Positions 1-64,000 are shown, numbered from the stretch's first letter. The stretch: 64,000 nucleotides of DNA from Octopus vulgaris (GCA_951406725.2 OX597825.1:53072001-53136000), one strand, 5' to 3'. Notes: generated by a model from the letters alone, not told the origin. Numbers and translations are program-made.

Positions 1-270
1 CGAATATTCTATCTTGACGCTGGTACATTTTGGCACCTGATTCTGTTATTTACGTCAAAAGAGGTCACTGAACATATTGGTTGTCCAAGACTTCAACTGT
101 AGAACAGATATTAGTTTTTTTTTCAAATTCGGGCATTTCACGTAGTATTTTTGGCTTTTTGTTTTTGTTCTTTTGTTTTTGCTATGTTTTGTTTTTCCGT
201 TCCTCTTCTAATATTCTGCCTTCAAATGCGACATGATATCCTCTTTTAATAAATGTTTAGTATGAATTAC

Positions 271-402
271 CGCCTCCTCCTCCGCCTCCTCCTCCGCCTC
301 CGCCTCTGCCACCTCCGCCTCCGCCTCTGCCACCTCCGCCTCCGCCTCTGCCACCTCCTCCTCCTCCTTCTCCTCCTCCTCCTCCTCCTCCTCCTCCTCC
401 TC

Positions 403-450
<48 letters not shown>
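271..450. repeat. compound trinucleotide microsatellite (CCG/CCT)n-(CTA)n
   Basis: Directly visible; explains the poly-Leu ORF 253..528. Confidence 0.95.
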
Positions 451-451
<1 letters not shown>

Positions 452-1624
452 ATATATATTCAGGTATGTGTGAATATAAAACGCATGTGTGTGAGTGTAT
501 GTGTGTGTGTTTATGTGTGCTTGTTTGAATGGGCGTACTAAAGTACTGAGGGAACCTGTATATGGATGCGCATATGTTTCAAAATAATTTGATGTGTGCT
601 TTCAACAAGCTTGCATTTAACTTGGTTGAGTAGATGGATACTACTTTTAAACAATGGAGTAGTTACCTCTCCAGACCGAACAAGAAAAAAGGGTGATTAT
701 GCTCGTATGTAAATGCCTGATAATAGCGATTATTACACTGTATATTCATAACAATCAAAAAGCAGCTCTATCTCCCAGCGGAAATAAGTAAGTAGACATT
801 TTGATGCGGCGGCAATAACTAGGTTAGACGAGTCGAGATATTCTCCTCTAAGTGCATTTAACAATCGAGTTCATTGTTTTTTTTCTGTGTACTTCTGGTG
901 TGTTGTAAAAACTCACAAATCTGTTGCTTAACCGCAGTGAAAAGAAAATATCGCTGTAAGAGTATACATGTGATTATTAAAATTTCCAATTAGGAAGCTC
1001 TGCGCAAACATATATATTCTATTCATCCATCCAACCATCCATCTATCTATACATATGCATCCATACATTCACACACATTACGCGCACACACATGTATGCA
1101 ATAAATTAAAACCTCGGAGAAATGAGACACAAATTTAATTCAGCATCGTTACAGCCGTTTCATAATTCATTTTCACTTAATTTATCGACTCTGATTCGAA
1201 GTTATATGCTCAGTGTATACACTTCACATACATATATGTTTGCATATATATATACAGACACACAGTTGTATTGTTACATAATAATGTACCTAAAGTACTA
1301 CTCCTCTGGCAGTTTTGCAGACATCTCAGAGACGGATGTCAACACACACCCCTTTCACTGTATAATTATAGTTTCTCTCTGAACAATCATTCTTCCATCT
1401 TGAACAGTGCTATTCAATACCCATTTGGTTTATTTCTTTGCTATGGTAGTATTCCTTGTAAATTATTAATAATAAAAATGATGACTACTTTTCCTACCAT
1501 ATATCATCGCGCCACATTATTGTTAATGATAGCAAAAATATAGAGACACATTCGGTATTTAGTCAAGTTTTGTATTTTTCTGGAATGAAATGATTTTAAT
1601 GACGTAATGTAAATGGCAAACTGT

Positions 1625-1900
1625 AACTAAGCTCTTCGGTCAACAATGACCGTGTGATTGTACCTAGAAATTAGCCCTCCGAGGCACAAGTCCAGGCATG
1701 GTTGATTATAGAAGACCAGCAGTCGCCCATACATACCCGTCTCCTCTCTCTACGCCACTAATATTGTCCAAATGAAAGCCAAAGGCTGATACAGCTTAGC
1801 ACTACTGGCGTCGTGACTCATTTCTAAAGCTGTGTGCACTGGAGCAACGTGAAATAAAGAGTCTTCCTCAAGCACACAACAGACAACTCCGTTAGAATGC
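1625..1900 (-). mobile_element. degenerate SINE (body and 3' part)
   Basis: Segment 'ctcatttctaaagctg...actggagcaacgtgaaataaagagtcttcctcaag' resembles 35760-35820; family assignment is by recognition only. Confidence 0.5.
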
Positions 1901-2722
1901 AGGTTTTGAATTTCACCTAAGCGATCTTGATACATTATATACCAGTAATAGACTGTGGTAATTAAACCAACATTGCCAATTCCTTACAAGTTTGTGGCAT
2001 TTTGTCAATATTAGAAATCCTAATTCACTTTATTATTTATTGTTATTATATAGAATGGCAAATAAATTGATCTGAATTGAGGAATTGGAATTTTATAGCT
2101 ATAGAGAAAATTGTCTTAGAGAATACCATTAAAAATATGACAGAATTGGATACACAAGTCTTGTAGATAATGGAAAAATATATTCGATATAACAGAAATA
2201 GAGAAGAGGTGAAATATTTTGACATTGGGTTTTAGACATTTGGAATAGAAAGGAATAAGGATAAAAGGAAAGTATCCGTAAAAATTGAAATATTAGAGTA
2301 AAGGTTAAGAATCTCTAAATTCTGTTAAAGAACATTTGGAATTGAGTTAACATATCTTTAGCAAGTTACCAGGGAATGTTTCTCTGATGTTTGATATTTT
2401 AAGAATAGTAGAAACGAATAAAGTTAAAGAAAATAAAAATAAAAAAAACAACGACAAACAGACCTTCCAATACAAAACAAAATGAAACTTGCTTTCTCTT
2501 TTTATTACGTGAGAGAAAAATATTCATACGTTTTAAATGTCCTGACAAAGTGACAAGAGCTAAGTATGAAGGTCAAAATATCGCAAATAACGATATTTGG
2601 GGTTAAGATGGTTGCACGAGATAGAGATCAGCGTTGGAGGTGTGTATTTGTAAATTTCAATATTCTTTACTATTTAAGAAGCTACAGTGATTGGCAGATG
2701 TATTTTTGGAACTATAAAACTA

Positions 2723-2762
<40 letters not shown>

Positions 2763-3384
2763 ATGAATGTATGCATGTACGCATATACATGTATGGACAT
2801 ACATACATACACACATATATACATACATACATGTATAGGGATGGATGGATGGATACAAAGATTACTATAAGTTACAACAGCCAAACTGCTATATGTTACT
2901 GCACAGTTACTTGAAATAAGGATGTACTTTCGATTAGTTGAGTTTTGTATTAGCTGAAGGAGATTTCTAGCAATGTTAAGTTTCCTTCTTTTGCATAATG
3001 ACACAAAATACACTTAACTAAGGCCATAGAATTTACCTCGAGACTACTCTACCTCAGAGAAATAGTAACCAAATCTACTTTAATCCACACCATAATTTCA
3101 TAAACAAGGCTATCTTGGATACTAAATTCCAGGGTGTATTACAACTGAAAGTAGTAAATGGAACATCCACAGGTTGAAAATTTATCAACATCAAGCCGGT
3201 GAATCAGACTGACAAGTGTGATATATATTTACATACATACATACATACGTACATACAGACATACCTACATACACACACAAACATACATACAAACATACAT
3301 ACATATATGCATACATACATACGTACATATAAGTATGTATATATGTATTGTATAAAATTATGTATATATGTATTATGTATTATA

Positions 3385-3765
3385 TCGATACGGCTATGGA
3401 ACTCGACGAATGCACTTCACACTGTGTCTCTGGGAACATCTTGGAACACGTCCTTCACCTTGGCTTCTGACTCTCTACGTAGGTATACCAAGGAGCTGAA
3501 TCCTGTTGCCACCCATATGGCTTTCCAATAGCAACCTTCTCCAGCCAGGGCTTGACTACAATCTCCAACATTAGACCGAATTAAGCCTAAGGCTCTGTTC
3601 AAAATCGTGCTTGAGAAATCAAGAGGATTGACGGAGTCACAACGCCTGCTACATCCATTTTTACTGACCTTGGCTTCGTAGTCTCAGTTGCAGCTGACTG
3701 TGTTACATGTGACAGCCTTTACAGTATTCACTGAGTTATAATTACGGTATTTTGATACCCGGTTC
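3385..3765 (-). mobile_element. Tc1/mariner (DD37D/maT-like) transposase remnant with internal deletions
   Basis: Minus-strand translation gives 'MLEIVVKPWLEKVAIGKPYGWQQDSAPWYT' (second catalytic D, the QQD.AP.H motif), fused by deletion to C-terminal 'KVKDVFQDVPRDTV.SAFVEF'. Confidence 0.75.
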
Positions 3766-3958
3766 GAATCATCATGGTGTAGGTAACTTATTTCCAATAT
3801 TCAAACGGCTTCCAATTTCTCACGTCAGCTAAATTTTTCTCAAGTGCAACTATAATCTTTAATCTTTTCCAACACTGATGACTCTTCATTACAGCAAGCT
3901 CTTCTTGAAAAAGTGAATGAAAAAAAAAACACTTCAAATTTAGCCTAATCACCGTATA

Positions 3959-4466
3959 TATACATTATTTACGTTATTTACATTTAGCATATATTTGTTC
4001 TCATCTTGTTTGTTGTTAACACAACGTTTTGTTTGATATTCAGCTGAAATTTTGAAACTGGATTCTAATTCCTGAGGTATTATTCGATGTTGTTGTTGTT
4101 ATTATTATTATCATTATTATTATTATTCAGGTCACTGCCTGGAATCGAACTCGGAATCGTGGGGTTAGTAGCCCCCACTCTTAATCACTACGCCATATGT
4201 CCATGGAGTGAATTTTAGGGCTTATAAATCTAATATTTTCTATCCTTCCTTAATACCGGTTCCCATATGCTATTCATATCTGCCCTAGGTCTGCTCGGGA
4301 GGTAGTTGTGTCCTAGCATATGTGTTGCTTCTTTTAGTTTTTGCATTTTCCAGTGGTGTTCTCTGTCTATTATTTTAACTTCATCCCACAGGGAGAGGTG
4401 GTCTGCAGTTTTCCATACATGATCAGCTATACTCGATTTATTAATATCTCTTCGTGACATAGCTTT
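3959..4466 (-). mobile_element. Penelope-like element, inverted partial copy (endonuclease C-terminus plus pseudo-LTR)
   Basis: Reverse complement of about 4749-5250; ORF 4230..4460 (IADHVWK..HL.LWDEVKIIDREHHWK) duplicates the C-terminus of ORF 4465..4995. Confidence 0.9.
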
Positions 4467-4995
4467 GGTACCCCCAAAACATACTTTCCACTCCAGTTAT
4501 GACGAAAAGAGAGGATGTCGACCCTATGTGAAAGGCCTCTCTGAGAAGATACAAAAGATATGCGGCCCATATGGCATCAGGTCAGTATTCAAGACTAATA
4601 CAGCACTTTGCAAATATCTCCTTCGAGTAAAACCACCAACAGAAGAGAATATGACCAAAAACAGCGTGTACTCCATCCCATGGAGCTGTAGTAGTTTATA
4701 CAAAGGCGAAACATGCTGCCCCGTCAAAATAAGGGTAGAAGAACATCGCAAAGCTTTGACACGAGGAGATATTGATAAATCAGGTATAGCTGATCATGTA
4801 TGGAAAAACAGGGATCACCTTTCCCTGTGGGATGAAGTTAAAATAATAGACAGAGAACACCACTGGAAAATACGAAAACTAAAAAAAAACGCACATATGC
4901 TAGGACACAACAACGTCCTAAGCAGACCTAGTGCAGAAATGAATAGCATATGGGAACCAGTATTAAGGAAGGATAGGAAAATATTAAATGTATAA
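4465..4995 (+). pseudogene. Penelope-type GIY-YIG endonuclease domain (degraded)
   Basis: 'PYVKGLSEKI...VFKT...NSVYSIPWSCSSLYKGETCCPVKIRVEEH...IADHVW...WDEVKII' matches the PLE pattern PY..G.SE / VY.IPC.C...YIGET.R.L..R..EH; substitutions at conserved C and R positions indicate decay. Confidence 0.9.
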
Positions 4996-5024
4996 GCCCT
5001 AAAATTCACTCCATAATTGCCCAC

Positions 5025-5097
5025 GGGCATATGGTGCAGTGGTTAAGAACGCGGGCTACTAACCCCAAGATTCCGAGTTCGATTCCAGGCAGTGACC
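5025..5097 (+). promoter_or_regulatory. tRNA-derived Pol III-type head inside the PLE 3' region (not a functional tRNA)
   Basis: A-box TGGTGCAGTGG (5032-5042), GGG-CTACTAA-CCC anticodon-like arm, B-box GAGTTCGATTCC (5075-5086); acceptor and T stems pair only partially. Second copy at 4130-4202 on the minus strand. Confidence 0.8.
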
Positions 5098-5154
5098 TGA
5101 ATAATAACATCGAAAAATACCTTAGGAATGAGAACCTAGGTTCGAAATTTCTTC

Positions 5155-5203
5155 AAGAAACCTGATGAAGGCTGGAGGGTTATATCAGCTGAAACGTTGT
5201 TAA
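5155..5203 (+). ncRNA. minimal type-I hammerhead ribozyme motif in the PLE pseudo-LTR
   Basis: CTGATGA (5162-5168), one extra A, stem II GGCTGG/TCAGCT, GAAA (5191-5194), palindromic AACGTT giving a loop-less stem III with a GUU cleavage triplet, short stem I AAC/GTT. Minimal dimerising hammerheads are an established feature of PLE pseudo-LTRs. Confidence 0.7.
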
Positions 5204-8200
5204 CAACAACATGAGGACAAATATCCGTTAAATGTAAATAATGTGCATAATTACTCGTCTCTTAAATATAGAACTGCCCCCTATATATATATATAATATT
5301 ATCGTGTATTTTACAATCCATTTGATAAAAATTAACTCTAATACAACCCTACTAAACACACCACGTTCTACCAACCCTCTATCTCATTGAACACCAGCAG
5401 GTTAATCCGGCAAATATCCCATCGATATCTTACTAATTCTAGGAACGATTCTTAGATATATTTCAGATTCATTTTTTTAGTTGTGGGTTTTGCTACGCCA
5501 TAGGCTTAATCAAACAGAGATCAGGTTAAATTATCCAGAATGATCATCCTATCGGTTATTCAGATATAGTATATCAACGATTACGTAACCCATTGTGTTC
5601 TTTTTTTAAAAAACAGATTATTAATATCAGCCAGCAGGCTCGAACTCGGAACTAATTTGCGTGCAATAATCATCGTTGATGTCACAATTATGTCTTCACT
5701 CTTTACTATTTAGACAACTTCAGAATCAAGGAGAAGTCTTTATAACGTGCGCGAATAAACACTCGCGCACTCATATACAAATGCATACTCAGAAAAAAGA
5801 GTCACAAGTTTACAGAAAATTGCCATATATATATTCCCGTATATTGAAAGAATTCCAACTTTTTCTTAAGGAATCTTTAATAGAATTGACAATATTCTAA
5901 AATTCGTCAGATATATTTTACTTCAAAAATACACTCTGAAACTTTCCGCACCAATCTATGTTTTAACTCGGCATAAAACAATTTGGTCAACTGGTGTAAA
6001 GAGTTACTTAAATCAAATTGTTGAAAGATGCTGTACATACACAGACACACACACATAAATCACACATCCAAAATCACACATATATATACATCATGCCATT
6101 ATCTACTGAACTTTGGTTTTGATTTTAGTTCCAAAGAGACAGGAAAATGAAGAGAAAAAACATGATTGAAGAAAAAGAAGTGACAAATAAAATGCATTAA
6201 ACTGAGAGAACAAAGGAAAGTTAACAAGGAAGAATGAAGCAAAAAAGTTTTTTAAACTACAACAAATAGCAACAACAGCAGCAATAATAATAATAATGAA
6301 AATAATATCAACAACAAGAACAATGGCAATCATAGCAATAATAAAATTTATGATATACGTAAAAAATAAGAAAATAAGATGTGTGGTTTGAACCTGCGTG
6401 AAAAGAGTAAATAAAGGAATTGCTTTTCTTTTTTATTTAGATAGGAATCAATTGTAAAACAAACAGAAAATGAATGAAACAAAGGAAGGTAAGAAGGAAG
6501 GATGAAACAAAATGAAAGAAAGGAGAGAATGCGGATTCAAAGACATAATGAAAGGGAAAATGTAAAAATTGTGAGAACGATAAAAAGAGAGGGAGGGAGG
6601 GAAGGGGAGTGAGAGAGACGGGGAGTATGAGGAAAAGTTGAATGATTTGATGTATTAATTTAATTGACAAACATTGTCAACAGTGTTTAAAAGATAACAT
6701 CAACAACAACAACAGCAAGGTCGGCCACAAGTTCAACAAAAACAAGGACAATAATTACAGCAACAACAAATGCGACGAATAATATCGACAACAACAACTT
6801 TGTTAGTATATGTGAGCTTCATTGAATCCAAGCATAGTATCTTTTCAGAGCTTATTAATATTCATACCCACTTGAAATGTGTAAATCAAGAAATAATCAA
6901 TTTGCTTTGTAACAATGCACTTATAACAACTGGGTTCAAAGAGAAGGTCACCTATGAGCCTAGCCAGGACACCACCGGAAAATCGAGGTGCTTGAATGCT
7001 ATTGGATTTGAACTCCTTTCATCAACCACTGCTATGTGTAATGTAGGTAAGGTCGCTTTATACTCAGTAGACAGATATTTCTCACAAAAGCTTAAATACA
7101 GAAAATTGCTCAATTGACTTACACTTAAAAATCAGATATAGTCATATACTTTAGATGAAGCAAATTATATCCCGACCCCAATCCTGCTGGTGAGACTAGA
7201 TATTCCTGCTGGAAATCTAGCATGTTTGCTGAATGGATCATATAACATCGAGGCCATCATTTTAGACTCACAAATAGGTAATTCAGAATAACTACCTGAA
7301 CGAATTTATATTGACCGAACGATCATCCAAGTGAAGATTTCAGAATTTCTGCTTAATTCAGAAATATCGAAGACCAGACTGATATGAAACTCGCAACCTT
7401 TATGAAACATTTAAAAGAGAATGGCATAGCGTTCAGCAAGGACTAGAAGACCGCTACAAATTATACGTATCTGTTTCCAAGACATGCAACATGTACATTG
7501 CAGCAAAGAGTCATAATTCTAAGGGAAAGTGATAGATTCATAACTTAATGCCAAAATAAAGTATTTAAATTTCAGCATATAAGTGAAAATTCACACTTAG
7601 ACATTGGACTTGCCCAATATGCAGTTTTGATCTTTCTGAAGTAAACTTCCCGCACGACAGTCTTTTAGCTCAAAATAGATCTAAATTTATTTTATGTATT
7701 TTGAATGTCATTTTATTTTTTCCCCCTAAATTAGTTCTCTAAATCCTCCCGGAAATTCGAGTATTTCCTGAAATTTCTTATTCTCTCATCTCTTCCTTTT
7801 CCGCTCCCGATTTCCCTCCGTCACTCACCTCTCCCTCCTCTCTCTTATAACCATGTATCCCACTCTTCCTCTCTTCCTCACTTTCTTTATTAATTCTTCC
7901 TGTACGAAAGTGTATGTATGTGGCTTGCATATTAACGTTTCACCAGAGGTCATGTGCATTATCGCCAATCTACGAATTATCAGCAGCAACTACAGCAAAT
8001 GCAACATCAAACTCAACACATCACCATCATCACCATCTCAGCATCATTCTGTAGCACTTTAATTACCAATACTACCACGACTATAAATATTAATCCCTCA
8101 TATAAATACCATCGATAAAACAATCATCATAACTACCATAACATCCTTTGTCCCCCCCCCACTAACCATCTCTCCCACCACCAAATAACACTATTCCCCA

Positions 8201-8384
8201 AAATACGGTGTCACAAGCAGCAACACTTCCATTCCCACTACAACTGCACCTCCTTAATCCATCATACTATTTGAACTGGCCCATTATGATCATATTATAA
8301 TCAATGCCATCACTTGCACATCTTTCATACTACAATTATTGATAACTTCCATCACGTTGGAAGACACCATTATATCAACACAAC

Positions 8385-8765
8385 CTTTAAATGGCCATTT
8401 CTTGACTTGCCAAAAATGTCAACCAAATCTCGATCAAATCATTTAAAAATGTGTGGACAATGAATGATGCAATGATACATAAATTATGGTTACAGCTGGG
8501 ACCCATTTAACTATAGATTTGTTTCGTCATGAATAACCTCGGGCAAAAGATCAACAAACATGCTACGATGTGATCGCTCGGCCTGTTATAAACAATTGCT
8601 ATATCTAACAAATATCAATCCCCATGAACTAAAAAGAAGTGCAGTCATGTGCCAGAGTGTAAACCGAGAAAACGCTAAATTTAAGGATGATCATGGTTGG
8701 AACGCCGTGAGTTATAAATCTGTTAGATCAGAGATAATCTCGTTGATAAAGATCAACAACAATGA
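8385..8765 (+). repeat. two tandem copies of an old interspersed repeat ending in ...gatcaacaa
   Basis: 8400-8560 and 8570-8762 share layout and 3' end; similar degenerate pieces at 3020-3210, 14320-14520 and (minus strand) 56310-56440. Confidence 0.4.
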
Positions 8766-10309
8766 AATCGATCTATCTAACTCACACAATCACAGAAGCT
8801 ACTACAGATCAGCATAATCATCATCGACATCGCTACCTCAGCAGCATCACCGCAGCCCACTTTTCACAGTGCTCTCCTCTAAAAACCCCCGAATATTTCT
8901 GTTAAAGGAAGTTATTTCCTGTTTTTGGCAAATGGTGAAATATACAATTCAATTCGTTTAATGTATTGCTGCCGCGTTCATGTTTTTTTTATATTATTTT
9001 TGTTGTCCTCATTCTTCTTATTACATTTGTTGTTTGTGTAATTTTGTTCAGAATCCCATGTCAATTTTCAAAATGGCGTTGGCTGTTTTGTTTGCAAATC
9101 AATATATATATATACACGTGTGTGTGTGAGAGAGAGTGTGTGTAAGTGTGTGTGTATTGTTTCTGCTCTCTATTTCCTATTTCCGCGTCTAATCGCTTAC
9201 TTAGCTTCGATTTCTGTCATTTAAACTCGCATCAGTCATTTAATCTTTTTTTTACAACCATCGCCTTTTTTTGAGAGAGTGTATATATATATGTACCTAT
9301 GTATATACGTATTTATGTATGTAAGTATGTGCGAATTTACTTTTATATGTAGATTCGCATATGTAAATGTATCTATGCGTGTATGTAGGAATTCATGTGA
9401 ATGTATACGTATGTATGTATTTATATATGTGTGTGTAGGTATGTATGTATGCGTGTGTAAGAATGTATATATATATGTAGGTGCACACGCATGTATGCAA
9501 CTATATCTATATGTATGCATTCATTTGCATGTATACATAGGCATTAAGCATGTACGTCGCAAATACATACCTATCTTTGTGTTGCATTTGTGTATATATG
9601 TATATTCTCACCTATGTATGCTTATACATGTGTGTATGTGCGTGTTAGTCCGTGTTTGTGTTACTGTGTGTGTGTGTGTGGTGAATGAAAGGATGGATGT
9701 TTTTCGCTGTGATTTATTTTCGTTTTTCGCAGAATTGAAACCGGTCAATAAGAAAGTGACAATGCTTATTTTTTCACTGAATCAATACTGTTTCGGGGAT
9801 TTGTGAATATGTCAGGTAATGTGTGCATATGTGTTAATGTATATAGTATTTCTATGTGATGTATGTGTGCCTGTACTCATAGCCGTGTAATGGAGTGCAG
9901 GTATCAGTTGTACGTGAGTGAGCTTGTCTGATTTCTCTGTTCGTATATGCGTGTGTATTGCCATACATAGATATGCGATTATGTTTATAAGTTATTTCCA
10001 GGAAATTCAAATAAAGGATCTTAGGAATATTTTAAAACATTTTCATTGTTTCACACATCAACTGGATTTGGTGGATATGCATAAATATTTCCTTTTGATC
10101 TTTCTTGGAGAACTCTTGTATTATCAGGCTTCATACGTATGTATATGTGTGCAACATATATAACGTTTGCCTGTTTTTATATATATATGTGTGTGGGGGG
10201 GTATGTCTGTGTCTGCAAATCCTTATACAGTTCTATGTATATCAATATCTATACACACACACATATCTATCTATCTATGTAGCTATCTAAGTCGCTCCCT
10301 GTCTCTCCC

Positions 10310-10378
<69 letters not shown>

Positions 10379-10649
10379 GCCTACTATTTTAGAATAAGTG
10401 CTATTCATATTTTCTTGTCCCTAACACAGGTGGTAAGTAGGTTATTATAACGTACCTTCTGTCTCCAAGCAATCTACGGGCTCTGAGCACATGGTTTGTT
10501 CTATATGAAACCAGGATGCTGGTACACGAGAAGCCATGTACCAGCGTCCTAAATAGAGCCAGTGGATTGGTTGGAAATGCAAAGCACGTTATACAAATCT
10601 GCTCACCACTTGTCTTAATGGCGATGAATCGTCAGTAACTGCTATTTTA

Positions 10650-10955
10650 ATTAATTTTTTCGCCCTTTTCAAGCCAGGCTCATGGGCCAAGTTTCCCGGT
10701 TTCTGTGACGTATGTATTCTACCCAGCTTGACCGGACGCCAGTCCATCGCAGTGTTACTCAAGAAACAGGAAGAGAGAGTGAGAGAAATTCTGGCGAAAG
10801 AGTACAATAGGGGCTGCCACCACCCCCTGCGGGAGCCTCGTGGAACTTTTAGGTGTTTTCGCTCAATAAAGACACACAACGCTCGGTCTGGGAATCGAAA
10901 CAGTGATCCTCCGACGGCGAGTCCGCTGCCCTAACCACTGGGCCATTGCGCCTCC
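10650..10955 (-). mobile_element. tRNA-derived SINE
   Basis: Minus strand starts GGAGGCGCAATGGCCCAGTGGTTAGGGCAGCGGACTCG...GTTTCGATTCC (A-box and degenerate B-box); the tail 'ggacgccagtcc' is shared with 35660-35760. Confidence 0.85.
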
Positions 10956-11029
10956 GCAATTTTAATGTAGCGTACATTAAATAACGTTTATTTCTTGCTC
11001 GATAGAGTACTTTCCTTGCTGATCTTAAC

Positions 11030-11150
11030 CTTAAGTGGTTTCATGTTCAGTGCCATATGCACCACCTTGGTCTAGTGTCTTTTTATAACCCTGGCCGACC
11101 AATGTATTATGAATTTTTTAGACAGAAGCAGTGTTGGATACCGACTTATG
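11030..11150 (+). mobile_element. degenerate 5' half of the SINE family seen at 47066
   Basis: 'gttcagtgcca...caccttggtctagtgtc..tataaccctggccgaccaa' aligns with 47120-47185; it stops at the TA where the mariner begins. Confidence 0.6.
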
Positions 11151-12020
11151 TACAGGGTGACTCAAAAATGAATATACTTTTTAACAGCTGAATGAATACT
11201 CGCTTGATATATATTTCTTTTTGTATTTAAAAAATGCTGAAAGAATGAAGAGAGATAGACTGCATTTCAGCCAGGACAATTAATCTTAAATTTCTGCTAG
11301 AATTTTGGAAACTGAGTCAAAACACAAAGACAGGTTTTGGAGGATTTTTCAATACTTCCATCTATGTGACTAATCGTCACTCTAATCAGTAGTATGTTTT
11401 AAGCAGATAGCAATAGTCAGAATTTCCATAAGAAAGGTTCCGCATAACTGTAAACATCAATGAACCTCAGAACGCATGAAAGTGTCTAAGAAGCGTATTG
11501 ACAGAGTGCAAGATAATCTGTGCACCAAGTGAGTCGTGCGATAAGAATTTGAAAATCAAATATCAATCGCATATTGAAGTACTATCATTGGGAATGTTAC
11601 ATTTAATGAATCACATTTTATGCTTTTCAACTGAGATTGTCCGAAATAATGGAGTTGCTGGGAACCTGAAAATCTATATTTTACGGAGGGGCATGTTAAC
11701 TTATCTGGAGTTAGAGAAAAGGTTTAGTTGACGATCCATCTTTTTCTCTGGACCTCACAACACTGGATATTTCTATAATGATACTTAAATGTTAGTGAAA
11801 ATCAGTAACAGTTGAAGAATTTAGGACAGCCACTGAATAAAAATCTGCCCCAATACGAACCAAAAGTTTCTTGGCGTTTGAGATTCAATTGTTTTGCGTT
11901 ACTGGCACTGGCTGGCCACAACAGCCATGTGCTTGAAAGTAGGTATTGATAAAAACATTAAATTCTGGCAATATATTTAATTAAATTTTGGAATTAAAAT
12001 GTATCCTAATAGATACTGTA
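11151..12020 (+). mobile_element. Tc1/mariner-superfamily transposon remnant
   Basis: Starts TA-CAGGGTG; encodes degenerate HTH 'QSAR.SVHQVSRAIRI.KSNINRILKYYHWECY' and 'PSFSLDLTTLDI' (from WPPRSPDLTPLDF); ends ...ctgTA with a decayed right TIR. Confidence 0.7.
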
Positions 12021-12049
12021 TATGCATGTGTGTATGCATGTATGTGTGA

Positions 12050-12160
<111 letters not shown>

Positions 12161-14809
12161 TTGCTAGTTAGCTAACTAGATAAATAAAAAGATAGGTAGA
12201 TATATGACTGTTTAAGTAACCATTGCACGTATGATCATAGGTGCAAATGGAATTCTATACAATGGACACAAAGCTGTGTTCTCTGCGTTAGTTGCTCATT
12301 AATATTCGCTTGCTCTACAACACTATATAGAATATTATCATCCAAGGAGAAGTTGACCTCTACACTAATTTATTACTTTTCTACCTTGGCCCATTGAACA
12401 ATATCTGGCCTGTATTGTTTGCACCAGTCTGCATATTTTATTGGAGTATTCTATTAATTTTTGTCAGGTTTTATGTTGTGGATACTTACTGATACGAATA
12501 TATTCTGTAACCAGTATGCGTTTGGTTATGTAAATAAACATGATGTAGCAGGTATATCAGAATATCAGATATTGTCTTTTACTCATTTAATTTACTTATT
12601 TCTTGAAAAATTCGTCATATTATTTCTCTCTCTATCTCTCACCCTATTTTCTGTCCTTCTCTATGTAGCTTTGTAAATACCACCACCTCGTTGTGGATAT
12701 TTTCAAATAGTTCTACTGTTGAATGCATCTCTGAAAAAAGATAATTTATTTATCTACAAATTTATGCTTTGAAATACTTTCTTACGTATTCACCTATTTC
12801 ATGTCTTCTTACACTCCTTCTCTTTCTTTTCCTTTTATGTGATGTTAAATACCACCTGCTTGCTGTGGGTGGATATATTTCTACACTCACTCCCTAAAGC
12901 ATACCTTGCTTGACAATTCAGTTCTCTCTTTTATATGCAGAGACAGACTCAGAAGTAGTTAAGTTACTAGAAGCTTCGTAACTCACCCTTCTCTCATTAA
13001 CGCACTCCCTCCGTTCCTCTTTAACTCTGTCTACATACTTAGAACCTTATGACAAGATCTAAACCCCCCTCTCTCTCCAGGGAGGCCAGGCCAGAGATCT
13101 TATAAGAAAAAGATCAGCTACCGGCAATCATGCGTTGCCAGTGCAACGTACAAACCTATTTGGTAAGGAAGGGAATTATCAGACACCAAGTTTGATGTAA
13201 AACAACCTGTGAAAAGGGCGAATGAAAGCAAGATTGTCATTGGCTAATATAGACTAGGTGCAGCATAGCATCACTTCAGGTCGGTGTAGATACGTATCAC
13301 TGCCGTTATCTAGTAGCCAGCAGCCAACCACACAGCTACCCAACTACCCAGCTACCAAAGCAACCGGCAAAATAATTAAAAAAACGTCAGCGAGAGGTGT
13401 GGCTGATTGATTAGAGGACAAATCGCAGTCGTGGCTATAGTATTTGAAAGCTTAAAAATCGACATTTTGATTCAGTGTGTAATACAAAGCTTACAGAATA
13501 AGGTTGTACCGAAGACATGGAGCGAGGAATTAGTATTGCCATGGGGAAACAATGTTATGGCTAGTAGACATCGACGGATTTGAACTCAGAAGATAAAGAC
13601 TGACAAAATGCCGGCTTACTGGCGATTCTGTCACCTCATCCCTTTAAATCGCCTAATGATAATGCGTCATTTAAGTGAAAGCGTCAAACAAGAGATAGAA
13701 GAGTGACACTTCCTTTTTGCAGTGTCAGTGGATTTTGGAATATCATGTTTCAAGTCTCGTCGTTTTATCGAGTAGAAATATCTTGTAAGACCTTTCTGTG
13801 GTTTCTCTATCTTAGTTCATGGTTATTGACAGTTTTGGCTCATTTTACTCTACTATTAGTTAAAGACAGTAGGTGATACTGAATAGATCACAAATTATAG
13901 ATTTGAACTCATAAACTATGAGTAGAGAATCTAGAATCTTATCTATCCATCCAATCAACCTCCCCAATTAATGATGTTGCTAATGAGTAATATGATCCAG
14001 AGTCGTCTTAGGAATTGAAGATTATTTTTCCCTTCGGAATTATATTTCCCTTTGGAATCTGTTTTTGTCATTAATATGAGAACTTCAAAGATTCTGCTAT
14101 TCTTCAAAGAAGCTAGTTTTCTTGTAGGATTGGTCACAGGCATGATGAGTATTAGCTGTTTGGTATTCGGAATCAAAGAAGCTGGCAATGTCTCGCTTAT
14201 TAATAGAAGAAAACAACAGGCAATTGTTGTAGGCTAATTATCATCAAGGTAGAGTTTCTGTGACGTTCATTAATTATGTAGGCAAGGATTCAACTACAAG
14301 AAAATTGTTGGAACATGGGCGCCACTTTGCGGTCAACCATCCAGCTAGAAACAGCAGACAAATTTTCAAATTGAATTTTGCCTTCTTAAAAAAGGAAAGC
14401 GTACGATGGTTTGTGCAGCAGCAGAAATACTTAAGAAGGCGGGGTTGTGTCGGCTGGAATTTATCTGATCACACGCCCAATCATTTACGTCTTACCTGGA
14501 GCTGAACAACAATAAAAACAAGAATAGCAACAACAACAACAACAACAACAACAAATGTGAGCAAATAGGGCTCATACATTTAGGTTTTTCTCATTCGAAA
14601 CAGTCACACCGTTGTTATCTAGTAAGGTAAAGTGAAAATATCACGTTTCCATAAAAAAACTAGAATGTTGCTGCAATTTACATAATTTTTTCAGAGCATC
14701 ACCAACACCACGTCCACCACAGCAACTACCACCAAAACCATCACCACTACGAATACCACTACCTGCGCCACCACCAAAACAACCTCTGGTGGTGTTAACC
14801 ACCTTCACC

Positions 14810-14885
14810 ACAACCACCACCACCGCAGCTACTGCTGCTGCTGCTACTACTACTACTATCACTACTACTACTACTAATAATAATG

Positions 14886-14943
<58 letters not shown>

Positions 14944-14950
14944 TGATAAT
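14810..14950. repeat. compound (CAC)/(CTG)/(CTA)/(TAA)n microsatellite
   Basis: Directly visible; explains the poly-T/N and poly-L/V ORFs. Confidence 0.95.
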
Positions 14951-15459
14951 CTAGGAAAAACAAAAACAAAATGTTGAAACTTGAATTTAAAATTCTTTAA
15001 ACTATTTGTCATAAGTGCAGCTAATTGCTTGACGAGTGGACACGTTTGTCAATAACTGTCAGGGAAAGAAGAGAAGAAGTCTGGAGATCGTAATGTAATG
15101 CAAAAACAAAAACAGGCGTAATGACTGTAAGAAAGAGGAAAGAATGGGAAGGAAGAATCAAGTTTAAACGCTAATTAGAAGCTTAGAGTTCAAAATGGAT
15201 GGGGCCAAGCTGCCAACCTTTGGCACTTCTCGCCTGACATATAAATCCTACCGACTTACCCTAATAACACCGAGTTCTTAGTGAAGTAAACAAAAATAAT
15301 AGTAACATTATTATTATTATTATTATTATTGATAGAAAATCAAACCAAAAAGTAAGGATTGTTTATCTTCTTAAAAGATATTTAGAGTATTATTCATCTC
15401 ACACGTCTTATTCTCCCTCTCATTCACTCTGTATCTTTCATTTCACTGTTTCTATCTAC

Positions 15460-15475
15460 TTATCTACCTACCTAC

Positions 15476-15562
<87 letters not shown>

Positions 15563-15563
15563 C

Positions 15564-15630
<67 letters not shown>

Positions 15631-15680
15631 ACTAACTAACTAACTAACTCTCTATGTATCTATCTATCTATATAGCTATC
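15460..15680. repeat. (TATC)n microsatellite with (TAAC)n end
   Basis: Directly visible. Confidence 0.95.
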
Positions 15681-17379
15681 TATCTGCCTGTCAGTCTATC
15701 TCTTTCGTGTTGTTAGGCGGTGAGTATATTTTACATCTTTTTTTACTTATATCCAGTTTCTATAACTCATTATCAATCTTGTATTTTCTCCTTTTGTTTT
15801 TCTCTTTTGTACAATGAATTTTAAAGAGCCTCCAGCTTCTTGCAAAATTGATGATTTTTTTATCAAAAATTCTTTTTAAAAAATCTCACAATTTTTATGA
15901 ACTCATGTGTGAATACATTTTGTGCGAAGAAATTTTTTTAAACCATCGTAATTCTAAATTTAAAAATAAAATTATAATAAATAAATAATATAAAATAAAA
16001 GAAATGAGCATGCAATTTTTATTGTGTCTCTGCTGGCGTTGTGGTACATGTGAATTTTAAAGCATCAATTTATATTTTTTTTATTGAAGAGTACTCTCAA
16101 GGGAGACAACAAATGCATTACTAAATTTGCTTTTTAACATTAAGAGTGAGATGTGTTTTTGCATTGGTGGCAATTAATGTCATTGTTTTGATTGCAACAA
16201 TTAAGAAGATCATGTTTGGTTTGTATAAATTTAATGACGAACAGAATTCCAATCAAGCTAATGCTGAATAGCTAATGAAAATCTTTAGCATTTGTTTTTG
16301 CGCCTTCCGAATATAATTTGTTCTGTTTATTGCAATCGTTTCTGCCATAAAGTTGGAGGAATACGAACGCATTTAAGAGACCAAGAGTAATAGAAGTGTG
16401 GTTAAAAATACCACAATTATTAATCAAATAATTTTCAGTTCGAACCTTGATATAATCGCTGAACCATGATTTGATTCTGAGGTCATATACTCATCCCAGA
16501 AATTTTATCTGACATGTATTACTAATTCCCCTTGCTAAGGCGTTGGTGTTAGGACAGTCCAAAATTACAGAGAAGTACGATATAACAATTGCCCCGTCTA
16601 ATTTCACTTACAAAATAATCCGAGATATAATTATTGAATGTCTTTTTATAACGCCGAATATCAAAACATTGTTATTCGGTACCTCTGGAATAGACGCAAG
16701 GTACATAAAAGTACACATTTTCATCGTTGGCAGAGGGAGGTCGTTTCAATATAAATAACGTAATGTTCAGTCTTCCAAGGAAACATCAACGTTAAGATAG
16801 ATATAATGATTGCCTTTTGGCGTTAATGCTGCTTCTGTCACTAATAATTATCCTTTAATTGTTGGCCAAGACATCTCATTTCGTGGATATCTGGGTTTTA
16901 GCTAATTAAATAATTATAAGCACTTACGTCCATCATGAGTGAGATGTGCGGCAATCTGACACCCTATACGTTATATGGACCATATGTTGAGCTATATAAC
17001 CAGAAAGAGAGCATTCACGTACATTCCAACCTGTATAATATAGCTACACAATCTATTTTAGTTAATACTCATAGTTATGAAGAAGAGATATTTTTAAATT
17101 CTTAATTACTGACTTCTACAGAAAGGTAATAGCCGACAATGTATGACAGTTTAAACGGGATTTAAGTTGATAAAATTTGATTAATATCATTTCAAGCAGT
17201 TTTTGATGCTATCTAACTAATGCACTTAACTGTTCATGTCCCCGTCCTCCGATGTCAGAGGCATGTGTTACATGTTATCTAGGAATGCTCTCTTTAATCG
17301 ATTGGTATCTAATCCATGAGTTGTTACTCCGTAGTCGGCTCTCATTAATCGTTCAGAGATGTAACCAATGGGCGGATTC

Positions 17380-17665
17380 CAATATTCCCAAGATATAATC
17401 TCTGGGTGAACCGCACTAATATCTAGAAATTTAATGTTGCATTATTCACACCTGTCTCAAAATATATAACCAATCGATTGCTCACACTAAACCCTAGAAA
17501 TGTAATGACTGAGTTACACTAACATCTACATATTTAATCCTAAATGATTCACAATAGATCTAGATTTTAAACCCGGAGTGATTCGTACTAAACTGTAGAG
17601 AATTATAATCCCAGGCTCATCACACTCATAACCTCTAGAGACATGAACCCAGGATGACTCAGTCC
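17380..17665. repeat. degenerate minisatellite, about 33-36 bp unit
   Basis: Recurring 'cacactaa..ctaga(a/g)at.taa(t/c)cc..ga.tga.t' roughly 8 times. Confidence 0.6.
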
Positions 17666-18170
17666 AATTCTTCTAACTTTATTCCCACTCATTAACTTTC
17701 TCTTGTGATATAGTATACAGTGAAAAGGGCATACGTGTTTCAACATAACTCAGTACCTTCACTCGAAGCCCATATAAACCAAGAATGGATGTGAGGCAAT
17801 TTCTAGGATATCTAACACCGAACTTGTGAACTCCAAAGTCACCAGATTTAATTTCTATAAGCTGCTGTTTTCAGTTTTGTTGACAAGGAGTATAATCGAC
17901 TTCCTTAAAAAGCCAAAGCTTCACTGGAGGCCATAATTGCCCGTATGGTGTGCGAAATGAGTGTAGACCGTTTTAGCGAAGGGATATCAGAATTTCGGTC
18001 CCCCATAGAAGTAGTCATCGGAACTAAATGCAGGTTTATAGAATAATCTTCTAAGAAAGCTTATCGAGAACATGTATACAATATGTTTTATTAAAATACT
18101 TTTGGATTTTGCAGTATTAGAGGTACTTTAAATTAAATTAGCGAATTTGTCTTCAAATAAATCTCTCATC

Positions 18171-18242
<72 letters not shown>

Positions 18243-19344
18243 GTATATATATATATGTATATATATGTGTATATATATATTTAAAATTATACATATATAT
18301 ATGTTAATGCATGTATATGTACGCACACGCGCACACATACACACGCATATATATGTATGTGTGTGTGTGTGCGTGTGTGTATGTATGTATGTATGTATGT
18401 ATATATATATGTGGATGTATATATGAATATGATTAATATACACCCTGAAGATAAGGTCAAATAAACGCTTTAGATTTAGATAAATATATAAATGCATAAA
18501 ATCGTGTATATTAAATATATGCTGTAACTATGAAATTATTGTCCTGAAAATTATATTTAGATACATAGTATATATTATATCCATCTGAGCAAAATAAATT
18601 GGACATTTACTGTAGTGACGTTTAATTTTCACTGCTACCAAATGTGCCTGATTAAATATGCAACATCTGCTAACTGATGAAGAAACCAAAAACGAAAGAA
18701 TTCAGCATGGACAAGGGACATAAATCGTAGAAGCATGCATGACATCTAATAAACGTAGATCAAGGGAAAATGGAACTGATGATAGGTAAAAAAAGAGTTA
18801 GAGTAAAATATAATAGAGTGAATTACACGAGGAAGGTAAATAGAAAAATAAAACCTCAATTCTAAAGGGGAAAGGACAATAACTACAAAATATAAGATCA
18901 TGAAAAACTGAGGATAAAACTGCATTAAATAATATTTTTTTGCCATTGTGTGTGTATGTGTGTGATTGAGTGATTCTGTATGTGCGTGTATGTCTGTGTG
19001 TATGTGTATGTCATAGGAAAGTAAAATTAAAAATATGAAAAATTTACAGATATATATATATATAAATCGTAAAAGGTTACTCCTGAGCCTAAATAGCTTG
19101 AATTTGATGCATAATATGTTTCAGTTTAATTGACTACACTCCTTGCTTAAATTACGTGGCCATGCGCCAGAATTTAGAAATAAACACAGCAGTACAAGAC
19201 AGGACAGAAATGAATCACAATGCGTTGTTTAGGTGGCTCACAGAGTAAGAGTATTCATATCATAGAAACATAGGATAAACAATTTAATTACAGCAGCGAC
19301 CGTTTTAAGAATACAATAATATAAATAGACATTTAAAATGACCG

Positions 19345-19720
19345 GGTGAGGCTATGTAGTTGCTTCCCAACCACATGGTTCCTTCTTCAGTCCTACTGCT
19401 TGACACTCCGGGTAAATGTCTTCTGCTGTAGTCCAGGGGCGACGAAAACCTTCTGAGTGTGTATGTGTGTGTGTGTCTATGTGTGTCTGTACGTGTTTGT
19501 GAATCTGTACATGCATCTGTTCCCCACCTTCGCTTGACAACCGGTGTAGTGCTTGACAACCGGTGTTATGTTTGACAACCGGTGTAGTGCTTGACAACCA
19601 GTGTAGTGCTTGGTAACCGGTGTAGGTTCGCTTGCGTTCCCGTAAGCGAGCAATAGAATTAGTGCCAAATATTGGCATTAGTATAAGAGCGAAGGGTTTG
19701 ATGCTTTGCAGTGTTCCAAC
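19345..19720 (+). mobile_element. degenerate SINE (47066 family) with an internal 5 x 19-bp tandem expansion
   Basis: 'ttgcttcccaaccacatggttcc..ttcagtcc' matches the SINE head; TTGACAACCGGTGTAGTGC x5 at 19534-19628 matches 'gacaacagatgctggtg' at about 47318. Confidence 0.7.
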
Positions 19721-21281
19721 TCTGTAAGCGCTGAGTTCAAATCCTGCATAAGTGCATAAGTATCCTTTCAAAGTCTTCAAAACTGTCAATTTAGGGTGTT
19801 GGGTTGGTAGAACTCCAAAGAGGTTTGCAGTATTTGTCCTAGCGTTTTGAATTTCTCCATTTCATGTCCCACCATGGACTACTAGGCGTTAGACATAATA
19901 TGTCACGTAGTTTAATACCATTAACTGGCTCATTGTGTGTCTTTTTTCGTGTCAACACTACAACAAGCGTTCACGCCAAGTCTTGATACTTTCCTGCTTC
20001 CCTCCCTATAATCTTGTGTCATAAGTCCCATTTTCTCCTGATTAAAATAAATAAATAAATAAAACCTTTCGACAACAATTTGCTTATTTCTGCCGACAAT
20101 TAATTCATATGCTTGATGTTGAGGTTGTTTCTTAACCATCAAGTTCTTACGAACACTCTTGCAATGACCATCTTGTCTTTCTTTAAGGAATAGTATGTCC
20201 AAGGTTCAATACCCAATATGGGCTATTTAAAAAGGAAACTGCAGTTTGAAAAAGATTTGCCCACTATGACTAACAATATGAAGGTTCACAAAGAGACTGC
20301 CTCGTTATTTCATAGTCCCAGGTGGTTTGTATCAGTATGCATTTGCTTCTCACTTGAAACCTTTCACTCGCTAAAGTTATCTAAATTTATGTTTCACAAT
20401 TAGAGGAATGTCTGAACGTTAATCTAAAGACAGTTTTAGATCAAACGGTTATGATGTTAAGCTTAGCTAATATTTCAAATACATTTTATTCAGTATTGTT
20501 GTCATCGTTGTTGAGGAGAGGCGACTGATACTTGTTAGACGTAATATGGTTTTCATCAATCAGAAACATTCCATGTTTTACTGTTCATCACCACAGAAAC
20601 TATAACTATATAACCACAGTTAAAAGAAAACTTGTAATGGAACTAACCAATATTATAAGCAAATTTAAATACACGTTTCTCGGTAAGGTGTTAATACATT
20701 TAATATTTTCTGATACAGTCAGAATGCTAGCGGCTTTCAGGAATTTTGGTAACATCAAAGGAATGAGGACCAAAGATGAATTCAGCGGGATTAGAAATCA
20801 AAATGTAAAAGAATGGGAAGAAATAACATAAGATATGATTTCCGATGTACCAACGATCCTATCAGTCCACCACACATAAAACAAAGCTATGGTGATGAGC
20901 ATTGTATTATTACTGGGATTATTCAGTGCTCATATTTCTATAGCTATTGTATACAGAGTTTAAATATGAATGTTTCAAATTGTTTGAAGGTAAACAGTCA
21001 TACATTCATCATTCAATCCTGAGTAAACTAACAATAAATTTAATTTATCTGTATTCATTATTACATTACACAGAAAGTGTGTCTATATTACATTATTGTA
21101 TGTTGTTGTCAGCTTATTACTGCATAAAATATTGTATCGTACATCTATCATAAAATATATTCTTGTAGGCGCTTAAAGCACACTTACATATATATACGTA
21201 AATATTCCATATACACAAATATGTGAGTGTGGGTAGTTACATACATAAAATTTTATATGTATATATATGTATACATATATG

Positions 21282-21347
<66 letters not shown>

Positions 21348-21776
21348 CATGTGTGTTGGTACATAAATGTGTCTAAGTATGAATAAATCAATTAATATTA
21401 TTCCATTACATTTTTATGCTGTGTTTCGGCACCTTGGAATGCTATCTACATTCCCGAATAGTTGTGTATATTGACAATAAATTAAATTGACGTTATTTAA
21501 TTGAAATAAAAGACATCATCTGACGTACCAAATATTACAATTATAATTAGAATTGGTTAGTCAATTAGATGAATTAGATAAACATTGAAGCTGCAGCTAG
21601 CTTGTATGGCATTACAACATATGATATTTCTAGTATTATGTATACATATGAATGTGTATATAATAAACACACATACACACATATATATATATAGTCACAC
21701 ACACACACATATATATATATATATAAATATATAAATATATATATATATATAGATATATATATACACATATATATAG

Positions 21777-21823
<47 letters not shown>

Positions 21824-21919
21824 TATATAATATGTATAGATAAATGTAAGCATACAGGTCATGCGAACATAAGGAGATGGCTATAATACGATAGAATAGG
21901 ATAGAATAAGAGAGGGTGC

Positions 21920-22030
<111 letters not shown>

Positions 22031-22377
22031 AGGTGTGTTGATATCCAAGAAACGCGTCTTTCTTTCATTATGGACCCAAGAAGTTCCAAAATGTTAACCA
22101 TTACGTACTTCTACTTTATTATTTAATTTGTTATAAATATTCTTGAATCCAAGCCACCTAAGAACATATTTAGTTTTATAAAGCAAAATCCATTTTCTAT
22201 AATGATCCAAAGGAAAACCATCCATCATAGTTTTTGCTTTGTAGTAAATACTAGTTTCCTGCGGATTCAGCTGTTTTCATTATTTCAAAAATTAAATGAA
22301 ACAAAAGGATTCTAGTTAAATGTAACTACCTGTGGTCTACAAGCGAGGTATAACAATTTTGTCAAACCTGATAAATA

Positions 22378-23272
22378 CGTGGTCTGATTAATACGTATCC
22401 GAAATGTTGCCATAGTTGCGAAGCTAAGGCAGGCAGAGTGAAGTTGCTGGGCACAGATTGACCTTCAACAGTGCTGTGCATGCGCACCAAGTTTTAACGT
22501 TCTAACTCACTTTCCTTCTTTACAACAGTGCTTGAAAGGAACGTGTGTAGCCTATGATCGTCGCATTGAGGATGACAGAGTAAATTGAGCAGAGAATCTG
22601 CGTCAAATTTTACCAAAAGCTCGGCAATACCTACTCCGTTGCGTATATCAAGTTTTCAAACAGTTTTCATCGTTCTCGACACAATCAAGAAGATCATGTG
22701 CGACTGAAATCCGAGAGTTTTGGTCAGCTGAAAGCCGTTTGGGCAGAAACTTGGCAGATACGCGTTTCGTATCCAAATCTTCAGTGATAATGGACTGAAC
22801 AGAAACGTAACTAATCTGCACATCCTATGATAACTCGCGGATGGTGATTTGCCGATTTCCACTAACATCTGCAAGAAAATCTGCGATGTTTTACCTCCGT
22901 TTTGCTGGTTCCGTGTCTCTCAGGTCGTTCCTCACTGTCGACATTTTTTTCGGCCGTCTTGGAAACCTCAGAATTACTCTCACCCTTGTGTGCCGCTCAT
23001 ACACTCATCTCTATTCACTTTCTGCAACTTTGCGTGGGTCTCTTAGCAGGTATGGCTGTAACAACTTTCTCTGTCATAGTCAATGCGACGATCACAAGCT
23101 ACGCATCTTTGTTCCAAGCACTGCTGTAAACAGCGGAAGTGAGCTAGAACGTTAAATCTTAGTGCGCGTACACAACAGGGTTCAACGGTTCATTTTTGCC
23201 AGGCAGCTTCACTTTGCGTGATTTAGCTTCGTTACAGTAGCAACATTCCGGATACTTATTGATGAGATCTCG
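22378..23272 (-). mobile_element. mariner-derived non-autonomous element made of two inverted 5' ends
   Basis: TIRs CGTGGTCTGATTAATACGTATCCGAAATGTTGC and its reverse complement ending at 23272, with TA on the left. Both arms run TIR-5'UTR-ATGACAGAG; the minus arm encodes 'GNRQITIRELS.DVQISYVSVQSIITEDLDTKRVSAKFLPKRLSADQ' (mariner HTH and WVPxxL-equivalent). Confidence 0.9.
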
Positions 23273-24839
23273 TCTTTACTGACAGTCGTAACTGATGCAT
23301 TGTTTAATCCTAGTATATATGACAAGCGCTAAGACACATAACTACAGGCGTTCGGGATTTCATCACCACGTCTTTCTTGTGCATTTATAATGTATCCCAT
23401 ACAAGGATGTGATTTAAGAGCAACCTTGTTGGTATGTCTAAGTAGCCATGACCTTACAAAATGTTTCTCTTCGTGTTTCTTGCTGGTCTTCTTACGAAAT
23501 AAAGACCTGTGCATTCATAGAAAAGTAGGGGCATGGTTCGAAGGGGAATGAAAAGTTGTAAAATAATTTCTAGGATTACGTCGACGATGGCGGTAATGAG
23601 GAAGATGATAACGAATGGTGATGATAATGGTGATTGTGATGACGACACGATGATGATAATGATGATATTATGGCAACAATAGCGATATTTTTAAGGTAGA
23701 GTAACGTACCGAATGGTTTATTTCTTCTTACAGAAGGGAAGGGAGTGCACGCACTTTAGAAATATGTGCTAAACGGTTGAATCCTACTGCACTACATTTT
23801 CGTCTCCTTTTATAATAAGAAAATTAGAATTATCCTAACAGCAATATAGATAGTTAGATATGTATGTATATATGTATGTGCATGTACTTATGCATACATA
23901 CATACATACATACATACATACATACATACATACATACGTATGTACATTTATATATATATATGTTTGCATGCACGTTCACATATATAAATATAAATGTATT
24001 ATATATGTTTATGTGTATGTGTGTGTGTGTTTGTAGAAATATTTACATATGTATGTAGATGTAACCTCACATACATATGCGCAAACATATGTATGCTTGT
24101 TAGAATGTATGTTTGCATATATATATATATATATATAACACCAGTCGTAGATATCATCTACAACAATCCAGCCTCCACTGAATAAAGAAGTTTGAAACAT
24201 TGCAACAAGCCTTTTATTCATATATTCCATAAAATAGATTGCTCCCTGTGAGCCTTGAATCCTTATGTGTCTATGTCATTGAGAGAAAAGAAAAAGAAAA
24301 AAAATGGTCATCTTTAAGTTTGCTTTCAACAGCTCAACAATATTGATCTCCATCTTCCGTACGTGATAATTTTCTTTCTGTTTTTTATTTGATATATTGC
24401 CCGCAGAGAGCTGTTCATCTTACATTTTTTCGCCCTTTTCCTTGTTTTATTTTTTCTTTGTTTTAGACAGGGTTTCCATCAAATTCTTTACTCATGAGGA
24501 ATATTAAGAGTTTTTCATCTATTCCATTTCTTCTTTACTGTTAATAGATGTAACAATATTTCTTTCTTTTCTCCTTATATCTATTGTTGTACACAAAAGC
24601 GCACCCAAACGCCACCACAAACGTGCACGTGTAGACATATATACATATACACACATTCATTCATACGAATACATAATACATACATACACACTTATATATA
24701 CATATATATGCACATGTAGGAAATATACTTCGTATAAGCATATGTTTATATGTATATATGTGTGTGTATAGGTATGTAGATCTGTATGCAAATTTTGTAT
24801 GTAGATACACTCGGAAATATTCTGAAGCCCAGCGTGTGG

Positions 24840-24893
<54 letters not shown>

Positions 24894-24967
24894 ATGTATA
24901 TATGTATGGATATATATATATATATATATCCATATGTGTATATATGTGTATACATATAAATATATTC

Positions 24968-25009
<42 letters not shown>

Positions 25010-25237
25010 ATGTATGTATATACATATATGTCCGTTTAGTATTCTCTTTAACAAATCATTGGAAGCCGAGCCTTATGTTCCATGTATCATAAAATATATA
25101 TTTTATGTTCATTGTCAATGTAGAATGTGTAAACTATAAAATGTATTTCAAAAGCGATCCTACTAAAATACTTAAGTTATATGTGGAATAGTGCTTGACT
25201 ATATGAAATTAGCTTTCAGACTCACACACGCTCGCAG

Positions 25238-25339
<102 letters not shown>

Positions 25340-25429
25340 CCCACGAGCAGTCACAGTGTGTCACACATACACAAATATGTATGGATATAAATACATACAT
25401 ATGTGTGTGTACGCGTGCGTGTGTATATA

Positions 25430-27085
25430 TGAGAGTGGAGTAGCCGAACTCGTATAAGTAGCAGCGTGTTTGATTGATAGCGAGAGATGAGAAACTTTTG
25501 CGAAATTATTATGGTTCGTTTAGAGTTGTTTTGGATATGTTACATTTCTTGGTAGGGGATTTGGAATTATATCAAGTGGAGACAGTTGGTTTCTACCCCG
25601 TTCCGTGGTACTATATATCACACTATATTAGTGCACGACACTAAGGGGACATATACAGAAATCATGTTATAAAAGTGGGGACGATTGATTCGAAGCTTAC
25701 GTTGGTCAGTAACAATATTTTATAATACAAAAAATTCCTTAATTATGGAAGACCTGTTAGCTGGCATATTACAATTGCAAAAACAGCAGGAACAGGAGTT
25801 GCGCCAAGAACTGCAACACAATCAGTTGCTGAAACTGATGTTGAAGTCGGGAAACACCGCAAGTTCGTTTTCGCCAGATGGTGTAGCGTGTGCGATATCT
25901 GTATTTAGTTATAACCCAGAAGAGGATATAATTTTTTCGGCGTTCTTCAGAACATGAGAAATATTCAAGGAAGAATGCAAGTGTTGGATAAATAATGAAA
26001 AAGTGAGGCTAATGTTTCATAAATTAGACCCTTCAGAACATGGAAATTACTGCAATTTTATCTCGTCTAAAAAAAAAGTGAAATTTGTTTCAAAGAAACA
26101 ATTGAATTGCTATCCAAAATGTTCAGCAATAAGAGTTCCCTGTTTAACACTCGGTAGGAGTGTTTGAACCTAGTAAAAAAAGATGGCGAAAATTTTATCA
26201 CTTACGCCGGAATAAAATGTACGAAAAATTTAAACCGAAAGAATTATTTCCTGGCATGTTTAAATTTCTCCTTTTTGTGCAAGGTTTGATGGCAAAGATC
26301 CAGAAATATGTGCACGGATTCTTACAAACCTATAACAGGAGTACCAGAATTTAACCTTGCAAGCAGTAGCAGAGAAATGTCAAAGAATTATCAACTTGCG
26401 ACAGGGCGTAAAGAAAATTGAAGAAACTTCCTCTCAACTACTGACATTTCGAACGGGAATAAATAAAGAAAAATGAATGTTACGACCAAATCCATGTTAT
26501 GGGCGTGGAAGTCTACATTTTAAGAAAGACTGTCTGTTTAAAACTCGGAAATGTTTTAATTGTCAAAAAAAAGGACATATAATCTCACACTGTATAGCGA
26601 AGCAAAACAGGTCGGAATAGAAGTTCCTTCTAAAAAGTTTTGCTCAACGGAAAGTCGTGACGACACCGCAAAAGGAAATTATGTGTATGTATAAATAAAC
26701 AACGTGGACGTGAAACTACAACTAGATTGACTGGATGGAGTTGTTTGAATTATTTGACCACCCCATATATATGTTCTGTAAAAACAGAAATCATTGTTCC
26801 TGAAGTAAAAATAAGGCGAGATGAATGGAAGAAAAGAATGGAGGAAAACGTGTCACAATCAGCTACATATTCCGGGGGATACTTTTGCGAAGTTAAACGG
26901 GGGCAAGATATTTTAAAACCTAGATCTCTCCTATGCGTAGAAATTACAGTTAACGAGCAATGCTCAAAATACCTAACAGTGAATACGCATAAAGGACTAT
27001 GTAAATAATCTAAAAGTCGCACCTGTAATTTTTCAACAGGTTATGAATGCAATGTTAAAGAGACTTTTATTTTCCATAGCTGGAC
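25430..27085 (+). mobile_element. Gypsy (Mag-like) LTR retrotransposon remnant: putative LTR/PBS, gag, fragments of protease and RT
   Basis: PBS-like TGGGGACGA (25676); gag from ATG 25745 ('FSYNPEEDIIFSAFF...EKVRLMFHKL...ETIELLSKMFSNKSSLFNTR'); tandem zinc knuckles CYGRGSLHFKKDC / CFNCQKKGHIISHC; 'VDVKLQLD'; RT 'YLTVNTHKGL' and 'KVAPVIFQQVMNAML'. Many stops and deletions. Confidence 0.85.
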
Positions 27086-27106
27086 TGTTTTGTATTTGTT
27101 AAACTA

Positions 27107-27171
<65 letters not shown>

Positions 27172-27172
<1 letters not shown>

Positions 27173-27545
27173 TAGCAGTATCGCCCGGCGTTGCTCAGGT
27201 TTGTAAGGGAAATAACTATAAAGCATTTTTAGAGAGTTATAGCCAAAAAATAGCAAAAAAATGGAAAAAAAATGATGGTAAATTTTTTTGAGAGTTAAAA
27301 AAGGTGGAGTTGCGTCCCCTAGACGGTCTGTGGTTTGGGTTTCTGATTCTCGACCCCATGTCGAATTTATCGATTTTTTTCAGAACTGGGGGAAATTTTC
27401 AAAATTTTCGCTGCGTTAGTTTTGAATTATGACATTGGGCTATGTGTATGTCAAGTTTCATCAGAATCGGTTGAAAGCCGTGGTCAGAGTGAGGGTACGA
27501 GAAAACAGACACACAGAAAACGCACAGACAAACTGCCGTTTATAA

Positions 27546-27549
<4 letters not shown>
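27172..27549 (-). mobile_element. non-autonomous Helitron (about 380 bp)
   Basis: On the minus strand: 5' TC, 3' GC-rich hairpin CCTGAGCAACGCCGGG then CTAG; inserted in a (TA)n tract; near-identical to 39998-40384. Confidence 0.8.
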
Positions 27550-27594
<45 letters not shown>

Positions 27595-27595
<1 letters not shown>

Positions 27596-29372
27596 TCTTT
27601 CTTGACTATTGTGGGTCAAAGGGGCACGCTACATCAACTATATAGCATATGTGATGCACCACCACTAGGTCCGGTCAGCGAAGCTCTAGCATCTGATCTT
27701 TGTGGATTGAGAAATTCCAGAGGAATTTGCAGGTCTCTGACACCGCTACTCACTGCGGTTTGTGTTCATACTATGTCTTGTCTCTCTCTCGCTCCCATTT
27801 ATCGCACAGTTTCTAATGTAGCATTTTCGTTACCTGATTTTGTTGCCACGATTTGTAGTGGTTTTGGACAAGTCTAGGGCATTATTCCACGTTACGGACA
27901 ATGGTTCCATCCACTCTGTTAGGGATGCGGTATCGTCCTAAGGTTGCCCAACCAATTCGTAGCCAAAGCTTCGTCTTGCGCTGCTAGTAAATCGGCCTCA
28001 GTCTCTTTTTTTAGTGTTCATTTTCCAGCCAATCCCACTGATATTTTGCATCAACTTCGGTTGTGGTTACATGGAATTGAATGTGTAGTCCCTCGTTGCA
28101 TGTTCTTATGGTACTTCTTGATTTGTTTCTCCATTTTCTCTGCTTGCAATACACTCTCATTTCTAAGTGACACTAGCAAGCTTTCCTGCTTTGGACAAGG
28201 TATCACATTAAGTTCCCGCGTTCGAAACGTACGCATTCTTCCACGATTATCAGTCTCTTTTCTCCATTTGCTCTTTTCATGTATAAGCGATAAGTATCTG
28301 CCCGTGAATGATGGGCTCCATGCATCTTTAGGATCTTTTTTGTCTTCCCGTCCAGCTCCTTTAGCTTCTCCTCTGTCTACTAATGCGACTGCGCGCGAGT
28401 TTTCTTTGCCGAAATTGTGTTTCTGGCATTCAACTTTGAAGCCAATATTTTTCTCAATCGTCTCAGCTACTCTTCCTTTGTCTGTCTTTCATATCGTTGT
28501 GTTAAATTCCATCTGCATCAAGTATTTCCAGATTCATGTTCAATTGCCTTCATCGTCTCACCTCTTCGCATGCATGTGTCTTACGTCCTGACAAGCTTTC
28601 CTCACCTCATCACCATCGTAGCACAATTTGAGAGTCCAAACTCCATCTTGATATCATTCGAGAAAATCGGCACAGACTGGACTAGGCTTTCCAGTTCTGC
28701 CCACTTTTTGTGCACTTCAAGTCGTCCATGCATATCAAGTGGTTCAGATTTCTCTTACCGCTTCCCAGAGCATACTCCAACTTTGTTTTCTGTAGTATTT
28801 CAGTCAAGTGGGTAATTTCCAGCACAAAGATCAGTGGGTATTCATTTTCCCTCTGAAACATTCCTCTCTTGATTTTCACCTTTCCTAATACGTCATCTCC
28901 TGCTATCATTTCAGTTCTCCAAGATTTAATACTGTTCCATATAAGGCTTCGAATGTTTTCTGTTACTCCATACATTTCCATGGATCTTGTTATTCAAAAA
29001 TGTGATATCATATCGTAATTGTTACGAGAGTCAAGCCCTACCACACTCAAGTTTATGTGCTTTCACTTGCACTTTCTTATAATTAGATTATCAAGTAACA
29101 GCTGATCTTGGCTCCTGTTTCGGCATTCTTTCTTTTCAATAGGTAGCAGCCCCCTTTTTCCTAAGTATCTATACGGTTCAGTTCAGCAGCTAAAGAACAT
29201 GACAATATTTTCCACATTAGCAGAAGACACGCTATTAGTCGAAATTTGGATGCAATATTACCCTTCTCAGAATCCTTGGCACACAACAATGTCTTGCCCT
29301 TTGTCATCCATCTGGGTACAATGCTTTCCTGCAAACACTTATCTAGCTGTTGCGCAATGCTTTCACAGATCC
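27595..29372 (-). mobile_element. R4/Dong-like non-LTR retrotransposon (RT plus restriction-like endonuclease), degraded
   Basis: 'VPRWMTKGKTLL..KD....KFRLIACL..MWKIL', 'VKIKRGMFQ', 'NHLICMDDLK', 'RADTYRLYMKR', 'KETEADLLAAQDEALATNW', 'YEHKP...LWNFSI..D......PDLVV...CYIVDVACPFD'. Confidence 0.9.
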
Positions 29373-29610
29373 TTATTATTATTATTACTATTATTATTAT
29401 TATTACTAGTATCGTCGTCGTCATCATCATCATCGTCATCATCATCACCATCATCATCATCATCGTCGTCGTCATCATCATCTTCATCATCATGATCATC
29501 ATCATCATCACCATGATTATTATAGTTATTATTATTATTATTATTATCATCTTCACCGTGATTATTATTGTTATTTTTATTATAATGATTAACATTATTA
29601 TTATTATTAT
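29373..29610. repeat. compound (TTA)/(TCA)n microsatellite between two Dong-like elements
   Basis: Directly visible. Confidence 0.95.
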
Positions 29611-31179
29611 TTATTTTCTTTGCACAGCTTCTAATGCTGGAGATGTACTACGGTGCCGGTTATTCACTACCAGTGAACTAAGGCAACAATCCTTAATGTT
29701 CGAGCACTATTTGGAATATTCGAGTGGTTCCAAGCAGTGCTGATTTTAGCAAGTGCTCCACCTTTATTGCAGCCCCTATTTGTTCCATGTACTTCTCAAG
29801 ATTTTGACTCACTGTTCCCATGTTCTGACAAATATTGGTACTACTATCACCTTTTTTCATCGACTCGACCACAACTGCTTAACCTCTCAATCTAACCTAT
29901 CATATCTGTCGACATTTTTTCTTCCTTATCACACATCTTGTTGTCAGCTGCGCATGATATATCTATGATTCAGCATCGCTTGCTTTCTTTCTGAATTAAC
30001 ACTATGTCTGGTTTCATATTCTCTATCTCATGGTCGCACTGAATCATAAAATCCTATAGGATCTTTGCATTATCATTTTCAATGATGCCTTCGGGTTTAT
30101 GTTCGTACCACATTTTTGCTATGTCAAGTCCATACGTCCTGCAAAGTGTCCAATGGTCAATCCTTTCTATATTGTCATGACGCCACTTATATTCTTTCTG
30201 GGCTAGTGGCGTGAATTGACTGGTAATATGCCATATGGTTTAACCATTTCGTTCACAAATTCTGCACTTATCATTTTCTGATGTGTTGTCTATTCTCTAT
30301 TTGATGTAATCGGTCTCAGTGCTTGCTCTTGGGCAGCATAGATTAGAGCTTCTGTTTCCGGTTTTAAATCACTTTTAGTCATCCATAGCCATCTTTTTTT
30401 CTTTGTTTATCTATCTTATCTTCAACATCTCTATGAAATTGTTCATGCATTCTCTTCTTTATCCACCCATTTTCAGTTTCATTCGTTCTCAGTGCTTGTA
30501 CAGTGCTTTGTCTTAGCAATGTTCCATTCTACACAAGCCTGACCTTTTTACTTCCAATAATGGTGGTACTGTGACATTTTTCCATACCATGCTATGTTGT
30601 TTTCTGTTGCTCTAATACTGTGTTCTCATCCAAACAGTCCTCTTACCCACTTTTTTTGGTACATACAGTCTGTCTGTGTCACTTTGTGTGGAGTATCCCA
30701 TATCTAGTCAGCAACTTCCTTGTCATCTGTCTAAGCTGTTTGGTTCGTCTACTGTCCATGCGATTATCTCTGCTCCATATCTAAAGAGGGAAACCGCCCA
30801 GATGTTGATAGCCTCAATCTTATTCTGACAGTTTAATTTCGACTTAAAGATCAGTTTCATTCTGCACAAGTACTCTACCTTAAATTTTTCTGTCATTTCT
30901 TATTCCATCAATTTATCCATTTCCAATATCTCTAAGTACTTATAGCCTGTCTCTTCTATCTGCTTCATAACCCCACCGATGGTATCGCTAGCCAGTCCAT
31001 ACATTTGATTTTACCTCGCTTCGAGACTAACACAACGCACATTTTTAGTCTCTACTCCATTCTGATATGAGCTCTGAAAGTATACACCGTATGAAAGAAA
31101 GAACTGACTTGGGATTCATCTTTACCATAAAGTTTGAGGTCATCCATGAATAACAAGTAGTTGACTTAGTGTTGGCGGC
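29611..31179 (-). mobile_element. R4/Dong-like non-LTR retrotransposon, 5'-truncated with its 3' end present
   Basis: 'VNYLLFMDDLKLYG', 'YKYLEILE', 'DTDRLYVP', 'SDLKPETEALIYAAQEQAL', 'KCRIC', 'RHDN', 'WYEHKPE.IIEND.AKIL.DFMIQCDH....KPDIV' (RLE PD motif); (TAA)n on both flanks. Confidence 0.92.
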
Positions 31180-31256
<77 letters not shown>

Positions 31257-33141
31257 TATCTATTTATTTATTTATTAACATTGTCATCATCATCATCGTT
31301 ATGATACAGAAAGGTGGAATTTAAATCAGTGCTTAAAGACGGTAGAAATGCTACTAAGTATTTTGTATGGTATTCTAACTACTCTACCAGGTCGCCGCCT
31401 TTCTTATAATCATAGTGATATATATAGAAGAGCAAGCGTTATACAAAATACATCAATATAGCTTTCAACAAATACCTTAGGATTGTTATTTTTACTTGAG
31501 TCGTTAAAATATACTCTGTCCATATATTTTTGAATGTCTAAAAATATATTTACTCATAGTACTGAAAGAAATCGAAAGTAAACAAGCAAAATTAAGTTGA
31601 GAAGTGAGCCAAGAAGCATCAGGGACAAGGTATATCAGTACAATGAATTTGAAACAATAGCAATCATTACAACACCTAAATCACCGACAGAAGGCAAAAA
31701 CAAAGCTAACATGTTGTACGATTTGTACGATGTCATATTGTTTTACTAAAACACATCCGTCAAACGTCTTGTTATTCATCTATGTAAGAATGACAGTTAT
31801 AATATCAAGAGATTTATTGTTCGTTAAAGAATTTTGACTGTGGAAACAATGTTTTTATCATATATATATATTTTACACATACATACTTACTTCCATGCAC
31901 ACGCACACACACACACACATACATATATATGAGTGTATGTGTGTGTGTGTCTGTGCGTATATTACACATATATGTATGTATATATTTGTATATTTCTCTC
32001 CCCTCTCTCACTGTCATATTTTCATGTACTTATTTGTTTATATGTCTGTAGCGGTGACTGTTATTTATGTACGTGTGTTAACACCTCTCATATGGTACGT
32101 ATGCATACATCATTAAGCACACATCCTTCCGCTTATACAAAAAACATGTATATATGTGAGTGTATATGCTGTGTGTGTTTACATTTGTCTATATTTATGT
32201 TCGTGTATAAATGTTTGCTTGTGTGTGTATTACACGCATGTATAGATATACATGTATACATATCTTTTCCTTCCTTTCTCTAGCTTTCTCTCTCTCTAGC
32301 TACATATATATACACACGTGTTTATCATAAAAGGAAAATAACTGTAATTGTAGTTTTTTTTTAATACACTCGGTAAGCAATCCACTGAAGTCAATTTATA
32401 AACAACAAAATCATATATAAATATGATATATCATAACAAGCGTTACGTTATGGCCCCTTCTCCTTCTGTCATATTTGTGATAATATGTGGGAAATTATGA
32501 ACAATCTTAGCTTCATTGAAACGATGTATTTTTTTCAATTATCTTTTATTTATTTCATCTTGTGAATGAGAAGTCATCTTTTCTGTGATAGTTGCAGAAG
32601 CAGAATAATGCAAAAACAAAAAGTAATCTTCTTCTCTGTAGAATCCTTATTTGAAATGAGAAATATGATCATTAACTTGACAATCTCCAGAAGGAAAACT
32701 CCATTGAAGATCTGTGATAGAATATTGAGACAAAACGAAATTGAAGAATATGTTGGAACAAAAATCTTTACTTACGGCTTATTAATAGAATAGTACTAAT
32801 TATAGCCAACATTATTTAATAAAATGAAGTTTGCTGAGACGTTGATTAAACAATGTTTTTAAACAACAATGACAGCGGAGTGATAAATATGCCAGAAGCA
32901 TTTATTTCAAATTCGGACGTGAATTAACATAAATAATATTTTCTTTACAAATTTGTAAAGACCAAATGATGAAATTGCCACAACATTTAGCATTCTTCGA
33001 AACAAAACTTTTACAAGTCTTCAATTTGTTTTTTTTTCCTTTTCTATGAAGCTCTCATTTTCACTCTCCTTCCTCACCCCCCTCTCTCTCTCTGTATTTA
33101 TGTACTTATGTATGTATATACCTATATATGTATACATGTAT

Positions 33142-33215
<74 letters not shown>

Positions 33216-33286
33216 ATATATATTGCATGTTTGTATGAATACATATACGTACGTACGAACGTATGTATGTATTTATATATAAATGT

Positions 33287-33475
33287 GTAAGGCGGTGAGC
33301 TGGCAGAATCGTTTGCACACTGGGTGAAATGATTAGCGGTATTTCGTCTACCGCTGCGTTCTGAGTTCAAATTCTGCCGAGCTCAACTTTGCCTTTCATC
33401 GTTTCGGGGTCGATAAATTAACGTCCAGTTACACACTGGGGTCGATATAATCGACTAGCCCCCTTCTCCAAAAAA
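33287..33475 (+). mobile_element. SINE with 'gcctttcatc.tttcggggtcgataaa' core
   Basis: Head AAGGCGGTGAGCTGGCAGAA, B-box-like GAGTTCAAATTC; repeated at 53160-53945, with minus-strand pieces at 13570-13640 and 31310-31400. Confidence 0.8.
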
Positions 33476-34240
33476 GTTTCACACACACACATATATATAA
33501 TGAAAGAAGTTGAAACGGAATTATTCTATTCAATATCATGTTTATTAGAGCGATTATGTAACAAATTACACTTCTATAATTAAATGTGAAATATCAAGTC
33601 TTATTAAGGCGACTTGTTCCAAAAATGTCCGAAATATGTATTGGAAAATCAATGTACAATATACAGTACCCTACTCAATTAATGGAGAAAAAGGTGTCTA
33701 TCTTCGTATGAACTTTTTTTTCTGACATGAAACTACCATTAGAAATTCTTTTTTTTTTTTTTATCAGAAATCGTCACAACTGTAATGTTGTATACTTAAT
33801 TTTGTATATTTTATGCCAATAGCTGGTTGAGACGCCAAAGACAGGAAGTTCAAATACAAGAAGTTGAGAAAATGATTTGAAGAAGTGAATCTTTATATAT
33901 AGAGCAATAATATTTATTTTTAATAAAAAAATAAATCGAGACCGCATTATTCTTTCCAAGGTCAAATTATTCATGTGTCCCAAGTATGGTACAGATTGAT
34001 CCAGAGGTTTGAGCGTGCAGTGAGGGAAGACACACAGACAGAGAATTATATATATATATATACATGCAAGATCAGATATGACGTCATAAGCAGAGGGTTA
34101 ATGTTATACAAAAGCGCATTAAACCTCCGTTCATGAAGTGAATGCAACAAAACATTTGCGGGACGCCTTTTGCAGCAAGTGGATACTCATACAGTTTTAC
34201 TATAATAGTGTCTGCTTACTATAAACAACAATTTTCCTTT

Positions 34241-34282
<42 letters not shown>

Positions 34283-35531
34283 GACACAGATATGCGAGTG
34301 TGCGTGTCTGTGTATGTTAATATGGTTGCAGGGGAAGACTGGTACAACAAATCTATGGCTTGCTAAGAATCTTCGTTCACAAATACAGCATTGTGTTCTT
34401 TAAATTAGGGTTAATCGTTATATGATACATAACTATATTGTAATTATTATATCGCTGAAAGACAGCAGATAAGAAGCAGTGAGGCAGGTGACAAATTACA
34501 ATTGAAACAGGCACCTTGCTGCGTATGCTAAAAGTTCATTTGAAAGAGATAAATATGTTTACTTAATTGGATTGCTAATAAATAGGGCTATAATCAATAA
34601 TGAGGTTCAAACACTGTAAAAGGAAATTGTCTATGCCTATAAATTATCGCAATTTAATAGTTATTATATTAATCAACTTCCAGAAGGGATGTGTAATAGA
34701 ATGAATTTTTAAAAATGTAGCTTATTCAAATTGCAGTTCTAATCTTTTAGCGTTTGTATATCTGTGTAACGTTTCTATATTCTCAAATATATAAAGTTAT
34801 GAAGCTATGTGGCTGTGTGTTAAAACGTTTTCTTGTCTACTACACGGTTTGGGTACATATATATTCTTACAATATATACGTACACACACACACACGTATA
34901 TATATATATATATATGTGAGGAATATATATATGTGTGCGCTTTGTGTGTTTGTGTATATATATATATACATACAGACACACATATACACACATATTTAGA
35001 TATTTTCGATGTGTTATACAAAAGGTTGAGAATTGGAAGTAATTGTCGACTTTTTAGTCACATAGTTCGATGTTCCTCGATGAGTTGATGTTCTCCTTTA
35101 TGACTGAATGTGTTGTGTGGACGCCCCCAGACGATGTAGTAGGCTAGCCCAATACGTAGATACATAGGGAGAAGTCTAGACGTTGTCAGAGTCGAGTAGC
35201 AGTCGGAGCAGTAGAGAGTAGAGGAGATCAGAGTTTAGTAGAAGGCATCCGAACGTGCGACATAACAGAATGTTAATTGACAAATGTTTAATATCATTAT
35301 TAAAATGTAATTTTTTATATATATAGCAAAAGAGGAGACTGGGGAAATTTTTGGTAATATTTATTTACCATTACACGTGCTTTATTTGCAAATAGGAGAT
35401 ACAAAGTTGTACTTCTCGGAGAAACAAGTACTACAATATCGCCCGTTAGAAATAATTTAGGTAGAAAATCAAATAATGCCTCTGGTTGTTGGAACCTCTG
35501 GAGAATTTCTAATTCACACACACAAACCCAT

Positions 35532-35585
<54 letters not shown>

Positions 35586-35659
35586 ATGTATATATCTTTT
35601 ATTTGATACTTGTTTCAACTATTAGACAGTGGCCTTGCTACAGCACTACACTGGAAAGT

Positions 35660-35875
35660 CTAAATAGGGCATTTTTCCGAGTCATGCAGGCTGGTTTCTC
35701 AGTTTTATTGTGGTGTGCATATTCCTCTCTGGACAGGACGCCAGTCCGTTTCAGCAATACTCATTTTTGCCAGCCTTGTGGAGTGGACTAGCGTGTAATG
35801 AAGAGATTTTCTCAAGAATATAAAGCATCACTCGAAACAACAGCCTCAAAGTCACGAGCCTCGCCACTAGGCAAA
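35660..35875 (-). mobile_element. degenerate SINE
   Basis: Shares 'ggacgccagtcc' with 10735 and a 'ctcattt...tgaa...ctcaag' block with about 1815-1875. Confidence 0.5.
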
Positions 35876-35884
35876 GCACCTGTA

Positions 35885-36004
35885 CTTTGGAGAGTTTAGT
35901 CTACCCACATACTTCTATTTGTAAACCGTTATTGCATACGCTCCTTTTCAGAACTGCTAAGTTACGGGGAAATAAGCTAACGAACATTGCATATGCATAT
36001 GCAC

Positions 36005-36043
<39 letters not shown>

Positions 36044-36200
36044 CATATATATGTGTATGTTTAGGTATGTATGTATTTATATATACGTACACGCACACGC
36101 ACAAATATACACATATACACGACAAATTTCTTCCAGTTTCCGACAACTATACCCACTCTCATAGCTTTGGTTGGCCCGGGGCAATGTGTAGGAGAAACAT
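35885..36200 (-). mobile_element. degenerate SINE (47066 family) with internal (TA)/(CA) tract
   Basis: 'gaactgctaagttacggg' and 'gctttggttggcccggggc' are reverse complements of SINE blocks at 47350 and 47170. Confidence 0.65.
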
Positions 36201-36774
36201 GTATGATATCTTCTTTTAGAATTTTTTCAGAGAGAATCAACTACTAACTTCGTTTACTTGATTATTTGATCAAATAATCAAAGTTATTATTTGATTCTCT
36301 CAAACATTTCTCGCAGGCGATATTTCTCCAACGTGCACAAGATTGGATCTATTAGCAAATGAAACACATGTAATGGTGAAGAAATATTGCTAAAAATTTT
36401 CCATTCTTCTGTTTTCATATGTAATTACTTTGCTAAAAAACAATTCCCAGAATTTTCATATCACAGAAATATCACTGTGAATTTTCATATCACAGAAATA
36501 TAACATCTACATACGTATTTGGAATAGTGGAATAAGCGGATGCTCTTAAAGAGAACATGTCTTCGATGTTTATATATATATGTATAAAATTTCTGAAAAG
36601 GATTAATATAATGAAAGCGCCCACACACTAGAAAAACATTTATTCGAAAAAAAGGGTAATAACATCCTCGTAAAAGATTTCATAACTTCCTGATTTAAAT
36701 TAATCTTCTTTAAGGAATCACCTTTACACTTCAAATCTGTATTAAGTAATCCTCAAATCCTCACAGACTTTCAG

Positions 36775-36825
<51 letters not shown>

Positions 36826-37465
36826 CAAATGTGGCAAGGAATTGATTTAAGGAATAAGGGTGAGGGAGCGGTGAAAGAAGATATACTGAGATATGGATAC
36901 AAGAAGGGAGAGAAACAGAAAAGGGATATGCTTAATTTCATTTTATTTGATGACATTTATTGAACTCCGTTTAATGAATCAATTCTTATAATAATCAACT
37001 GCTTACACAGAGATATGTTAAGAAATACGTAAGTAACGTGTTAAAAAGACATTGGAAACCTAGGTGAATAATTCCCTTAGCGTAAATTTTCATGCGGATA
37101 AATAGTATATATATATATATATATATTTATAATATAAATATATATATATATATATGTATTCATACGTATATACATATATGTATTCATACGTATGTACATA
37201 TATGTATGTATATAATATATATATGTATATATACATATATGTATATATATAAATATATACAATATGTATATATATATATATGCAATTAAGCCAATATTTG
37301 CATTAGTATGGGTGAATGTGTGTGTATAACGAAAGTTGAGTATGGTTCTAACATTATTTATTACGTGTTACATGTTTCAGGGAAAATTATGGCTGAATTA
37401 TGTCATCAACAGAGGAATATTGCTTAAACCATTTATCACAGATTCTTTGAGAAAATATTCTTATA

Positions 37466-37501
<36 letters not shown>

Positions 37502-37544
37502 TGTATGTATGTATGTATGTATGTATGTATGTATATATATGTAT

Positions 37545-38483
37545 GGCGTGGATGACCGAATAAACCTTCAGTCAGACCTACTAGCTGTTGTCCAATGGGC
37601 GGAAAAGAATAACATGTTGCTAAATGAAGACAAATTCGAACTGATCCACTTTGGAAGGGAGGACGCTCTGAAACTCCCATACTCTCTTCCTTCTGGAGAA
37701 ATTCTCATGGCATCCAACAACATCAGAGACCTGGGAGTAACAGTGGACAACAACATAAGCTGGGCTACACATATAAGCAGCAAAGTTGACATGGCCCGCA
37801 GAATGTGTTCCTGGATTCTCAGAACCTTCCAGTCGAGAGATTCCCACGCTATTATCCTTCTCTTCTCCACTTTTGCCCGACCCCACCTTGAATACTGCTG
37901 TCCACTGTGGTCTCCCTACACAAAACAAAATATTATGAGAATTGAAGCTCCCCAAAGGTCAATCACAAAAAAGATAGATGGCATGTCAGACCTTGACTAC
38001 TGGGGTAGACTAGAGAAGCTGAATTTGTATTCACTCCAACGACGCCGTGAACGCTACATTATCTGTATGATGTGGAAAATATTCCATCAGCACTGTCCGA
38101 ATGATGTTGGCATCACCTTCAAAATGCATCCAAGGCTTGGACCACGTGCCATCCGTCCACAACAAAAATCTAAATCGCATCACATAACGACAATACAGCA
38201 CAACTATTTCACCTCAATTGGACCCGCTCTCTTCAACATTACACCAGGCACGTCAAAAAAGAAACTGACCACACAAAATTCAAGAAGTCTTTGGACAAAT
38301 TCCTTCAAACAGTACCGGACAAACCATCCACACCCGGATATGTCTCCGCAAACAATAACTCTCTGCTCGAATGGGCCTTGGTGCCCAAATCCTGAACTGA
38401 AAGACTTCGCCAGGTGGTGCTATTAAGTTAGACATGGCCTGGGCCAATACTGGCCAAAAACCTTTCTAAGTTATTCTAAGTTA
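37545..38483 (+). mobile_element. CR1-clade LINE, 5'-truncated (RT C-terminus, 3' UTR and tandem tail)
   Basis: 'LQSDL..V.QWAEKNNM.LN.DK', 'RDLGV.VD...SW..HI', 'RPHLEYCCPLWSPY', 'RLEKLNLYSLQRRRER'; frameshift near 38250; tail (TTCTAAGTTA)x2. Confidence 0.95.
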
Positions 38484-38498
38484 TATATATATATATAT

Positions 38499-38629
<131 letters not shown>

Positions 38630-38680
38630 CGGTTAGACAACAAAAGAAAAAAACTGACCTCGATATTATGTAAATAGAAG

Positions 38681-38741
38681 AATTACTGAAGAGATGGCGG
38701 CGTGGATTTCCATCTCGGCATCCGAAAATCGGAGTTTTATC
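38681..38741 (+). ncRNA. candidate hammerhead ribozyme (second family)
   Basis: CTGAAGA (38686-38692), stem II GATG...CATC, GAA-A, near-palindromic stem III AATC-G-GAGT, cleavage triplet GUU, imperfect stem I ATTA/TTAT. Confidence 0.5.
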
Positions 38742-38776
38742 ATGGTTACCGAATAATTGTCACATATTACATTTAC

Positions 38777-38828
<52 letters not shown>

Positions 38829-38858
38829 TATATATATATATATATGTGTGTGTGTGTA

Positions 38859-38897
<39 letters not shown>

Positions 38898-39997
38898 ATT
38901 TAATGTATATGTGCTTGCATGTGAGTGTGCATACTCATAAGCTTGCAGTACTTTAACTGGATGAGCTTACATTTTGACTGAAAGTCTCATCAGTTTACCA
39001 TTGTGAACATTTCTCTGCTTGTTCGGTTAGATGACCGACTTTAGACAGTTCGGCTTTGAGCTTTCTATCCTTTGGCTAGTATCAATAGAAAACAGAAAAT
39101 AATTTGTTCTCTTTTGGGACTCTTACTAAAACATTCATCAATATTTCAGTATGTCGAATATCCCCAAAAGAACGTGACAATATTGTGCTGGTTATAAAAG
39201 TCAGCTGCCTGAGTATAAGGTAATAAAATGAAGAAAATGTTAATATAGGCATGAATTGATTTTATATAAGTGACATTTTATTTTTACCGCTTTTATACGT
39301 ATTTCATTTTCACTAACCATAATTCGAGTTTAAAAAGGAAAAAATGCTGTTATTATCTTCGCTTCTATCAGCTTGTGAACTCTTGCCTCCATTTCGCTAA
39401 GACAAGTGAATGTCTCTCACTTGTACTAACTTTGGTCTCTTTGACTTTTATATCGACAGGACAAAACACTCTAACACTTTCCTTCCACCAATATCAAAAA
39501 AAACACTGTTGTACGGACCTGACTCTCCCCTCGACTGTCTCAAATCCCGATATTTGTCGAAGAAAATAAGAAATCTTTTAGTGACTGCTATGTCGATCAA
39601 TTCAAAAATATGTAGCTTATATACTTTTCCTCCTTGTTCCTGACTATAATCTGCTTGGACACGTGTGACATTCAAATGGAACAAAATACGCAATCGCGTT
39701 ATCTCTTTCTGCCAAAGTGTTTATTTTAACACTATTTTCTACAACATAAATTACCCAGCTTTATGTATTCATTCATTCTCAATACGTTGTACCAGATTCG
39801 AACGTGAATAGCTAATAGTAGTTATTTTTTGACATCAGAGAATATTTCTCTTTTTTTAAGTAACGTTCGATTCATTGGTATGAGGGGAATTTAAATTTCT
39901 TCTCGGTGTTTCAAACTTATCTGCTTCCTCAGACAAATCCACTCTTGAATTAATTGATCTAACAAGAGCACAGGCATCGCTTATATTTTTATAGATA

Positions 39998-40384
39998 TCT
40001 CTCTCTATATATAAACGGCAGTTTGTCTGTGCGTTTTCTGTGTGTCTGTTTTCTCGTACCCTCACTCTGACCACGGCTTTCAACCGATTCTGATGAAACT
40101 TGACACACACATAGCCCAATGTCATAATTCAAAACTAACGCAGCGAAAATTTTGAAAAGTTCCCCCAGTTCTGAAAAAGATCGATAAATTCGACATGGGG
40201 TCGAGAATCAGAAACCCAAACCACAGACCGTCTAGGGGACGCAACTCCACCTTTTTTATCCCTCAAAAAAAATTTACCATCATTTTTTTTCCATTTTTTT
40301 GCTATTTTTTTGGCTATAACTCTCTAAAAATGCTTTATAGTTATTTCCCTTACAAACCTGAGCAACGCCGGGCGATACTGCTAG
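39998..40384 (+). mobile_element. non-autonomous Helitron (about 385 bp)
   Basis: A|TC...hairpin...CTAG|T, with no target-site duplication; reverse complement of 27172-27549 with only a few differences. Confidence 0.85.
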
Positions 40385-43109
40385 TCAACAAATAAATTAT
40401 ATGCTGATGCTTGCTGGTGTTTGATAAACGTTTAATAGTTCACGAAGAATAAGCAAAGCAACAAACAACTAAGCAATAACCCATTCATTCATTCTCAATA
40501 CAATCCAGCTGCTTTGAACGTAAATAGTCTGATCGCTGTTGTACATTGTCATCGAAAGTAATCTCCTTTATTTAGAGGATAGCTTTTCATAACACACGTG
40601 ATCCATTTATATAAGGAGACATGCATCAAAATCCACCAACATCAAAGAAACCCCTTAAAAATTCACTTTCGAATTTTCTGAATATATTGTAAATGAATAC
40701 AAATGTTATTGTTCAGGCTTGCTGTTTTGTGTGCACCTTATGGATTATTTTTCAAGAAGCATTTATGTAAAAGTTCCTTTTGCGAGATTTATTAAATTGA
40801 TGTCTGCTAAATTGCTCTCGTTCATTCGTGTTATTTTTTTAAATATGTACTAATCAACTTCTAGTATTGAATAAATTTTGAAATAAGATTTTCCCCCAAA
40901 TTCAACTTCTGTTATGTGAAATAGCTGGAAAAACTAATATATATGATTAATATCGTTGTTGTTTTTGAATATTCTCTTAATTAGAATTTCACAATTTCTT
41001 GTACTCGGTTATATTTGGTCCGTGTTTAAATGACAATCCAAAGAAGTTTAGCGTTTCGGGCAAAGAAGGAATTAAGTCATTACATACTTTTTCTAAGTAC
41101 AACATGTAATCAGATCAATAAAATATGAAAGACATTTCTAAAAATCAAGTGTAGACAGATTTTTCTGCTTGCTTTTGTTTTCTTAAGAAACCAACTACTT
41201 CGTTCGTGGAAAGAATTCCAGTCTTTAAATTTAGAAGAATTAAAAGAAAATTACACAAGCTATCGGTCAGTGTGATCGATCTAAGATCCCTGGGGTTGTG
41301 AAAGAAATTTTAACCATAAGCCACGCCTGAATCTACGGTTCGGATTCTATCTGATGGATTATCTTGTTGATTTGAAGATACAGAGTCTAGCTTATCTGTA
41401 TCTTTCTGCATAAATGTTTTCAGTTTTTTCCTGCATAATTCAATTTCCTTTGTGAGTGATAGTTATACAACATATGTGCACAGGTAAATGCACACAGCCT
41501 GCAGGAAGCATTACTGAATTAGACTGATACTATAATGAGGTCTTTCGAAAATACGGAAAAGATTAGCTGAAAGTGTAAACCTCCATGTTTAATAGCCTAG
41601 AGGTGATGTTTTTTACATATTACTTCCTAGACACCGACGTTTTACTATGATTAAATATGCTTATGTAAACTAGTACCAGGTAGATTTTGAAGGTGATGTT
41701 TAAGAATATATCAAGTTAAATTCCGTAGGTGATGTTTAGTAAAAATATCAAGCAAGAATTTTGGAACATTTGGCAGATAAATGAACTAAGATTTCGTAAT
41801 GCACATAACGTATTTACAACTCTAAATTGACAAGAGGCAATGTGGTACTAAAGTGCATCACTAATGACTTCTCGCTGTGGTTTTCCAATTTTCTAAATAC
41901 AGAAACTATATATAATCTTCTTAACTACTTATCGCATCGAGTTCTTTTTTCTCCTGTTTGTAAACACATAGAGATCCATATGCACATATAAACATGAACA
42001 CACATATTAATATAGGCGTATATATGTGTGTGTGTGCACGTTTATGTGGATGTGTGTGTACACACGCGTACACACATATATATATGTGTATATGTATATA
42101 TATGCATATATGTATATATATGCATATATATATACCTAGATATGTATGTATATATATATATAGATAGATAGATAGATTGGTAGAGAGATAAATAGATAGA
42201 TAGATAAATAGATTCATAGATAGATAGATAGATAGATATATATATAGATAGATAGATAGATGCGTGTGTCTAAGTATGCATGTTTTCGATATTCTATGTT
42301 GTATTGTATATGTGTGTGTATATATATATATATTGTGCTGGTGATAAAAGTCATATATATATATAAGCATGTATGTTTGTATATATGTATTGATCGATGG
42401 CTTAAGCTAAAAGGATGCATGAGAGATGCTCTTACTGCTGTTTACACTCCTTGCATACACGCTAAAAAAAGCGAAAAGCTACGGGCGTGTCTCCTCTCAG
42501 TTCTCTTTCCTTTCAAGACTTTGTGGTGAAATAGACCTCCATGAAGACTATTCCCCAGTGCAAACAAGATAAGAAGCAAAAGATCTAAATACCATGTGTC
42601 ACCGCTGGTGCATGCTCTTATTTGTATAATATAAACGGTTTAGGAGAGAAACGAGGCACAGGAGTAGGTAGGGTTTAGAAATAATTTCTTTATTTGCGAT
42701 CGCAAATATAATATAAATAAATACAGAAGAAAACTTTATTTAAGTAACCAGGATTAAATTCTACTACAATGGCTAATATCCTTAAATTAGAGTCGATTCA
42801 ATGTAGAGATGCTTAGAGTAATGGACACGTTGGAAAACTGGGCCATGCAAAACTCCATATGCACCTGCTGGAAGCAACCTACATGGATAGATTGAATATA
42901 GACGAACTGCACTGTCAAAAACACAACCGCATTGAGTAATGCACATACATGCACACACATACACACATGCACGTCCACATGCACACACACATACACACAC
43001 ACATACACACACAAACACTCATTCATACACTCACGCACACACTCACAAAGTTAAACGCACAGAACGAGGGGGTATGTGAGAGAGAAAAGACGCTGTATCT
43101 AAGGATTCA

Positions 43110-43232
43110 ATGAAACATAGTCCTGGGTTCAAACCCACTCTGTGGCACCTTTTCTGGCTTTCCTCTGTTATAAGCTCGGGCCGACCAAATCCTTGTGGAT
43201 CTGGTAGACGGAAACTGGAAGAGCTCGTTGTA
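43110..43232 (+). mobile_element. 5' half of SINE (47066 family)
   Basis: 'gggttcaaacccactctgtggcacctt...ctcgggccgaccaaatccttgtggatctggtagacggaaactg', followed by a microsatellite. Confidence 0.7.
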
Positions 43233-43243
43233 TATACATATAT

Positions 43244-43280
<37 letters not shown>

Positions 43281-43322
43281 TATATATATCTATCTATATA
43301 TATATATATCTATCTATATATG

Positions 43323-43369
<47 letters not shown>

Positions 43370-43430
43370 ATGTATATATATATATGTATGTGTGTATGTA
43401 TGTATGTATGTATGTATGTATGTATGTATG

Positions 43431-43477
<47 letters not shown>

Positions 43478-43939
43478 GAAGGTTTGAAAATGCAATTTTA
43501 AAAGATGTTTATTTACTTTACCGGTTTCACTTTTTTAGAAAAAGTTTGTCAAAAGTAACATGTAAAAGCTTGGTTGTGTTACTTACTGGTTATCACAAAA
43601 TACTACAATACATATATACATTGATAATAAGAACAGGTTAAGAACATCTTACAAGGGAAAATCTTGGGAAAATATAAAAAAAGATAAAGAAGTTCATTAA
43701 AATATCGGGCACAAAAGATTACAACATATATATACATTCTGAAGAACATGTTAAAGATAGTTTCCAGAAGGAATTATTAAAAAGTTCAGTGGAATATTGG
43801 TATTGTATCTGTATATATATATATATATATATATACACACAGAGAATATTATAAGTTCAAAAAAGTTTACATTTTAGTAGTAGTGTAGCTTAAACTGACC
43901 TGGTTCACCATGTTATCGTAAATGACTATTTTCTATTTC

Positions 43940-45400
43940 AAGGGACAGTGTAGGTGTGTTTGGGTGGGGGAAGAAAGAGTAATGTGGAACTGAAAATAAA
44001 TTTTTTCGTCTCCCCTTCAAGCATCAATGATTTGGGGGGATGGTCTTTAGAGGTTAGAATGGTGTGTGTGTGTGTGTATACATATACATGTGTTTGTTTG
44101 TGTGTGTGGACCGTTTTTGATTGGTCCCAGGGTTTATTGTGGTGTAAATAGATGTGACTGTGTTTGTTTGTAAAATTTGGTAGGATGGTGTTTGTATATA
44201 TGTGCCCGTTTGTCAACCGTGTGTGTGATTGTCTGGTGTTGTGTGATTGTGTGTGTATGTGCGTGATTGGTATTTGTCATGGTGCTGTGTGTTCGCATGT
44301 GTGTATATGTGCGTCTCTATTGAAGTCAGAATGGTGTGAGTGTGTGTGTACATATATATTCATGTGTTTGTGTGTGTGGGCCGTTTTTGATTGATCCCAG
44401 GGTCCATTGTGGTGTAAATAGATGTGTCTGTGTGTGTTTCTAAAAATTTGGTAGAATGGTGTGTGTATATATGTGCCCGTTTGTATGTGTGTGTGTATGT
44501 GTGTGGTTAATGTTTGTTAGTGTGCGCTAGTGTGTGTATGTATTTGTTCGTATGTGTGTTGGGTTTATCTGGGTGGCGTGTGTGTGTATGCGTTTTGCGT
44601 GTCTTGGTATTCAGTATGTGTTTGTGTGTGTGTATATATGTATGGATATGGTTTATGTAGTTCTGTAGTTTATGTGTGTATGTGTACACGTTTGTGTTTG
44701 CACGTGTGTGTGTGCACGTGTGTGTGTGCACGTGTGTGTGTGCACGTGTGTGTCTTGCATTTGTGAGTTATTTGTTTTGTTTGTATTGTTAGTGAAATGT
44801 GTGTGCATGCGTGTAGGAGTGTTTGTGTTGGTGTGTTTATGTGTCTTGTATTTGTTGGGGAGGTTTGTGTCATTGTGTGTGTGTATGCTTGTGTGTATGT
44901 ATGTTTGTGAATGTTTGCTATAGTTGTAATGTTTGCTATAGTTGTAATGTGCGTGCATGTATGTTTTTTCCTTTTGAATGTGAGTATGTGTGTGATATTA
45001 TTACTGGAGTGCGGGTGTATTCTGTGTGTGTGTGTGTGTACAGGTGTGTGTAAATGCGTGTGTGTTTGTATGGGTTGTGTTGTAGTTGCGTGTTTGTGTA
45101 TTTGTGTGTTTGTGTGGATGTGATTTGTAATTTCGGGGTGGTTGTGTAGGTGTGTGCATGTCCGTATTCACATGTGTGTATATGTGTGAAAGTGTTGGTT
45201 ATGGATGCTAAAATCTTATTGCAAGTGTATATGTGTATGTGTTTTTCTCTTGGGATGTGTGAGGGTTTGTGTTCTAGTGTGAGGATATTGTGTTTGTGCA
45301 AGTGTATTTCCATCGGAGGTTAGCATTGTTTTTGTGTGAGTGTGATTTTGTATATATGTATGTTTTTCTCTGTGTGTTTGTTTTGGATGTGTGCCTGGGG
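43940..45400. repeat. about 1.45 kb TG-rich low-complexity block containing a roughly 155-bp direct repeat
   Basis: 44058-44213 recurs at 44329-44483; lies immediately 3' of the PLE at 45410. Confidence 0.85.
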
Positions 45401-45409
45401 GGTATGTTG

Positions 45410-46448
45410 GAGTATGTTTAGTTTTGGTCTGTATTTTTGAATAAGATTAGTTCCCCTATTATTCGTGTTTGGTCTGTGGTGTTGTCAGGGCATTGGTATA
45501 GTGGGGAAATTAAGATTTTGGAGGACTTATTGTGTGCACGGAGGTCTAAGTGTCCACTAAGTGGTATCTGTCTTGTGGTGGGGCCCCCAGTTGTTGGCGG
45601 TGAACTGTCATCCTTTCTCTGAGGGTAAGGCTCGTTTGCTCTATGTAGTCTTCATGGCACCCTTCACACCTTATGACATAAAGTAAATTTTTGGATGCGC
45701 AGGTGAAATTATTTTTTATGACAAAGGTGTGTCCCGACTGGTATTTGTACGCTGATCCTTCAATGAGGTGAATGCAAGTCCTGCATTTGGAACGACCAAA
45801 CCGGTGGGTTTGTGTTGTGTAATTTTGCATTGGTGAGTAGGTTTTTTAGGGATTTGGGTTGTCTTTTACTTTTTATTATTTTATGAGCTGTAATTTTTTA
45901 GATGTAGGTCTTGATTTAGCTGTGGAATGTTGTATATAATTGTGTAAGCTTCTGCATTTCTACGATTGTGTGTTGAGAGATAGGGGAGTCTATTTCTGTA
46001 CTGTGGATGTGTTTTGATTTTCGGAAGTCTTGGCTCTTTCTATTCACTATTGTCCACTAGTGATGCTGGATAATGTCTTTCGAGAAGAATTGCCCTTAGT
46101 TCTCGGAGTCTTTTATTTCGTGTTGTGTCATTTGAGACAATTGTGCAGATTCTTCTCGCTCGGTTGAAGGGGATATTTGTCTTTGTGTGCTTTGGGTGAT
46201 TGGAGGTGAATATAATGTATTGTTAGGGTTTGGAATGAATGTCAGTTTCAATGCTGATGCCTTTTTTAATGATTAGAATGTCAAGAAAAGGAGTTGGTCC
46301 TGACTATATTCCATTGTGAATTGGATGTGGTTGTTTACACTGTTCATAAGGTTTTTGAAGTCTATAAGTTGGTCGAGTGTGTGTGACCATAGGATGAGGC
46401 AATTATCTAAGTAGCGTTTCCAATTCTCCAACAGGTATTTGTGGAAAG
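45410..46448 (-). mobile_element. Penelope-like element (Neptune-like: CxxC before GIY-YIG), RT C-terminal half plus endonuclease
   Basis: 'WKRYLDNCLILW' (YxDD decayed), 'IQFTME', 'FLDILI', 'SNHPKHTKTNIPFNRARRIC.IVS', 'KCRTC...FTCASKNLLYVIRCEGCHEDYIEQT...LRERMTVHRQQ', ending '...KYRPKLN'. Confidence 0.9.
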
Positions 46449-46489
46449 ACTGGCCGCAATTCTATTATATATATATATATCTTTTTATG

Positions 46490-46672
46490 TATATATGTCT
46501 TTGTGCCTGTGTTGGTGTGTTTACATCCTCAAAACATTGCGGTTCGGCAACAGAGCCGATAGAACAAGGCTTGAAGAAATAAGTGCTGGAGTCGATTCGT
46601 TCGATTTAAACCCTTGTAGGCTATGCATCAGCATGGCTGCAGTCGAAACTGACTGAAAGAAGTTAAAGATAA
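46490..46672 (+). mobile_element. 3' half of SINE (47066 family)
   Basis: 'ggtgtgtttaca...gcggttcggcaa..gccgatagaa...cagcatggctgcagtc' aligns with 47330-47480. Confidence 0.7.
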
Positions 46673-47065
46673 CACACACCCCTTCACACACAAACACAAG
46701 CGCGTGCGTGCAATTATATGTCTCTTAAGCTGACAGTGTCCAATAAATTTACAGAATTTTCACTCTTGACTTTCTTCTTTATTTAGCACGGAATGCGCAC
46801 GTTTGTTTACGCAGCATTATGAAATCCTAGTCTTTATATCTAACGGAAAGTAATTAGTGGATGAGTTGGTATACACGATCAGCAAACTTAAGAGGAAAAT
46901 AAGGGATGTGGTTTCAACTACCATGCCTATTAATACACACATTTTCCGTCCAGGTCTTATATGTCCCAACATTAGACCATTCTCTATAATCTCTCGGTGA
47001 ACGCTTATATGTTAAAAACTTACAATTATTAGTTGCATTATATATATATGTATATATATATATAT

Positions 47066-47228
47066 AGGCGTAGGAGTGGCTGTGTGGTAAGTAGCTTGCT
47101 TACCAACCATGCGGTTTCTGGTTCAGTCCAACTGCGTGGCACCTTGGCAAGTGTCTTCTTTTATAGCCTCGGGCCGACCAAAGCTTTGTGAGTAGATTCG
47201 GTAGAAGTAAACTCAAAGAATCCCGGCG

Positions 47229-47306
<78 letters not shown>

Positions 47307-47497
47307 CTTGTGTGTCTGACAACAGATGCTGGTGTGTTTACGTTTCCGTAACTTAGCGGTTCGGCAAAAGCGACCGATAGAATAAGTACTAGGCTTACAA
47401 AGAATAAGTCCTGGGGTCAATTTCCTCGACTAAAGGCGGCGCGGCGCTCCAGCATGGCCGCAGTCAAATGAGTGAAACAAGTAAAAGAGTAAAGAGT
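47066..47497 (+). mobile_element. near full-length tRNA-derived SINE with internal (TA)n(TG)n tract
   Basis: Head GGCGTAGGAGTGGCTGTGTGGTAAG (A-box) and GGTTCAGTCC (B-box-like); 3' tail 'gtaaaagagtaaagag'; sits in (TA)n; several partial copies in this window. Confidence 0.88.
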
Positions 47498-49589
47498 ATA
47501 TATATATATATATATATATATATTTAATTACTCGTAGGAAATAATATAAGTACATAAGTGGCATCTTGGACATAGAAGCAGTTCAACAAGAGTATGTGAA
47601 TGAATTCAAAGTAAATGAAGGCTTGAATGCAGAGATTAAACAAATGACCTTATATAAAAATGGAGAAACCTTTTACATTCTGCCTGATTTGGATGAAACA
47701 GTCAACCGAATATTTTATAGTTCCACTTGTATTGAATTTAATAAACATTTTAGCAATTGTTAAAGGGGGAAATAGGAATTTAGTGTGTAGGCTGTAACAC
47801 TATTTTAAGTAATGCATGAGCATTAACACGCGCGTATACCTACATTTGTTAATAGAGCTTTAAGACACTCGACGTAAGTTACGACTAGATGTGTGTAGGA
47901 GTAAAATAAAACAATGCATAAAGGTTAATTACTTCTCAGCGAAGACATCAAAAGGTATCTCTGACTAATTAAGCTTAGTTTACATTTTATAGAGCATGCT
48001 AATTTTCCACTCCTAATTAGTCTACAATACTGTATTGAGACTTCAAGATATTACGTCGGCAAATTCGGTGACACATAGTCTTTCTAAAGAGGTTTGATAA
48101 GACTACAATGTATTCGAATTTGTCACCTTCACTTACTTTACTAATTAAAGTGAACTAAGTCATTACGCTAATATTATGTCTTAATGTTAAATTATATGTA
48201 TCTCTAATTAAAATTTTGTATGAACTATGGTCATGGCTGATTAAATAAATGGTTGCAGTTAAAGGTAAACTCGAGAATCTGTACTCTGTGGAAATTTACA
48301 CTGGATTTTTAGACTATAAATGTTTATCCAACTCGGTTGACGTGAAATATACAATATTTCACTTTTTAACTTGACTCTGTGAGAAGAGTTATATCATTTA
48401 GTTATGAATTCTTCTATTGTATGAGATAATTTTTGTCGATTTCTTAAATTAAGGTACTTCTCCACTATACTTATCATTTATATTTTACCTATTTCAGTCA
48501 CTGGACTGCGGCCGTACTGTGGCAACATCTTGAAAATGAGATCATATGGTCAATAAGCGACCATGCGCACATACATAAATACTCATACATACATACATAC
48601 AGACGTGTACACACACATATAAATGAATTATTCTCAACTCTGTTTTTAACAGCCCTATATGTGTGTGAGTGTGTATCTGTGTATGAAAGCATGTGATTGT
48701 GTGTAACATATTCTCTTATTATATAGCTATTAGTCTCTTGTGCTTTATTCTGAACAACACAATCCCTAAAATCAGTAGGCCACAAGTGAACTTCTTCTGG
48801 AAGAAATTATGGCAAAAGTGGAATTTTGATCACTTGCGTTGCAGTTCACCGCAACTTCAAAACATCACGAACATACTACTAAAACAATCACCAATGCTGG
48901 ATTTTAAAATTTTGCAACTGTTGTAGGATAACAAATTTAATGGATTATTGAATGTGTGACGTATGACCGATTTAAATTTTGGGTTATATTTTGCTATAAC
49001 TAACGGTTCCATCATTATTCTTCTCATTCCTGTGGAATTCTGTAAAAGAATGTAGTGCTGTCAACTAAAAGCTTTTCCTAATGCACACATACATACACAC
49101 ACGCACAAATACAGATAGATATATACATATGTATGTATATATTTCTATACATATTCTATATGTGTGTATGTGTAAAAGATACAAAAACATTTTTGCCATC
49201 ACTCAATACCATCATATTCTATTTCCCCTGTGCACCCCTTTCACATGTTGCTGTCACTAACACACAGTCACAAAAAAATTCCCATTCAATAGTCAAAACC
49301 ATCCACTACACTAACCCCCACATTTCTACTCAATGGATAATGGGTCATCCCTTCCATCAATGCACAAATGGAAGATCCAATTCATTGAGGATTGGGTTGG
49401 TAAACATCCACACCATATACCTTTCTTCATTCTTACTGCCCCTCCCCCTTGACAACTCCCACTTGGAAGATGAAGTGAAAGTGCGGATCGTGTCGATAGA
49501 AGGGAGGGCAGAACTGTTATTTTTCTGCATGACTCCTTTTAGGTAGATGGAAATATCACATTCGCTAATGGCTACTGTGAATCAATCAC

Positions 49590-50738
49590 CATGCAAACAA
49601 AGCCAATGCCCTGATAGTTGTTGGGCTCTATAGACCACATCGAACACCCATACTGCGTTTTAAAGAATGCCTCAACACCATTAAGTGCTTTATTCAACAG
49701 TGCCATCTTAGTAACATACTTATGATAGGAAACTTTACTCTACCCTGTGTGTGATGAGTCCACAAACAGTTTCAAACCAGGCACTCCCCACTCAACCGCT
49801 GACAAAGAAGAATTAGTGTCACTTTATGAACGACTTTTTCTTGTCCCAGCTTGTCCTTGCACTAACAAGATATCAGAATATTTTAGATCTAGTGTTTAGT
49901 ATCCCCACTAACACTATACATACGAGGTTAACCTGAAAGGCTCATACTCCCTTTCTTCAGGTGCCACTCTCATGGTATCAAACAACATCAGAGACTAGGG
50001 AGTAATTGTAGACAACATAAGCTGGGTTACTCACATGAACAGCAAAGTCGACATGGTCTGCAGAATGTGCTCCTGGATTCTCACAAATTTCCACTTGTAG
50101 GATATCCATACCATTATCCTTCTCTTTTTCATTGTTGCCCGACTCCACCTTGAATACTGTTGTCCACTGTGATCTCCCCACACGAAACAAAGCATCATGA
50201 AAGTTCAAGCTACTCAAAGGTCAATTACAAAAATGATAGATGGCATGACAGGCAGTAACTAATGGGGTCGACTAGAAAAGCTCAAGCTTTGTACTATTCA
50301 ACGTTGCCTTGAGTGCTACATCTTCTGCATGATGGAGAAAGCATTCCATCAGCATTGTCCAAATGACGGTGCCATCATCTTTAAAGTACATCCGAGACTT
50401 CGGCCCTGTGCTATCTGTCCACAACATAAATGACACTCGAGTTTTATAACAACTATATGATACAATTATTTCACCTCAATCAGCCCCGATCTCTTTAACA
50501 TAACACCAAAACACATCAAAAGAGAGACAAACTCCATAAAGTTCAAGTTGTTGGATAACTTCCTTCAATAAATACTGGATAAACCTCCTACACCTGGATA
50601 TGTCTCCATAAACGATAACTCTCTACCTGAGTGAGCCATGGTGTCCGAATCGTTATTTGAATGACTTCCCCAGGTATGCTATTAAATTAGACATGACTTG
50701 GGTCAATAATGGCCAAAAACTATCAAATTATCAAAGTA
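49590..50738 (+). mobile_element. older CR1-clade LINE copy: APE endonuclease fragment joined by deletion to the RT C-terminus
   Basis: 'VVGLYRP' and 'QLVLALTRYQNILDLVFS' (APE), then 49930-50720 is colinear with 37665-38460; multiple stops. Confidence 0.88.
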
Positions 50739-52407
50739 TATGTATGTATAAATATATACACATACACATTTCAAAGTTTTTATTTTCTTTGTCAGGTTAT
50801 ATAAAAACAATATTAAATTGAAAGGATACTGAACACATTTTAGTACAGTACATATCCATTTTTACAAAGGAACGTTTAAGTGTGATTTCGAATTTTCGAC
50901 TTCCTCGACATCAGCAGAATGCACACACGCACACACACTGATATCTATGTATATACATACATACATGTATATATAAGTATGTATGTATATATATATATAT
51001 TTATATATTTGGTGGGTGTATGCATATATGTAAGCATATGAACGTAAAATAAACAGAGATGAGTTTATTCAGCGACTATTTAATACTATTACATGCGTGA
51101 CAGAAATGGTGGAATGCGAAGCAAATTCCCTTTGCAGTAATTAGTTAAGTCGCTTCATATTTTAGTATCAAATCTCGTGGGGGTTTAACTATGCTTTTCA
51201 TCTCTCCGTGTTAAATAGAATAATATTGAGTTCAAAAAAACAAATCAGCCAGCCTCATAAACGTTTGAACTCAAGACCGTTGGTTATTAATCCATTAGGA
51301 CAATTATTAATTGAGCCAGGCACCCACAGTAGCGAACTGTTACTGAATCACATCAAGGTATCGGCAGCGTGTTGTTATTACCTGCCCTTCAAATGTGTGC
51401 TCACTGATGTGAATAGTTTCATTGGCAGATCAGTTGGAACGTGTCTCAACATCATATTGATTTTGTAATTAAAATGTGATTGGAACAAATTCCACGCCAT
51501 GATAATGCCAATTTAATCCGTTCATCAACATGCCAACAGCTAATTCCGTAGAATAATCTCCGAGAAAAGATACCAATGTCTTGATTGTTGACTAACTCTG
51601 AGGTTGAAAGTTGAAATAATTAACACATAACACTGGAAGCAGAACAGGGAACTTTTGATGAGTTGTTAGAGAGACATAAATAGGAGCTATAGCTTCTACA
51701 CGATAATAAAAACAACAATAACAACAACAATGAAAGTAACTATTATTATTTATGTTATTAGTGATGTTGTTTGTGGTGTGCACCAATGTTTTACATTCGG
51801 AAATAATGTCCTCGATACCGTGTCACAACCAGTTTCCTTAGATACCAAAGACGTTTCGCAAAATACTTGTTTCCAATGCAAAAAACTTTTGAATTAATGT
51901 GACTCTGATATTTACGACAATGTCAAGAAGGGAATTGTTAAGTCTGTTGTTGACGGTACCCAAGATACCTATTACTCCGAGAGAATAATAGGTGCATTTT
52001 ACGTGTCACCGGCACGGGTGTAATTTACATGACATCAGCAACGGCCGCGACTGCGATTTCATGGGTGCCATTAACATGACACTGACAACGACCACGACTA
52101 CGGTTTCATTTGGCTTGATGAGTCTTCTTCTCAAGCACAGCTTATCACCAAGGTCTCGGTAAATTGTCATCACATCCGTCAGATCCAACGTTCGTAATTC
52201 ATGCTACAGGTACCAGTCACAATTACGATTTCATGGGTGCTATTCACATGACACCAGCATTTATATATTTACAAATTCTGGGTTTGGGATATGCATCAGA
52301 AGTTTTCTAGTTGGTACCAATCCCAAAGCACCTGTCGTTATAAGGAATGTATCTGTTTTTAGGCCACATATATAGGTTACCTCTATTTCCAGATATTTAT
52401 ATTTCTG

Positions 52408-52626
52408 TAGAGTGGTAGTATACTGTCAACTTAACGTGACAGTAAGTGGGGGATTACAGCACCGCTGTTTATCCCTAGGAAGCATCGACGCTTGCTGTCG
52501 GCCTTGACACATATCCTAGGAAATGTGTCAAGGCCGACAGGAAGCGTCGATGCTTCCTAGGGCTATACAGCAATGGTGCAACCCCCTCTTACTGTCACGT
52601 TAAGTTGACAGTATACTACCACTCTA
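52408..52626. mobile_element. 219-bp spacer-less palindrome, MITE-like, TA-flanked
   Basis: Outer 39 bp are perfectly inverted; centre is CCTAGG at 52515-52520; TA dinucleotide at both ends. Confidence 0.85.
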
Positions 52627-53059
52627 TCGTCCCACCACCGTACATAACTTTATGAGATATTTAGAAATTTAATATTTCAATATTTCTATAATTTCTTCAA
52701 TTTCATTAAAGACATACTCTTATTTGTTGGGACCAGTTGTTAATTACGAGGAATTTGTTTTCCTGGTTGTTCCTGAGAACAGTATCTGCTCCATTAACGT
52801 TGATCTCCAGGTCTCTTTTATATTGGCATATCCCAGAATATGGTTATATGTCCTTCCCAGAAACCTTTTGTTTTTTCTTCTAAATATTCTTGATGTTAGA
52901 ACAACGTTCAGTCTATGTTAAGCCCAACGTTGTGATGTCAGCGAATGTAATCTCTCCTCACTAAGACTGGGCAGTCAAGGTTGCGGTTAATTTGTTCCAC
53001 ATACCTTCATATTCTGCAGCTTGTCACTGTAGTCAACTTCATTATATATCTTTGGCAGT

Positions 53060-53945
53060 TGAACACCAGGGTTGATGTAATCAACTTACCCCTTCCTCGA
53101 AATTTCTGGCCTCGTGTGAAAATTTGAACCCATTATTATCATTATTCGTATTGTTGTTGCTAAGGCAGTGAGCTGGGGGTGACGCTGGGTGAAGTGCTTA
53201 GCGGTATTTCGTCTGCCGTGACGTTCTGAGTTCAAATTCCGTCGAGGTTGACTTTGCCTTTCATACTTTCGGGTTCGATTAAATACCAGTTACGCACTGG
53301 GGTCAATTTAATAAGTACCAGTTACACAATGGGGTCGATATAAGCGACTTAATCCGTTTGTCTGTCCTTGTTTGTCCTCTCTGTGTTTAGCCAATTGTGG
53401 ATAGTAAAGAAATAGGTATTTCGTCTGACTTTATATTCTGAGTTCAAATTCCGCCATGGCCAACTCTGCCTCACATCATTTCGGGATCGATAAAATAAGT
53501 ACGTCTTGAAAGTGGGGTCGATGAAATCAACTTATACTGTGCGCCAAAATTTGGAACAATTATTGTTCTTGTGAAGGCGGTGTGTTGGCAGAACGAATAA
53601 CATGCCTGACAAAAACTTTGGGGCATTCCTCCTGTTTTCAGTTTTCAGTTCCTATTTCCGCCAAGGCAAACTTTGACTTTTATCGTTTCCTATTCTATAA
53701 AATAAGTACCAATTCAACACTGGGGTCGATGTCATCGAATTACCCAACCCTTAAAATTGTATCAAATTATGAAACCATTATTATCATCGCTCTTGTTGAT
53801 TTTGTTGTTGTTGTTGTTGTCCTTGATGCTGTTGCTCAAGCTGTGAGGTGGCAGAACCTCCAACGTCCGGGATAAAATGCTTAGTATTTTTTTCAACATT
53901 TTACGTCTGGCGTTCAAATTCAGTCGAAGTCGATTTTGCCTTTTT
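53060..53945 (+). mobile_element. cluster of four or more head-to-tail SINE copies (33287 family)
   Basis: The 'ttctgagttcaaattcc...gactttgcctttcat...ggggtcgat' block recurs at about 53225, 53437, 53640 and 53905. Confidence 0.8.
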
Positions 53946-54791
53946 ATCTTTATGTATCATTTATATATGTGCGCTTGCATACTGTTGATTTGCATACGAA
54001 TACATACTTACATACATACATACACACAAACATACATATGTGTGTGTAAGTATGCACACACATATACGTGTTGTTTTCATGTATTTCTGTGTAAATATTG
54101 TTCAATGTATATCTGTACATGATATATCATCGTTGCTATGTGCGTGCGATTGACTGGCGTGTGTAACATATATAATTGATGTATGAAGCTATTGCCTGCA
54201 GGCATATTTGAACTTATGCCATTTCTGTAAGTAGTACCATATTTAATCTCTCCTATCTTTAAATATACTTTTTTTGAAATAAAAAGTATTCCAAGAATAG
54301 CACCCACAACAGTATCAACCACTGCAGCACCAACTATAAATAAGAGCAAAATAGAAAGAGTATAAATAACGCGGATTTGAATATTTTGATATCTTTCATT
54401 GGTAATTTTCTTTCATTATTGTATCTATCACTGTTATCAATATGTTATAAATGATGGATTACTTAACCGAACGTCGGTAAATGCATATTGGATATGCATA
54501 GGCATATACATGCGTACATGAATATATACATACATATATATATATATGTGTGTGTGTGTGTTTGTGTTTGTGTGTGTTTGTGTGTACTACACGCACACAT
54601 AAATACTTATATTGTGGGTGTCACAAGAATGATAGTAGAACGCTTATCATGTCTAGAGAAAATGTGGGTTCGTGTGCTACGGCAACCCCCGACATTTTCT
54701 AATTAAAATGGTTTTTCATTCTCATATTCTCGTTCTATTTCTTATAGCTTTACATGGTATTCGAAATCCAGTTCCTGAAAAGTAATTTTAT

Positions 54792-54823
<32 letters not shown>

Positions 54824-56844
54824 ACATATATATATATATATTTATTTATCTATTTATGTATTTATTCATGAATAGATGGATAGATAGGTAGATGCGTGCG
54901 CGTGTGTGTAGATACGCCTATCATTCATATACATTTGTGTATGTACAACTGTATTCATGTGTAAATGCATTTATGTATATGTGTATGTATACAGAAAGAT
55001 AAGCTATAAGTGATCGGATTGTTTCTGTTATCTATTGTAACAAATCCCCGTGGTGAAGTGAATTCTTTAAGCCAAATAATTTAACAGGTATTTTATACAA
55101 TGAAATAAATTCTTGAAGAGCCATTTGCCTTTGATTTTGTGCTTTAACTTTGCTGCTCGGTTTCATATCGTGTTAGATGAGCAGTGGAAACATTTCAAAT
55201 CTGTACATTGGTCATAGCATCACTTTATACCTGTGCTATTTCTTTGGTCAAATCTCATATCTTCAAAATTTTCCACCGCACCAAATGTTTCACTCTTTAC
55301 ATTCTCAGTAGAAACAGCGGCAGAAACAGCAATATTTAGAAATTTTTATATGTACCAATGAGTTCATTTGATCCTGAGAACCCGGGAATCCTAATGCGAA
55401 ACGTCTTGTAGATATTACTCTTGCAGCCAGTATATAGACGAAGAACCTTTTGATGTATCCAGTATCTAGTGGGTTACGGAACATTCTGATATTGACAATT
55501 ACACAATACGACTATGCTACACCTGAAATCACCGCTTCGTGTGTTGCATTCACTTGCTCTGCTCACTTAAACATCGAAGGTTTTTATAGTGCATAATTGA
55601 CTACCGTATTAGTGGTGGTGTTGAAATATTTCATATATCTCACTTGTACATCTGTAAATTCTGGTACGAAATTACAGTTAATATCAGCTTGCAGAGTTTA
55701 AAGATCTGGCAAACTTATATCTTTAAATAGTCTTTGACGAGGTATATTAATATTCATTTGTATCATCGCTTTATATATTAATCTGTTGTCTTCTGTTTAT
55801 TGACTTTTGATGTTTTCACTGTAGGACGTCAAGCAACTCTAACGACAGCAAAATCGACTGAAGTGTTGCGATATGTAATAAGTGAAAACTGCCTGGAAAT
55901 CAGTCGCAGGGCTCATTCCTCTCATTGGGCGATATACTTAAGCCCTCACCCGGTTTAATAAACATCTTTGTTATTTCCTATTTGTAGCGGAATTCTGCCA
56001 GCCTAAAATTAACTCCCGCTTGTCTATATCTTCATATGATCCATTCTCTGACAGCCTGTTTCAGACCACTGCTTAGTTAAAACCTACTACCTGATCTTTT
56101 GGAACCTTCAGTAAAGTCGTCCACTCTATTGCAAACATAGAGGTTAGATCTCCGATCTCAGGATATATATTTACATCCTCCTACTACTATTTTCAGAGAC
56201 ACTTTACTTTGCCTTCTCTGACAATGACATGTAAAATATATTCTTGTTTTAAATGTTTAACCCCAGGTCAGTTTTTTCTGGCATAACTATTACAGAGGTC
56301 GTTAGATCTACGTTCAGACAGTATATAATATTACATTATCCAACGTCTACGTTGAAATGGCAATGCGCATTTAACAGGATGTGGTTGCTATTTTTAGAAA
56401 ATCAAAAAAGATCAGAGAGGCTCCCTTATTTAATTTGAACTACTCTCTGATTTACTAATCGATACATTTTTGTTTATTTACATAATTATAAAAAGTTCAG
56501 TTTGATATTGATCTACGATAGCAATCATGGTTGTTTATAGAATCATTTCTGTCCAAAATATTTCTATCTATATGCAATCAGTTATAAATTGTTAGATAAA
56601 GATGTTAACGGCAGGGTCTAAAATGGGAGGGAAAATATGCCATTCAAATGCCAAACTTCTAATAGGGATGGAATTCGTTTGTGTAAGTTCTTTGTATTTC
56701 ATCTTCAGGCCCATTTACCATTTATTAATGACCTATTTGATGTGCCATTTTCAGAATCCATCCGGAAAGAACACCATAGAAAAAGTTCGGGTTCTGGTCA
56801 CTAGTTATTCCCTGCCATATTAAGATTCTCTATCTTATTGTCAA

Positions 56845-57248
56845 GGTATTAGGGATTTGTTGATAAGTGTCTTCATGAATTGTTTCATAAGGCCAAGGTT
56901 TATGTGAAGAGGGGTAAGAAGACCATTTTCTGGGTTTAAAAGTGGTTTCTTCTGGACTCTAGAAACTCTCGGCTTATATGATTTTCGCAAAGGCTCTCTC
57001 CATATCATAGGTATTGCAAACGGCATTGCTCTCTTCCTCTTATTTAGCCAATCCCTTCGTCCATTTGAACATGCTGAGCAGATGATGTGCAGGGCCCAAC
57101 TCTTATCTTGATCCATGAGAGAGCAGCCAAAGTATAACTGGTAGATCTTATTGATTTGACTTGTGATGGCACATTGCTGAGGTTTGGTGGTAAATGAACC
57201 ACAGACATGACGAAATATATCAGGTCCGTTCTTGCAATGCCTTGACAT
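56845..57248 (-). mobile_element. Chapaev3-like (CMC) DNA transposase remnant with a large internal deletion
   Basis: 'MSRHCKNGPDIFRHVCG...YFGC.L.DQDKSWALHIICSAC...DWLN....MPFAIPMIWREP' (N-terminal Zn finger) joined to 'PLL.PE..LLTPLHINLGLMKQFMKTL'; family assigned from remembered motifs. Confidence 0.75.
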
Positions 57249-58659
57249 CCTAAGTAGAATTTGATGATGATGATGATGACTTGGTACCTTAAACAGAAAG
57301 TAAAATTTATGAAAAGAAAAGATTATGGAAACAAAACTACAAAATGAATACAAATAGTTATAAAACAAAAGTCAGAATTTACCCGTATAAGACGTTTACG
57401 TGTGGCGATACTGCTGATGGGAGTTATATACCTCTCTTATCTCATCAGAAAAACTGTGCCTGATAGAAGGAAACCGATTACATTTTTGAAATCTGCGGAC
57501 AAATCTACATATAAACACCATATAATATCCCTGATGAAAATTGACTGTTGACCAGCCTGATCTTAATGCAGTAATGATGGTTTTGTAATCTATATGCAGG
57601 CATCCTATAGCTTTGGGTTTTACTGTTCCCACTTATCCTAAGAATAAAGAGGACATTTCCAGACGTGTTGTCTCCATCTTTCTCAGTAAGCTCTTAGTTA
57701 TATATATCAACACTACGTTTCTCTGTTAGAAATCTCCGCCAAAAGTTTCGAATATTATCACGTGATAGAAACCTTTAGTCATTAGTTTATGTAAAATTTG
57801 GTGTACTTTTGTTACTGTGAAGTCATATGCAGTACTATTTTGAACGTTTAACTCTACAGCAGTACACTCGCTGTCTACATCAGCCTCTACTTTATTCCAC
57901 TTGTTTTGCTCTTGGTGCTACATAAATAGTTTATTTTTCATAGTTCTTAGTATAAGTGTTAGAGACCAACAGCAAATTTTGATCAAAAAGGCATTTTGAC
58001 TTTTCGTATTAATATATTGTTTTTGCTACTTTGCTAAGCCTTTTAAATTCAACCGTTTTTTTTTGTTTCGAATATATTTATATAATATTTGTTGCATCTT
58101 TCATTTTTCTCATATCTCGTTTTGAAATTGATTTGATTAATGAATGAGGTATTTCCAGTTACGTTTCCATATTTTCAGTATATTTATTTTCCTTGGCATT
58201 TCTGTTTATAATTTTCAAATAAGTTGACCTGAGGGGACACTCAGTTTCCTTTGAAATAAATTATAACTACTGCATGAGTTACTTCGTTTAACCAAGTGAT
58301 ATTTATGCTCGGGCCTGTTTTCAATAATCTGTAATGTCAAGGTTGGTGCTATTTTTACTGTAATCTTTTTATCTCTACATGTTTTTCTTATGACATACAT
58401 TTATTAGTCCATCGAAATATTTTCTGTTGATATCATTCAAATATTTTGTCTTTAAAAGTTCTTAATCCTACATTTGTCTCGTGTTCAGTTTTGGTGCTCA
58501 GAGCTTCGTAGATGAGCTCAGGTTTAACATTGTTGTGCTTTGTTATGTATATTGTTTATCTTTTCTGCCTAAGACATCACGGTAGTCTCAATACTAATGT
58601 TTACTTTTATGTTTTCCCGTTGTTTGCTCGTTGATTGAATCTTAGATTACTACCACCAT

Positions 58660-58709
<50 letters not shown>

Positions 58710-58722
58710 GGATTATTATTAT

Positions 58723-60960
58723 TGCATGCTATATCACTTAGCAGGGATTTTGATTTTATGTTAGGTATCAAGTTTCTTCAAATCTCAAGAATCTTTCCAG
58801 GATTCTTGCAGAATGATGGATTGTATTTTTCTGCAGGACGACAATGCGGGTCTCAATACCAACATTATTCATGTCTTTGATAGTAGTTTGGATATTTTGC
58901 CAAGAGTTCCGATTATGTTAGGAATAATTGTTGTCGTATTCGTCCATAATCATTTTATCTCTCAGGCTTGGTCTTAACGTATCTCAATTTTTTCAATTTC
59001 TTTAGTACCCAGTCGGTTATCATATGGCAATGTAAACTCTATGCTCGTGTATTGTTTGTTTACCTTGTTCTCTATAATCATATCTGTCCTCTATAATCAT
59101 CTTTTTTGCTTTTTTGCCCAGTGTTTATGGGGAAATCCCATAAAATCCAGTATTTCGTATTCTCTGTGACATCTTCTTGTTCGTCTTACCGCTTTTCCGC
59201 TATTTCGAAGCCACGCACTCGATTTTCATCTCAATGCACTCTCTTTCCTACATTGTCATCCCTGCGCTTATTCTTTTTTTATGCTGGCTTATTCCATTCT
59301 CTCAAGTGATGTTTAATACTTTCGTCTCGTTTCCTGCATATCTTGTGTTCGCTTTCTGACTGTCGTATTTTGTCAGTCTTGGCCATTATCTGTTTTGTCC
59401 TCATGGCTTACTCTCGAGCAGTTATAATTAACACTTCAGTTTCTCGTTTCAGGTTTCATACCAGCGGCCACAGACGTGGTTCTTTACTTCTAAATTCCTC
59501 AGTTTGTTGCATGAATTGTCTTGTAATTTATTTATTTCCAAATACTGTTTCGCCTTCCTCTTGAATTCCCCAATCGCTTCATGAAATTTGGTATTTCTAT
59601 CCGCATTACTACGCACAACATTCATTTCCAACCCCAATATAATTGTACTAGCAGTGGCTTCTGCATTCAATGATCCTCTGTAGCTTTCCATTCTTCGTAG
59701 GTAGACTTTGTCGGCATAAGTTTTAGGATGTCGTGCGCTGTTCACGACATTTATTGTATTTCCGAACATGCTGTTAATCTTCTCATTGTGTCTGAGAATT
59801 ATCAGGTGCTCAAAGAGTGAGCAGTGTGGAACATATTTGTAAGCCTTGTTTTTCTATCCAACAGCTAAATTTATCTTTTTACACGTACCTCTTCGGGTAT
59901 CTTACTATCAAAATGCAGTAGATCAATTCTCTTTGACTTATTCTTGCATATTTCTATCATAATCGAAATGATCTGACCTGTAACAGTGAGCAGACATTAA
60001 GTCTTTAATTACTGACTTATTTTTCCTTTACCCTTCAACGTCAGCACTCTTTCATTTTGTTCTATACATTGGTGTTTCATTTTCTCTTCAGTTAGTAAAA
60101 AATGGCTGTATATGGCCGTGTATACTTCGGAGATTTTCGAACCAGAATCCCTGAAGTATCTGTTCTGGGTGCTTTCCCATTTGTTAATAATCTTAATAAT
60201 CGCTTTCACTTTGTTATCCGCAAGAGTTATGTACTATTTCCATTTTAAATTCCAACAACGACTCTGCATTTATATCATGTTGAACTTGCTTGTTCAAGAT
60301 ATCTGACAGAAGGTTCCTTGTTTCTTCGGTATCAGGCATAGCGTTCCCATGGAGTTTCTCTTCATTATTCAGCTGTTGCTAAGATTTCGTTTCGTTGTTT
60401 CTGAAGAACCTCCCCTGACGTGACTGTTTCGTTGTCTGTTGGTATCTGTTTTTTGTTTGGTTATCTGGCACTGCTTGGACCTTTTCTCTAGTCTCTTCCT
60501 TAAATTACTTATAATCGTTAATGACTAATGCTGTACTTTGCGACCATAATATTAGATAATTTTATGTCTTTCCCTCATCATTTTCTTTCTCATAGTAGCA
60601 TTTACCCGTGCAAAAGCTCTATTGTGCTCTTCAATTAGTTCTTAAATTTTCGTTCCCATCAGGGGATTTCGTCGCTTGTTTTTCTTTGAAGAATTTCCAC
60701 AGCAATAGACGTTTCGCAGTATAAGTGATTGCTTAGTCTCTTAGATTTACAACCCAGATTTTCGTTAGCAACTCGCCTGCTTTCTTCATTACTTTACGCA
60801 TATTTAATTTTCTCTTCCGATTCCTCTCAAGTCTGTTAGTTTTTCATCTTCACCTATTCCTGCCTCATTTAGGCGTTGGGGGTAGACTCCTCTCTTCCTC
60901 TCTAGCATTATTTTCTTCTATAAAGTAAAATTTGTCGTCATTTTGGTTGTTATTCCTTTC
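58723..60960 (-). mobile_element. R4/Dong-like non-LTR retrotransposon, heavily degraded, RT core deleted
   Basis: 'KAPRTD..QGFWF', 'AYKYV', 'RHPKTYADKVYLRR', RLE 'DMIIENK.....IEFTLPYDNRL..KEIEKIE'; flanked by (TAC/TTA)n and (TTC)(TTA)n tracts. Confidence 0.75.
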
Positions 60961-60989
60961 CTGAGAATTCATTATTGTTACTGTTGCTG

Positions 60990-61043
60990 GTGTTCTTTTT
61001 CTTCTTTTTCTTCTTCTTCTTCTTCTTCTTCTTCTTCTTCTTC

Positions 61044-61102
<59 letters not shown>
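60990..61102. repeat. (TTC)n-(TTA)n microsatellite
   Basis: Directly visible. Confidence 0.95.
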
Positions 61103-61103
<1 letters not shown>

Positions 61104-61550
61104 GCGGTTGGTATTTCTGATCGAAGTAGATTTATTATTAATATTATGCAGTGTCGTTTCATTTCTTTAATGTAAATATCCCAGTTTGATGCTGTGACCT
61201 TTCGTAGCTGAGAAATATTTCCATCAAAGAAAACTTCTTTCAATCAGCCATGACAAAAATAGTGTAAATGTTACTTGCTGTTTCTATCGTTCAATAAATA
61301 ATTCTTAATTCGTTATTTTTTAAATATTTATCTGCAGACTGTCTGGCAGGTATGAACATTTTTTATTGCTAAATTATAGATAAATAAATACGATATAAAC
61401 AAACACAATTATAAATGTACGTACGTACGTATGTATGTATGTATGTATGTATATATATTTGTAACCTCTATCAGTCAATTACAAATGAAATAAGGTTATA
61501 TGCACTTATGCATGTGTGCGTCTATGTGTGCATGTTTGCGTGTGTGTGTG

Positions 61551-61584
<34 letters not shown>

Positions 61585-63554
61585 TGTATGTATGTATGTA
61601 TGTATGTATGTATGTATGTATGTATTAGCTTCACTGCTCTGTTGTTGAATAGCTTGAATAGAAACTGCATATCCACCGGGCAAACACTATTATTTTCCTC
61701 CAAAGAGAATGAATTTTGAATACGGGACTTCGATTCTGTTCATTTATCTACCTCGTATATTAAAATCAAGGATTCAGTTATATAATTTGGATGGATACAC
61801 CAACCAAATTACATAATGACAAATTCTAAATATATTTTTAGTTAGATTATCTCAAGTAGTTTTAAAACATAATTTCGTTTAGAGTGGATGGTACTTTGTA
61901 TAAAATATATTTTAGTTAATGCTGTTGGGTAGTTCCATTTCTATACTTCTTATTTGCCCATGTTACTGCTGGAATGAAATCATTCCCTGAGTTACTTTGA
62001 AATATAACTACCATTTATTACATCGTCTCTCCACTACTGCCTAAGTATCAAAGCTATAAAAACAAACGCATCTACGTCCACTGTGTTTGCGGCATTCTAT
62101 ATGTTTTCTAATTTAGCTTATTTTTCTTCTTGAAGTTTCCTGAAGTAAAATAAATTCATTTTAAGATTGTTAAAATTTATGACATTAATATACTTTTCTG
62201 TTTCGTGGATTTCTCTTCTAGCTTTTTTCCCAACATCTTTTACAAGATGAAATACATTCAAAGTTAATGTGATGTATTTCTTGTTTTGAAAGCGGTTTTT
62301 CGTTTTTTGACAGCAGAGAATCACATCAGCTTGAACGCCTATTTTTATATACATATAACTCTTAATACAATTTTAACAGGATTAGTCACACACACACGTA
62401 TGCATGTATGTATGTATGTATGTATGTATGTATGTATGTATGTATGTATGTATGCGTGTATTGTGTATTTGTATACATATGTGCATGAATGTGTTTTTGG
62501 GTGTCTGTTCGGGAAGATGGTGACTCAGTCATTTCTCAGAGATTTATCGATGCAAAAGTAGGTGTCTAATCGATCAGATATTCGCTATGATTGACACTAT
62601 ACTCGACTTGCATGCAGTTAAGACTCTACATGAAGTAGACATCTGACCAATTTGGCAATTATATGTTCATGATACTGTGCTTGATGATCATTCTTATCAC
62701 TATGTGATAACCTAGAATTACAAACTCTCCGTAAAGTACTGAGTCCGATCATCTTTTCACTTTTACACACAGACACACACACACACACACAAGCACACAC
62801 ACACAGACACACACAAGCACACATGCACGCACAAGCCAAACAAACACTCGCGCGGGCACACAAACATATTATACGCGCGCGCAGGCGTGTATTCATAGGT
62901 TACATATAAAGAATACCATAATACCATCCGAAAGCACTCAACCAGTTGTAGATGCTGAATCGATGTTTGTTTTATAAACTGGCGGATGTTTTACAATTGT
63001 ACCTTGTCTGTGATATATTTTCGTATTTTTTGAAGCCTACTTTAGATATAATTTTGTAATTGGTGTGAGTATACGAAACAAGCGACAAGTAGTTAAATAA
63101 ATAGATGTGACTACATAGAGAGCCTGATATACAGAAATATTTACAGTTTAATATATATTTTATAGTTCGTGTACTGTACATTATACTGGTACAAGGGGTT
63201 ACTTTTGAATTTATAGTTTTTCTCTTTTATATCATGACGATGCCGCTTTTTAACACCACTACGAAGATGCACCTGTATTTCTCGATTGACTTGTAGTGAC
63301 GGTTAAACCTCGTTATACGAACTTGAAGCTGAGTTTATTACGTAAGGAGTTCCTCGATATGTCATGTCTGAGTGAACGGAATGAATAATGTCGATCAATT
63401 TTCTGTTGAATACCAACTAATATAAGACTAAACAGTATGAACATTTGACCTCGATATTCGACCTCATATCGACACCTCGATACTTCATGTCTAAATTTGA
63501 ATTGTGTGTTATGTACAAATATTGTCTATTGAAATCTTTAACATTAAATTTGTA

Positions 63555-63726
63555 CAGTTCTATATTTGAGAGATGAGGAATTATGTACATTATTTACATT
63601 TGACGGACATTTGTCCTCATCTTGTTTGTTGTTAACACAATGTTTCAGTTGATATACCCTCCATACTTCATGAGGTGACTTGGGGAAATTTCGAACCTGG
63701 GTTCTCATTCCTAAGGTATTTTTCGA

Positions 63727-63757
<31 letters not shown>

Positions 63758-63802
63758 GTTATTATTATTATTATTCAGGTCACTGCCTGGAATCGAACTT
63801 GG
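63555..63802 (-). mobile_element. short copy of the PLE 3' module (partial tRNA head, (AAT)n, decayed hammerhead)
   Basis: Reverse complement aligns with 5073-5276 and ends at the same terminus; the hammerhead core is mutated (CTCATGA; GAAACATT). Confidence 0.88.
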
Positions 63803-63807
63803 TTCGA

Positions 63808-64000
<193 letters not shown>

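Follow-up and report, generated by a model that had tools for sequence, protein, structure and literature searches.

A tRNA-derived head with A and B boxes as a candidate promoter of a coding Penelope-like element in Octopus vulgaris

Does a tRNA-like unit that lies between the endonuclease stop codon and the hammerhead ribozyme of a Penelope-like element (PLE) belong to that element, and could it start the element's RNA? The question is raised by a 64-kb window of Octopus vulgaris DNA (the window being the whole stretch analysed, in which positions are written with a "w"), which was compared with a genome of 2.8 Gb in 227 contigs. Positions w4468-5276 are the 3' end of a Penelope/Poseidon-type retrotransposon, inserted as a 5'-truncated copy. 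The features of this insertion and of a second short copy are as follows, in window positions:

3964..4467, minus strand: inverted head-to-head arm of the same insertion, with a tRNA unit at 4130-4202 and a damaged hammerhead near 4020-4060
4468..4995, plus strand: 3' part of the PLE ORF, comprising the RT-EN linker and the GIY-YIG endonuclease (EN), with a TAA stop at 4993-4995
4989..4996, plus strand: TATA-like element overlapping the stop codon, part of which is retained in the window copy
5018..5029, plus strand: putative RNA start at 5018/5019 and a 5-bp hairpin, the fold-back site of many cDNAs
5025..5098, plus strand: tRNA-derived head with A box at 5032-5042, B box at 5076-5086 and eroded stems
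5100..5108, plus strand: (AAT)n tract, which differs in length between copies and is the second common 5' junction site
5128..5276, plus strand: start of the ORF (ATG at 5128), repeated in the 3' pseudo-LTR (pLTR) and containing the "second B box" at 5139
5156..5203, plus strand: minimal type I hammerhead, with core 5162-5168, an extra A, stem II and GAAAC-GUU
5245..5276, plus strand: optional Penelope "tail"; copies end at ~5242-5251 or at 5276
63555..63802, minus strand: second short copy; besides tail, hammerhead and (AAT)n it keeps just the end of the tRNA unit

The stop codon, tRNA unit, (AAT)n tract, B-box-like GGTTCGAAAT at 5139, hammerhead core at 5162 and 3' end at 5276 all lie where an initial annotation of this DNA had placed them, and its report of the tRNA unit in the inverted arm, and of the unit's last part in the copy at 63555-63802, also holds. 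Positions 4120-4467 of the inverted arm match w4749-5107 with 87% identity. The 5' end of the short copy (w63802-64000) shows a small fold-back and adjoins a long (AAT)/(AAC) microsatellite.

By its motifs and layout, the element appears to fit the Penelope/Poseidon group of EN+ PLEs. A protein search with the end of the window ORF listed at least 150 matches among 4,657 candidates. This ORF end aligns with the C-terminus of a protein bearing PF01541 (P0069; 33% identity, E 8e-25), while Pfam gave only unrelated, sub-threshold matches to the window EN fragment and a PDB sequence search with it gave none. In a sister copy (L211), a frame of 569 aa contains motifs of RT and GIY-YIG; the RVT_1 match, at 27.7 bits, is slightly below the cut-off of 29.6. 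Inspected by eye, the L211 translation has a CCHH motif in the endonuclease and an RT-EN linker without an extra Zn-finger, the features that define Penelope/Poseidon in the available text of PMC8557442. As a yardstick we used a column-majority sequence of 2,822 nt built from 69 natural stretches, in which 835 codons can be read without a stop from the ATG at w5128, forming a single ORF with RT and C-terminal GIY-YIG; in the natural copies L249 and L254 this frame is open over all 100 codons examined. The pLTRs occur in partial tandem (pLTR-ORF-pLTR in L222 and L430) and inverted arrangement, with head-to-head arms at 31 of 60 loci (some of them overlapping), and copies have two 3' end clusters. 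No shared precise deletion that would mark a pLTR intron was seen in the copies inspected by eye. Copies are ~5% diverged at non-CpG sites, and the family therefore looks old, although younger copies may exist outside the samples. No relative of the element was found in viral contigs.

Several copies depart from this layout. Four (L426-L428 and L432) run from the pLTR through 0.5-0.85 kb of ORF, where they break off or pass abruptly into another pLTR, which suggests further internal RT start sites or template switches. Five of the 29 copies anchored at the ORF start (L236, L243, L245, L247 and L248) share a near-identical 5' junction at ~w5219-5221, 3' of the hammerhead.

Since the majority frame is open from the ATG at 5128, both the "second B box" and the hammerhead fall within the first 25 codons. 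The motif at 5139, in which the initial annotation had seen a second B box, corresponds to codons 4-7 and was rejected as a promoter element. The hammerhead, by contrast with that motif, is what it was said to be, the minimal type I motif of PLEs: it has CUGANGA, an extra nucleotide, G10.1-C11.1, stem II, GAAA, a palindromic 15.2-16.2 and a short stem I, the architecture described in the part of PMC4209133 available to us, and its core is common to the family and 13 outside PLEs. Profiled by column over 147 arms, the core shows 93-99% conservation, except for CpG sites, the cut-site base (83%) and position 7, the one tolerant core position (equivalent to w5165-5166), with T in 83% and A in 16%. 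Solo copies show this polymorphism as linked ones do, an indication that there were at least two source elements and that both kept the core. The core is intact in 37 of the 147 arms and the stems are perfect in 7. The window hammerhead, with a predicted cut after GUU 5196-5198, is degenerate, its G10.1-C11.1 pair being G-U and the 3' strand of stem I having a deletion. The Rfam hammerhead models, proposed earlier as a check, returned no match.

The tRNA unit is a constant component of the family. At 29 of 29 other EN-anchored loci examined, similarity continues past the stop codon into the unit, to at least w5079, with internal deletions in this region at some of them; a unit missing from most copies, the outcome that the initial annotation had regarded as fatal to its proposal, was not seen. 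The A and B boxes fit the consensus we assumed for matching and lie 44 nt apart, the stems having decayed, and the pair at 5025-5098 is the only one matched in the 64-kb window (mean 0 in 100 shuffles). Against the genome's own tRNAs, the unit scores 57 and 63, with shuffle maxima of 41.5 and 47.5 (57 vs 41.5 for the window copy, 300 shuffles), and its top match among 35 tRNAs tested is tRNA-Arg(TCT), with 51 identities over 74 nt. ARAGORN detected no tRNA in the window and, at a lowered threshold, called some copies tRNA-Ser amid spurious calls; Rfam gave no tRNA match at the unit, and its folding was no better than that of shuffles.

In 60 random 10-kb stretches (L031-L090) there are at least three further SINE families with tRNA heads, abundant, each with a body of its own and only weakly similar to the head of the PLE; they are probably the known octopus SINEs. 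Heads of other SINEs score at most 15 bits against the PLE head, and no closely similar free SINE head was found in these 600 kb of random sequence. A copy of the element was present in 4 of the 60 stretches, in none of them with the endonuclease part. At another locus (L186), several tRNA-Cys-like genes are clustered within 3 kb.

The 5' pile-up of copies that the initial annotation predicted at the tRNA start was found. The set comprised 98 arms with the tRNA unit; their loci had been selected by 3' motifs, by a motif within the unit or at random, and a few short chance matches that belonged to other SINEs were dropped. Sixty-two arms end at 5017-5032 (19 of them at 5017-5019), 30 further inside and 6 upstream; among 30 loci picked by the exact internal tRNA 20-mer alone, 23 end at 5018-5032 and 3 upstream. 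A second junction hotspot, the (AAT)n tract, accounts for 10 of 30 arms anchored 3' of the hammerhead. Genome-wide counts of exact motifs step up across the same boundary, from 877 at w4837 and 919 at w4999 to 4,941 at w5028, followed by 3,917 at w5053, 7,482 at w5120 and 11,919 3' of the cut. Motif survival is equal at w4999 (18/57) and w5028 (20/61), and dividing the counts by survival in sampled copies gives rough totals of ~2,900 spacer arms, ~15,000 A-box arms and ~38,000 copies of the 3' part. The boundary lies 13-14 nt before the A box, a plausible distance for a Pol III start, and this position, together with boxes that have been kept while the stems decayed, argues for transcription from the head.

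The boundary also coincides with the 5-bp hairpin at 5018-5029 (w4470-5276 contains just one other of this kind), and of the 19 arms that end at 5017-5019, 14 are fold-backs, with element sequence in inverted orientation immediately upstream. The pile-up could thus be an artefact of reverse transcription, with cDNA priming itself on the hairpin wherever the RNA had started; self-priming palindromes have been described in PLEs (PMC3846280, in the portion available). We consider this very unlikely, because arms without a fold-back show the same step (21 vs 5), the other hairpin, at 5132, coincides with only ~3 of 30 arm ends, and self-priming leaves the scarcity of T runs described below unaccounted for.

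A further feature of the boundary is the TATA-like box, the commonest word in 49 of 90 spacer-bearing arms, ~28 nt upstream of the boundary of short copies. Its position fits either polymerase, a box at -28 suiting Pol II as well as Pol III. The element could alternatively be transcribed by Pol II from a TATA-type pLTR promoter near 5019, with the tRNA unit an old SINE head carried as a passenger in the 5' UTR. Translation would then be readily explained, and characterised PLEs start inside the pLTR, from a LINE-like internal promoter, according to the accessible parts of PMC2377424 and PMC8557442. Such a reading needs a coincidence for intact A and B boxes to stand 13 nt behind the start, and the random 600 kb yielded no closely similar free SINE head.

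It also has to face the distribution of T runs, which are terminators for Pol III when four or more residues long (T4). The sense strand of the 2,822-nt majority sequence has no run of at least four T and 32 such runs of A. For the ORF, a synonymous shuffle predicts 2.9 T4 (P=0.028) and a null with unbiased Phe codons 4.5 (P=0.004), while whole-string Markov nulls of orders 0, 1 and 2 give P=0.003, 0.066 and 0.21, and the depletion is thus a modest and suggestive signal. In natural copies, which have decayed, T4 occur at 0.38 per kb and are mostly private, compared with 2.2 per kb in 13 T-matched outside PLE ORFs and 2.7 per kb (34 in 12.5 kb) in eight other RT-type ORFs of the genome. At L037, L042, L073 and L074, in random stretches, open RT-type frames of other retroelements, as long as 1,146 aa, served as controls. 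Outside PLE ORFs contain at least two T4 in 39 of 40 cases, with 399 observed in total against 364 expected; 39 of 79 control loci without an ORF of at least 450 aa were left out. No PLE control was found within the genome: when it was searched with a distant PLE protein, each of the 30 best loci proved to belong to the tRNA-headed family.

Upstream of the hammerhead the difference is similar: 19 of 22 outside PLE hammerheads (some of them near-duplicates, and after dropping 3 of 25 hammerhead-like matches inside ORFs) have a T4 within 140 nt upstream, whereas the family has none, and an A and B box pair was found in 0 of 32 control post-stop stretches, 11 of which have a hammerhead. Transcription by Pol II leaves the missing T-rich tract unexplained. 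Against a reading of these data in terms of Pol III, T4 are also lacking from the ~2.1-kb ORF (2106-4244) of L287, the closest outside relative (48%), which has no head; its pLTR (4245-4560) is T-rich, with a hammerhead and without an A/B pair. A second relative (L289, 45%) likewise has none over 1,128 nt; L288 has 16 T4 in 990 nt. The absence of T4 may thus be partly inherited in a sub-lineage, and the T4-free ORF of L287, in the absence of a head, speaks for Pol II. Taking both sides together, we regard a Pol II start with a passenger head as unlikely, though less so than self-priming on the hairpin.

How the short copies arise bears on the same question. The thousands of short tRNA-headed copies expected by the initial annotation do exist, and at the level of the head short arms outnumber ORF-linked ones by ~5 to 1, with none of 30 arms anchored 3' of the hammerhead being EN-linked. 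The 3' ends of copies cluster at ~ORF +119 to +130 and at +150, with none at +70. These two sites agree with the two internal RT starts that were obtained in vitro, with uncut RNA as the substrate, for the anole PLE PAc in the part of PMC11167929 available to us. Only 1 of 30 arms anchored 3' of the cut begins near it and no aligned arm ends there; cleaved RNA was accordingly rejected as the template, and the hammerhead does not appear to set the ends of copies, their templates having presumably been uncut RNA. With no T4 terminator in the pLTR and no ends at the cut, the discrete RNA of 175-250 nt that had been envisaged is not borne out.

The abundance of short arms would fit an independent SINE or retrozyme whose solo copies are transcribed by Pol III and moved in trans, with Pol II transcribing the autonomous element; this view is close to that of the initial annotation, and non-autonomous PLE derivatives are known from the literature available in part. 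A comparison of 102 solo tRNA-start arms with 55 EN-linked arms speaks against it. Both sets share the same polymorphisms and a divergence of 4.5-5.8% (a small sample), no solo-specific variant was found between them, and the sole column at p<0.01 is enriched in linked copies. In this small sample, the separate non-autonomous lineage that characterises a SINE is therefore lacking, and an independent solo lineage was rejected on the grounds of common variants and age, even though the element has the tRNA-derived A/B-box head at its 5' boundary that is typical of SINEs. Solo copies lack the TATA-like box and the ORF beyond the tail, ending short of the nt 172 up to which the anole PLE needs ORF sequence in the available text of PMC11167929. 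Nor do they resemble retrozymes, which are tandem repeats with a hammerhead per unit: the sampled loci are mostly solo copies or inverted pairs, with one direct pair (L029) and no tandem monomer arrays. An independent SINE or retrozyme is thus highly improbable, and the best reading of the short arms is that they are cDNAs started early on source RNAs shared with ORF-bearing copies.

What remains of the earlier proposal of a Pol III promoter captured by Penelope is the fixed head, the 5' pile-up and the type of hammerhead, without the second B box, the discrete RNA and the SINE lineage; the head may serve as promoter for the whole autonomous element, which is broader than what had been proposed. 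Judging from sequence, a captured tRNA-type Pol III promoter probably starts the element RNA, and internal RT starts on it probably yield either short SINE-like or long copies. Pol III would start at 5018/5019, ~6-7 nt before the tRNA head, possibly aided by the TATA-like box that the preceding unit carries at the end of its ORF, and, meeting no T4 terminator, could read on through the hammerhead, the 2.5-kb ORF and the pLTR that follows. The RT/endonuclease would start cDNA internally, ~120-150 nt into the ORF; from the first start site ~260 nt would be copied back to the RNA start, giving the abundant SINE-like arms, which would often fold back into head-to-head pairs, while a start at the downstream pLTR would give ORF-bearing copies. 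The protein is perhaps translated from Pol II read-through RNA.

A stronger version can be put forward only tentatively: the full 2.8-kb genomic RNA would be a Pol III transcript, the element having captured a tRNA promoter and lost all T-run terminators of its ORF, with its SINE-like offspring as strong-stop-like cDNAs. One arm (L255) has its 5' end at the start of the tRNA unit and continues into the ORF, in keeping with transcription from the head, but it is the only one of the 102 tRNA-start arms to do so and stops ~0.5 kb in, and no complete copy starting exactly at 5018 was seen among the sampled copies. Four contig sets from four organisms cover head, hammerhead and ORF; they attest the presence of these parts but carry no information on starts, strand or level. 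Transcripts of Pol III have no cap, which is a difficulty for a coding element. Autonomous elements have moreover been argued to need Pol II, an expectation stated for LTR elements in the accessible part of PMC10886601.

The PLE, its pLTR, the tail and the minimal hammerhead are textbook; the tRNA head in a coding PLE may be new. According to the available parts of the reports on PAc of Anolis (PMC11167929) and Penelope of D. virilis (PMC2377424), these elements share with the one described here a single ORF with RT and C-terminal GIY-YIG, a pLTR that overlaps the ORF start with a minimal hammerhead near the start codon (the PAc ORF starts within the hammerhead; PMC11167929), an optional tail of 30-40 nt, head-to-head arms and partial tandems. 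The D. virilis pLTR differs in having a LINE-like internal promoter and an intron (PMC2377424), and the octopus element differs from these PLEs in the tRNA-derived A/B-box head at the copy boundary, the lack of a T-rich tract and the lack of T4 on the sense strand. The TRIMp3 elements Helenus, Ajax and Cassandra likewise have a small-RNA-derived Pol III promoter in the terminal repeat, but are described in the accessible text of PMC10886601 as non-autonomous true-LTR elements with PBS and PPT, whereas here the head belongs to an autonomous, ORF-bearing element with PLE pLTRs. In Schistosoma, SM-alpha and Sj-alpha also combine a Pol III-type promoter with a following type I hammerhead; in what is available of PMC6765202, they are non-coding tandem repeats from which cleavage releases monomers, unlike the pLTR of a coding PLE whose copies do not end at the cut.

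Non-LTR retrozymes (PMC7761336; bioRxiv 10.64898/2026.07.22.740005) are, as far as these sources could be consulted, likewise short non-coding hammerhead units related to PLE pLTRs, but form tandem repeats rather than solo copies and inverted pairs with a tRNA head; the terms "tRNA" and "Pol III" are absent from the available part of the preprint. The octopus SINEs OK, OR1 and OR2 have tRNA-derived heads as well, and are known to us from descriptions rather than sequence. OR1 and OR2 reportedly have Arg-like tRNA heads. They are classed as CORE-SINEs in the partial text available. The remark in the initial annotation that the arrangement is undescribed agrees with the literature in the portions available, including PMC8490949, PMC8967140, PMC3531059, PMC4758252, PMC4824008 and PMC13282606, where no tRNA head in a coding PLE is mentioned, although Repbase/Dfam may hold an annotation.

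The normal products of Pol III are short non-coding RNAs. Its promoters are found in SINEs and non-autonomous TRIMs, and, to our knowledge, an autonomous retrotransposon is usually assumed to depend on Pol II or, for R2, on read-through by Pol I. A coding PLE on a tRNA promoter would, if true, break the Pol II rule for autonomous retrotransposons, and one would have to ask how an RNA that lacks a cap and has a ribozyme in its first 25 codons is translated; the element offers a test case for the role of the PLE hammerhead. SINE-like repeats can arise from a PLE without a separate SINE lineage, and the ~15,000 tRNA-headed arms of this genome may be mis-annotated as SINEs or tRNA pseudogenes.
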